NCBI GenBank assembly: GCA_964035545.1
Contig: OZ037767.1
Span: 24,134,628-24,198,627 of the forward strand
DNA: 64,000 nucleotides
From: Bugula neritina
Taxonomy: Eukaryota; Animalia; Bryozoa
Direction: 5' to 3'
The position numbers were made by a program, and so were the translations under genes. Positions 1 to 64,000 of this stretch are shown here, in pieces. The notes beneath the pieces are model-generated. The model was given only the letters and a program-made list of their open reading frames with translations. It was not told the DNA's origin and made no database searches. Every line of letters begins with the position of its first letter. Position 1 is the first letter of the stretch.

Positions 1-1038
1 ACCAGGGGCAAAGCAATGAAACTAGTTTGGTTAATATTAAAGAAGTGGAAATGTTAATACTATCCATAACTAATTTGAGCAGGTACAATAAAATGTCTGC
101 TTACTAGCACGCTCTTTTATTATGCAACATATTCATTATAAGTGACACGTTAGCTGAAATACATAAAGAATACATTTCTAAAGAACATTATTACACGTTA
201 TGCAGGCATGTGTATTGATTCGAGTTTTTCATAAAACACTACCATAGGCTATATGAGTCTTCGAAGAAACACATTAACTGTACATTTACACACATTATGC
301 TTAAAAGTTTATCTATGATATTGAAATAAACTGCCTTAAGACATTCTTTTGACACTTTAATAATAAAGCTTACATGTTTTTCCTACTGTATATACATACA
401 AGATTGTGTTATAATATGTATACACATCTGTGCAAACTGTCACTCAATAATATAGCATATTCTTAGGTGATATACTAATAGGCTATGTAGTCATTATAAC
501 ATTGACGAGCTGTAGATTATATGAATGCTTAGAAAACTTTAGTTAGTTCAGTATACTGTGCAATTTAATAGGCACCTTATCGTGGCTTTTAGTATGCATA
601 AATACTAGAATGCTATGGTGAATTTCTTAAAATATTCTTTTAAAACTTATAGTTAATGCATATTTTATAATTGCAGTCTTACAAGTATTCTATAATTTAA
701 AGATATGTTTCAGTTGCACTGTCAGTTACAGCCATGCATAATTATTTTTTTCAACAATATAAGCTAGTCATCAAATCCAATCTAACTTCTAAATAATTAC
801 TTTACATGTCAAGAATTAATTAATCTTCTATCTAGCCTGAAATTACAAACATATTAGAGGTAAACAAATTCTCTCACAGATTGATAGAATATAACATAAA
901 TTGTGTAAAAGCTATGTTAAGTATTCATTAATCACTATGAAGTTTAGACCAGCAATATTTACAACAGGGTAATATGATGCAGCAAATTTTAAAACCTAAA
1001 CCTAAGTTTACAGAGATGTACAATATTTGTAATTGATT

Positions 1039-1178
1039 ATATAGCATTTATAGCATCTATAGCATCTATACTATCTATAATACTTTATAGCAGCTACAGC
1101 ATTTATAGCACCATATATCATCTATAGTATCTATAGCACCATATATCATCTATAGCATCTACAACACTATATATCATC
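1039..1178. repeat. Degenerate 9-bp minisatellite (TATAGCATC)
   Basis: Tandem variants of TATAGCATC. Confidence 0.75.
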
Positions 1179-3367
1179 AAATGCAGTGTTTAGCACAACC
1201 AGTTTTCAACCAGCAGACATGCATGTGATAGAAGTAGCAATTTGTTTAATAACATTTTTAAAATAATTACAATATTATACTTTCTAACGCTTTTCACAAT
1301 ATTATGTCTCTACTACCCACTTTAATTACTGATCTTAGCAAGTTTGTTGATATTGCAAAAGATAATATTGTGCTTTTACTGCTCTTTCTATTATTAGAAA
1401 GCGTAATTACCAAGAATTGTGCAGTTTATAACTTCTAAAGTTTGCTTTTGAAGTTTGCATTAATTGCCGATGTTTTACTGCTTTTCACAGTAAAGTTTCA
1501 TAGACAGCTACAACTGTAATATTGAAACAACAAAACATCAAATATATTTATTTTCAACAACAAATGGCAACAGATATAATCGCAACATCATATCCTGTGT
1601 TTTAGAGTTTATTATAGAAACAACTTTATACCGGATATGAGTAAACCTTTGTGAAATAATCGGTTGTCCACAAAACACATTAATCAAAGTTGCAAACTTA
1701 TAGCTACAAACATTTACGGCTAACATCAGCTTACAAACCTGCTTTTTCCCTAAAACCACTGTTTAGGCGAATTATAAGCTGCAATAGTGCAATTACTGTT
1801 GCAAAAGAGATATGCATCTAGATGTGTGAAAGCAAGATTTAAAAGCAGTTTTCATTTATGAACAAATTTATTATGCAACTGAAAAAGATATGAAAAATTA
1901 AACTGTTAGTCTAGCGAATGCTACCAAAATATTCTGTAGGAACCAATGAAAGCCTGGAATTTGCATCTAGATTTTTTCCAGTGTGTTGCTGCGTCATGAG
2001 GTATGCTATTATATATTGCTTTGTCACAATGCTTTAATATTTTGCATAATTTTGAAATAACATAACCACTGTTTTTATTTACCATTTTCTGTATGAATTT
2101 CTCTTTTTTGCTATTAAGAAATGCTACGTTTCTTGACCTAATAAAAGCCAGAAAATACAATGAGGAGGAATATGTTTTTGAACTGCCACGTCAACTATAA
2201 TGGCTACTAAATAAACATGCCTGCTTATAATTATGTAATACATCTCTCTAAAATATGTTACATTATAAAATAATCAGTCATGATCAAGAAATCACAGTCG
2301 ATAGTCACACACTGTAAGCATTTTCAAGTACCTAATCTATCGAGTCAGGTTTTTCAAATTTTAACTTCATGCAGAATAATAAAAATCAACTTAGTTTAAA
2401 GTGTTCATATTTGTGAGAGTTCCTGGTTACAAGAGTTTTTACGCTGGCTATGGATTGCTCCATCCCCCTATGTAAATAGGCTTTGCTAAAACCTTGATCA
2501 TCTCACCTAACTTGCATTACTGAGCTGCCATGGTAAATTTGCAAAAAAACTACTGTTGGTCACTGTTCTTCACTGATAAAGGTAACAACTACATTGAGAT
2601 TGGTAGTAACAATGATTGGTGCAAGCTTAAGTCCACAAAAATTGGCTGCCAATAGTAAACAGTACATTATTCTTATAGCTACATCTTGCAACTTGCTTGC
2701 TATAAGAATTTGAGAGTGAGAGTATTAGAAAAGTTATATTTAATTTAAGTTGGCTTTAAATCAATTTTTACTTTAGGGTTGAAAAAACCTGGCTGTGTGT
2801 AATCTGGCCTAGACTAGATCATCACTAAGTATATACCTTTGTACAGGTACAGGGTAAATATCCTAGTACAGGTATCAAGTATATTATATTTTGATACAGA
2901 TACCAGGTATATAATTTAACCTGTTGAAAGACTAAAGAGTGAAAACAAGCTCATAGGTAAAATTATATAGTACACCAGAGTAATAAGTAGACAATTTCTA
3001 AACATTTTATGCAAAAATAATGGTGACAGTCTTTGATATCAGGTTTAAAGTCGTATAATTTTATATCTTGACAAGACAGACATATGCAATATGAACCAGT
3101 ATATGCAATGTGGGTTTTACAGTCACATTTATTTTAATATCTGCAGCTCATCATAAGAATAGATTAATTTATTTTCAGTCTCAATTCATAAAAATATAGC
3201 ATAACAGTTAATTGTTGTCATTCCTACTCATAAAGTTCATATATACTGTACGTAACTATTAGACTGATTAGCCCAGAAATTCATAACATATACATATAAC
3301 ATGTGGGCAAAGTTCTAGCTTGTAAAATGAAGAACTTATGCTATACTACACTTTATAGTTTATTATG

Positions 3368-3515
3368 ATTGGTGTAAAATAATATTAACCAATCAAATTG
3401 TCTCTGCCTGCCTGTAACTAATGAAACATCATTTTATCTATATATATTGTGTTACTAGTCTTTTAATCAGCATTCAACATTTGTTAAAGCTTTCCGAACT
3501 ACTAGAAAGGTAAGG
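3368..3515 (+). promoter_or_regulatory. Putative core promoter and non-coding first exon of aquaporin A
   Basis: ATTGG (3368), CCAAT (3389), TATATATA (~3439), initiator-like TCAGCATT (~3467), strong donor AAG|GTAAGG at 3510. It would splice to the acceptor at 5596/5597, just before the ATG. Confidence 0.45.
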
Positions 3516-3548
3516 TGAATCTCTCTGCTTTCAACTCTTTCTCTTGAA

Positions 3549-3554
<6 letters not shown>

Positions 3555-3625
<71 letters not shown>
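3555..3625. repeat. (TA)n microsatellite
   Basis: Uninterrupted TA run. Confidence 0.95.
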
Positions 3626-3633
<8 letters not shown>

Positions 3634-5271
3634 TTATGAATTTAGTTTCTTATTGCCAAAAGAAACTAATGCAGAAGTAAACATTAATAACTATTAACTG
3701 CTAAGAAAACCTAATCGTTCTTAATCTTATCTATATTATTGTTTTATATTACTAAATTTAAGTGTGTCAGAATAAATCAGCATTTGAAAGTAATTTAGGT
3801 AAACATGATTGCCTATCTCACATCCATCTTGCATGTCTACATAGACAGCTGACATTTTTCTTATAGTCAGCTGTTTACCATAAAGTTAGAAACACTTGCT
3901 TATGTTTGAGGAATAGAAAATATTGAACTTTATGTAATTTCTTATTGTCAGAAGTATTCATGATATTGGTTATTCAATTTGAAGATAGAGATTTACTTTC
4001 AAATACAAACAATAAAGAAGAAATGAAATAATGAAGTAAATCTGTATTATTTATAAAACAACTCATGCAAATTTATAGTCACTATCCCCGTGAAAATCCC
4101 TGATAGAAAGAGTTTCTTGAAGTAGGCTAAGGACTTATTCAGATGAGGCACAAGAGCAATTATGACTGAATGCTCTTCCTAACATCATCTTGTGGCCTCG
4201 TGATTACTAGGCTCCCATATGCTATTATTTATAGTTGTGAACAAATTAAAAATACTCAACATAAACACATATGCTATAGGCTTATAGAAAATACTGAGAA
4301 ACTTAAATTTAAAATCTTTTAATGTAAAACAAGCCATTCTGAATAGAGAAAGGAGGTTCAATCTCCTCAAAACTACACATACTGTGCAGAGCACCAACCT
4401 TTCACACTAACAATTATTGAATTTAACGAAAGCTAAACAATCTTTGTATCATATTAAATAGAATACTTATGTTCATATAGCAAGTGTTACTAATGTGTTT
4501 TCTTCTAAAAATGTTTTTCTAATTGATGTATATACATGTATAATATAACATAATTCATCAATAATGTGAGAGTCAGTGGTGTTATTAGGATCAAATATTG
4601 GGTCAATCACTTTACTTTATTTATAATATGCACTGAATATAATGGGCGAACATTATAAAATCTAGCTTCTAATATATATCTGTTTTTTCCTTAAACGAAT
4701 GGAATGTAAAAAAATTTAAATAAATACATTAGTCTCAGAAATCTGCGTATAGGTATTGTAAACCTTGCCTCAGTCTTTTTTCATACATGCTCGAAATTAG
4801 TTCAAGAAAGTAAACTAATTGGCAGATTTACATGAATTTTGAACCAATTTCACTCTTTGGTTTTAATGTGCTGGCGTGTACTAAATAAAGTAAAATAACC
4901 CATATATAATATTGATTTAAAGTTCTGTCACAATATTATCTTTAGACAGTTAGAGTCAGTGAACTGAATAAATATGACATAGCTTAAAGTAGGCTAGAAA
5001 CACAAGTCAATAACATTGGTATAAAATGTTGGCATGCCATATACTGCATATTGGAAAAATTGTGACTTAAGCATTGATGTACTAGGTATAGATCGTCTTT
5101 AATCAAACCTTAGTTTGATTTTGTAGTGTTTAATCTAGTTTCTAAGCATCTGGAGATGTTTTTGTTGGCTACTATTATTACTGAAAAACCGTTATTTTGT
5201 TATAACGAAATGGCTTCTATCAGTTGCTCTATGTTCCATTTTTGATTTTAGTTTTGGCAACAAAATTGCTA

Positions 5272-5273
<2 letters not shown>

Positions 5274-5334
<61 letters not shown>
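5274..5334. repeat. (TA)n microsatellite
   Basis: Uninterrupted TA run. Confidence 0.95.
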
Positions 5335-5339
<5 letters not shown>

Positions 5340-5391
5340 CAGAGATTCATTTAATATAATTTTGAATTATATTAAATGAATCTCTGAATAA
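5335..5391. repeat. Perfect 27-bp inverted repeat with 3-nt loop
   Basis: TTATTCAGAGATTCATTTAATATAATT-TTG-AATTATATTAAATGAATCTCTGAATAA, directly after a (TA)n tract. Confidence 0.9.
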
Positions 5392-5608
5392 CTAGTTAAG
5401 CTATTCCAAAACATTTGTTTAAACATTACCTCTACATGTTGTATGCTATTTTATTGCTGTATGCAGGCTTGAATTGGCTTTGATCATGCTCTATATTCTA
5501 TAACCTCGTAACAAAATTTTCTACTAGCTTTTCTAAACATTAACCCACCACTACTAATAATATTGGTTAATACATGCCACTTTTACTTTCCAACAGATTA
5601 CTACAAGC

Positions 5609-8600
5609 ATGTCCAGACTTCAAACCACACTACGTGATCTCAAAGATCTGAACGTGTACAAAGCTACCTTGGCTGAGTTTTTAGGAGTTATGTTGCTTGT
5701 CATAATTGGCTGCGCCAGCCCATATGGTGAACGTACCATAGATCACACAAGGATCAGTCTATCCTTTGGCATGAGTGTTGCGACTATCGTGTGGGTGATT
5801 AACAGCGTGTCAGGAGGTCACATCAATCCTGCAGTCACCTTAGCTATGCTTGTCACCAGGAAGGTTAGTGAGTTCTGAGTACATTTGAGAAAGAGTAGTG
5901 CATAGTATGACATAATGCTGTATATACTGTGACATAGTATTGGTAACTATGATGGTATAGAGTACTGTATAATATTATGATTTCGGTACTTGCTTTTCAG
6001 TCGAACTTCTTTTAATCTCTGTTTTCACTACATTTAGATTTTTAATGTGGGAATCCTTTCAACCATAGTCTTGTTTTTATATAAAATAGTCTTAGTCATA
6101 AAACCCTATAAATTTTTGCTTTATAATTATTTAGTTACTATAGCTTGTTGAAGAACGTTTGTACTAATCCTGATAGTATAATAAACAGTAAGTGCCTAAT
6201 TACTGGTAAAACCCTTGAACCTAAAATTGAACATGACTTGCATCTTACAAACACAAAAATATCTTTGTATAAATTCACCAATTAAATTATTTTCCATAAC
6301 TGCTTTACTAAGCCAGAAAGAATTTATGATAACTTCCATATTTTTTCTATCAGAAATTCTGTAAATCATCAAATCTGTTTATTAATCTCATAACATGGTA
6401 TTTCTTTTGCAGGGAGTGTACTAATTTGAAATCACAATGACTTGCAAAATAATAAAATATATAAAAGCTGATTAATTGTTGAGCTTCAACGGCATCATGC
6501 ATTGATTGGATCACACCCAACCAATCAGTGTTGAGTTGTTTTTTCCCTACAAACAATAGGATTCTAAATCTTTGCTTCTCGAATTAATAGCTTTCACCAA
6601 GATCCAGCTAGCCTTGCTCAATATAGTTATTTCCACTAACCAAAAACATAAAATATAATATTCTGCTCATGAGGTGTAGTAAAACTGCATCTTTGAATAT
6701 TGTATAATGATTATATAATATATACACTCGTCTAGCTTGTTTTTATTATTTTCTAATTCTTTGTCCAAGTTAAACAAAGAGAGTTGTAGAGTGGTGATGT
6801 GGATTATCTTATTTCTCTACTTTCTACATGAGTTAAGCAAATTAATTGTTGAAAGTAGAAGTTGAACCACAGTCGTAGCTTGACTCATTTATAAAGAAGG
6901 TGTTCGAAAAGAAAACTGTTACAAATTAAGTATAACAAATTAACTTTTATGTTGTGTCTAATAATTTGTTGTTATTGTGGAATATACTACGTATATAAGT
7001 TGTTAGAATTTTATATAATTCATTATTGAGTAATTTTTATGTAAGTTGTATTATTATTCTTATATTAGTGCTGTTAAATATATATTAATTCACCAGGTTT
7101 GAAGCACCATCTGAGTATTATTAAATTGACAGCTGCTAGCTATACATTGGCTTTTAGTAGAGCTAGTGGTGGTATCATCAGCAAGCCACGCTGTCGTCAA
7201 TAATAGCTGATGGTTGTACATTATAACATATACATAGTTATGCCTTGCTCACAATACTATACATACACACACCATGCTCACTTGATTCATGTAGATGTAA
7301 TCTTGTATGTTCTATCTATTTTTAAAACTGCCAAAGTAATACATTTTTATTTTTATTAGTTTTACGTGAATTTTCCCTGATAAGACATAAGTATGCATTA
7401 TAAGTATGTGTGAGATTATTGTATTTATATCAAGTGCATCACATGCATTTATATTACAGTTGCCTTAGAGCATCGTACACACTATTGTGTGTGTTTTTGC
7501 ATTATAACTTTGTTAGCTCGCTACTATCTTTGTAAAAAATATTTTTACCTGTGTTACCTAAAGCAGTTACAGGAAACAGTAAGGTATTATAGTGTATATA
7601 ATATTACTATTTCATTGTACTTTTGCTAAGCAAATTGTTTATAATGAAAAAACTGTATAACCTGTTTAGATCACTATGGTAAGATGCATACTGTACATCG
7701 GGGCACAAATGGCTGGCGCAATAATCGGGATTCTCATACTGAAAGGGCTCATATGTAACTGGCAACTTGCTTACAACACACGGGAACAGCTGAACATTAC
7801 CGAGTGTGGTTTGGGTAGGTTTATCGTGTCAGCTAAACCTTCAAACCACTCATGTAGAGCATTAGTAGCTAGGTTATAAGTTTTATGTAATGTCATTGAT
7901 TAGTGATTTGATTTTGCGATGCATTTATTGTACTGCAACAAGCATGCAGGTATGCAAATGCATATGAACTATATTACATACATGTATACTGATCACTATT
8001 CTGCTAGTATTTTAACTAGGTAAAGTTATTCTTTGGACGTCTTTAAAATAATGTCAAACTTGTTCTATATAAAAACATAATAATAGGCAGCCATACAATC
8101 CAAAGTTTTAAATAAACTACAAATCTATTTTTAAATTTTATTAGCTTCTCAGAAAATTAAAATTAGGAGAGTGTTTTTGTATGAGAAAATGCAGTTTGTT
8201 TGACATGAATTCTTCTTGCAGCTCTAAACACTCTTGGAAAAGAAGTAAGTCCAGGCCAAGGGTTTGGTGTAGAAGTGCTCATTACATTTATGCTGGTCAT
8301 GACAGTATTCGCCACATGTGACCAATCAAGGACGGATTTACATGGCTCTGGGCCACTAGCAATTGGCCTTGCAGTTACCATTGGCCACTTAGGATTTGTA
8401 AGTTTAACCTATACTATCCTATACCATCAACTGCTCATTTTACACTCTCAGACGTAGCTGATGCGTCTATGTGGTTGCTAACAGGTTCTGTAGATATAAA
8501 CTAGTCTGCAGGTAGAATTGCAGATATTTTCAGCTGGTTGCAGATAGTTACAGGTTGTGCAAGTGGTTGTAGGTGGTTGCAAGTGGTTTTAGGTGGTTGC

Positions 8601-9806
8601 AGGTGGTTGCATGTAGAATTTAAAAAAGCTTAAACAATATTAATAATAATGTCGTACCTAAATAGTTTGGTGACTAAAGGATTTTTTCCTAAACTTCAAC
8701 ACAATTTCTCACAACATTCTGAAAGAATAACAGTTTATTTCAAAATTTTTCTCGGTAAATATATTTATAACATATATATTGTGGTAATTGCTCGAAGCAT
8801 ATTGATTTTATAAAAATTATAAAATATAATATATTCATCATCTACGTCATTCAGCATAAGTTATTATTTACAGATTGAGATAACTGGAGCTAGTATGAAC
8901 CCTGCAAGATCCTTTGGTCCTGCCGTTGTCTTGGGGGATTATACAAATCAGTGGGTAAGTCATCATGTAATAATAGCAGAGAGCAAACCTGCAGCAGAAA
9001 TTTAAACTTTAACTAAATGTTTACCCGAAGGAATTTAATAACATGCCGTTAGAATTACGCCTGTACTATAATAATTATATAGTTACTCAACGCATACTTC
9101 ATCATGTTAATGTAGATTTTAAAAGTTTATCTTCAAACTAACATGGATGTTTCTATTTTGTTTTCAAAACCAAAAATAATTATTCTTAAACTAAAACTGG
9201 ATATGTTTGCAGGTTTACTGGGTTGGACCTTTCGTTGGAGCAATACTTGCAGGAGTTGTCTATGAATTTCTCTTCGCTGGTTTGTATTAAGTTACATGTT
9301 TTTGTTACTTAATGTCAACAGATTATGAAAGTATACTTACCATATAATATATAATGGCAAGTTGTCCATGCATATGCATCTCCAAAACAGTTCAATACAA
9401 CCATAATTCTGCTAGATGGCATTTCTAGTAGTTTTGCATGAGCCTGCTTGATGGAATTCTATTTTTATTTGTAATGAAAATATTTGCAGTCTGAGAAAAC
9501 AAACTGCTAAAAGTAGAACACGTTTTCTTACTTTAATTGAAATATTTTAAATTGAAAGCGGCTTTACCATATCTAGTACAAAATATTCAATCTCATCGGC
9601 CATTGACCGCTTTTACAAATTTCCTACCTTCAGGGAAAAAGAAGTCAATTAGTTGAATTTTCCTAATAATCAATTATATGATTGAAGGCAATGCTGGGGC
9701 TACCAAAGTAGTGGAATTTTTCACAGAAGTTGATTATAACCCAGAAAATGAACCATTTGAAGAATATCCAAAGACACCCAGAGTTTCTTCAGACATTCCA
9801 ACTTAA
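5609..9806 (+). CDS. Aquaporin A (AQP4-like water channel, MIP family), 6 coding exons
   Basis: Exons 5609-5863, 7670-7814, 8222-8397, 8874-8954, 9213-9279, 9688-9806 join in frame at GT-AG sites. Motifs: [35 protein letters not shown]. The ar/R filter reads F-H-A-R. The last exon ([23 protein letters not shown]...IPT*) has a weak AAG acceptor but matches the paralogue's last exon in length (119 nt) and sequence. Confidence 0.93.
8530..8611. repeat. 10-bp minisatellite (CAGGTGGTTG) in an aquaporin A intron
   Basis: Tandem CAGGTGGTTG / CAAGTGGTTG variants. Confidence 0.75.
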
Positions 9807-10059
9807 ACTTCTAGTGCAGCTGCAATAGACTGAGTTACTGAAACTTATAATAACATGCAATATTATTTCTTTATTTCCTTTGTTTACCTGCTGATCAATC
9901 TTTTTGTATCTGTTGTGATTATAAACTCACTAAGATAAGAACTTGAAATATTATTTTTACATTTCATTTATTTTGACTAGAGTAAAATATTTTGCTGTTT
10001 AGTGATTTATTATTTTAGTAACTAATCAATGCCTACTTATATACCTTTCAATGCACAAC

Positions 10060-10192
10060 ACAGCTAGCTGATCAAGTCCCACAGCTAGCTGGTCAAGTCT
10101 CACAGCTAGCTTTTCAAGTCCCACAGCTAGCTAGTCAAGTCCCACAGCTAGCTAGTCAAGTCTTACAGCTAGCTGGCCAAGTCCCACAACTA
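10060..10192. repeat. ~21-bp minisatellite (CACAGCTAGCTGGTCAAGTCC)
   Basis: About six tandem copies downstream of the aquaporin A stop. Confidence 0.85.
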
Positions 10193-11903
10193 TAGCTTTT
10201 CTAGTCACTAGTCCATATTGTGTGCAGGTCTGATTGTTTCTTGTTGTGCTTGCAACAAGAACATTGTTCACTTTCACTTCAGTTTGATGTCTTTATTATC
10301 TGATCATACCTACAGGAAAGTAAACATATTAAAAGTATTAGTCTAAAGTAGAAATTCTCTGGGAATCAAGCCTGAAAGGAAGTAAATTTCAAATCGAAAA
10401 CTGCTGCTTTTTTGTCCGTTGGTCACAAGTGCATTCATAAAAAAGAAACTAAATTGGTTAACATATTTGTTTATTTATTTATGTTTCGATGCTATGCTTT
10501 TATTTACATGTATTTTATGGCTCTTATGAAATAGTAGATAACCCCAAATAACAATACAAGGTTCATTATTATGTTGTGGATAACTTGCTCATATTTGAAG
10601 TATATTTTTTTTCACATTATAAGTATGTTATATTCTGATCTAACTTCGCAAATGAACAACTAAAAATAGATCAAGCAATTATGTACATATTAGCTGCCTA
10701 AGTATAATTGTGAATATCGTAATTTGTCAGAGCTTTTGAGTCATGACTCAACAGTGGTCCGATAAATGAAAGAGATGGGATAACTTCTATAACACCAACA
10801 AATTAAAACTGCTTTCAATTATTATAAAGCTTATTGGAGGGCAATTGGCAGTTTAAAGTGAAAATAGTAAAGTGGTGCATTCAAAGTTATATTTTGTGCA
10901 AACAGTTTTACTGTTTATAATACTACATTGTTTATAGCCATGTGTTGTGATAGATTGACAAATAGAAAGGCAGATGAGCAAGCAAATACTTGAAGCAACA
11001 GATGAATACACAAACAAAACAGCACATAAATGAAAAATTAGCCGCTAAGAAACTATAAATCAGTTTTCAATGACAATTATATATTTATTTTAAACATGCA
11101 TTGTGTTTTATATAATGGCTAATTTAAAAAATTGCAATCACTATGCAAATACTCACAGCTTTTATAAAACCAAATAACTATACATATAATAATTTGTACT
11201 AATTTCAGTTTCAATTTTGCTCAAAGATGTCATCATAATAACATAGTATGCTCATACTAAACATTAAAAATACTTAAATTATTAAAAAATTACAATGCGT
11301 CAGAAAAATGATTTGTTAGGTCATGCTGCCACACTGGTCATGACCAGTTTGTATTTATAAATAACGGGGTGCACACAAATAGCTAAATATTATGTTATAG
11401 GTGATTACAATATGATACGAAAATAATAGTTGTAATTTAGTGCAAGATAATGCAAATGCATAAGACATTTCAGGTGTTGAGGCATTTTAGATTGAAGTAA
11501 TTTACTGGACTTGAAATATTCTAGAAATAATATAGGAGTTAGCAAGACATAAATCTCATCTCAATGATGAATTACAAGAAACATAAAAGCAATATGCCAT
11601 AACCAATTAGTCTACTACAGTCATTACAAAGTCTATAGAGTTTACAATATACAGTATTTAAAGCATATAGGTTCCGTCAATTGGACATGGTTATTAAAGA
11701 ATTAAAAGTTGCAGCATCAAAATTATCATGTCTATCAACTATGTACAGAATATAGGCTTCACGATGCATTTATCTTCTATTTGATACTATTTTAGAAGTT
11801 GTCTTCTTTAATTGTAAACTTCGTTGGATTTTAAAATGACCAGATACATAATATTGCACTATATCGTATGTTGGCAAAAATTTATAGGCAATGTAGTGCA
11901 AAT

Positions 11904-14900
11904 TTAGGAGTTACTCCCTCTCTTCATTTCATATGAGTCAGGTGATTCATCGTCCTCTTCATCTACTTGCTCATAGTCAGGGTCCATTAGCCATGAAGAG
12001 ATCTTTGACATGCTGGCATTTCCTACAACAATTTATATAAAGAGTTAGCCCAAGGAGCTTTAGTGTTGTGTGAATGGTGGTAGTGAAAGATGAAAGAGGC
12101 CCTGATTAAAGGAAGTTGTAACATCTCTTATATGGATTATATTTTACAAACACTAATAAAGAGTGTAGTTTTTAAATAAAAAAGTATCTGGAATAGAGCC
12201 CTAAAATAATATAATGCTTGCAGGTAAAATTTTAATAATTATATAGGAAGTTGTCATCCTGCACAATTTATACACATATATCATAAATGATTGGGGACCT
12301 TTTACTAGTGTGCTAAAAATAAAAGACTAATAAAAAAATTCCTGTTTTAGCTTGCATGTTCAAGGTCCACACAGATTTACTATCATAAAAACAAATCTAT
12401 TAGCTGGAGTAGAAAGTATTAGGATTTATCATCTCTCATATAATGTATTTTAATAATTAGTTGGGTTACATATAAAAATAGGCTGTATAATAAAATATGA
12501 GAAAACCCCAATGAAGAATGCTTGCAAAATGCAATGTTTCCCACCAGCCATGTGACATTGGAACACTAAAATACTAATTTACCAGTGGTGTGTACTGCAT
12601 ATACAACAAATGTTTTCACTGCAAACAATTTTGATACCTAATTTATTACTATGTTTATTATAAGGAGAATAAAACATGCCAATACTCGTGTGAAAACTGA
12701 TTCAAGAGCTCTAAAAGGAAATCTAATGATGCTAGACTTGGCAATGTTGCTGATAGTGTCATATTCACAGAGGGAATTCACATGATCTGTAGAAGTAGGA
12801 GTGCAGCTAACTAACTATGGTGTAACTGCAGTAACAATATCTTTAGACTGGAAAGTTAACTACAGCTGTTGCCACATGGTGTGGTATGAGTAAGCCACCA
12901 GCTTATCTGTTTGATTATAACATTTAAATTAACTGATTCTGAAAGAGATGCATCCTTACCAAGCCCCCTGATTGATTACACCCCTGTGGCAAACGGAAAA
13001 CACTCATAAAGCTGCTAAAGCTATACAGTTAATGAATTATTACATTATTATGTTATCAACGTTCTTATGTTAGTATGTTATCAGTGTTACTGCTTCTTTG
13101 CAGATCTGATTAAATGGCAACAAGTAGTCTCAATAGCGCACTTGAGTTTAGATCCTTACTGATAGGGTGTATCTCTCATCTTAAGGTATATCTCAAATAT
13201 TATGGCTTACTAAGAGTAGATAGAAAGGGGTTTACCGGCAACTATTTTATGGAAGCTGATAGACAATGAATTGCAAGTTTCAGATGAACTTTGCACGGAT
13301 AAAAATCATCTATTGTTATCAATGTATCTGAATCCCAAGGATTATACCAGCTACTATCATAAACAAATACACTAAATGGATTACGGGGATATTATTTGAA
13401 CAACAATTTTGAGAATGATTGGAATTTGCTGTTGTATCAAAACTTGACAGCATCAAAAAGATGAATTGATGTTATCAAACTCTACAGGAAGCTATTGGCT
13501 TGAATCAAGCGAGAAGTTTCTCTGAGGATTAGTGTATCTAAATACTAGGGCACAGAAAATATTACCTGCGAAAAGAAATTCGTAGAGCAGCCCAGCGAGA
13601 ATGCCACCAAATATTGGGCCAACCCAGTACACCCAGTGATCATCCCAATGTCCCAGCACAACAGCTGGTCCAAATGTTCTAGCAGTGTTCATACTGGCTC
13701 CAGTTAATGAGATCTGTATAACATAGGAAGACACGGATCATTAGTTAGCAAAGAACTAAAAGCGGTAGTTAAGTTCACTAACAAAATTAGCTTAAGCTTG
13801 CCAATATATTACGTAAAACTCAATATAGGTGAAGAATTAGGCAGTTGAGAGAATAGCATCAACTCTAACTTACAAATCCAAGATGGCACATGGTAACAGA
13901 TAGACCAATAGCCAGAGGTCCAGACCCGTTCAAGTCATTTCGAGAGCCATCGCATGTTGCAAACACCGTGATGACCAGAACAAATGTAATCAGCAGCTCC
14001 ACAGCACAACCTTGACCTGCTGACACTCCATTTCCAAGAGTTGTCATCCCTTGAATAGACAATAGTATATAGGTGCATGCTTGTCTTTCTTATCTAGCTA
14101 TATGATAGGTGTAGATACATATCCATGCAATTGTAACTCTAAATGTAAATTTTCTTCTATAACTTGCAGAAAATTGAACCAAAAAAGGATTTAGATCAAA
14201 TAAATTTATTTTTTAAAAAACGGTGTTTAATCTTTTGGTGATCAAACATTTGAAATTGATGCAAAATGTAAATAGCTTTTTTGGGTATGGGTGGCAGTTA
14301 TTTGGAATAAAGGTAGCACACGCAGCTTTAATTATGCTGGTTTAAAAAGTCTTTAAAATACCTTACTGAGTAAATAACCATTGTCCACTAGCTCTAATGC
14401 TGTGGTAGTTTTATTGCTTTACTATGTATATTCATACCTCAACAACTTTGAAGGGCCATGTTCAATTATTTTATAACATTTGCTTATTTTTCAAAACTAT
14501 AATCAAAAGTTTGAAAACTTCAACTATATTATTATGTTTAAAAGTTGATCACCTTAATTTCTTATTTAACATATTTTAGATATTGATGACTTAAATAACA
14601 ATTAAGCTAGTCGAAATATAAAAGAAACTGAAAAAACAAACAAAAAGAATTAAAAATTAATCAAGAAAGTTACAAGTGGAATAATATTGTGTTACCTAAA
14701 CCACACTTCGTGGCGTTGAAATCAACATTCATTTTCATAAAGTCAAGTTGCCAGGAACAGGTGAGACCTTTCATTACTAGAGCTCCTAATATTCCTCCAA
14801 TACATTGAAACGCTATGTATAGTATTAGTTTCACCAAACTTATCTGTAAAGAGCATATACAGATATATAGCGGTTAGCCTATTCATTTAACAGATGCTGA

Positions 14901-15346
14901 GGTTAAATGTAAGGCAGGCTATTTTCTTCTGGCAACTGAATATAATGACTTGATAAGTAAATTAAAAAATATTAGAACTTATGTGAAAGCTGTTACCAAG
15001 TATATATTGTACAAGGTACATGTTATAGTTGTATTATATAAAAAAATATTGTAGCTTGCAGTTGTAGAAGTTATCTTACCTTTCTTGTGATGAACATTCC
15101 GGCAGTAACAGCTGGATTAATATGGCCGCCGGAAACATTTGCTAAAAGCCAGACTAAAGTGGCGACTGAAAGGCCGAATGAAAGGCTGATCCTAACATGA
15201 TCTAATTCTTTAAGTCCATAAACACTGCTGCAGGCAACAAACACGAGGAATGCAACTCCCAACATTTCTCCAAGCAGTGCCTTGTAAAACGCGCCAGATT
15301 TGAGATCCTGGACGGAGCTTTCGAAAAACCTGCTGTAAATACCCAT
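11904..15346 (-). CDS. Aquaporin B (AQP4-like, second NPA is NTA), 5 coding exons
   Basis: Exons 15346-15080, 14843-14696, 14049-13874, 13713-13566, 12022-11904 join in frame. Motifs: [30 protein letters not shown]. Acidic tail [39 protein letters not shown]. Confidence 0.93.
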
Positions 15347-17324
15347 CTTCTGTTTTTTACTTCTTTTCTGCAAAATAAAGAGATGGAACATGAAATTAGG
15401 AGTTTTAACGAGGCAATGGAACCTTATGTGACACAAGAACCAATGTAGTAGCTTAGTTAATGTAAGAAAATACAGCTTTGTTACAGCCATCATTGACCAC
15501 AGCTACCCACAGAAAAAACCATTTGCACTAAAAGTAATAAAATTTTTATCTTTATACTCTTTTCATCTTCCCAGTATTATAAATGGCATTTCGATATTTT
15601 GAATTTTACATACAGTGCGAGTTATAGCTTGAGGCCATGCTGAGTATAGAGATAATAATTTGATCTGCACCGTAGAGAGCAAACTATTAGTTTGTTATGC
15701 AGAGTGCTCTATGCTTTCTAATTACATATACTGACGTGGTGATTGAAACCATAGAAGATAACTGTGAAGATGGGTGTGCATAATGTGTTTTCGTTGGAAT
15801 ACCAACTGCAGATGCAAACACTTCCAATGTAATTATGACACTAACATAATATTATAGCAACGCTTTAATGCAAATATATTTATACAATGTGACTGCATGC
15901 AATAATCTAAGGGGTGTAAATTTTTGCCAACTTGGTTTCCATAAACATTGTGCTCTGTTTACTGATGAGGTATGGCAAGTGTAAGGTTATTTGTTGTAAC
16001 AACATGTCAAGGTCAGGGGGCAGCTTGCAGATTATATACATTATAGACACTACGCTAAATAGATACTCAGTGTAAACACCGTAGGTTGATAAACAAGTTA
16101 GTAGTATATACACTGTGGGACAGTAGACAAAAAGGATGTAGCATACCATTAGGTGTATTTATGAGGTAGATAATTGATGTGAATTAGATACCACAAACAA
16201 ACACGATGAATAGCGTCTCAATTAATAGATATGCTAGATATATATTTGTGTTATTGTTTGTATCTATTATTCTATTCATGAGCAGGCTGTATAAAGAACT
16301 GTCTTTTTGTAAAATCATCAAAATATTGTTGAAAAAACCCTTTCAATAAGTTGCATTTCAGTGGTAAGCGTGAATTTTACTGCAAGGAAGCCTAGGCCTG
16401 TAAGCAGATCCTATAGCTGGTAGCAATAGACTAAGACATCAGCCAGACAAATGTAAAGTACTGGTTGGGGTGGGTGAATTAAGGTGCCCTCACTACACTA
16501 CATACTACTATCACAATACCATACAACAAAGCTACAAGAATAGACGAAACTACCTGAACTCTAGACACACTTACAACACACCAAGTATTATACAAAACAA
16601 GGCAATGAATGTTCACCCTGCTGTCACCTTTGAATATCCACCCTGATCTATAAATTTATCTGTTTCCATTGGAGAATCCCCAGAGATGTCTTGTAGATCT
16701 GCCATGCTAGAGAGAAGGTCAGAGCTTTACCTAGCACACAAACACACACTTAGCCTGGTTTGACTGTGATAACAGGTTGCTGTCATGTGATGGGCCGTAG
16801 AAGGCGTATTATTGACACAACATCTATCAGTTTTCACACCATTAACTCACCAGGGTTATAGAATAAGATATGAGAGATTAGTGCAGTGGTAAAGATGGTA
16901 AATACCACAATAAACCAATACAGCGAGAGTAAAATGGAAGAACAGGGGAGGCAAAGACTAACACTAAGCGAAAGCAAAAGCTGAAGCAAAATATTTATTT
17001 GAATAACTATAAGTATAAGGGTTGCTAAAGGAAGGTAAGCGGAAGAAAAGATGTGTAAAAATGTATATCAAGCTGTATAACAATAATAGCTGTATGCTCA
17101 TCTTATAAAGTCTGGAAATTATGTCTCTAAAGTTTTGATTATGGTAGTCAGAAAACATTTTAAAAGTGAAAATTTAAGGATAATTTTTTTTAATATCGCA
17201 CTAATAATAAATTGTCATTGCTATTATCTATATTTTACACTTACTACATACAAGTGAAAAAAATATAAATAATTCTTTCGTGTGAAACAACATTATTTAG
17301 GCCAAATTAATTTTCATCAAAAAT

Positions 17325-17490
17325 ACTTACCAAAATTCCAAGTTTTAAGCAAAGCAAAAGTCAGCAAGTAGTTATTAAGAGATTTCTCTTTGCGCTTCTG
17401 TGTAGCTTACCAAGTCCTTAACACAGAGCTGCTTCTGCAGCAGATTATATACCAGGGGATAATCCCTACCCACCTCTCTTCAACCAATCA
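17325..17490 (-). promoter_or_regulatory. Putative core promoter and non-coding first exon of aquaporin B
   Basis: CCAAT box at 17484-17488, minus-strand TATATAA at 17451-17445, then donors G|GTAAGC (17410) and G|GTAAGT (17330). An acceptor CAG|AAGATG precedes the ATG at 15346. Confidence 0.45.
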
Positions 17491-18057
17491 GCTTCCTTCA
17501 TTCTACAAAACTCTTACATTTATCATTACTGTATTTCCCCTTTTAATAGCCCATGCTTTGATGGCCTCTAACAAATTTTACTGTATCTCTTCATTTAACA
17601 ACATGCGTTTTTAAGCAGTTTATTAGAGCTCTGTTATACAAAGGATTACAAAACTTTTTTGAATAATGTAATATAAAGTCATATTATAAGTTTGCAAAAT
17701 ATTTGATATCTGTCTATTGCTGTGGCAATAGCAGTTCAGAGTAAGGTCATGTAAACAATGGGTGACTAACAGTTGCACTAACATAACCATTGATCTAAGT
17801 TTCTTCATTGCTTATGGTAGATCACTTTAGAGAAAATTGAAATTATCAGTTATTACAAAAATTATTACATCAGATGATTTTATTAGTGTACATGGCATCC
17901 GGCATTTTTATTGGACTGTGTTATCTTTCGAGTTATGTGGTATGAGAAACAATTCTACTTCTGCTTGATATTCAGACATACACTTTAGCATTAATTAAGC
18001 ATTTTCAACCCACCATTCAATAAATTTGATCAAGTGCATATGCAATTAGTCTACAAA

Positions 18058-18560
18058 ACCATTATATACCACCTCCTTATACTGCGCTCTATACCACCAC
18101 TCTGTACCGCCACTCTGTATCACGACTCTATCCCACCACTCCATACCACCACTCTATACCACCATTCTGTATCACGACTCTATACTACCACTCTATACCA
18201 CCACTCTATATCACCACTCTATCCCACCACTCCATACCACCACTCTATACCACCATTCTGTATCACCACTCTATACTACCACTTTATACCACCACTCTAT
18301 ACCACAACTTTATACCACCACTCTATACCACAATTTTATACCGCCACTTTATAACACCACTTTATACCGCCACTCTATACCACCACTCTGTATCACCACG
18401 CTATATACCACTACTTTGTACCACCACTCTGTACCACCACTCTGTACCACCACTCTTGATCACCACTCTATACCACCACTCTGTACCACCACTCTTTATT
18501 ACCACTCTATACTACCACTCTGTACAACCACTCTTTATTACCACTTTATACCACCACCAC
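18058..18560. repeat. ~13-bp minisatellite (TACCACCACTCTA)
   Basis: Dozens of degenerate tandem copies. Confidence 0.9.
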
Positions 18561-18841
18561 AAACACTGTTATTTTCACATAGCTGTGCTCTAACAATTTT
18601 AATTTGAACAATTTGCTTACAATTGCTTGCCCAGTAAAGTTAGAGAGTGTAATAACATTCAAACTTAGAGATGAAGCAGTGTAGATGAGTTTCTATCCAT
18701 TAGGAATTGCCAGCTTCACCATAATTCTACTGTATAAATTGCAATGGTTTATGCATAACACCAAAGCTTCTAACCAATCACCCTATCAATAACTATCAAT
18801 AACTATACCATGCCATCAGACACCTAGCTGCTTGACACCTT

Positions 18842-19609
18842 CACTGCATTTCCATGAAGGCGAATGTATGCGTACAGATGCCCGTACGGATTACATCGAA
18901 GGAAAAACCACAAGTTCCTATGCAATCTGTACGAAGTTATCTCCTCTTTGCAATTGTGACGGCTGAACTATTAATATGGCCAACTTTGAGTTTGAGTTCA
19001 TGCACAACGGCAAGTTTTTAATTCTGTTCTCATTTTTGATAGATTAAATCAATTAAATACACAATTTTGAGTCAGTTTATTTAAAATAAAAGAGCATAAT
19101 ACAATGAAAGCATAAAGTATTTCTTGATCGATAAACTTAAGCTTAAAAGTAATTTAAATTTTCAAAATGAAAATAGCTGTCAACTTATTTTTAGCTTGAG
19201 AAAGCTTTGGCTTACGGAAAAAATTTACAAATTTAAGATGATTAGTAACTATTTTAAATAATAGCAGCTATGATAAATAAAATAATTTAAATTTTTAAAA
19301 GCCGAAGTACACTTTAGCGAAGGTTGTAACTTATAATTATTGTTTACATCGCGTAACTATGTAACTAGCCGCCACAAATGCTGATCTCTGCCTCCGGCAC
19401 AAAAGGTTTCAGTCGATTTAACCGAAGGAACCATTTCCATCATGCGCATAATCACTGCGTTTCCATGACTGCGCATAATGCGAATGAATGCTTCGTACGG
19501 ATTATTTGTGGTTGGCATTAACTTATAGTTGCGGTTTCATCCGATGTAACTGTGTCCATTAGCCGAATGAAAAAATCCATTCGCATATTGCGATAATGGA
19601 AACGCAGTG
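18842..19609. mobile_element. Non-autonomous CACTA/EnSpm-like DNA transposon (768 bp)
   Basis: Termini CACTGCATTTCCAT ... ATGGAAACGCAGTG, 3-bp TSD CTT on both sides. Subterminal inverted similarity (TTACATCG, GTACGAAG) and an internal copy of the end at ~19453. Confidence 0.75.
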
Positions 19610-22600
19610 CTTAAGACTAAGCTGTTGCACAACAATAAACAGCAAAAACCATTGAAACAAAGTAATCTATTCGCAGTTACCCAAAAATATAGTTGAAAAT
19701 TCAACAGAATAACTTTAGCGTGACAAAAAATGTGACACCTGTTAAAATGGCACATTTTATCACATATTCACTTGGCAGCTATGCACAATAAAACAAGCTC
19801 ATCAAGATAGATCCTGGATCAAATCTACTATAAATGTATACGTAATATTATATTATAATTTGTTGTATTCCAGGAGTTTGGATGAGAAATGTAAATATAA
19901 TGGAGGAACTTAAATCTTTTATACATAAATATCAATACATAAATATTACGGAAGATATTGTATATGCATTTGACATCTAGGTAGCAATATTTCTTTAGAT
20001 TGTGGCTGATATTTGGAATATTATTTATTGTTCAATTCAGCTGTCATATTGCGCCACAAATATAGTACCTTTATTTACAGTAATTATGCAGCTAGCAACA
20101 TTGGGCTATTAATTAAAGTAACATGATTGATGCAGCAGCCAATACACAATTACACCTATACTAATATATCACCCATAAAATAACTGCCATAACTTGAAGT
20201 TCCAACATTTTTCTCATACTCAAAGAAAAAGTCAGTAGCATATAGCTTAACCTTGAAAGTAAATTTGACAGTTAAGGATATGGTGGGAAAAAGCGATCCC
20301 TCAACTGTTATTGGTATGCAAATTAACCTAGCTCAAAACCCCAAAATATATAATCAATCAAATGCCTAAAACTGATGACCAGGTGTTACAAAACTTTTGA
20401 ATAGTTTTATTTTTAGTTTCATAGGTTCCGGGTAGAATTTTAAATCACAACATAGTCAATTAAGAAAACTTGCCATTTTGAAAAACGTTTGAAAATCATT
20501 TTAGAAATATTACAGCTTAATTGCTCGAATATTTCCCTTGCTTTAATAACTTAATATTTAAAAGATAGCCCTTACATTGGAAAATCAATGTATTTTAATT
20601 TCAAAAGAACAAAAATGTATATTTGGTTGGTATACCAGTTTAACGCATATTTATTAAAAGCATTTATTGCAAACTACTCGTAAATATTGTTTAAGAAGTT
20701 ATTGGTTAAATTATTGTCTTATATAATTCTAAATTATTTTCCAAACTTTCAAAACAGTTTCAGTTCAGACTGGTAAACTAAAGCTAGAGATTAGAGACTT
20801 ACTGTAACAGATGAAAATGGTGTTGAAAGCTTCACAATGTGTTTATTTGAAGATCTTAACTTGCAAAATACATTCACAGCATCAAGTTAAAAGCATTAAA
20901 TCATAGGCCTATATGTATATGGCAATTTTCTAAAGTATATCATTATACACAATGCTGAGCAGATTTTGTAAAAGAAAAGCATATTTGTATCTTATGTTTT
21001 TCAATAATGCTGGTCATAAATTCACCAAAAAAAGAACTTGCCAGTTTAGCCTCTGTACCAGAGAGCTCTAATCCCACTCTCATTATAGTCTGAGCTCCTT
21101 AAGTGCATACTATGTGGTTAGTCACTTCCCCTCTTAGCACAGGATGTGGGTGTAGAATCTACCAAAGGAAATTCACTGTGTCTGAGAAGCTGTCCTAAAT
21201 TCTAATTTCTTGTTCAACAGTTACAGGTTTATACGTAAAAACTGTGTGAATCAACTTGTTTGTTTATCGTTTCTCACCATGGGATATGTTGGCAACCCTG
21301 CAGCTTTGTTTACAATAGTGTTGCATACTATTATTAATCTTAACGTTATATGACTTGCTCTTTGCTCAGCTTACGCCCTATAATACAGTTTTATGTTAGT
21401 TTTATTGCCATGTGGGCTTAATAGAGAAAAGTGGTGACGTAGTTGTTAATTATATAGGATTATTAATAAAATATTTATTGAAAAACTGATAACTATACTC
21501 ATACTTATTTATTTTATATGGTATTTTAATGCCCTCCAGTCTGCCAACACTATTCCTAGAATCTAATCTTTTTAATATTGATAAATAGCAGCTTTGCAAT
21601 GAGGTTTCACTAGATGTGTGAATCATAAATCAGTTCACATTAGATTTCTTTGAAAATCAAATCATAATTTTTCGTAAATAAATTTCAATAAAATATGTAA
21701 ACAAAATATAAAGTTGAAATAACAGCCAATATATCAGCGTATAAATGATAATATCAAAACAAACGGGACAATTTTTCTATATTACGCTACCAACCAATTC
21801 AGGATCTTGTGAACTAGCTATACAATGTAATAGCAAGCATAACAAACTTTGAAATACTCTATATATGATGCAACTTTGTATAACATAAAAACATATTTTT
21901 GAATTTATTCAAGGAATACTCATATAATGGCATATAATGTTGGAATTATTTAAAATTATTTGCAAAGAAGTTAACAACTTTTTAAATATATTGATAATAT
22001 TGAAATATATGTTGAAGATAAACCAAAAAGAAGAATGGGCCAACAACACCTCAAGTCAAAAACTGGTGCCTTTACACTTTCCCCAGGTCAGTTGTTTATC
22101 AAGTAACGCCACGTGGATGATGTAAATTATATACACTTGGTGCAAAAGTTTAGAAGAAATCAGATTACTTTTCATTGTCATATATCCAAACAATAGCTGA
22201 AACAGGAGTAGCTGGGAGAATAGACTCCAGAGATCAAGGCTCACTTTCTTGTGTGTAATGAAACCTAGTAAAACACTCAGTGCAATACAATCTTGTATAC
22301 GGTCCCTCTGATTTTAAGGAAAAACATTTAGACTAATTGTTATCAAAGCAATCATGTTACAATAGAGGGGAGGGGTGCAAAAAGTATGATACATTGCTGA
22401 TGGAACTTGTGATAATTCGTAGATCACTTTACTGGCAACTCTATGAATGGCTTTTGAATAGCAATATTTGATCCACAGTCTGCGATACGATTTCTAAAAT
22501 ATCATATAGAGTTTAAGGAATTACGGAACAGTTGTGGATTATTTTATGATTTCCTAAGTACTTTGCAACTGCATGCCATATTCAGTAGTTAAGATGAATG

Positions 22601-23619
22601 ACCCATGAGTTAGAGTTAGCCAATGCTGTACAGGATACACTTACAAAGTCATGCCAGCTATCATGCATAATATAACCAACAACTGTCTACATCAAGTATG
22701 TAGTTCTTAGGAGAAGATATATTTTGTTGCCTCCGTACTTTTATAAACCTTGTGAGATAGCTCTATTGACTGTTGGCTATTATTTCAAGTCATCTGCACT
22801 AACCCATTCACAAAGCAGCTCAATTAGTATAGTCATTTGTGACTAAAAAGAACAGTTAGAAATATGAAGTAAATGCAGGTCTAGTATAGCAAATATCTCA
22901 AGCTTATCTAATGCAAGATATGAAAGCATTTGCTGGCTTTATTTGCCAGAAAACAGTTTATTATTATTACTAATGTGGTGCTGGTAATTAGTTTGAAACA
23001 CGCTGTGAGATGCAGGAGGAAGGGGATGAGTGAGCTGCCCCTCTTTATACACAAAATGAAAAGATCTTAAACTATTATACATATTTAGCCTATATATGTA
23101 GATGTTTCTGGCCACTTTCTTACTGGGTTTATGTATTTAACCAGTATAATCCTATGAGAAAGAAAAACATTATTATTGAAATAATAAATCAAACTCAGGT
23201 ATGTTGAATGCTTTAAAGATGAAGCAGTTTCAACAGATTAATGTTTCATGTGTGGTATATTATAGGTGACAAGTTGCTTTAATTGCTCATATGCTATAAA
23301 TTCTTAAACAATCATCAAACAGTCAACGTTAGACATCCTGCTTTGAGGCTATATAAATTAGGACTTAGGAAACATATACATTTCCAATTGGAACCACACA
23401 TGTATATATTTTGTCAATTAGAAAGCTTAAAAAAAGATTTCTTTGAAAAAAAAGGAAAGTGTTATGTATATTTACTGATGGTGTATAGTGTTACAGTCTA
23501 ACAAACCTAGTACTCAGCGCTTCAGCTAAACAATTTAGCTATAAAGCACATGCAAAGGGAAATATTTGGTCATATGCAGTGCGGCATTATGTACATAATG
23601 CCAGATCAGAGAATACATA

Positions 23620-24377
23620 CACTAACTTTCCATGGATCGATCTCAGATCGATCTCGCTGAGGTCGATTTGAGAAATGTGCTCAGCGAGATCGTTTTTCCA
23701 TGACAATATCAGATCGATCTCTCGGAGTTGCTTCCTCTTAAGTTAAGAATATTTTAATAGTATAATTTGTTCACCTATTTGAGTGATTAAAGCTACTATT
23801 GTTGAAAACAAGATTGTCGTAGTCTAAAAATTAATCCCAGCTATAAACTATACGCAGCAAAGCTTTTAGTGTAAAGTAATTTGGCCAACTTGAAATTAAA
23901 ATATTTTAATTTTTTAGCTTGATAGCTTATATAAAATTAATAGCTGTCTTGCAGATTATTAATAAACTTAGAGGACAATTGGGCTTAAAATTACACAGCA
24001 AATAGCTAATGAAACTAAGTTTTCATATTCTTTAAAATTCAATTTAAATGCTCCCATTTCTTTACCTTCTACCGCATATAATTGAGTTTTCCTAATCATT
24101 GTACTTAAAGTCAAAATTTTGGCATCTGAAAAGGTGGCTATCATAATTATTAGGTACTTTGCTTAGTAATTATCAATAAATTATCATTTTTATTAGCAGA
24201 CAACATTGTAGCGAGCAGTCTTTTTCTACTTCTCAGATCATCTTTCCATGGTCTTATCGGCTTGAGATCGATCTGAGTTCGATCTCTACAGACCGACCAG
24301 CTCAGAACGACTGAGATCGATCTTTGATGTCTTTCCATGGATCGATCCTGCTGAGATCGATTTATGAAAAGCCGGTG
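23620..24377. mobile_element. Non-autonomous CACTA/EnSpm-like DNA transposon (758 bp)
   Basis: Left end CACTAACTTTCCATGGATCGATCTCAG; reverse complement of right end CACCGGCTTTTCATAAATCGATCTCAG. 3-bp TSD ATA. Many subterminal AGATCGATCT and TTCCATG repeats. Confidence 0.7.
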
Positions 24378-25034
24378 ATAGTGTTTTGTGTTTTTGCAGA
24401 GTAGATACTGTACAATGATGTAATATATTTACAGAGAAGAATATGCTGGTAATGATTATAGTAGAGTTACCAATTTGAGTAGGCTAGGCGTGGTAAATAA
24501 TTTAACAAGTAAATGTAATCTGATATAGCAGTAGTAAATTATAATATATGTAATTCTTAGAAAATTGAAGTTCTTGGAAAATGTACTGTTCTTGAGAGAG
24601 TAAATAATTGCAGATATATGAGGTCTTCATTCCTTTTATGTTTAACTCTTACTTCTGTATTTCACAAGTCATACTTTTAAGATATTCCACCAGCTTGCTG
24701 CTGAGGTTTGCCTGTCTCCCTGAAACGCTCGGTAAGATGACTGCTGTGACAGGTTGATGTAATGATACATTATTATAATATCTGCTCCATCACGGTATGT
24801 AGACTACACTGTATCTGCAAAACTCAAGAAAGAATACATATTTTGAAAGCAATGGACTTGTTCCTTGAAATATGCAAATTTACATGAGCTAGGCGCCGTG
24901 ATGCTACATGGAAATTGCTTTAAACAGGAATGCATCAATATACCAAACGTATAATTTCTAGCTCTTTGAATAATGCAAATATAATATGCTTTATAGTAAT
25001 ATGGTATATATCACATACAAGTGATTGTGGTATA

Positions 25035-26885
25035 CAGGAATGTAGTGGTACCCATACGGTCCCATACGCCGTATGGCCTAGAAGAAAATAGACTGTTCTA
25101 GGCCATATGCCCGTATGGGCATATTTTTAAAAGATGACTAGTGCACAGGATAGTTGGGGCAGAGTGGTATATATTAGGAGTGTTGACTTTAAGAAATCTT
25201 ACGGAATCATATGGGCGCCATTATGCCGAGATTGGTACCGCGAGTTTATATAAGTTATAAAGAAAAAATTTTGCCACTTTTGTTATTATATTTTTTTTCT
25301 ATTTTATGTGTACATTTTTTTTAGGTTTGTTTATTGGTAAAGTTTTTAAACACATTTTTAATGCACATATTATGCAGCTATCAACATTCCATCTTCTTAT
25401 CTCTACGTGTTCACTGAAGCGCGAAGTGCTTTGCATTGGTGATTACTAAGGAAAAAATATTTCATTTCAGTGTATAAATCACTAACTTGTAAAAAATCTA
25501 TGAAGGCTATTGAAAAGATCAAAAAAATTTTCCGTGCATAAATTTCTCAGGATTCCGACAGTGTTTGTTCTATTCAAATACCATACTTTCCTGCTGAGAT
25601 ATTTGGCAGGGATTGAAAAATAAATTTTTCAGGTAAAATTGGTTAAAAATGGGTAGATTTTTGTCTATAACTTTGCAAAAAAATATTGAAAACTCAAAAA
25701 AGCAGGTGCTCTGAGGAAGAGGAAGATCTAAAACAAGATTTTTAAATTTTAATTCTAGCACAATTAAGTGAGGTTTTATTTGGCAGGACTGAATTCTTAT
25801 AATATACCAATAATGTGGCCTCAGCAAGGCAGTGACAGCTATAGAAGGTTGCCCTTATCTATCTTGTGTGGACTTGTATTTTGTCAATAAGCAATGGAAT
25901 TTGTAAAAAACCAACATGAAATCCAGAAATAAAATCAAAATGTCTTCAAGAAACAGTACCAGGTGTGTAGGAGAGGCTAATGAAAATTTATCACTGAGGT
26001 CTACAGGTACTATATCCACATTTTGGTCAAAAACCTAGCGTTATTGCATGTTAATTATTAATGCAATAAGGTTTTGCAAACTGTACACCACCATAAGTAG
26101 CCTTTTATGTTTGATTGTACTAAATCTTCTAGGTTAACACATATTAAACCAGTCAAATTTGTTCTTTTGGGGTATATTTCCTTGATGTATCTAGTGGAAG
26201 CTCAGGGGTTTTATTTTAAAACCGAGTTAACATACTTTTCTTGGGTGTGCTTTATTGTGTGTAAGGAGATGTGGCGGCATTACCTTATGGATTAGACTAG
26301 TACTCTAATAAACTCCAAATAGGCTCTCAACCAATTTCTGCTTGCCAATGAGTTATCAATTCAAATTGCCCTTTATAAATAACCAACACATATTTTCTGA
26401 TTTGCAATCTGCCTCTCTTCTGATCTATTATTCTTTTTCTGTGCACGTCAGTCTATCAGGTTGCGTTTGGAGAGCACTTGTTACCTGCCTCTATCCTTCC
26501 ATCTTTTTGAGATATTCAGCAATTTTTCTGTACAGGTTGGACTCAGTGTCAGAACAAACCTAACTGCAGTTGAGTAAGACTACATTACATTACATTACAG
26601 TCAACAGGTATGGGACAAGACTGAATATTTATATAGTTTGCAGCAATGCCCAGTCGTGTAGCTGGTATGGTATGAAAATAATAGCGAGGTGCACATTTCA
26701 ACACAGATTTTTTTCAGAAGAATTATAATTCACAATGGCTTTAAATTGCATAAATTTGCATCAGAAGCGCTCTGAGGGCTTCGGCAGCCGGGGCGCTGCC
26801 CCGGACCCCGCCGGGGGGCCTGGGCGGCCCCCTGGACCCCCGGCCTGAGAGTATGGCCTAAAATATTTTTGCCACTACATCCCTG
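25035..26885. mobile_element. Non-autonomous hAT DNA transposon (1851 bp)
   Basis: TIRs CAGGAATGTAGTGG / CCACTACATCCCTG. 8-bp TSD GTGGTATA (25027-25034, 26886-26893). The empty site is visible at the next repeat junction (~27265). Subterminal CCCATACG/CCGTATGG repeats and a GC-rich tract at 26778-26845. No transposase ORF seen. Confidence 0.92.
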
Positions 26886-27618
26886 GTGGTATAGTATAGT
26901 ATTTCACAGGTCATACTTGTAAGATATTCCATCAGCTTGCTGCTGAGGTTTGCCTGTCTCCTTGGAACATTCAGTAAGATGACTGCTGTGACAGGTTGAT
27001 GTAATGATACATTATTATAATATCTGCTCCATCACGGTATGTAGACTACACTGTATCTGCAAAATTCAAGAAAGAATACATATTTTGAAAGCAATGGACT
27101 TGTTCCTTGAAATATGTAAATTTACATGAGCTAGGCGCCGTAATGCTACATGGAAACTGCTTTAAACAGGAATGCATTAATATACCAAATGTATAATTTC
27201 TAGCTCTTTGAATAATGCAAATATAATATGCTTTATAGTAATATGGTATCACATACAAGTGATTGTGGTATAGTATAGTATTTCACAAGTCATACTTTTA
27301 AGATATTCCACCAGCTTGCTGCTGAGGTTTGCCTGTCTCCTTGAAACGCTCTGTAAGATGACTGCTGTGACAGGTTGATGTAATGATACATTATTATAAT
27401 ATCTGCTCCATCACGGTATGTAGACTACACTGTATCTGCAAAATTCAAGAAAGAATACATATTTTGAAAGCAATGGACTTGTTCCTTGAAATATGTAAAT
27501 TTACATGAGCTAGGCGCCGTAATGCTACATGGAAACTGCTTTAAACAGGAATGCATTAATATACCAAACGTATAATTTCTAGCTCTTTGAATAACGCAAA
27601 TAATTATAATATGCTTTA

Positions 27619-27979
27619 AGGCCTGGCTCGCTATCGTGAGAATCACACGAAATCTAATGACGATTTTCGTGAATTATCCTCTCGTTATGACCAGCCACAC
27701 ACAAAATAAATAGTCCGTGTATGAGTCTTGCAGGAGGTACAAACAGCAGAAAATTGCCAAATAGAGAAACGTGGTAGAAATGAAATAATTACTGTTGCTA
27801 AAATTCTATTGACCAATCAAATGGTACTTATCGTCGACTTTGATTTTTCGTTCATCGTCATCGTTGTGTACACCCAACGGAGACAATTTCATTTGAATTC
27901 CTTCAAATTTTCTTGTACGAATGTTTTTCGTGTGAAATAAACGATATCGTGTGACTCTCACGATCGTGAGGCCAGGCCT
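27619..27979. mobile_element. PIF/Harbinger-type MITE (361 bp)
   Basis: ~35-bp imperfect TIRs starting AGGCCTGG, 3-bp TSD TTA. The empty site TGCTTTATAGTAAT is present in the other two repeat units. Confidence 0.9.
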
Positions 27980-30900
27980 TTAAAGTAATATGGTATTATA
28001 TACAAGTAATTGTGGTATAGGGATAATTTTACGTACATGCCTAGTTCACTTGACTGGGATTTGTAACTTTAACCTCTTCTTACATGAACATTCATTGGTG
28101 AACAAACATGAATGAAATGGGCTGTATATATTTATTCGGTCATACTAACATTAAGGATGATATTCAATATTTATATACTTGATAAATAATACAGATTTGA
28201 TATAACATAGTGTTTACTTTGCTTATAAAACTCATTATTTACAAAAGTCAACACCTGAACAACAACTAATACATATTATTATGTTATATAATTGTTGTTG
28301 TAAAACATATATTTTAGCTTATACCTCCTACAGACTACAGCCGAAACTGGACTGTGATCGCGTTTAAATTATTACATTATTACTTTCTTCTAAACTTACT
28401 TGGTTGATCAATGAAATTAGAGTCATCGCTAATACCCTGAGAACTCAAAACTCAGTCAAGGAGATTGGCTATAAAAGGCAGCACAGAGGCAGCAATAGTT
28501 AGTTAACAAAGGTTTTGGAAGGTCAGCGATTGGCAATTGTTAGCGGCTGGAAGAGTTGGCAAAGTTCAGCGATTGGAAGAATTATAGTGTGGCACAATTT
28601 ATATATTAAATTGTTATATTAATATACACCTTTTAGACTTAAAAATGTTACAGTGAGTAAATCGATACATATTTTTTTCTGTTAAGAGTGGTGTATTAAT
28701 TTTTTCCTATTACCTATTTTGTTGTTATATAAATTGTACATGAAGAAACCATTGTTGAAATTGAGGAATTTATTTAAAGCGGCACAAATTATGTTTGAAG
28801 AAACTATCTTGAAATCATTTGATCTTTAAAACTACACAAATTTATGTTTAAAAGGCTTATTAATTTTTGTGGCCAGTATATTATATAGCAAGATTTCAAA
28901 AAATCACTAGAATTTGTTTTATTTCTTTTGGGTTTGGTTATTACAATATTTTATTACTCTCGAAACTTTTGCTTTCATATTATTATTAAATAGATATATA
29001 AATGTATACAAAACTCATAGTTTCATTCTTCCGGAGAGAGAGGTACTAAATTTATAGCCTGAGTGCTACCATTACACAATATACATAGAACCACACATTG
29101 TTTATGCATGAATAATGTTGACAAACCAAACCATAAGCAAAAATTTGTCAAATGAAAATAACTCCTATCTTCATTCCATAATCAAATGCAAACTGGATTA
29201 CACACACAAAATTTTTAATGCAAAATTATCAAGTAATAACAAAATTATTACTTAATTCCTTAGATCAATTCTCATTAATTAAGTTCAGTTGAAAATTTGT
29301 TTTAATAAATTTATTATTATTATTATTGTTTTTATTTTCTATTTTATTTTCGTTAGACAATAACATACAGAAGTGCAGAAATACATTTGGCAGCACCATA
29401 AATTTAAAGATTTTACATCATCAATTGCTTAATAGAGCACTAAAAAAAAAAAATCCTTAAATGAGCAGCCTGAGTTCTATTATTATGGTTGCTAGGAATT
29501 ACAAGCTCGCCATACAGAAAAACTGAGCTGGAAACTGCTTGACGCAACAAAATATCAAGAATCACTTGGCGCAGGGGTTGAGGGCATCGACATTGAATTC
29601 AAGAATCTATACAAACACTGCACTTGATGACTCCTTACTTTGTGCTGCTTCTAGAAGTTCTCAGCAAAAGGTGTGCAATGAGGGTTCAAACCACTTGTTG
29701 AGTAAATATAAAGTTCTCACACCTCATAATATGATTGTATAAACATATATTGAAGTCTATTTAGATTTTGAATATAATATTTTAATTTTATACTTGCACT
29801 GTCTGGTCACTTGACTAAAATACTTGAATGCCAGTCAACATTTTATGCAAAGCAGCCGTTTTACTGAAGGCTAACCTACGCAGGATTGTCAGAAGTGAGG
29901 AGAATGTTGACAGGTGGTTGGATTGGAAAGTTTAATTAGTTTAAACTGTAGTTTACTACAATTGAATTGCAACACAGCATGCATGCTATGCAGACTATTT
30001 AGTAATGATGTTTATTTTATTTCAAATGAATCATCAAAATATTTTTGACAGGCAAGTCCTGTAAACCTACGTACATGAGAATTCGTCCCATTTTTTGAAC
30101 CTTCATTTTTACAATATGACACTTTCTAGGAATTTGCGTAGATGTGGAAGTTTTCATGTATGCTTTGTTTAATAGTTCTACAATGATTATAAAACAAACA
30201 ACTCGTATTATAGTTGTAAAAAGATTTCACTTTTTTCAGTTTTAAAAGCATTATAGCTTCGGTGAAAAATTATAGCAAGAAAAAGCATCTTTCTGTGAAG
30301 CAATATAAACTTAAATTCCAAATTATTTAAACAAAATTTTGAAAGTTACAGCTAAGTAAAATACCCTGAATCATGATCATATTGCAGCTAAATTAAATTG
30401 CTATGTAATCTTACAACCTGATTGAATAAGCCGCTACATAGCAATGACAGCGAATGCATGCACCATGTCATTTTAGCTGTCTTTTGTAGTATGAATAGTT
30501 ATTTACCCATTTTAGATATCTCAAGCATTCTAAAAATAAATGGCTAAATCAAAAATTATTGGTAACTAAAGCTAAACTGAAAAAAATATTTTGCATTATA
30601 TTATAGACAAAAATTATGTAATAATGTCACGTGACTTAACAGCAGATGATGCAACTGTTAGCCCAGGTTATAATGACCATGCGTCCATAGTTTCTAACTG
30701 CAAATTGCCAGCACAACTTGAAGCTCAATTTATACTTTCATAAGCAAAAATTTACAAGTTCAAATGACTCATTGTGTTATATAAGCTTTTTCCTACATAG
30801 CAATCCTAAATTAGGGTGCATGAAATGACTGCTTTTTTAATGAGAAGACAATTTCTGTTCTGAGATTTTTCATTAAATGTGTTAGTAAAGCTTTTATACG

Positions 30901-31964
30901 TCATGCCGTTTAATTTATGAGGAAGCCTGGTTTAATAAACTTTATCGAAATGCTGTTAATTTCTAACATAGCTTTCAAATTTAAATTACTACACGTTTAT
31001 ACCTCAGTTTCGACATTAATATGATGCTCTTCCATACAAATATTTAATAGAATATATAGACCAGAGCAATAGCGCTATGAGTTCGAATCCTAACAAGTAT
31101 AACTTAATAAATAGATTAGAAATGATAAATCCCTATTTATACTATAACAGTATCACTTGTGTAAAACGATGCCGTCATTTGTTTGGTTTTAGATGTTTAT
31201 TTAGGAGCATAAAATTTGGGCTCTATAGATAAACAGCTGTTTTATAGCTACTTGAAAGACATTTTTTTGCTACAACTGTCTACCAGGACTCAGCAAATTA
31301 GTCATTTTTGTTTTTACAGTGTCCAGTTGCTTTTTGTTTATAGTTTTTGTTTAATCACTGCTTGGGTAACGGTATTGGTTACATAGCAGCATGCGCAAGA
31401 ACTAACAACAGAATATCAAATATAATACGCTTTGAAACCTAAATAATACAAGCATACAACTAGCTACAGCCTAAATAGTTATACATGATGCATTGCGAAA
31501 TATAAGTAGACGTGTGCATGGCGGCAAAATTTTATTTTGTGAAAATTGAAAAAATAGACAAAAAAAATTGCGTTACACAATGATTATTATAGGCTACATA
31601 GAGTTGCACATTCATAAATTAGGTGCTGAGTTTATTAGAGTAGAGAAGCACTTTATGCTATGACAAGACTGATACGATATGGCAAATTACATATAACAGT
31701 TATATAGGAATATTTATAGTTGTAGAGTTGTCTTTTCTACTGCAAATGTGTCGATAACAGCAGTAGGTGTTTTAGTTTACACCATTCATAAATGCAATTA
31801 AATAATACAACAATTTTACATATCTGATCATTCCTATACTTAAAAAAATATAAGCAGCAATACAACATATATAATATAATATAATGATATAAAAATCAAT
31901 ATAATTATATTGAATAGTCTACACCAAGATGCACATGGCCAATGCCTGGCTAGCCAGAATGACT

Positions 31965-34377
31965 TTACCAGTAACTCTTCTGGCAGAGAGACGAAATCGG
32001 TGTACTTGCTGCACACTTCTTTGAACGAAAACTAGAATCTCTTTTATCTATCTTCATGCAGTCATCATCGATGCGAAAATGCTTCATACTAGCGTAAGCC
32101 ATGTTTACTGGAGAGTTGTCGTCCCACATAAACACATCTTCCTTTCTGTAGCCCCCAAGTAAGATGAACTTAGCATTCCAGTCTAAAGTAGGAAATAGAA
32201 TCAAATGTCCCTGCTACCCACAAAGTACACTATTTCCTAAGTCTTAGCTATGAATACATATAACAGCTAATGGTCCTTGCTCTGTCAACACTTGCTAGTA
32301 TGGTGGAAGTAGTATTAGCAGCAGCAAAAGCAACAGTAGTAGTGAATAAACATTAACTTTGCTAAAACCAAATTATTTTCTCACTGTTTGCAACCATAAT
32401 TATTGCTGTTTGCCAAAAAAGTATTTTCACTGAGTATATATCAAGTGAAATGGAAAATATTTTGACTGCATGTGCTTTACAAAATCTGTGTTAGTTTAGC
32501 AGTAGTGGGGGGATAGAATATCATAGTAACCATCATGTTAAAACTGTATTTACTATCCACTCAATGGCACTATGTAATACTTGCTGAAGATCAACCAGGG
32601 TTTAACACTGCATATTACATGCAATATACATGTGCTATACAGTGTGAATAATTGTTGTGCAAAAGTTGAAATAAACCTGTAGTGTTGGCCCAAAAATCAA
32701 TTAACCAGCTCCTGGATTGGGTGGTCTTCAGCATTGCCAGTGTTCCACCTTTCATCTCACAGTTCAACTGAGCAACAGCATGATGCAACAATTTCTGTTC
32801 AAACCAGAAGCACTGGCCACTTGCAGGGTTTCGGATCCATCCATCATCACACTGAGGAGTTTCTGCAAGTATAAATGTACCGTCTTACTGCACTCAAGCT
32901 ATTTTATTTCAAGTTACTATAATGCATATGAAAATACACACGGACTAGTATACTTCCTTTTGCAAGTTTTTATATATGTTTTCTTGCAATAAATCTAACT
33001 ATTATGATTATTTCAACTCAATTGACCTTTTAATTATAAAGTTTGGAGTAGCTTTTGTTATACAATATATTTATTCTCACCACAGCCTATTACCTGCAAA
33101 CACTCAGGTTTTAAATCTTCTATACTTTTATACTATGCATTTTAAATAAATATTAAAACTATTATAGCTAAAATGTTTGAATTTTAATCAATTAGTTGTG
33201 AATGTGTTTCTATTGTTACAAGGATGTGCTACTTTTGTTTTACATAAGTATTACCTTTTCTATACAGATAAATGTTTTACCTTTGTTATACATTAAGTAG
33301 CCATAGCTGGCTGAGGAGTTAGCTATGTCAACAGAAAGGTGTGTTGAGAGTTGGCAAACTTTAGAATTAGCTGAGATGTTGACAGCAAATGCTTCACACT
33401 TCCTGCTGCTCAGACACAAAGCAGCGCACTCTATTCTACTTGCTGCCGAGACATTGACATACACATCCAACAACTTTCCACTTTTGGCCAAGACAAAGTT
33501 TTCTGTTATTTCTGCTTTTCCCAACTAGAAAAAGAGCACAGTTTAAATAACTAGCCTGCAGTTCTGAGTAATATAAACTGTTTGCACTACAGTAAAAAAC
33601 AATCAATATATAGTATTTTCTCTTTAAAAAGTAAAGTCGCAGGGAATTTTATTTGTCCTGTAAAATGTTATTTATATCTTTATGAATTTCTGGCAGCTCT
33701 CAATTTACCAATAACCTACATGTGATATTTTAGTGATATGTTTGTTATAATTGTTACATATTGAGACACTCCACTGTGTCGTTAAGTGAAACACCCTTTA
33801 AATATTGCAGAAGCTCAATAAAAATGTAAAATGTTTTTTCTAACAGGAAAGTGATCAAGTTGCGTGTTACATGCATCAGTGAAAAATAGCATGGAATGAA
33901 AATTTCCAATAATTACTAGTAGTTTTGAAATACCGCATAATTTAGAACCGACTGGAAACGTCATGTGCAAGTGAACAGAAATTTCCAATTATTTCAGCAC
34001 ATAGGTGCATAAAATTTATTATAAAACAAAGCTGTTTAAGGATACAACTTTAAAAAAGTATTTAGATTGATTGATTTATTTATTTATTGCATATCACAGA
34101 TATGAAAACATGTTGCAAAATTCAATGTAAATATAGGCCTACTGGCATTAATAACTAGACATGGACAAAAGTAAAAAAAAAATTCAGAGCTCTGTATAAG
34201 ATTATTTAAAATAAAAAAAAAAATATATATATATAATCTCACAACGGATTTTCAAGCAGTTGGACCTGCAGCAAATCCGGGTATAGTGTGGCCCTACGTT
34301 GCCTGGTAGCTTACCTTCAATGAGTGAATCCCTAATATAGCTGGAACCAGACAGTGTAATACCAATGAAAATTTCAT
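31965..34377 (-). CDS. Secreted PAN/apple domain + C-type lectin-like domain protein, 236 aa, 4 exons
   Basis: Exons: 34377-34315 (signal-peptide-like MKFSLVLHCLVPAILGIHSLK); 33524-33281 (PAN pattern ECAALCLSSRKCEAF...CQL); 32862-32677 (CDDGWIRNPASGQCFWF...AQLNCEMKGGTLAML); 32182-31965 (FILLGG...FMWDDNSPV...DCMKI...KKC...LCQK). Phases 0,1,1 are compatible. Confidence 0.88.
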
Positions 34378-37164
34378 ATTTTACTTTCTAGAACCTTTTG
34401 CACACTTGAGCCGTGCAAAAACAAAACAACTCGCTGGTTGAAGACAGTCTTAAACCACCTCTAAACTGTACTTTCGCTATGCTAAGAATAGAATGCATAC
34501 ACAAAATGAAGCAAAATAATTTCCATCTTACCACTAGTCATTGATGTATAAATCTCTTTATTTGCATTGAAATGGTTTGATTGAAATAGGTTTAGTAGTA
34601 TAGTATTATGAAATATAAAAACCAATAAACTTATGATGTTATTGCTGAAGCAACAGAGAACGTTGACCTGTGTCATCTTCATATTAAGTTTTCAAGTGGC
34701 CTATAATCCTATACTGCCATCATTCTGTTACCTTGTGAACAGATATATTTTACTTGTAAAATTTTCTTAGATCTATATTCTATTCTATATGATATAGGCT
34801 GCTCTAGAAGATGTCATTTTATCCAATCTATTTGTTGATTATATCAGCTTCTTAAAAGTTCAATAACATGATATGTATTCAACATAAGTGCCCATTGATT
34901 GTAGTGCACTATAAAACAATCTCTTTCCAATACAAAACTGTGTAAACTGCATATATTACTTTCTATTACTGATTAAACAGCCATCAGTGCTATACTAGGT
35001 AACATTCATCTAAACGCTGATGATTATAAAACAGATGTACTGATCTAATACTCAGTACCATATAATATTCCCTGTCAACATTAACCCGACCAGTTTAATT
35101 TAATAACGTATACCTATAATTTCTGGAATAGTTGCAATCCTGTCTCTAAAAATTAGCATTGGCCTAGTTTATATTATCTGAAGTTGGCTAATGCAACTTT
35201 TTTAGCTATGAATTTGCAAACTGAATTGCAAATAGTAAAGAGTTTCAAGTCTGCTACTTTAGTGTCAGTTTAACTGTCATGTTGAGTTACAAGCAAAGAA
35301 ATAGATTCAGGAAATGTTGCCATTTCTTGAGTGAAAAAAATATTAGCTGTGTCAATAAAGGATTTCATGGCACACTGTAATGCTTGTGTGTAGAAAATAA
35401 CAAACAACAACACATCAAGTTATAAGAAAGTTGTTAAGAATGATGATAGTTATTGAACTGAATTGATTAATTAACTATTCCTTTTCAATCAGGAAATTTC
35501 AAATAATATAACAATATTGCAATAATTTAGCCAGTGCACCTTACAATGCACTGCGATCAGTTTGCATGCATGGTTATGATTCTACTAGAAACAGCTTAAA
35601 TCTATATAAACCATTTAAAGGAAAGAGGCAGAAATACAAAAATTACACTCGCTGGTTGATTTACATTATTCGAATGCTTCTAGTGAATTTAGGTGAAATA
35701 AAATTGGCTCTCTAAATAAATGCTTTCAAATAGCAAAAAAGCTGACACATGAACTGCTGTTTTGTGCAGGTGACTTATGAGTTACATGTATTCTCATAAT
35801 ACGGTTGTTTGTGTATTTTTAGATTTGAACTGCAGCACTTTTCAAAGTGCAATACAATATGTAAATCAAAAAGTAGGAGATATCCTCATGTATTAAATAC
35901 CATACAGCTGTTTTACTTCAAAAATATAATAAACTGCACTATGATCAACTGAAAGCAAGATACAAATAGGCCTGAAAGCAGTCTTTGTACATGTTGTTTG
36001 TTTTCAACTAAAACTGAACAGGATGTGCATGAATAATTGCCCTAATAAACTTCCATGAGTAGGTGTAATTACTACCTATTATTGTGGTTTCATTACCTTG
36101 TCATTTAATTAGACAAATATTAGTTTACTGTGAGATAATATTACTTTACCTAATGCATGCTAAAACCCATGTCAAGTGTGGTTTATAGTCTGCCAGTAAA
36201 GTGAAGCTTCTACTATTGGCTACAGAAAAATTTAAACTGAATGTAATCAAGATTGATTGAAATAAATGTCAACAACTGTTGAACCTGTAATGATTTGAAT
36301 AAAGTGCTATACAAATGGATTTTATAACATCAATATTAATTAGTTTATTAAAATGGGCAAGCTAGTTGACAAGTTATATAATTACAAAAAATTGAAATAA
36401 ATCTTTAGGAAAAATACAACATGATATGATACTGTTAGTTTATAATGATTATTAGGATAAACATATTTTTGACCAAGACTAATATTGTGTTTACCAGCTA
36501 TCTAGGGGTCTGAAGCTATACATTCAAAAAATGTTACTTATTGTTAATCTAACTCTTTTGAAAATGCAATGAAAAAATTTAATTAAATAAAGTAGGTTTG
36601 TACAAAGTAAAAATTATTATTTCAAAATTTAAATTAAAGTATTTAATTAAATTATTAAAACTTGCTATTATTGCTAATTACAGTAATTATTGAGTTATTA
36701 CTATGAGCATAAATTGTCTTTATCTTGGATTGAATATATACGAAAACAAACAACATGTACTTGATCAAAATAATAGCAGTTTTATTGTTTGCTTACGTGT
36801 TTTGATTACAGGAAATGAAGAATATCAAAATGCAAACAATAATAACAGAAGTCACTGTATAGTCTCAAATTGGTAAGATATATAGATTTATGCAACGAGT
36901 ATACAAATGCATTACTAAAGAAAACTTGTGGTAATTGTAAATGATGTAATAATATAATGCAATTATTGGAATATGAGATTATAGCTTTACTTACCTTATT
37001 TACCTGACATTTGAAAGACAGCTCCCCCTACACAAATGGCAAATATTCTTATCAGCTTAAGTTTACTTTGACACTTATTTACACAGAGTTTAAATGCATG
37101 TTGAAATAGTGTTCCTTATCTATTAGGTAGTCGGCCTGTTTGAAGTAACTGTAATTGACTTGGC

Positions 37165-37262
37165 TATATAAACAAGGATTCTCACGCATCTGAATACATA
37201 CAGAGAAATAGAAACTAAAGGCGTACACTTTACAAGAGTAGTGGCTGTTTTAACCTGTAAGT
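37165..37262 (+). promoter_or_regulatory. TATA box and non-coding first exon of the neuropeptide gene
   Basis: TATATAAA at 37165-37172, donor CT|GTAAGT at 37257, acceptor TTACAG at 37449 shortly before the ATG at 37467. Confidence 0.55.
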
Positions 37263-37466
37263 ACATTAATATTTATAAGATTATTTTTAATATTATAAAT
37301 AAACTAGTGTAAGTCTATAGCTTTAGTGACTTCTGATTGTGGTGCGCTTTATAAGCATCATTACTTAAAGTAGCACTTTGAAACTTCAGTTGAATAAATT
37401 TGTCGACTTGCACAGCAAATGGTTCTATTACTACAACCTTTACTTACAGATATACCAGCTGCTGAA

Positions 37467-40265
37467 ATGAAGGGAACTCTTGTTGAATTATTTAGACTGA
37501 TAGCTTTGGTGGGTTTAATAGGGGTGAGATTAGGTGCTCCGCTAACTCCAACCTCAAGACATGGTAAGTTTCTTTACTATATTATAGTGACTTCTGCCAG
37601 CCACTAGGTGAACCAAATACGAATTATTATATTATATTCCTAGTGCTTATCTTTTTGATTGGCGTTTAAATTTAAGCTTGACTACTTTTTTCTACAAGCC
37701 AACACCTTTTTATGCAGCAAGTTTTCTTAGAACTAGAGCTATTTAAAACAAATCAGCTTTATGCTTATCATTATAAATGCTTCACACTTGATAAGCTTAG
37801 TGTGAGAACCTATGCCATCTGTGCAGACTGTGCTCCTTGATATTATGCTATTTTATTAAATTTGTTTAGTCCTCTAGTAGTTTTATACGTATGACTACTT
37901 TTATATACTTTTAGCCAAATGTATCATTAAAAATACTAAAATTAGAAGAATCGAATTGAGAAACATTAACAAACAAAATGTATATCCTGTATATAGATAA
38001 AATTAATATAGAAATTGGAGCTATTTGAAGCTTGAGCAACTCGTTGTATTACTTATATGCTGACTTCAAACATTTCTATTGTGATTTCTATAGCAATTCC
38101 CAAGTATTGCAGCAAAGTAGTATAAAAATATTTCAATAGATTAATGCAGCAAAATATTGTTAAGTAATATATATATATATATATGCATATAATAATTATA
38201 TCAAAATGCGGGGAAATAGTAATTAGGTGTGGGCTTTTTACTATTAAGTAGATTTAAAATTCATAAATTGCTATAAATTGTAAATTTCATAACTGTGAAG
38301 AGGCAAGATTAATTTGTAAGTACAGTATAAAGCTTGTTTAGGAGCATTGCTTAGTTTGTGAAGTTGACTCTTTAAAGCAATCTAGTTTTTTAATTAATGT
38401 CAATTTTTATGACGTGGGAACTATAAAACTTTTGTAACATAATGTGCCTATAGTTCGCACTCTTAGCTATATATATAAAGTAATTGGATAGTTTATAGCA
38501 AACCCTGGTTAAAATTACATAAAAGATTAAATAAATTGTCATTATATAAATAACTTGTAGTGTGTGCAGTGTACAATTGATATATAAAGATATCTATATC
38601 AAGCCTAATTGCTAACTGACTCTAACGTTTGCGTATGACATATAACAAAGTTGTATAAATATTTGCTTGTGTTAACTTGATTTGCCACACTATCTTTTTA
38701 TGATGAATTAATATGCGTAGATAATTGAACTAAATGTTACACGGAGAAATTTAGCTATTCTCATGGGTTATATTTCCATTAGTCAAAGTTTTTTTTAGTA
38801 ATGAAATTAGAACGTTAGTAATTAAATATACCAGCTTGTAATAAGATTAGTAGAGATGAAAACCTATTAACTTTATCTTAAAAATTGTATTGATTTTTCT
38901 ATATAAACAAAAAGTTTTAGCACCAAAATATATTTCAACAAGTCTTTTTTTACAAGATGATTCCTGTTTTGAAATTTAAAATTAAAGTTTCGCTCAATTA
39001 AAAGTTTTTAGCTAATTTAGTTTGTAGTGAAATTAGTATATAAATATTTTGGTTAAATTATTTTAAATAAATACTTACAACTAATAACTGGTTAACTAAT
39101 AAAATTAATTTTATTTCTGTTATTTTTAATTTAGGGAAGATAATATTTTATCAGCAAAATACTATAATGTATCTTTCAATAAATAATTTTATGTTAGCTA
39201 CATATATTACTTTTATAGATTAATATTAAAAAATCTAAACTAAATTCATAATTTTAACTGTAATTTTGTAATACCAGAGTTCTTAATTGAATAATTTAAA
39301 CCAATCTTCTCAATTTCTATTATAAATACCTTTGCTTACAAGGCACAGTTATAGCTGAACCAGGAGATAAGAGAAGAAATATGTATACACAAAATGTCAG
39401 TAACTTGCTGACATAGTTGTCAACAAAGTGGGGATAAGCAGCATATGAAATTTCTCAGTGTGATCATTCATACACAGTGCTGGAAGATGCCACAGGCATT
39501 TCATAGTTGCATAATTGTTGTTTTAATTGGTCTTGCAAGTTGTTTTATAAATTTGAAACTCTAACATAGTACGGCGAAGTCGTTGCATCAATTTTTAATT
39601 GCAATTGACTGGAGATACACATACAGAACTTCAATACTGTGATCAAATGTGCAGTTAGAATAACAACCAAACTGTTTCTTTCACATTATTATAGTATGGG
39701 GTGCCAAATGGTAAAAAAATAAAGGTATATATGAGAGCAAATTATAGACCTATGAGAGCGTTTTGTGAACATATGGGAGAGAATAATGGCTAGATACTTC
39801 ATTATAAGCATATGAGATGATAATAAGCGAATTTTCTACCATTTGGCACTCCATACTCTAGAGTCTAGCTCCTCTTTCTATCTCCTTTACATAGTTGTTG
39901 CTCTTGTATAACTGTCCAGATGAAAAAATTAATATAACATATCATACTATTTGTAAATGTTTGATTAAGTGTAATATGTTTACTTGGTAGAAAGTCTGGA
40001 TGAAAATAACAAGCTTTTAGCCCAGATTCTGTCAGGAAAAAGCGACCAAGAAGAACATGGCCAAAATTTTGACCAAGATTATCAGGTTCCTAACACGGCC
40101 CTCTATGAAAATGATTTACAAGAGTTACAAGATATTATCTACAATAGAAATATCTTGAATGAAAAGATTGAACAATATTTGTATAGAGTTTTAGAACTGC
40201 AAGGGCAAGAAGGTTATAGCAGGTCATTTTCAAAAAGAGGAATATTTAGATTTGGTAAAAAGTAG
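37467..40265 (+). CDS. RFamide neuropeptide precursor (predicted GIFRFamide), 123 aa
   Basis: Exon 37467-37563 encodes a signal-peptide-like N-terminus (MKGTLVELFRLIALVGLIGVRLGA). It joins in phase 1 to 39991-40265, an acidic propeptide ending KR-GIFRF-G-KK*: dibasic cleavage site, Gly amide donor, dibasic end. Confidence 0.88.
39692..39858. mobile_element. Tc1/mariner-like MITE (167 bp) in the neuropeptide intron
   Basis: TIRs AGTATGGGGTGCCAAATGGTAAAAAA / TTTTCTACCATTTGGCACTCCATACT, flanked by TA on both sides. Confidence 0.7.
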
Positions 40266-40969
40266 ACATGAACTGTATTTTCAAGTGTTATAATATTTTT
40301 TTATGAATAATATTGAAATATATGTTGTGATTTGCATAGCATGAATATTATATTTTATTTAATAACCATTTTCCACTTTCAACTGCAAATGGGCAAAGCA
40401 TGATAGGTAAACAAGAACCTGAAATTTTTATGTCAAGTTTAGCTGCAAGCATCGAGCTGCTTTCAGGAGTTACTGATAAAACAGGCAAGCCCTTGTATTG
40501 TCCTAATTTAGTATGCCATAGAATATTGTAAGCCGCAGCCTATAGTTTCTACATATTAACTAAACTCTAAATAAAATTCATTTCATGTATTTGTTTTAAA
40601 TTTATTCTTATGCACTCTGGTCAGCCTGCTTAACATCCATCTATGAACAAATTGAAGGGTGCAAATAAAAAGTAAGTTTGACAAATTGGGTTAAATGAGT
40701 CATATATACAAATATTATTCTTTAGAGAATTTCTTCAAAGTTAATGCAAAACAAAATTTAGCTTACTGCAATACATAATATAATCTACCGAATTAGTAAT
40801 TATTAGTATATATTCAGTTGAGCAATGATGAAAATTAGCCAATAAAAACAGTGTTTACAAAAGCAAGGGTGTGCTGCAAGTATACATATAGTTGGAAATT
40901 GTGAAACTGGAATATGTAAAGTGAAAAGGAAAATATTTATTTAAAGCAATTAAAGTAGCAACATAAAAT

Positions 40970-41030
40970 TTAATAGATTGAATAATTAATGTTTTCTAGA
41001 CAAAGTGAGAAATATCCTCCAAAACATCCC
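40970..41030 (-). CDS. Alternative distal terminal exon 14B of the micro-exon gene
   Basis: Same acceptor (GGTTACAG|G) and phase as exon 14A. Encodes (K)GCFGGYFSLCLENINYSIY*, with its own AATAAA at 40941-40936. Confidence 0.7.
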
Positions 41031-42246
41031 CTGTAACCATAACAACACAACGAAGTATTAAACAGACTACTACAGTATAGAGATGATAATATTACACTAT
41101 AATTCATATTCATTGAGCTGTCAGATACAAACTCATTCAGTGGAGTTTTGTGCACTTGATTTGCAAAGGCTCTCAGTTATAATACAGTCACATGCATCAT
41201 TCTATTATTGTCTTTCCACTTTAATTTATTTTGTATGAACCTTTAACTAAAAATACATTTCCTTCTTAGCCCAGGTTCATTAGTTTCATTTAGTAAAAAA
41301 TTATGTTGAGTTATGAAGACAGATTTGAGGTTTGGCACTAATCCTGTTGGGGTTTTTTGTGTTTTTAAATAACATATCAGTAAAGTAATTCAGTTATATG
41401 AATTCAGTTTTCAATATTTTTTGATGATGTTAATATTTTATTTTAATATTGAAATTGAAAAATTTAGTAAAATTACAACTTGATATTTTTAAGGAATTGC
41501 AATGATTTTTCCTTATTTTTTGAACATACATTATATACCACACTGGTATCACGCTGTATATCACTGAGCTGGAATAGACCAGTAATTGAGTTCATTGCTG
41601 TATATGTGCAAACCCATTACAACAACTAACAGTCGATTCGCTGTATTGCAGTACTAACTACAAATCCACAATAGGTAAAAGTAATCGAACACCACTCTAA
41701 TGCATCTACAGCTGAATGCATAGCCTATATAGGTATAAGTCTCTAAGAAATACCCCGCATGCAGTATAACCCCAATATGTTGTATTTCTTTACACAAGAG
41801 TAATTATTATATGATTGTTTTGCTAGTGCAGCTTATAATGGCAGGGTCTGCATTATTGTTTACTTGATATAAGTACTCAAAAAATATGATATTTTAAATT
41901 AAGCTAAAATTGGAAATTTTGCACCTTTGTATTTCTACAAACAGAATAACTCTTGAAAGCAAACAGATGGTGAGTCAGATGTGTTTCAGTCATGAGATTT
42001 AGTTTGGAGAAAAGTTCTGAGAAAAACATAGCTTACTAATCGGGTGGTTGTGACTTCGAGCCTTACTGATGCTCACACCATATAGCCAGAAGAGCAGCAG
42101 GGTGGCATTAGAAGTCATGACTCTTGCGGTCTTGATGTGATAGCAGAGAAATAGCTTCTCTAGCAAGCTATGACTATGTCAGTAAACATCTTGGCCAGGT
42201 AAAAGAATTTTCTAAGTGACAGATCAGCCTTATTTCAAAAGACAAT

Positions 42247-42254
42247 CACACACA

Positions 42255-42342
<88 letters not shown>

Positions 42343-42366
42343 CACACGCACAAACACACACACACA
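42247..42366. repeat. (GCAC)n / (CA)n microsatellite between the duplicated last-exon blocks
   Basis: Direct tandem repeat. Confidence 0.95.
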
Positions 42367-42657
42367 TATATATATACACATGTGCATAGTAGTCAAAGCT
42401 AGTCACATCCAAATATTATTATTCTTTAGAGCTTTTCTGGAGAACAAAATTCAACAAGTTGCAATAAACAAGAGAATTTATGGAATTTGTATTTACTAAA
42501 ATATTATTCAGTTCAATTATGATGAATATCAGCCAATGAGAACAGTGGTTACAAGAGCAGGTGTGTGCTGTAAGTCTACAAACAGTTAGAAATAATAAAA
42601 CTGGATTGTGCAAAGCGAAGAGTAAAATATTTATTTAGAAACAATGTAAAATAAAAT

Positions 42658-43548
42658 TTAGTAAATTGCGTAGCTTATCTCTTTCATCCCGAGGGAGAAT
42701 TCTCCAAAACATCCCCTGTAACCATAACAACACAACTGAGTATATTTATCAGACTACTGTACAGTATAGAGATGATAATATTACACTATTCTTAACATTC
42801 CTTGAGCTGTCAGATACAAACTCATTCAGTGGAGTTTTGTGCGCTTGATATGTAAAGACTCTCATACAGTTATAATACAATCACATGCATAAGATTCTAT
42901 TGCTGTCTTTCTTTCTATTTTGTATGAACCTTTAACTAAAAATACATTTCTTAGCTCCTTAGCCTAGGTTCACCAGTTTCGTTCAGTATAAAAACATGTT
43001 GAGTTATCAGGACAGTTTCGAGGTTTGGCACTAATCCTGTTGTGGTTTGTGTGTTTTAAATAACATATCAGTTGAGTAATCCAGTTAGATGAGCTCAGAT
43101 TTCCATATATTTTGAATAAGTTAACATTTCATATTGATGGCTAGGTCTGTAGGTTGTTGCTCGTATTACAACTTTTTCTTTCTACTACAAATTGACAGAT
43201 CTAAAGAATAACATATGAGTAAATCTTACTTTCTAGCCTTCTTAACACCCTTCTTCTTCCCATTAGCCATCTTTTCGTCAAATTCAACTCTTTTCTCGAC
43301 TCTAAAAATCCGTTTATCTCAATGACGGCTTAAAATTAGAGACGTAAAGAAAATACTGCTTATTAATTGATTACAGTTTTCAAAATCAAATTCTATAATT
43401 ACCCTCCACAACTTTTGATTTCTTCGTCTGTGTTGACCCCTCTGTCTTTCTGTTGCACTTTGTTCTCATTCATCAAACTTCAAACACACAACAACTAATA
43501 TTTATAAATCTCATATTACTTTGTTATGTATTATTATATAATTCAAAG

Positions 43549-43634
<86 letters not shown>

Positions 43635-46600
43635 GTGTGTGTGCGTGCAGCATTGAAATATTAGGGAACACATAATAGATAGCAAAATATTTTTTAAAAT
43701 ATTACCTTGACACTTTCCACTCATACCAGTCCTGTATAAAATATAGAGAGCATCTATTACACTACTTCATCTACATGGTGTATGCATATAATTCAGAGAC
43801 AAAGTTGGCCTCAATTGAAAAATATGTTCGGATGTGCAGATAACAATAGTGGCATTTTCAGAACAGGTCAGATAAATACAATATAGAACTGTCCTATTTT
43901 ATGAACATATGAGGTTTTTCAGTGACACAAAAATCTAGCACATTACCTCATATGCATTCTATTATGTGACTAGCTAGCTAGTATAGTCACTTACAGGACT
44001 GCTAAGTGGGCAACAACTTTCTATAACAGCAACTAAAAGTCAGCTACAATTATAAATCAAATGAAAAGTTAACAGCAACAAACATACCTTAACCTGCTGC
44101 AGATAGTTAACCTGAGCCTTCAGTCTGAGAAACAATAAACAAGAGAAGACAATTAACTCGGACAAATTATTATATACCTATCACACACATGTTTATAACA
44201 GCATTGTAAACACTTTCATATATTTATATTTTTTTGGATGAATTAAGTTTCAAGCTCACCCTTTGCTCTCTTGTTTCATTCCTTTGACGTAGTTTTTGCC
44301 GATAGCCAGCTCAATCTTATTCCTCTGCAAAACACAAGTTATAATACAAATAGATAACAAACATTAATAGATGGTTGCAGTTAGTTTTGTAGTACATGAA
44401 GAGTGATCAGTGATCAGAATGTAACAAAGTAGTAAGTTGATAATTTGTCATTAGGATAAATCACTTGGTATATGAAATGTGGCATATAGATATGTTAGAT
44501 GGAGTAATTAGGTGAACGAGAGAATGTGATGTCCATGTAGTCAGCAGTGTTAGCTAAATACCATGACTCATAGACCCAGTCTCAAAAGTTAAACACTTTT
44601 ACTTACCATTAATCTCTTTTCATCTTGCTCCTTTGTTCTGTAGCAAAAATTAGAAACAAGATAAAACTTATTTTAGTGACAGAAAATTCAAAATATTATT
44701 AAAGCATATATACTGACAATGTTGTAAATACCTTGATTCATTTTATTTTCAACAATGCAAGTAGCTTTGGTAAAATCTAAAAGCTGTAATATTTTCAATT
44801 TAAGAAGTTTCACAAAGTCATAGGGGTAGCCAAAACATTCTAGCAATCTAGAAATTTAAATAGCTCAGGTTTCAAATGTTGCACAAAATTAGAGCCAATA
44901 AGCATTTCATAGTTGAATGTTGAATGCTGTTTTTAGTTGATTCTACTTGCTGCATCTCTAAATTATTATCTACCAGAGTGAGTATACCAACCTATATAAC
45001 TACTTTTGTATTACTCAAAAACATGACTTCACAAGCTTTATGAATAAACATTTTCAAAATCAAACATAGAAACTAATCGCAAACATCGGTTTTTGACTCA
45101 AGATCACAGATTTGAGCTGCCATATAGTGACAAATTTAATAGTTTTTACCAGTTTGCTTCAACACTGTCTAGACTTTCACCTGTTGAGTTAATTATATAA
45201 AACTTTTACACTTTTAATACAAACACAACTAGTGTTGTTATTGAAAATCTACAACTTACTCTTCCCACTTGGCTTTCTCTTTTTCATTTGCCAAAATGGC
45301 TTCGGACATCTCCGAGTTCGTCTTGGCACTATAAAAATTAAGATATTTGTAAATACCTATAGCAAAGAATAGTAGACGTGGTCTACACATTCAACTTGAG
45401 CAGTTGATATACGTTGAGATAGAAAAGTTTAGCAGGAATTATTACGATTGGGAACTGAAATGCATGAAAAACTCATTATTTTAAAACTGCAACTTGTTTA
45501 AAATTGATCCCACCACCTATAGGCAAGGCTAATTCAATCCGTTATAAAATTACTATTCAATAAGAACTTCACGTACCAATTGAACCTATTTTTAGAATGT
45601 TATAATAACTTACAGGGAATCTCTCTCCTCCATCATCTCAGCTTTCAGCTAAAAACGGTAAAAGATAAACAATAATATTTTAAGATTTGTAACAGAATAA
45701 CCTAAAATAGCACAATACTACAACTGCAGCTGGTGGACAATTGTTATCTCAGGTAATTTGATAATTAATGAAACCTCATAATAATCCTGTTTTGATATGA
45801 ATTCAATTTATTCACATTATTTACAAACATTAGTTTGAAAAAGTTTTATACCAGCAACTAATATAGCAGCCAGGCACAACTAATTATGAATAGCATTTTT
45901 ACCTCATTTATCTTCAAAGTAAAAAGCTTTTTTGTAATTTATTTAACACTAGTAGCACCGCCTATACTTGCAATAGTAGAAATTTTAAATAGAAGTAAAT
46001 ATTCTAGACTCACCAATTCCATCTCTCTCTCAGCACAGCGCAACCTGAAAAATGCTCACAGTATGAAATTTTAGCCAATAGAAGTACAGGCACAACAGAC
46101 AATAATAATTAACATTAGCTTTGGCAGAATAGTTAAGTTGCTACCCAAAACATTAAACAAATGGAGGTCTGTTCATTTCAGTCTGCAGTAACATACACAA
46201 TTAAATAAAGCCCTCTTCAATTTTAGTAAAGAAATATAGTTGTTGCACTATAATATGCTAATTCAACAAATAACTGGATATCATTCAATATTTTTATAAG
46301 CAGCTATATAGCTCTATGTTATGTTTTCAAGCATCTAGCAAATATACTAAATTCTTTTAAATATTCCAAAGACAAAAGACACCAATTGTATACATACAAA
46401 CCCTGTTTTTTTCAACATATGCACATGAATACTTTTTATCTAAATAACCAACTTACTTCTTGTCACCGAAAAAAAATTACCCCCACTGCGATTCAAACCC
46501 GATACCTCTGGCTTGCAAACAACATGGACTACCTGGTAATCACAACACTACACCCCACCCACTTCACATGAACTCCACTGGCCTCTCTACTACTCCTTCA

Positions 46601-48033
46601 GTCATCAGGTTATACTTACTTGTTCTTCAGTTCTTCATTTTCCATCTAAGAAAAGCAAGAGGAAGTTACACTAAAGTAAATACAATAAATTATTACAGAT
46701 TTAAACTCTTTTCTTGAACTGTTTTAAGTTTTCAACAAGGATTGCACACACCTATAGTATGTATATATATAAGATGCATGTAGTTAGTTGTGACTAAAGA
46801 TCTTATAAGTCTTGAGTTGTCTGGAGAACTTATTTTAATCTACAAACCTGCCATATCAAAACACAAGCAGTTATTGTTCTTAAATTGACATTAAAATTAT
46901 ATTATTTCATATCATATAATATAATTTTTTAATTGTCAAATGAGTAATAATTATAGATAAGTCAAAAATTCATTGCGGCATACAGATAACATATAATTTT
47001 TATTAGGACTTACTTTCATAAGATCTTTCTCCCTCTCCATCTCCTTCTCCATCTCTCTGTGCCATTTGAAAAGGAAATAACAGAAATTAATATTGAAAGC
47101 ATGGACACCGAATTAACACACCAATAGGCCTCACAGGGTTTAGTAAAACCTACTCTCTGTTTGCTGTCAGAATATATTTGAGTGAGAATCTTTCACAGTT
47201 TTTCCATGACATTAGGCTTTTAGACAAACAAGTGTTGAAAAAATTTAAAAACAACATATTTTATTCTCAATACGTGATATAATAATATATATTCTACTAC
47301 AAAAGAGATCAGTATCACTATATGATATGTTCTGTATTCAAATATAGCAGCACTCATGATATCACTTCAGCATATGTTAACCAGTCACTGCTTCTTACGG
47401 AAGAGAAATTACTTACCCACATTCCTCTATCAACCTCTTGTTCTTCTACAAAATCAATGCTAGAAATGTGGTTTGCTATTAATTTATTCTAACAATATAC
47501 AACAAGCTCTGCTATTAAGTAGCTTCCTTTCTCAAAAAAGTTTGCACTTTTTAATATGTCACACTGATACTTTCTGAAGAGCAAGAAGCATGAACAAAAG
47601 GTGAGGTGTTTGTGATGAAAATAGTAACAGTCTGCTATATAATGCAGTGCAGAAAGTATAGTGCATGTAAAAATATTATTGCCATAATTTGCAACTGAAA
47701 AATGTTTTATGCAATACACCAGAAAATGTTACCTCTATATTAGGTATGCTAATTAAGATTTAAATTATTTTGCTATTACTTACCACCCACAGATAAACAC
47801 ATATGAGCTCGCAAACAACTGAAAATAAAAAAAGCCCAACCCTTACTTTGCAATATAATGAAATTACAGAACTATTTTCATATGTTCCTAAGCTATGCAG
47901 TGTATTAGCGATAAAAAACAAGTTAAGGCAGCATGAATGAAATATGTTGAAGAAACAAAGATATCAAAGTCCAGTTAAAATACTCACCTAAAGCAGCAAA
48001 TAGAATAATTGCAATTATCAAAGTCTCACTCAT
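42658..48033 (-). CDS. Micro-exon gene: uncharacterised N-terminal transmembrane + coiled-coil protein, 207 aa, 14 exons (isoform with proximal last exon 14A)
   Basis: Exons 48033-47988, 47818-47784, 47445-47417, 47056-47014, 46645-46620, 46044-46014, 45648-45614, 45328-45260, 44637-44607, 44324-44260, 44124-44088, 43449-43403, 43301-43230, 42715-42658. All introns are GT-AG, all phases are compatible, and there are no internal stops. Protein: MSETLIIAIILFAALVVCELICVYLWVKNKRLIEECGEMEKEMEREKDLMKMENEELKNKLRCAEREMELLKAEMMEERDSLAKTNSEMSEAILANEKEKAKWEETKEQDEKRLMRNKIELAIGKNYVKGMKQESKGLKAQVNYLQQVKKDRGVNTDEEIKSCGGVEKRVEFDEKMANGKKKGVKKARKGCFGEFSLGMKEISYAIY*. Confidence 0.85.
43551..43630. repeat. (TA)n microsatellite
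   Basis: Uninterrupted TA run. Confidence 0.95.
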
Positions 48034-50068
48034 TTTTTCAAAACAGCAAATATAGTAACTAGGTACACCATATAATTATGTAGAAGTAGAAGAATTTCTT
48101 TGAGTTAAACAATCCAATCATAATTATTTATGTAACAATCATAAGCCTTAGTTTTGAAAACTTAACACAATTATGTAAAAATTTTTATTGCTGATTGTTG
48201 CATTTTATAGAATGTTTTTATTATAAGTTTATTCCCACAGGCTAAATATTTACTTCCTGTTTCCACAAATAATTAAGGAATGGCTTCAAAATAATATACA
48301 ACTGAAAAAGAGATCATTAATTTATGATATGATAAAGGAACTTCATGATTCTATTGATAATAAATATAATTTTTTACCAAACTTAAATACACTTGAAGAC
48401 TGTTTAACAGAAAAAGATTCAACCTTACGTAAGAATTAATTGGGCTAAAAACTCACATGCAGTGAAAGGAAAATAATGATTTGTTAACATTAGCAGAGCC
48501 TGTCAGAGCAAAACAAATACAATAACTTGATATCTACTCATTGACAAGATGAAAGTAACTAAAATATATGATAATAGAAAGAAATCTCTACGGAAAAATA
48601 GGAGATGCAAGCAAAGAGCATAGATATAATGATGTCACATGATTTAGTGATTGTTAACAAATTGCTTTATTTTTGAAGATGCCATGCATTGTCAACTTTG
48701 ACAGATTAATGCTGTAAAATGTAAACTTTAATCAGAGAGAAGAAAACATAAATGTATTGTTTGGAGACAAGAGCTAACAAAAGCAATAACAATAAAAAGC
48801 TGCTGTACAGTACAGATATGAAGAAAGATATTATATGTGGGTTTCTTTCTGCAGGCACACAGCATCCATATGGGATTATTATAGCAACTAATAAAATCTC
48901 TGAAAGCTTCCAAGTGTCACATTGTGTGTTGGCAATTTTGCCAAGAAAGCGATGTACATAAGTGTGCATGAGGCTTGGTTTTAAAAAAAGATTTATTTAA
49001 AAATCGTGAAATGAAGCACTTATGAAATGTCGTGTACATACCAAATGAGTTATTAAGGCAAGATGCTTACTGATGGTTACTGTTGATTCCTCCAATAATT
49101 AACATAAAAGTTAAGCTCTTGCCATAAAGTGATGGTATTGTCAGACCACATAACACCTTCCCTTATTGCTGGGTGTTTGGGTGCGGCTCTTGAACATTGG
49201 CTATCAATTTTAACAACTTGTTTGCTGGAAGCAAAAGCTGTATGTGTTTTAATATGAATGTTCACATCACAATGAATTCTAATAACCTTTCAACCCCTGA
49301 GATTTGTGCACTGTTGACTGCTTAATTTTTTCCTATATACAAATATATTTGTTTGAAAAGTTGCTTTACTGACGGCAAGTACAGATGGTGAAGTCAAAAC
49401 AATGCATATCAATGTCACTCCTGTCAAGATGTGTTCTCAGTTAAATTTCTACTGAGTTGTTGAGAGTGTGAGTTTACCACAGCTACTGTAAACTCAAGAT
49501 GAACTCGAGGATTGTCTTGGACACCTTTGCAACATATCATGACTTTCAGCTGATATCTACCACGCTATAGCGATATATCATACTCAGCGAGTCATTTTCT
49601 TCTATTTATGGTGTATCACAGTGTTGTATTTTTTTTCAAAATAACTGATTTCTGACTGCATTTTGTTTTCCCTAATGAAGCCTATATTTATAGAGTGAGC
49701 TACACACACACACCCCCACACATCCCCCCCCCACACACACACACAGATTAAACAGAAGTCCTAATATTTATTTACACTAAGCTCCAACCAACTGTAAAGT
49801 GATACTAATCAGGCAAATTTATTTAAATTTGATAATCTGTAATGCAATAACATAACACACAGTGGTTTATAAAATAGCCAATGGAAATGTTTTGATCATT
49901 GGAACATCTTGGAATATATAGTAATTAATAAAGAAACAAAAATGTGTTGAAAAAAAAACAGGAAACACATGAATTGAAGCATAAAATCAAAACTTCATAA
50001 ACTCTTCATCAGCAAGCAATTGTAAAACTTTTACTGCATCACTGTAAACACACCACGAATGTCTACAT

Positions 50069-53000
50069 TTAGTACTCTACGGGAGTAGTGTATCGTCTCC
50101 ACATGTAACTCCAGACAGAGGCTGCATGCTCGACCTTTAATACTTCCGGCAAGGTAGGCAAGCTGTCTAACACACTGTCCCAGTATGCACTGTCATCTTC
50201 CACCATGTAGTACTGCCACTGGATGAAAGAGGTTAGTGCTGCCTGCAAACTGCAACAGAAATTTAAAATAAATAAAGTGAAACAAAACTTGAGCAATCAT
50301 AGTAATGTTCTAATTATATTTAACCATCTTTTCATACTTATGGAAAGCATTATTCTGAAAGGTGTAATATACATACTTCACGGCTTTTCTCATAATATTA
50401 ATTTTACTCTGGCATGTTAAAGTTGCACTAAATTAAAATGCGTAAGATTTTTAGTAGTGACCAACATGCATATTATACATAACAAAACAAACTCGTAAGC
50501 CTATACAGTATACTACAAGAAGCGAGCTAAAAAACATGTTAATTAACACCTTAAAGTTTAAACTGTTGAATCTAGAATAAAAAAGGGAGTTGTCTCACCT
50601 CTGGCCAGATTCATTGATTTGGTGACTAGCTGCCTCCCTGTTCAGCTGCAGTGTGATGTATTCAAAGAGTTGCTGCAGCAGCAGCAGAGTTCTAGGGCTA
50701 TTGTATGTACAGATAGCATTCACTTCCTCTTCTAATCCCTCTGACATGTCACTTACGTAGCTCACGCCCATGGCATCAAATGGTTTCTATGGCAACAGAG
50801 CATGCTCAACATTAGTTTGTGTAGACTGTAGAGTCATGCACCCATTCAATAGCTTCACAAGGCTTTATTCTTCAGTCTAGATTTACTAGTATTTAGAAAT
50901 GTATTGCCATTAGAAAGTGTGATGCTCATTAAAATAAGTTTCATTATCACACGTCTTTAACAATACAAAAAGTTATATATTTAGACTCAACTTTAAAGTA
51001 TGCAAAACCACAACTCCAATTGCTAACAACTACTTTGTCTACAATACCATACATGTAATAAATCTAATGAATAGTTTAATATCCCAGACTTTCAGCGTAC
51101 CTGGTGATTGGCCATAAGGCAGGAGGCCTGAGAAAACTTTATCAACACCCAAACGTGGAGCACATGCTTCAGTTTAACTTCATCCGACAGGTGCATTGAG
51201 GCCGAGCCAATAGTTTGCTTGAGGAAACCTTGTAGTCTTTCTTCAAGGTCATATTCAGGCATCACATATAGATAGTTCATCACTGTGTTCAGTTCTTTAA
51301 TGTTGGAGGTAAGAGTTTTGATAGATCTACTGCTATGAGCCGTGATGTAATTCTCTAAATCCCTACTTAGTCGTTCCTACAACACAGTTATTAGTCTCAT
51401 CACTGTATTATATACAGAAAGCCAACAGTTGCACTTTCTTCATGTGACTACAGTACCTACTCATCACCTCAAAGTGAATTTCACAAATCATTTTTATTAC
51501 TAGTAGATAACAGCTAGCTTACTACATTTTAAAAATACACCCACTTTTTAAATTCTTTTAGAAATAACAGCATATTAGCAACTTTATTACCTACTTTTAT
51601 CTATTGAAGTTATATGATTTATTTGTACAACTGATACTCCTTGCATGTTTAAATTTTGTATCTTAATTATTTCTATTTACAAATATAAATATCAAACTAT
51701 TTTTCAAATTTCAATGAGACCTGGTTAAAATTACCATTTAGTTTTAGCAACCATTTAATTAGGATTTGACATGAAATCAAAACATTGACTAGGCCAGAGA
51801 GAATAGTTTCATCTAGCCAGCGTAGTTACCCTCACTACTGTAACAGTCTTTTTAGTAAAGTTATGCTAACCTGTTTTGGTCGCAGTATATCAATTTGACT
51901 CCACATATTGAAATCCTCTTTAAAAACAAAAGAAAGTGCATTGAACTCTTCAGAGCCAGCTTTAATTTTAGCCTTAGCTCCGGCATATTTGAGTCGCATA
52001 TCGTGCTCTACATTGTGTAAGTTATAGTTGACATGAGTCTCAGTGTCAAGCTGATACTCGGTATGAGAGGTGATAAGGCTAATGACATCCTCCAAACTGC
52101 TGACACTTGCTAACAGGTACTTGGTGATGTCAGTGACAGGCACTGCAGGTCTACAAGCATAATAGATAAACACTTCAGTTAACTTAGAAAAGACTCTACG
52201 GTAATGAGAAGTTTTAAACAGTTCTAATATAATAGTGACATTTGACAATATATTTTATCCTTGCAGCTGCAAAATATTTCACAAACTAGCAGGACAATAA
52301 ATTAACAATGTTCATGCTCACACTTGTACAGGGTATATAGGGTACAAGCATCATTTCAAAAACTTGTTTCTAATAGTTGTTATAGTCTAACCCAAACTTT
52401 AAATAGATACAATGTACTGTGGAACAGTAAATAGTTTCTGAAAATTATTTTTCATTTCAACTTAAAAATATAAATGTGGAGAACCCATTCAATTCTTTTT
52501 CCTCTCGAGCCAAGAGAATAGAAAACATATTTAGTTTTCAGTAACGTTTATGTAAAAAATATTGTTAGTATTAATTGTTCAGTAAATTAATGACCAAAAA
52601 TGAGAAGAATTCATCTTTCAGGCCAACTGTTCTCCATCACTACTCATGGTGTTACACTTGTAAAAAATAAATGGAAGTTGTCTTACCTATGCTGATCAAA
52701 TTGAGAGATGACAGAGTTGTGGGCATCAGAAAGGTAAGATATTAGCTGCCGTACATGACAGTTGACCCCTCTATGCTTGTCTAGGAGCAGCTCTATCAGC
52801 AGAGGGTCTTCTGGTAGCTGATCCACATCAGCATATGCAACTAAAACAAAGTGTGACTGTTTACACTTTGTTGTCCCGTTTGATATACAAACACTAGCTT
52901 AAAATTATTTATTGTAAAAAATAATTCTTATATCGTTAGGAAAAACTTAAAAATATCAGCTATACAACATAAACATAACATTTCAAGTGTTACGGCTCTA

Positions 53001-56000
53001 CATTATAATCAAAGTTTTAAGATGTTTGAGATAATTTATTTTATAAAAATAGTTCAATATAATTTAACTGTTAAATGCAACAAATTCAAATAACATATAC
53101 CTACATAATGTAGGATTATAATATAGGCCTATGACATAAGCTTATATTACATACACATAACACAGTTCATCTATATTGCATCTTTATTGTATCTACACAC
53201 ACTTACAGTCAGAACACTTGAGGATTGAGTTCCAGGCCTTCACATAACTCTGAACCATGGAATAAAGGGTGCGCTCTGGAACTCCAAACTCTTCTGCATG
53301 ATGTCTAATGAACGCCTTCACACGAAGTTCCTTAGCCTCGGCTCTTGTGAACTGACCATGAAACTTTTCCCGTATCATCAACACCAAGGAAACAATGTCA
53401 GGGAGTTGCCCCAACGCTATTAGCTTCTCACAGTTTTTCACTACACACCGAAGAAATGGATACACCTACAATACACAACATGAATCTGCTTAAAGGATTT
53501 TCATACGAATTAATTGATTTAATTATAAAACAAATTTATTTTCACTCCTTTTATGATGAAAACATCTTTCCTGCAGTTTCTTAGTAACCTTTTGTATAAA
53601 ATAAAATATAAAACTGTTTACTTTTTATCTCATAACACACAGTTAATACAACTCTGCAGAAATATATGTTACCTCATTATCTTCAGTCTCCGACTTGTTG
53701 ATGAGATTCTCAACTGACAGCAAAGTCCAAGGTCTGACGAACTGCCAGAGACCTGGTGTTGCCAGCACGTTGTCTCCGTTGACATTCAGACTGTCAGTTG
53801 AGAGAATGCGCGTCAAGTCGTTTTGTTTCTCCAGGGAGAGTTTGGCTTTCAAAGATTTTAGATTGTCACTCTAAAACAATACAATTATATGGCGATAGCT
53901 ACATGGCATCAATTATACAATTCAAAAGTTTATCAAACATATATATTACTACAATATAACAATTTCTTTATTTTTATATAAGCCTGAGTTATTCAAGAAA
54001 GTACTTTAACCAAAATATTATGAATTTGATATATTGCTTAGCATTATATGATTAAACATGAGTGTATTTACATTATACTCAATAAGTTTGTACGCTTCCA
54101 AGAACAAATTATGGTAACTACTAACTTATGTCATTATTATATCAAATCTGCAATTTTACCTCACTGCCAAATGTTGGTGAAATATAACGATGAGAAAATT
54201 TGGTCTCCCAGACTTTTCTCTTGATTCGATCCGACAAGACCTGTTCCTCGGGATTTAATTGACAATCTAAACAAGAAAGGTCATCTGACACTAAAGCATG
54301 GTAAAGGTAAATACTGCAACATCCAGTTTTGATCATTTAATTTCCAATTCGTATGCAACTCGTTATGTTCATGAACTATAGCAGAATTAATAATCTTATT
54401 TCATTAATTATTAGAGCAAATAGGTGTTTGCTAATGACATGATAATCCGTCATGAATTTCAAAGCCACCTACTTGTGACACACCAACATCTTAGTGTAAA
54501 AAGGATGAAACATTTCGATTAGACGAGATACAACCAGATGCTAATTTCAGTAACCATATTGCAATACAAATAGCTAGCAATTCTGAAGTCCTTATGTTAC
54601 TAGTAAATATAACATTTATATAATGCGTTAAAGAAATTTTTGCTAGGATTTTTGTTGTTAACTACTTCAATAAATTTTTTAAAAAAACTTACAAATACAT
54701 GAGTATTTCAAAATATGATTTAGCAAATAAACATGATTCAGTTTGACTCATTGATAATGGGTCATTTTACTTAATTTAGTACACACTGGAAATCTCCAGT
54801 TTTTAGGTATTTTTCACAATTTAGCTGCTAAGGAACATGGGTTTTTGTCAAAAACTAGTAAAATATGAATGAATAAACCTAAATAGTCAAAGTTCATCTT
54901 AATTTTGCTTGATTTCCCATGTTTTTTCCTAATTGTTCAGCTACTTTTGATTGCAGAGTGTTGTGAAAAAACCATAACTCTCCGAAATCAAAAGTAGCTG
55001 AATAATTAAAAAAAACATGGGAACTCAAGCAAAATTAAGAAGAACCTTGATTATTTAGGTGTGTTTATTCATATTTTACAAGTTTTGGGCAAAACCCCAT
55101 GTTCATTAGCAGCTAAATTGTAAAAAATAGCTAAAAACTGGAGATTTCTATAGTGTGCAATAAATTAAGTTAAATGACCCTAATCCTATTTTACATGGAA
55201 TAATGGCTAAAAGCACTATGAATGTAGACTAGTTTTAAAGTTGCAAAATGATGAAGAATATCGGGGCAATTGAGTGCATAAGCTTATCAATGGCACTGAA
55301 TAATCTGAAACTTCTAAAACTATTTTGGAGTTACCCCCCTACCCTGCTTCATTCTGTGTATGACATTATGGAGCATCAGAATACAGTCGTCAGCACTAGC
55401 ACCACAGAGATTGGAGAGCTGCCTTAAGTCAACTTGAATATGAGCCTCCAGGAAGGAGGAAACTTCTTCAACAGAGTTCAGTCGTGGGTAGATCATCTTA
55501 TACGTCTAAAAATATGCATGAAAAAACTGGTGAGGTTTTATATATAATACAGTTTATTATACTGAGCAACTCACCCATATATAACAAACTAAGGTCTGTA
55601 AGCTGCATATCATTTTGTTGTTTTTTTTTTCAAACTACTTTCAATCTGATTATTAAACATTACATAAACTATTTAATACTGTAATGTTAGATGGGATTAA
55701 ATCATAGCAACGTTCTGTTATGCTGAAACACTGTAAACTATTTTTCTTTGTATAAAATCTCAAATAGTAAACTAAAAGGGAAAAGTTTCGAAGGCAGATA
55801 GAATCCATATACTTTGGATGGTATATAAATATATAGAATGGTTTAAATGAAAGAAGCCAAAGCTAGGAACAATACACAAAAAAATGAAACAATGTATCAG
55901 ACTGCAAGCCCACGCTTTATGTATCCTGAATAATGCATAGCATGAAAATTTGTCAACTACTGAGGAAAAAATTCAACATTAATTCGAAGGTTGTACATAT

Positions 56001-59000
56001 AGTAGGCTTGGTGTAAAACCACTGCTGCATTTATGAGCTTTCAGCTTACAATGAAGCAAAACTGGGAGATCAAACAGAGAACAGTTCAAACAGACTAACC
56101 TCTGTTTTATTAAACAGTGTGGCGGTGTACATAGACAGATGGACCAGGCATCTGAGTACAGCACAATGTAATGGACTCAAATCTCTTTCTTGGTCCACTT
56201 GTGAACCTCTTTTTACTGCATGTCCAATGATGTGCCCAGGTTTGCACTTCCTACAATTCACAAACACATCTAGTGTGTGGTATTACAGTGGTTTATAGCA
56301 TGTTTTAGCAATACTCCATAATCACTTAACAGTGTTATATAGTGTATAGTGTGGTGTAGTATAGTATAGTAGAGCACATTGCAGTGTGGTATAGTATAGT
56401 ATATTAACATAGTGTAATGCCTGTTACAAGTTGGTCATAGATTAAGGTTTCAATTATCATGCCCCATGCAATATTAACACTAGTAATAGATATACTAGTA
56501 ATATATATACTAGTAATATATACACTAGCAATAAATATACTAGTGATATATACACTAGTAATATATACACTAGCAATAGATATACTAGCAATATATACAT
56601 TAGTAATAGATATACAAGCAATACATACACTAGTAATAGATATACTAGTAATATATACACTAGCAATAAATATACCAGTAATATATACACTAGTAATATA
56701 TACACTAGCAATAGATATACTAGTAATATCTACAATAGTAATATATACACTGGCAATAAATATACTAGTAACAGATACACTAGGTATATATATATCTATA
56801 TACATATATATCTATATACATGCATATATACATGCATATATACATGCTACAATGGATACACTGCCCACAAGTAGACATTTTCTTTAAACCTTACGTTTCT
56901 TCATTAGTTAGCAGACGATTTCCGCTAGCAGCTTCATGACTCTTACCACCAATGGTTTCACCACAGACACATTTTCCTAGATAGTATGGTTTTGAACACT
57001 ACAACAATACACCACATGCATTAGACTAAATTCTAGCTTGCCTTTATGTACACGCATTAACACTCGGCTTCATTATATATTTCTACACTTGTAAACATAC
57101 AAGTGAATATTAAAATAATATTAAGCAATTTACACCAAATAACGTTTTAAATTGTGACATGCAAAGTGAGCTATAATCTCTAATTATTTAATTAACCACC
57201 AGGTTTAAATAGAATATTGATGTAAGGAATATCTTTATACAGCAAACATTGCTTACAGAATGTTTACATGCCTAGCCATAAACAAGCATCAGTGTTGCCA
57301 AATTAACTTTACCAGGTAAATTCAACAACACATCTCTGGGATATGCTTGGTTAATTTATACCAAATGCTCACAAGTTAACTAGTTACCAGCAGTCAGCAG
57401 GCTCACGAGAAAAGATACTTACATCTCGAATTAAATAAGCATGACCATTGGGGCAACCTGAAAAACAATAACACAATTCAATACTTTTTATCATTAGCCA
57501 ATTTTGCACCAAAATAGCATTATTTAAAATTATAAAACTTAAAATTCAAATCAATTTTGCTGACTAAGCACAGGGTTTACCAATGCATGAAAGCGGATAA
57601 TTTAATTCATAAATTTTAATAAAAATTCATACACAATACTTTTATATCGAATTAAAATATAACGCTGCTCCAAGCATCATCTACTCCAGATTACTTCCAT
57701 TTCAATGCTAACCATTACTACTTCCATACATGCTAGTGTGTACTGTGTAGCATAAACTGTTAGTCTATTACCATGAGGTAGAGAGTAAATTCCCACCACT
57801 ATAACAGATCTCATAAAACCAAAAAAACCTACAGTATACGGCCTGCGTTTCATGAAATCCCACAGTTTTTTCCTGTTTAAATTCAGCTTGAATGATTTCA
57901 AGTTCATTGTCTTTCATTGTAGGGAACAGATGATTCTAAAATATTAAGGAGTTAATTCATTCCGACAGTTACTTTAAATACCTACAAGCCATAACAAGCT
58001 TACATGTACAAAATATGTAATTCTATTCTTAATCAATAAATAAAAAATTATGTAGTCAAATTATATTTTAATTTTAAAAATTGATGTCTTGCTCATAGTA
58101 CATAGCTTTTGTTCTTAGCGACTCTTATCACTGTCTACAAACAACTACATCAAAGTGTAAAAATAATAAAAAATATTAGAAATTATCGATTGCTAAGGAA
58201 TAACTTACTGTCACCTATCGAACTAAATAAATAAAAAAATGTAACATACTGATGATTCTGTTGGGTGAAATAGAATCTCTGAGAGAGGAAACAGGTCATC
58301 TCGAACATCTTTACCGTAGAGGCTAGTGAACAGATGTAGAACAAGCATAGATAAGTTCATTCCTTTAGAATAGCTGACTTTCATACTCTCTGGTAAACTT
58401 TCCTCATCCAGCAAGATCTGTAGCATTGCCTGTCAGAAACACAATTTGAAATTGAAAAGAGTATACAACTCAGACATACTACGTTTCCGTTGTTTGAATA
58501 AATTGCACCAGGAGCACTGAAAACTTGACGGTGTAAACATGTTATACTGTGTTCTGCATTAATTTACCTGTATCATTGTGTCACCACTATAGCCCTCCAG
58601 CAATGCTATAGACACAACTTCAGGTACAGAGACTGCATCTGCAAACGTTCTGGTCACCCGGGTAAACAGGGTGTGCAGCATCAAAGCTGCATCATCTTGG
58701 GTAACCTGAAACAAAGCTTATAGTGAGAATAGCCAAACATACAGTGGATTTTTATGACCGAACACGGAAAAATAATTATTCTATGTGAAAGATTAATAAA
58801 TGATACTTGATAAAAACTCACAATAAATGTGTCTGAAAAACATAAATATTCAATAGCATTATGGAATAATGTTTCAAAAGAATCAAATGTAATTGAAGAA
58901 AAGTTAATAAATGCCTCGTAGAACTTGGCAACAGATGCTTCCAGTTTTTCTGGGTTGCTGGAATTTTCAACTATTTTGTCAATCAGTTGTTTGGCCTCGG

Positions 59001-62000
59001 CATATAATGTCTGCTGAGAGAATGCTTCCAAAATGTCAGGCACTGCATAGTTGGATAAGGCTTTCTTTACATCCAAAGGAAGGAGGAAGTTCATAGGAGT
59101 GTTGATCAAATCTTTCACAAAACTTTGTCCTCTTGTATCAATTAGTTGACGGACAATGTAGTAGCTGTGAAAGAGAATTGTGTTAGCATATGAGTGCTAC
59201 TTAACTAGATCCTGGTAGAAAGTTTAGCTTATAGCAATGTTGTTCTCAGTGTATAACACCATGTTTGAGTGATCAACTGCATATCGTGTACTGTAATACT
59301 GTAATACATGTTATTGTAATGTAATTCAACAGATAAAACTGGGCATACTAAAGAAATAAACTCTCTAAGAATAATTTTTTACTAAAACTTATTTATATAA
59401 AGCTAAAACATTACTACTTATGCAAAAGTATTTGTCACAGTTATGAAGTACAACAATGGGCAGAATTGATTATCTGTACAGCTAGCGTTACAGGAACCCC
59501 TAAAAGGCTTTGTACTTGATAACTCAAAAAATACCAAACTATATTTATGTAATATATATGAAATATATATGCACATAACGCTACTTAAAATTTTCATATA
59601 AATTATTGCAATAAAACTGTTCAGGTTTCCTTAGAAGCTGTTGGTACAAAGTATTGTTCATCTAGACAACCAAACACAATAGAGTGCTAAACAGAGTGCT
59701 GTGGGTGTGTCAAGAGACCTCACCAGTAATTGGTTAATTTTGTCTTTCTTAGTGTGATTGTGTATCTCATACTAGGCCATGCAGTGTACAAAGAACTAGC
59801 TTTTTCAACAGTTTTAAATTTTCTTTAATGATTTTTCTAATAGCCAAGCAGAAGTAATTTGAAGAAGATAATACTCATAAAACATTATTTAATTATTTAT
59901 GACCAATTAATTAATTATTAGCAATTAAATTAAGGTTAACTTTGGCAAAAAGATATTTTGCACAAACTCAATCATAAAAGAAGATTTTTATAATTACCTA
60001 GGTTGCAGTAGGTTCCCGTGTTGCTGAAACATTTCCAATAGCTCTTTCAAAAGATCTTGAAAGTCAGTGTTACCCATAATGACTTCATCAGAGGCCTGTA
60101 CCAGAATGCAGTGTAGCTCAGCAACAAAGGCCAACATATCCAGTGACAAGGAAGATGGTTCTTCTATCAGAGACTTGAATGTTTCTATCAAAACTTCCAA
60201 ATTTCTGCGGAGATTTGCAGAGGAGCGTTGCTGAATCAGCTGTGAGCCCATGTCCTACACAGCAACAGAAATTCACATGAATTACTCAAACATATAAAAT
60301 ATGGATACTTGTATTTTATTCTTTTTTAGAAAAGTAAAACATAACTAGTTTTCATATTATCAATCTGAAATTTATTGTGAGAGAGGCATAAACTTAGACA
60401 TTGACTAATCACCATCCGCATATTACAAAGCAACCAATGAAATACCTTGTAACAATTGACTATCATACAAAGAGTTGGTAGGTAATGATTCCCTCCAGCC
60501 CATTGACTCATAATAGAATTCAAGTATTGCTGAACATAATCTTCACTGGGACAGGCCATGAGCAGCTTTATGAGAAACGATCTCAGGACAGGCGTAGCGT
60601 CTATTACATCATTGGAGTTGAATATACTGAGGGTTTTCGTCGTGTCCTTGAAGGTCACTTGCAAGGTCAACCACTCAATGACTTCAAGTTCAGGGACAAC
60701 TCCAGGTAGAAAAACTAATTCAGCCACAAAGCTTTTGAAAAAGCTGTTGAGATGTTTTCTAAATCGAATCAACTGCTGCAGTTTTGAGGGACTGAAATAA
60801 AACCATGGCTGAAGTTAAGAAATGAATCAGGCGATAAGTCATTACCAAAGAAGCATAGGATGTTGTGCTACATTACAGAGTAGGTATTATAAGCTAAGCT
60901 TTATCTATTGAGTCATAGATCAGTTATTTATACATATAATTAAGACATGGAGTGAGTATAAAATTGATATATGAGGTAACTACGTAATTATTTCATGGAG
61001 TAAATATAAAATTGATATATGGGATAAGTATGTAATTAATACATGAGGTCAGTATGTTTTTACTCTAAATTATATGCAAAATTGTAAAATCACACTTACT
61101 CTATATTGTCACTTTCAGGGTCATACACGTATCTGTCAGGTACAACTCTGGTACACTGGGGGCAGCTATGTATCTCTTTCACACAGATATCACAAATAAT
61201 GTGTCCACACGGTAGCTTAGCAGGAGTATCCAAAGAGCTTGCACACACAGGGCAATTGGAAGGGCAGTTTCTACAACATATAATATAAATTACAAGTAAA
61301 TGTTTAAATAACAAAACAGAGATGCTAAAAGAGGAAATATTTGGTTTGCCAGATTTAGAAAACAATGAGCAAAACTATTTTGCTTACACATCTTTCTATA
61401 TGTAATATTTTTGACTGTGACTTGTAGCAAAATAATATACAACTATACATAATCTCCTTGCAAACTATAACATATTTACTACAGAAAGAAGCGTATTTCT
61501 AGTATGTTCTTACTCATAGAGATCACACAGCTCTTTCCTAAACACTGCTGAGATAGAAGATAATACTTCATCAAAAGATTGCTTTTGGTAAAACTGTCTC
61601 TTGGTCACTGCCTGTAATTGAACACCAAAATTATATTATACACCCTAAAAGTATATGACGAAGATATCATTATATAATAATATATTATATAGACCAACAC
61701 TGTTTGTAGGAAAAGATTTTACATTCTCACCTATTCTCACCTATCTCCGCTTTGTCGTGTTCGGGTAGCGGGAAGAAAACGATTTTATATGATATACTTA
61801 TTTAAAATAAAGAAGAAACAGTAGCTTTAAGATTGCAACTGAAGTCAAACAATTTCACTAGTAATTCTGGAAGGAAAATGTACCACTGCTAGCTTTAAAA
61901 GTAATTGGAAATTTTCAGTCTGTTGGTTAAATTTGAAATGACTTGACTATCCAGAACTGGCAACCAATAGTACAAGGTCTTATAGAGGAAAGTGAAAAGC

Positions 62001-63480
62001 TGCATAATTCTACTCTAATAAGGCAAACATACCTTCATAAAAGTCTTAATTTTCTGAGGTTTTCTGTTCCCAGTGACAGCATTAACCTCTCCAGGCATAA
62101 TCACATGTTCAACATAGAGCTTTTTAAGTTCAAGGCCAAACCACTCCAATCTACAAACATCACACCCTCATTTCTGTTAGAGAAAACGTCATAAGCCTGC
62201 TCCAATTAACTTTTGTAAGTTGCGAAGTAAGTTTGTCAATTTTTCTGTTTGCTTAAGGCAAACAATTGCAGCATGTGAAGTTGTCTACTTTTCAATAAAA
62301 CTAGCACGTAACTAAACTGAATATTTTTAAGCATAAACTTTTTTCCAATAAAGAGCCACTTTGATCAAATGTGGGCTAAACCCTAGTGTATCAATACTGT
62401 ATAGACTTTTGAGCTAATATTTAAAAAGCAAAACAACACTTGTAACAGCTATAGTGCAGCTATATAAACAATAAATAATATCTGAACAGCTCTAAATTGT
62501 GGAGCAAAAATTACTAAAAATGGCACTTGCTGCTAAAATAGATGTAACTACTGTTGCTAACTCTAACTTACCCGACACTAGTTAAACAGTTAACTCACCT
62601 GCATTGATGGATGACAGTGTCATTTTCTGGATGGGATGTGATTAGCACTTTTTCAAGCACCTGCTTGCACTGGTCAACCTGGTAAATCCAGTTCTGTGTG
62701 TCTTTCAGCAGGACAACAAGAGGCACAGAAAACAGCATATTGATTACAACTTCTGCAGCCACAACATCAAACCTCTAAAACATCCACGCTGCCATTTTAA
62801 TCATAATGCATAATGTGAAATAAAAGAGACAGTCAAACATTGAGATTTGGTTAAACATTTAAACGTATTTTAAAGTATATAGTTATTTTGGTTATATAAC
62901 TATTTTGACCAAACAGGGCACAACAGTTTACGCAACAACACAATTAGCTCTAAACATCAAATATACATAAATATTTTAAATAATAATTTGGGTAACACTT
63001 TGGGGAATAACTCAAAGTTTCTTGCATTATAAAAAAGCTGGTGCATTACTCATTGTTAAAATAGTTATACAGATAAACAACATGAAATTTAACACAAGAT
63101 ATATGTTTCTTTATTTTATCACTGCATGAGTAAGTAGAAACTGCTTGAAAACTCACAGGCATTTGTTTCTTGAGCTGTGAAAAAGTAGACTCTACATTCC
63201 TGACCAAGGATAACATTTTGCCAGTACTGTGTACACCAACATCACTGACGGCTGCTTCATTTTCTTCAGAAGATGTCTTGCCATCTCGCTCCAATGTACA
63301 GATCCTGTCTTTGACTGCTTGAGATACGGAGTCTTTTGTGGTGCACGGTTCAACCCTGAAGACTGCCAGCAAATTAGATATCTGCTCCTTTAACTCATCG
63401 GCTATGAGATGAATGTGTGCAATGGTCAAATCTTCGTCATGCTTCAACTCAATATACTTGCTAAATGCTTTCTGTATAAT
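50069..63480 (-). CDS. RNF213: RNF213/mysterin-like E3 ubiquitin ligase, 3' portion (E3 module with RING and RZ finger, C-terminal domain); 5' part lies beyond the window
   Basis: More than 20 GT-AG exons. RING exon 61270-61100: CPVC...PCGHIICDIC...CPQC (C3HC4). It is followed by VIDATPVLRSFLIKLL, LFPTMKD, the RZ finger CPNGHAYLIRDCSKP...CVCGETIGGKSH (57457-57423 + 56998-56895) and PGHIIG...RDLSPLHCAVLRCLVH. Last exon 50242-50069 ends LKVEHAASVWSYMWRRYTTPVEY*. Motif order matches RNF213 as I recall it; not every exon boundary was verified. Confidence 0.88.
54759..55180. mobile_element. Fold-back MITE (422 bp, almost entirely inverted repeat) in an RNF213 intron
   Basis: ~200-bp imperfect arms from GGGTCATTT to AAATGACCC around a short spacer near 54960-54975. 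4-bp TSD TAAT on both sides. Confidence 0.85.
56470..56845. repeat. ~15-bp minisatellite (ATATACACTAGTAAT) in an RNF213 intron
   Basis: Tandem degenerate copies; the source of spurious repetitive ORFs on both strands. Confidence 0.9.
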
Positions 63481-64000
63481 CTAAAATATGACAATATCTT
63501 TAATACAAGATATCCTATCCAAGGTATACCATCAACTGGTTACGGCATCAGCACTTGAAATCTCCTAAAATGCTATTAAATAGATATTATTTTGAGATTC
63601 TATTCATTATAATTTATACCAGAACACTGTTTGGAGTACAAATATCGTTTACCAATTTGAAAGTAAAAACTACTTGCTATTTCAAAAATGTGTCATTTAG
63701 CTTACGTGTAATTTCTCCAGCTCTAGTAAGTGTATTATTTTTTAAACATGTTTTTGTTTTAAAATTAGCGTGGTTCATGCACATGTCAAACTGGCAGACA
63801 TAATCTCAATTTATGAACAATTAAGCACCATCAAAACTTTATTACAGATTTATCCTTAGAAAATAGTTTTTTTTACATTTTTAAAAACAGGTTTGTTATC
63901 TAGCAAAAACAATAAACAGAACTTCGTTTTCAAAAGCATTAGACGTACAGGATAGAGGTGAATTTATCAGATTAGCCTGAATATTAGCAACTTAATCAAA

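Follow-up and report, generated by a model that had tools for sequence, protein, structure and literature searches.

Tandem homologous last exons in a lineage-restricted gene of Bugula neritina and the possible use of the distal copy

Introduction

In the bryozoan Bugula neritina, a gene on the minus strand, here called W, is followed by two similar short exons, 14A and 14B, either of which could close its reading frame. The question raised by this locus is whether the distal copy, 14B, is used as an alternative last exon of W or lies unused behind the resident one. A preliminary description of the same DNA had proposed that both copies are functional and are chosen by alternative splicing and polyadenylation. 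We examined the proposal in a window of 64,000 nucleotides (assembly GCA_964035545.1, contig OZ037767.1, positions 24,134,628 to 24,198,627 of the forward strand) and compared the two exons with their homologues elsewhere in the genome; positions are those of the window unless another locus is named.

The host gene and its product

The model of W, built from exon coordinates, follows one continuous frame over 15 exons separated by 14 canonical introns.

42658..48033, minus strand: host gene W; 15 exons, all with AG/GT borders; 678 nt coding, 225 codons

The preliminary description had given 14 exons; the 15 recognized here include those at 43731-43706 and 43477-43403. Read exon by exon, the product starts with a hydrophobic helix that has an uncharged N-terminus and is followed by KNKR, continues with a middle part of about 190 E/K-rich residues of coiled-coil-like character, and ends with the polybasic stretch KKKGVKKARK and a GCFG...IY tail. 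By its appearance the N-terminal helix is more likely a membrane anchor than a cleaved signal peptide.

All exons of W, together with their phases and splice sites, were kept in two paralogues, P2 and P3, and comparison of W with P2 and P3 over the whole codons of exons 1-12 (122-151 codons) gave pN/pS values of 0.25 and 0.36, respectively. Exons 8-12 of a W homologue of about 77% identity were also found, with a pN/pS of 0.25, in a metagenome contig of 2560 nt (L024, JGI sample 3300002729) that was reached via a 49-aa genomic ORF and that ends before the last exons. Since exons, phases, splice sites and pN/pS recur in P2, P3 and L024, the model is not a chance string of micro-exons, and W is, on the strength of this comparison, a real gene. 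As a separate observation, the exon-8 donor of L024 is GC in place of GT, and the contig implies that DNA of a related animal was present in that sample.

Pfam analysis of the four longest W exons, performed exon by exon, returned no match, and the exon-8 ORF, compared with protein representatives, matched a single 49-aa genomic ORF. When metagenome contigs were searched with a degenerate last-exon pattern, the 18 matches obtained were all due to chance, and no match was obtained in a word search that used the 61-aa ORF extending into 14B. W is an orphan and belongs to a lineage-restricted membrane/coiled-coil family.

Two terminal exons in the same frame

The 3' end of W and the elements that follow it on the minus strand are as follows.

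43230..43301, minus strand: penultimate exon (exon 13 of the preliminary description, exon 14 here), encoding ...MANGKKKGVKKAR(K), with a phase 2 end
42658..42715, minus strand: terminal exon 14A, 58 nt, with the type I tail (K)GCFGEFSLGMKEISYAIY and stop
42630..42635, minus strand: AATAAA 3' of 14A, signal and flanks kept in 5/5 units
40970..41030, minus strand: terminal exon 14B, 61 nt, with the type III tail (K)GCFGGYFSLCLENINYSIY and stop
40936..40941, minus strand: AATAAA 3' of 14B, read in the sequence

At its 3' border the penultimate exon reads ...GCT AGA AA/GTAAGA on the minus strand (the slash marks the border). This reading bears out the earlier claim that the exon ends in phase 2 and could be spliced to either copy through the same acceptor, the final 21 intron bases in front of 14A and 14B being identical. 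Both exons are in phase 2 and end at the same codon. Realignment reproduced exactly what had previously been counted by hand, namely 17 mismatches in 57 aligned nucleotides plus one 3-nt indel, which is in frame (TAT, Tyr), and six codons with purely synonymous changes (S, L, I, Y, I, Y) in front of a preserved stop. Each copy was also found to have its own AATAAA, as had been reported, at 42635-42630 and 40941-40936, and the Cys said to be added by 14B could be traced to a change from GGG to TGT (Gly to Cys).

A protein with the 14B tail would differ from one with the 14A tail by one additional Tyr, the Gly-to-Cys replacement and a different tail of nine last residues, and would be identical otherwise. 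The two exons are adjacent, share the same phase and have compatible lengths, as tandem homologous exon pairs do, and a kept acceptor, an open frame and a poly(A) signal are present in both.

Extent of the duplication and origin of 14B

The likeness of the two copies extends well beyond the exons. Positions 42417-43138 could be aligned to 40713-41447 with 78% identity over 751 columns (E = 4e-173), a similarity that is far beyond chance. The resulting units, A and B, of about 0.75-0.9 kb each, consist of the 3' part of the last intron, the last coding exon and the 3' UTR and lie 1.69 kb apart; outside the exon, the duplication takes in about 420 nt of the preceding intron and a further 260-470 nt on the downstream side. 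Besides the A/B pair, no other internal repeats of the gene region were found in the window.

42716..43138, minus strand: intron part of unit A, from the alignment to unit B and other units
42417..42657, minus strand: 3' UTR of unit A with the sequence downstream, at 97-98% identity with paralogue P2
42240..42390, no strand: (GCAC)n/(CA)n microsatellite where the spacer begins
41596..42286, minus strand: spacer, also present behind the single terminal exon of P2 with 86% identity
41031..41453, minus strand: intron-like part of unit B including the identical 21-nt acceptor region, from the alignment to other units
40564..40969, minus strand: downstream part of unit B, homologous to A until about 40713 and to P3 until 40564

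The block that W and P2 have in common spans 48674-41596 and comprises the gene, 14A and the spacer; it ends about 140 nt short of unit B. The homology of unit B is about 150 nt longer with P3 than with A, and no second terminal unit was detected at the paralogues within 2.7-7 kb downstream. As the W/P2 block stops before B and B shares the longer homology with P3, the 14B unit does not look like a simple local tandem copy. Judged from these homology limits, unit B would seem to derive from a paralogue-type 3' end that was copied to a place behind 14A.

Paralogues and tail types

In the animal's own genome (216 Mb) there are five terminal units, all of them within 510 kb on one chromosome (contig C3): 14A, 14B and one each at P2 (L013), P3 (L014) and P5 (L015). 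P2 and P3 are intact paralogues and P5 is a pseudogene, each with a single terminal exon. The tails fall into type I (G-MKEISYAIY), carried by 14A and P2, type II (G-LDDLAFKIY), carried by P3 and P5, and type III (C-LENINYSIY), which among the five genomic copies was found in 14B only. All five end at the same stop codon position, and their tail positions 2, 5, 7, 9 and 10 are occupied by residues of hydrophobic or aromatic character, so that the family pattern can be written as [G/C]-[M/L]-x-x-[I/L]-x-[Y/F]-x-I-Y-COOH, with variable intervening positions. The IxYxIY motif that the preliminary description had offered as a possible tyrosine-based signal did not hold for the family, as its first Tyr is Phe in the type II tails (LAFKIY). 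No Tyr of the YxxO type, with a bulky hydrophobic residue at +3, is fixed in the family tails, and the only invariant features are the hydrophobic pattern and the final IY.

The pseudogene P5 (G000:C3:24486500-24496499, minus strand) has a 4-nt insertion, an in-frame stop and an AT donor in exon 9, and has lost the 3' half of exon 14 by deletion; exons 1-6 had no recognizable counterpart in the 10 kb examined. Its acceptor and AATAAA are undamaged, and its terminal exon and 3' flank are intact and 93-97% identical to those of P3, a likeness that is probably due to recent gene conversion. Since a dead gene can keep a perfect terminal exon in this way, the intact state of 14B says little about its use.

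Gene conversion among the terminal units

Identity between the units changes abruptly inside the terminal exon. In all pairs, including those with P5, identity is 88-100% over the roughly 170 nt that precede the exon and over the head of the exon (GCFGGFSL). From the tenth codon on, units of different type are 50-60% identical in the tail codons and 65-84% in the 3' UTR and downstream part, whereas within types (A-P2, P3-P5) identity is 93-98%. The change-point between A and P3 gave a Fisher p of 6e-12, and A and P2 showed the reverse pattern, with 89% identity upstream and 97% downstream (p = 0.001). Over tail and 3' flank the pairs A-P2 and P3-P5 are 95-97% identical, with 89% identity in the flanking intron of A-P2 and 63% in the far upstream intron of P3-P5. 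These comparisons indicate that the units are mosaics left by recurrent gene conversion, the tracts of which end within the exon.

An intronic snoRNA was considered as the cause of the near-invariant 170-nt block and discarded, with no Rfam match there; two putative snoRNA guide complements occur in the genome at chance frequency and are absent from rDNA-like arrays. In the pseudogene P5 this block is conserved to the same degree, so that gene conversion accounts for it.

In the last ten codons, 14A (42658-42690, compared with L014 and L013) differs from P3 in 13 of 30 nucleotides, and the preceding 360 nt are 93% identical. This comparison, together with the exclusively nonsynonymous nature of the changes specific to types I and II (0 synonymous, 7 nonsynonymous), points to a fast, possibly adaptive divergence of the tail. 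Exons 13-14 of P2 (L013, indices 6007-6264) are nearly unalignable with W at the protein level (exon 13, pN about 0.57); frame and splice sites are kept there, and the polybasic run KMKKAKGRKMKK still precedes GCFG.

Constraint on 14B and variation in a second haplotype

Over the whole exon, 14A and 14B show about 8 synonymous differences in 11 sites and 9 nonsynonymous differences in 43 sites (pS 0.73, pN 0.21, Fisher p = 0.002). The preliminary description had regarded both copies as intact and conserved in appearance, and to this extent it stood, with intact exons that differ in a coding-like manner; intactness by itself, in view of P5, carries little weight. Changes could be assigned to the 14B lineage where types I and II agree, which yielded four synonymous changes, in the family-conserved S, L, Y and I codons, and three nonsynonymous ones, from Gly to Cys (two bases) and from Asp/Glu to Asn. 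Under neutrality, the probability of at least four synonymous changes in seven is 0.03-0.09. Changes specific to types I and II were 0 synonymous and 7 nonsynonymous (Fisher p = 0.07). All statistics of constraint on 14B are based on about 19 codons.

By these counts the 14B lineage has evolved as coding sequence. The signal may date from a time when 14B was the last exon of another gene, and the statistics do not fix the timing of the constraint, as it may predate the position behind 14A. Conversion from another copy is not what keeps the 14B tail intact, since the genome holds no second type III exon. Between types, tail codons differ by 43-50%, compared with 21-27% in the adjacent non-coding DNA (Fisher p = 0.006 for A-B, 0.002 for P3-B and 0.12 for A-P3). 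This excess would fit diversifying change at the variable positions and could equally be caused by homogenized or constrained flanks.

A search of sequencing runs with a 7.5-kb query, about 90% of which is intron (a composition that can hide small RNA), yielded one run, X1, of genomic DNA; its contigs cover the introns and carry no splice joints at 43230>42715 or 43230>41030, a result that does not speak for silence of either exon. The X1 haplotype carries three differences in 14B, a silent one at 40991 and two replacements, Ser to Ala at 40981 and Ile to Phe at 40978, in a contig that over 40748-41051 has 10 gap letters at positions unlisted within that span. In 14A there is one difference, at 42661, which is silent. 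In intron 5 of W, 46400-46599 reached a summed contig depth of about 3600x in X1 compared with about 100-700 elsewhere, a depth that marks this stretch as a high-copy repeat; ARAGORN called no tRNA in it.

Possible roles of 14B

The reading that we tentatively prefer, at a probability somewhat short of even, is that 14B is a distal alternative last exon of W. Transcription would then continue past the 14A poly(A) site, and the penultimate exon would be spliced to 14B (43230>41030), producing an isoform with the type III tail on an otherwise near-identical protein. Because the acceptors are identical and 14A is the proximal exon, splicing to 14A would be expected as the default, and the 14B isoform would be minor or regulated. 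The uncharged N-terminus and the KNKR after the helix would, by the positive-inside rule, leave the coiled coil and the tail in the cytosol, and polybasic stretch, Cys and hydrophobic tail may form a membrane- or partner-binding end that is swapped by exon choice. The intact exons, acceptors and AATAAA signals of both copies and the in-frame indel support such a use. It is further favoured by the reality of the gene, by the synonymous lean of the changes between 14A and 14B and on the 14B lineage, by the absence from the genome of another type III exon, and by the excess of tail-codon divergence over that of the adjacent non-coding DNA. Against it, a proximal exon that has the same acceptor and a canonical poly(A) signal of its own would normally prevail, P5 keeps a perfect terminal exon, the constraint may be a legacy of another gene, X1 has two amino-acid changes in 14B, and each paralogue has one terminal exon, which makes a second tail dispensable for the family.

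Nearly as likely is that 14B is an unused relic, a copied or left-behind fragment of a paralogue 3' end that now drifts and is seldom, if ever, spliced. Its coding-like pattern would have been gained in another gene, the tail of which was later lost or overwritten by gene conversion; with conversion rife among the units and breakpoints inside the exon, a former type III donor could indeed have been overwritten. The end of the P2/W block at 41596 and the homology of unit B, which reaches further with P3 than with A, are consistent with this origin. Disuse would also agree with the intact terminal exon of the dead gene P5, with the single terminal exon of all paralogues and with the two nonsynonymous variants of X1 in 14B as opposed to zero in 14A. 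What a drifting relic would leave poorly accounted for is that acceptor, 20 codons, stop and AATAAA are undamaged despite 7-8 lineage-specific substitutions and an indel, and that the substitutions of the 14B lineage lean synonymous. Moreover, with an acceptor identical to that of 14A, some splicing to 14B would be hard to avoid on read-through.

It is very improbable that 14B is a silent sequence reservoir, serving as a gene-conversion donor that reshuffles tail cassettes among the paralogues. The mosaic units, the conversion tracts with boundaries in the exon and the three discrete tail types would suit a donor of this sort, but the type III tail occurs in no paralogue, so that no conversion from 14B is on record, and a synonymous bias is unexpected in a silent donor. 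That W is no gene at all and its exons are open frames arisen by chance in a non-coding repeat, an idea encouraged by the error-prone stringing of micro-exons by eye and by the blank Pfam result, is effectively refuted by the comparison with the paralogues, as 15 exons with canonical borders follow one frame, lengths, phases and splice sites recur in P2, P3 and the metagenome relative at pN/pS of about 0.25-0.36, and the terminal unit, with only five copies in 216 Mb, is not a dispersed repeat.

Comparison with known systems

With regard to the preferred reading of 14B as an alternative last exon, the nearest analogue is the pair of KRAS exons 4A and 4B, which are likewise tandem homologous last coding exons encoding short C-terminal tails that differ near basic residues and Cys. 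The additional last exon of KRAS is thought to have been copied from NRAS exon 4 by exon shuffling (PMC9882654), and the extent of the 14B homology suggests a similar, paralogue-derived exon. Use of the KRAS exons is documented and has been conserved for more than 450 My, whereas the W pair is known here from sequence alone; in KRAS, 4A is spliced as a cassette with 4B downstream, whereas in W each exon has its own AATAAA. W belongs to an unrelated orphan family and has no CaaX box: its tails close with IY, and the Cys stands 17-18 residues before the C-terminus. The polybasic stretch beside the Cys resembles the membrane-targeting region of RAS-type proteins as a functional analogy only. It is conceivable, if unlikely, that the last ten residues constitute a swappable tail cassette, defined by its hydrophobic pattern, driven into types by diversifying selection and shuffled among the paralogues by conversion tracts ending within the exon, and that W carries two of the types as regulated alternative last exons, which would switch a membrane- or partner-binding end in the manner of KRAS4A/4B.

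Tandem duplicated alternative exons share with 14A and 14B adjacency, homology, the same phase, near-equal length and intact sites. Most of them are internal and mutually exclusive, whereas 14A and 14B are terminal and have poly(A) signals, and a choice between them would couple splicing to polyadenylation. The exon duplication itself is of an ordinary kind and represents no new one. Genes of the calcitonin/CGRP type have proximal and distal last exons, each with a poly(A) site, that encode different C-terminal peptides; there the terminal exons are non-homologous and their tissue-regulated use is proven, whereas 14A and 14B are homologous duplicates.

A resemblance of KGCFG to C-type natriuretic peptide (CNP) was also considered. 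In CNP the CFG is part of a ring of 17 residues that a second Cys closes, C-F-G-x3-[DEA]-[RH]-I-x3-S-x2-G-C. A tail of this kind was rejected: types I and II contain a single Cys, the second Cys of 14B comes 8 residues on, and both D-R-I and S-x2-G-C are absent.

Should 14B be used, it would be a young and unusually clean example of the birth of an alternative C-terminus, in which the last exon of a paralogue came to lie behind the resident one and had its splice and poly(A) signals from the start. The single-exon paralogues would then serve as natural controls, and the 10-residue tail would be the functional business end of an uncharacterized membrane/coiled-coil family. Should it be unused, 14B would be an ordinary partial duplicate.

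Neighbouring genes and repeats

Long (AT)n and (GCAC)n microsatellites lie at 43540-43650 and 42240-42390, respectively; the Rfam matches obtained in the region (mir-297 and similar) fall on them, far below the gathering score, and are artefacts. W adjoins a RING-finger gene, with a RING finger of generic type at 61096-61365. Of three upstream exons searched against the PDB, one gave only generic RING matches and two gave none.

Convergent with 14B, a 93-aa open frame on the plus strand (39984-40265) ends in ...SFSKRGIFRFGKK and stop, with a dibasic site, GIFRF, a Gly amidation signal and KK. Pfam gave no match for this frame, whose ending suggests the C-terminal exon of an RFamide-type neuropeptide precursor. 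On the minus strand, the next gene downstream, with exons at 33240-33524 and 31965-32204 (both minus), has a PAN/Apple-domain exon (PF00024, 22.8 bits, cut-off 21.4) and a weak C-type-lectin-like exon.

Follow-up and report, generated by a model that had tools for sequence, protein, structure and literature searches.

Our analysis of the sequence indicates that 14 micro-exons on the minus strand of the Bugula neritina window (the whole 64,000-nucleotide stretch of contig OZ037767.1 that was analyzed), extending from 48033 to 42658, are a real, intact protein-coding gene that was missed by the open reading frame (ORF) track. With moderate confidence, we regard it as a genuine 14-exon gene and as part of a small, young family (three of its copies intact, a fourth degenerate) encoding a predicted anchored helical protein that is diversifying rapidly.

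Reconstruction of a 14-exon gene

The exons, rebuilt from the window, join into 624 nt comprising 207 codons and a TAA stop, and they have the sizes, canonical donors, and YAG acceptors that had been reported for this 207-residue ORF in the initial annotation. The absence of the gene from the ORF track was also borne out, as no ORF of at least 90 residues was found within positions 42658–48033. Nine of the 13 donors are GTAAGT/GTGAGT-like, the other four being GTGAGC, GTATGT, GTAATT, and GTAAGA, and all 13 acceptors are YAG, each preceded by a pyrimidine tract.

Exon 1 (47988..48033; 46 nt) supplies the ATG and the first half of a hydrophobic segment, the second half of which, including C-x3-C and LWV, is encoded by exon 2 (47784..47818; 35 nt); exon 3 (47417..47445; 29 nt) adds the basic, stop-transfer-like cluster KNKR. 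A helix rich in E, K, and M begins in exon 4 (47014..47056; 43 nt) and is followed by exon 5 (46620..46645; 26 nt), which directly adjoins an interspersed repeat in intron 5, exon 6 (46014..46044; 31 nt), which contains Cys63, and exons 7 (45614..45648; 35 nt), 8 (45260..45328; 69 nt), 9 (44607..44637; 31 nt), 10 (44260..44324; 65 nt), 11 (44088..44124; 37 nt), and 12 (43403..43449; 47 nt). The polybasic patch lies in exon 13 (43230..43301; 72 nt), and exon 14 (42658..42715; 58 nt) encodes a G-C-F-G...I-Y tail and the TAA, with an AATAAA 3' of it at 42635-42630. All of these features are on the minus strand.

It had been argued that such an arrangement was unlikely to arise by chance. This does not hold for the stop-free chain by itself, which is not improbable because 450 AG/GT chains with identical exon sizes, besides the model, are also stop-free. 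What does exceed chance is (i) the excess of GTRAGT hexamers in the gene stretch, 11 on the gene strand (nine of them model donors) versus 2 on the opposite strand, with a background across the window of 0.36–0.58 per kb; (ii) the pyrimidine fraction 5' of the model acceptors, 0.68 versus 0.44 for all AGs; and (iii) the GC content, 0.415 in exons and 0.297 in introns.

The contigs of one DNA sequencing run cover the introns, with joints that differ from the model junctions; many of the pieces of these contigs that are 90–95% identical probably derive from paralogues. An Rfam scan of positions 40500–49000 returned nothing at the gathering score, its weak matches falling on simple repeats, which leaves a snoRNA-host reading of the introns unsupported. 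Nor is the repeat in intron 5 supported as tRNA-like, ARAGORN having found no tRNA.

Paralogues and additional elements of the locus

The strongest support for the gene comes from paralogues, which conserve the whole exon structure. The published B. neritina assembly comprises 216.00 Mb in 320 scaffolds plus the mitochondrion, with 9 chromosomes (PMC11480708). A genome-wide search identified four family loci, all in one 520-kb region of chromosome 3, namely the reference gene, paralogues A and B, and a copy, C, that is degenerate. Used as a 22-residue query, exon 8 matched these four loci only, and exon 10, as a 21-residue query, likewise matched only family loci, twice in copy C. Paralogues A and B each have 14 exons in the same phases as the reference, with 13 of 13 GT donors and 13 of 13 AG acceptors, and the intact ORFs encode 207 (reference), 200 (A), and 208 (B) residues. 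Copy C, in which exon 7 is also found, lacks exons 1–6 and 13 and has lost the exon 9 donor. Furthermore, the copies are mosaics of one another, segments having been exchanged between them.

The duplicated unit consists of the gene and about 640 bp upstream, with RNF213 outside it. This upstream block (48034..48690, minus strand) is common to all three intact copies; homology stops sharply near 48664–48690, and between 48090 and 48300 conservation is at least equal to that of the exons. We presume that the block contains the promoter and 5' UTR.

Two elements lie outside the earlier model, both on the minus strand. A candidate cassette exon, 11b (43706..43731; 26 nt; cag|GACTGG...CAAG|gtaat), is retained together with both of its splice-like flanks by the two intact paralogues, A and B, and nearly so by C; its inclusion would shift the frame and, in paralogue B, would introduce a stop two codons past the start of exon 12. 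In addition, the last exon is duplicated in this copy of the family only. The duplicate, E14b (40970..41030; 61 nt, i.e., +3), is open, ends in I-Y-stop, has an acceptor context identical to that of exon 14, and is followed by its own AATAAA at 40941-40936; it is 71% identical to exon 14 within the exon and 85% identical in the upstream part of the intron. E14b is a possible alternative 3' end.

Rapid divergence under coding constraint

Exon divergence equals or exceeds that of the introns, and we make the claim only to this extent: in the three comparisons between intact copies, nucleotide differences were 0.115, 0.165, and 0.217 in exons versus 0.097, 0.104, and 0.156 in introns. The stronger proposition, that exons evolve faster than synonymous-neutral sites, was rejected because four-fold sites (0.11–0.21) are not clearly above introns (0.10–0.16). 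Exon 1 of paralogue B shows 100% identity, and that of paralogue A carries a TTG-to-ATG change and a 3-nt insertion that preserve the frame. Exon 2 is 63% identical to its counterpart in A, versus 82–87% for the flanking introns, with splice sites retained, and exon 4 of A has a 12-nt, in-frame deletion. In paralogue B, exon 12 is open and unchanged in length (47 nt) and phase although its DNA identity is only about 60%, and exon 13, at 48% DNA identity, is 75 nt long (+3) and likewise open.

Given the intron divergence, the finding that all 52 splice-dinucleotide bases are unchanged has a P of about 0.005 for A and 0.003 for B. When the intron substitution spectrum was applied to the exons in a neutral simulation, the probability of encountering no stop was 0.020, 0.005, and 0.002 in the three comparisons, and the observed amino acid differences (37, 48, and 60) fell below the neutral expectation (47.9, 67.8, and 82.1; P ≤ 0.001). 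The dN/dS between copies is 0.32–0.40, changes at codon position 3 exceed those at positions 1 and 2 in two of the three comparisons, and each of the four changes in exon length is a multiple of three, versus 20–27% of intron indels. As dN roughly matches the divergence measured in aligned introns, constraint at the level of individual residues is light. The family is diversifying quickly: its exons diverge, segments have passed from copy to copy, and exons have been duplicated, with the frame, the splice sites, and the physicochemical layout being kept.

Properties of the predicted protein

The product is predicted to be a fast-evolving helical protein of about 200 residues, hydrophobic at its N-terminus and ending in a basic tail that contains a cysteine; its family, fold, topology, and oligomeric state are predicted from composition. 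The layout given in the initial annotation (hydrophobic residues 5–27, then KNKR, a helical region rich in E, K, and M, the stretch KKKGVKKARK, Cys, and a short tail) is present and is kept in the paralogues. The maximum Kyte-Doolittle (KD) hydropathy over 19 residues is 3.16 in the reference (residues 5–23), 2.99 in A (1–19), and 3.16 in B (5–23), and this N-terminal stretch of 23–24 residues is the only segment of transmembrane (TM) grade, other 19-residue windows having KD values of at most 0.53. It is preceded by only four residues (one in paralogue A), and the basic cluster KNKR/KYKR lies after it. Charged residues account for 37–40% of the protein, proline is entirely absent, the cysteines are mostly conserved among the paralogues, and no N-x-S/T sequon occurs in any of the three intact copies. 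The heptad signal is moderate and patchy, with 3.5-residue periodicity rising over background only near residues 22–70 and 120–150; the best register places hydrophobic residues at 53% of a/d positions.

Toward the C-terminus, the 16 residues before G-C-F-G carry a net charge of +7 in all three intact copies, a value that persists in paralogue B despite the low DNA identity of its exon 13. The last 18 residues contain E, K, and D and have a mean KD of 0.46–0.78, which makes the tail insufficiently hydrophobic for a second anchor. The conserved tail cysteine stands 17 residues from the C-terminus (18 in E14b). A polybasic-CaaX lipid anchor of the K-Ras4B type was rejected, since the cysteine is 17 residues from the end rather than at the fourth position, as was an amphipathic-helix tail, the hydrophobic moment not being significant relative to shuffles (P about 0.1–0.27).

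Because the N-terminus is four residues long, KNKR/KYKR follows the segment, and sequons are lacking in all three copies, the N-terminus is quite likely to be an uncleaved signal anchor that would leave the helical rod in the cytosol. More tentatively, the rod may dimerize, and the basic patch and cysteine may bind reversibly to an acidic membrane as a second point of attachment; we see this as a possible rather than a probable extension of the anchor proposal. If it holds, the protein would be a short tether or scaffold, the tail of which could be swapped via alternative last exons.

The RNF213-like neighbor and alternative explanations

An RNF213-like gene had been described as lying upstream on the same strand, and this was substantiated: window positions 60326-60772 on the minus strand match RNF213 residues from about 4100 to 4199 (E=6e-8). 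The spacing of 2 kb given for it agrees with an open frame ending at 50069, but that frame is only a candidate for the last RNF213 exon. Paralogue B lies about 42 kb beyond the end of the window, beyond an RNF213-like gene that is probably the same one; four open frames beyond the window in the direction of paralogue B have no PDB match, and a Pfam search was likewise blank. Relatives of one RNF213-like exon, the only one searched, were found on C2 and C4, with none near A or C. The link of the micro-exon gene to RNF213 is only positional. That the exons might prolong the RNF213-like transcript at its 3' side, or form another end for it, is suggested by their common strand and by their position about 2 kb past the frame that may end that gene, but we find the idea hardly credible: the duplication begins about 640 bp 5' of a conserved ATG and includes no RNF213 sequence, the search with one RNF213-like exon gave no relative near A or C, and exon 1 of every intact copy opens with a start codon, which in A has been re-created at another position. 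It is also quite improbable that the locus is non-functional as coding DNA, be it a chance chain, a set of decaying duplicates, or a non-coding host transcript with conserved introns. Exons that are no better conserved than introns, the 450 alternative stop-free chains, and the decay of copy C would be in keeping with this; three copies nevertheless retain their open frames, their phases, and all of their splice dinucleotides, the neutral probability of no stop is 0.02–0.002, amino acid changes are significantly depleted, exon indels are all multiples of three, and the introns contain no Rfam family at threshold.

A coding gene need not be an orphan, and there is some chance, which we place well below even, that it belongs to a characterized family undetectable by exon-sized queries. 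Pfam searches with the three longest exons (at least 20 residues), one at a time, were blank, and queries of 21–23 residues have almost no power; moreover, a transcript-based Ensembl annotation of the assembly, with 20,264 genes, may already model the gene. Set against this are the blank Pfam results themselves, the restriction of exon matches to four genome loci, and the fast divergence of the paralogues, which suggests a lineage-restricted family. A different function would follow if the product were a secreted precursor, with a cleaved signal peptide, an acidic helical pro-region, and a convertase site at the basic run releasing a variable C-terminal peptide of 18–19 residues (G-C-F-G...I-Y); paralogues and alternative last exons would then supply different peptides. 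The basic run does immediately precede the part of the protein that varies most and yet is open in every case; it exists in three tail types (reference/B, A/C, and E14b), and the last exon, which has been duplicated, shows faster divergence than the intron upstream of it. Furthermore, A-L-A in mid-segment of paralogue A is a possible cleavage site, and the K-G-C-F-G after the basic run resembles the start of a C-type natriuretic peptide (CNP). We still judge secretion unlikely, as 23–24 hydrophobic residues are long for a signal peptide, the second half of the segment together with K-x-K-R is the best-conserved N-terminal part, and the helical middle is more conserved than the tail, which would be odd for a spacer; the tail, in turn, is not cationic and lacks a second cysteine in three of four versions, so that no ring can form.

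Significance and comparison with known systems

The locus illustrates that a gene invisible as an ORF can be validated without RNA, paralogues that retain frame, phases, and splice sites despite exon change being sufficient. A poorly studied phylum would thereby gain a small, rapidly diversifying family of predicted membrane proteins, and exons whose divergence is no lower than that of introns under persisting coding constraint, in copies that are mosaics, present a case for gene conversion versus diversification in micro-exon genes. If the gene were induced by infection or partnered with the RNF213-like gene, it would offer a useful entry into bryozoan cell-autonomous immunity; otherwise, it would be an ordinary lineage-specific gene.

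In gene structure, the family recalls the schistosome micro-exon genes (MEGs), in which very short coding exons predominate, a hydrophobic leader is N-terminal, and multiple copies evolve fast. However, the micro-exons of MEGs are symmetric (multiples of three), so that skipping keeps the frame, whereas only two of the 14 exons described here (69 and 72 nt) are, and skipping of a single exon therefore breaks it. As for the protein, it is reminiscent of natriuretic peptide precursors of the CNP type, which are likewise small, begin with a hydrophobic stretch, and have a basic run leading into K-G-C-F-G close to the C-terminus, but the 17-residue disulfide ring and D-R-I are absent; there is no second cysteine in the tails of the reference, A, and B, and the one in E14b is only eight residues after the first. 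The tethers between endoplasmic reticulum and plasma membrane, such as the cytosolic part of STIM1 and yeast Ist2, share with the predicted product a TM anchor, a cytosolic helical or coiled-coil spacer, and a C-terminal lysine-rich patch with the potential to bind acidic lipids, an analogy of layout only, since the bryozoan protein has no EF-SAM, CAD/SOAR, or multi-pass channel body, is much shorter, and has an additional 18-residue, cysteine-containing tail.

Tetherin (BST-2) is a fast-evolving vertebrate antiviral membrane tether of about 180–210 residues, with an N-terminal anchor, a coiled-coil rod with cysteines, and a C-terminal membrane device; its topology is type II, with a cytoplasmic N-tail roughly 20 residues long, its rod is extracellular, glycosylated, and disulfide-linked, and it carries a GPI signal. 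Small size, an N-terminal anchor, a helical rod with cysteines, a second membrane-binding end, and fast evolution would all be points of resemblance. In contrast to tetherin, the N-tail here is four residues (one in A), the basic cluster after the segment favors a cytosolic rod, the three paralogues lack N-x-S/T sequons, and the tail, at the mean KD given above, is more polar than a GPI signal allows, which calls for a small omega residue, a spacer, and at least 12 hydrophobic residues in a run. As a distant speculation, for which we would claim very little probability, lineage-restricted anchored rods encoded on either side of an RNF213-like immune ligase gene, and diversifying by fast exon divergence, segment exchange, and swappable last exons, could be an invertebrate counterpart of the tetherin-like or adaptor proteins of cell-autonomous immunity.

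The 14-exon gene model

Rebuilding the chain by script from 42400–48300 on the minus strand reproduced exactly the gene proposed in the initial annotation (the reference copy, 48033..42658): 14 exons of 46, 35, 29, 43, 26, 31, 35, 69, 31, 65, 37, 47, 72 and 58 nt (exon 1 to exon 14), with canonical splice sites and a stop-free frame of 207 amino acids. The joined exons comprise 624 nt, that is, 207 codons and a TAA, and an AATAAA lies 23 nt past the stop. All donors are GT, nine of them conforming to GTRAGT, and all acceptors are YAG, each preceded by a pyrimidine tract. The exons are purine-rich on the gene strand and have a GC content of 41.5%, compared with 29.7% in the introns. As had been reported, ORF calls give no meaningful hit here; the gene stretch lacks any ORF of at least 90 amino acids.

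It had also been argued that such a chain is unlikely to arise by chance. The lack of stops is by itself a weak argument, as 450 stop-free chains with the same 14 sizes, each exon preceded by AG and followed by GT, can be drawn between 48033 and 42600. Splice signals offer stronger evidence, and the paralogues described below the decisive test. GTRAGT hexamers number 11 on the gene strand and 2 on the opposite strand (window background, about 0.4–0.6 per kb), and nine of the 11 are donors of the 14-exon model; likewise, the pyrimidine content before its acceptors is 0.68, against 0.44 at all AGs. The published Bugula neritina assembly (216.00 Mb; 320 scaffolds and the mitochondrion; 9 chromosomes) has a transcript-based Ensembl annotation (PMC11480708), which may already include a model of this gene.

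Paralogues and selection on the reading frame

A DNA-level search against the assembly that contains the window (321 sequences, 216,009,554 bases in total; window at C3:24,134,628-24,198,627) identified three more loci of this family, all on the same chromosome: paralogue A at 23.973–23.979 Mb (plus strand), paralogue B at 24.240–24.247 Mb (C3:24240677-24246743, minus strand), and a partial copy, C, at 24.489–24.493 Mb. Protein queries of exons 8 and 10 matched these four loci only within this genome. When the reference exons were projected onto each copy, A and B both yielded 14 exons in an intact frame (200 and 208 amino acids, respectively), with 13 introns in the reference phases, GT at 13 of 13 donors and AG at 13 of 13 acceptors. 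In A, the start codon is shifted in frame (TTG to ATG, with a 3-nt insertion) and exon 4 is 12 nt shorter; in B, exons 12 and 13 (47 and 75 nt) have DNA identities of only 60% and 48% yet are open and in phase. Copy C looks degenerate; exons 1–6 and 13 were not found in it, and its exon 9 donor is AT. Exon 10, however, is present there as two 65-nt versions in tandem (4037-4101 and 4213-4277 of L011, the stretch around copy C, minus strand), each with intact AG and GT; as inclusion of both would break the frame, the layout is that of mutually exclusive exons.

For the reference–A, reference–B and A–B pairs, respectively, differences amount to 0.115, 0.165 and 0.217 in exons and to 0.097, 0.104 and 0.156 in introns. 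Neutral simulations, run with as many exon changes as observed and with substitutions following the intron spectrum, gave probabilities of 0.020, 0.005 and 0.002 that no stop would arise, and predicted 47.9±3.4, 67.8±4.0 and 82.1±4.3 amino-acid differences, compared with 37, 48 and 60 observed (P<=0.001). Nei-Gojobori dN/dS ranges from 0.32 to 0.40 among the three intact copies, and third codon positions vary more than first and second positions in two of the three pairwise comparisons. Exon length changes are of 3, 12, 3 and 3 nt, while only 20–27% of intron indels are multiples of three. The intact frames and splice sites, the reduced number of amino-acid changes and the exon indels in multiples of three thus indicate selection on both the reading frame and its splice sites. 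Judged from these sequences, the family is real, small and fast-evolving, and we consider it very probable that the reference copy is a genuine coding gene.

Divergence and exchange among the copies

Conservation is not concentrated in the exons, several of which are clearly more diverged than the adjoining introns: identity is 63% in exon 2 between the reference copy and A (82–87% in the flanking introns) and 78% in exon 10 between the reference copy and B (89–93% in the flanking introns). Because the rate of change at four-fold sites does not clearly exceed that of introns, we claim only that exon divergence is at least equal to intron divergence.

Similarity among the copies is also mosaic. 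Between exon 1 and intron 5, the reference copy resembles B and is distant from A. Exon 8 is 99% alike in A and B, and the reference copy stands apart. Between intron 9 and exon 13 the reference copy resembles A and is distant from B, and over exon 14 plus the 3' flank its resemblance returns to B. This pattern points to the exchange of segments between copies 60–200 kb apart. The duplicated unit begins about 640 bp before the ATG, where homology stops at 48664–48690, and continues for a few hundred bp beyond the stop. Its conserved upstream block includes, at 48303–48460, a donor-like GTGAG (about 48455) and an acceptor-like tttttcag (about 48303) that all three intact copies keep; the pair may mark a non-coding 5' exon and intron.

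Genomic neighbourhood

The RNF213-like gene that had been placed upstream on the same strand was recovered as a minus-strand match at 60326–60772 to RNF213 residues about 4100–4199 (E=6e-8). An open frame ends at 50069, which, as the end of this gene, would lie about 2 kb from the ATG. Relatives of one RNF213-like exon were located on C2 and C4, with none in the vicinity of copies A and C, and near A only a weak sulfotransferase-like frame was found. B lies on the same strand about 42 kb beyond the window end, probably on the far (5') side of the same RNF213-like gene. Since minus-strand open frames run toward B, reaching within about 5 kb of it, the RNF213-like gene may be bracketed by two direct copies, the reference copy and B, which are about 60 kb apart and roughly 76–89% identical by segment. 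Such an arrangement, if true, could favour unequal recombination.

Intron 5 contains a short interspersed repeat (46470–46611) with at least 40 copies genome-wide and a large depth spike in a DNA run; it appeared tRNA-like by eye, a reading that neither ARAGORN nor Rfam called. No Rfam family reached threshold in the reference-copy introns, and weak miRNA matches at two simple repeats, a (CGTG)n/(TG)n microsatellite downstream of exon 14 (42250–42380) and a (TA)n tract in intron 11 (43545–43633), were rejected as spurious. Elsewhere in the window, the strong negative GC skew at 18–20 kb is explained by a 13-nt tandem repeat, CTCTATACCACCA (18087–18557; 36 copies with 80% matches). A 106-amino-acid open frame (18034–18354, plus strand) overlaps this repeat. 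An aquaporin (MIP) exon (15071–15493, E=1e-16) and a PAN/apple-domain exon (33240–33524, E=8e-5) lie on the minus strand.

Candidate additional exons

The last exon has a duplicate at 41030–40970 (minus strand), beyond the microsatellite. This 61-nt candidate, E14b, is open, has the acceptor context of exon 14 and its own AATAAA, and is 71% identical to exon 14, compared with 85% in the intron part upstream of it; it would provide a third tail type for the protein. A 26-nt candidate cassette exon in intron 11 (exon 11b, 43731–43706, minus strand) is kept, together with its splice-like flanks, in A and B, and nearly so in C. Its inclusion would shift the frame, leading in B almost immediately to a stop. 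Because exons 12 and 13 of B are open only in the frame of the initial annotation, that frame is the conserved one.

Architecture of the predicted protein

Features computed locally on the spliced model support the membrane-anchored helical architecture that had been proposed; the tether role and the immune link suggested along with it are hypothetical. A single hydrophobic segment of transmembrane grade (residues about 5–27) reaches a Kyte-Doolittle hydropathy of 3.0–3.2 in a 19-residue window, with values of at most 0.53 elsewhere, and is directly followed by KNKR (KYKR in A). Proline and N-x-S/T sequons are absent from all three intact copies, charged residues make up 37–40%, and heptad periodicity is moderate, around residues 22–70 and 120–150. 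The 16 residues preceding the tail carry a net charge of +7 in all three intact copies, even where the sequence of B has turned over. Conserved elements of the tail are G-C-F-G, F-S-L and a terminal I-Y; its amphipathic moment is not significant. An exon-by-exon Pfam search was blank for the three exons of at least 20 amino acids. Considering the positive-inside rule, the short N-terminus and the precedent of P450-type signal anchors, the N-terminal segment would serve as an uncleaved anchor, with the rod in the cytosol.
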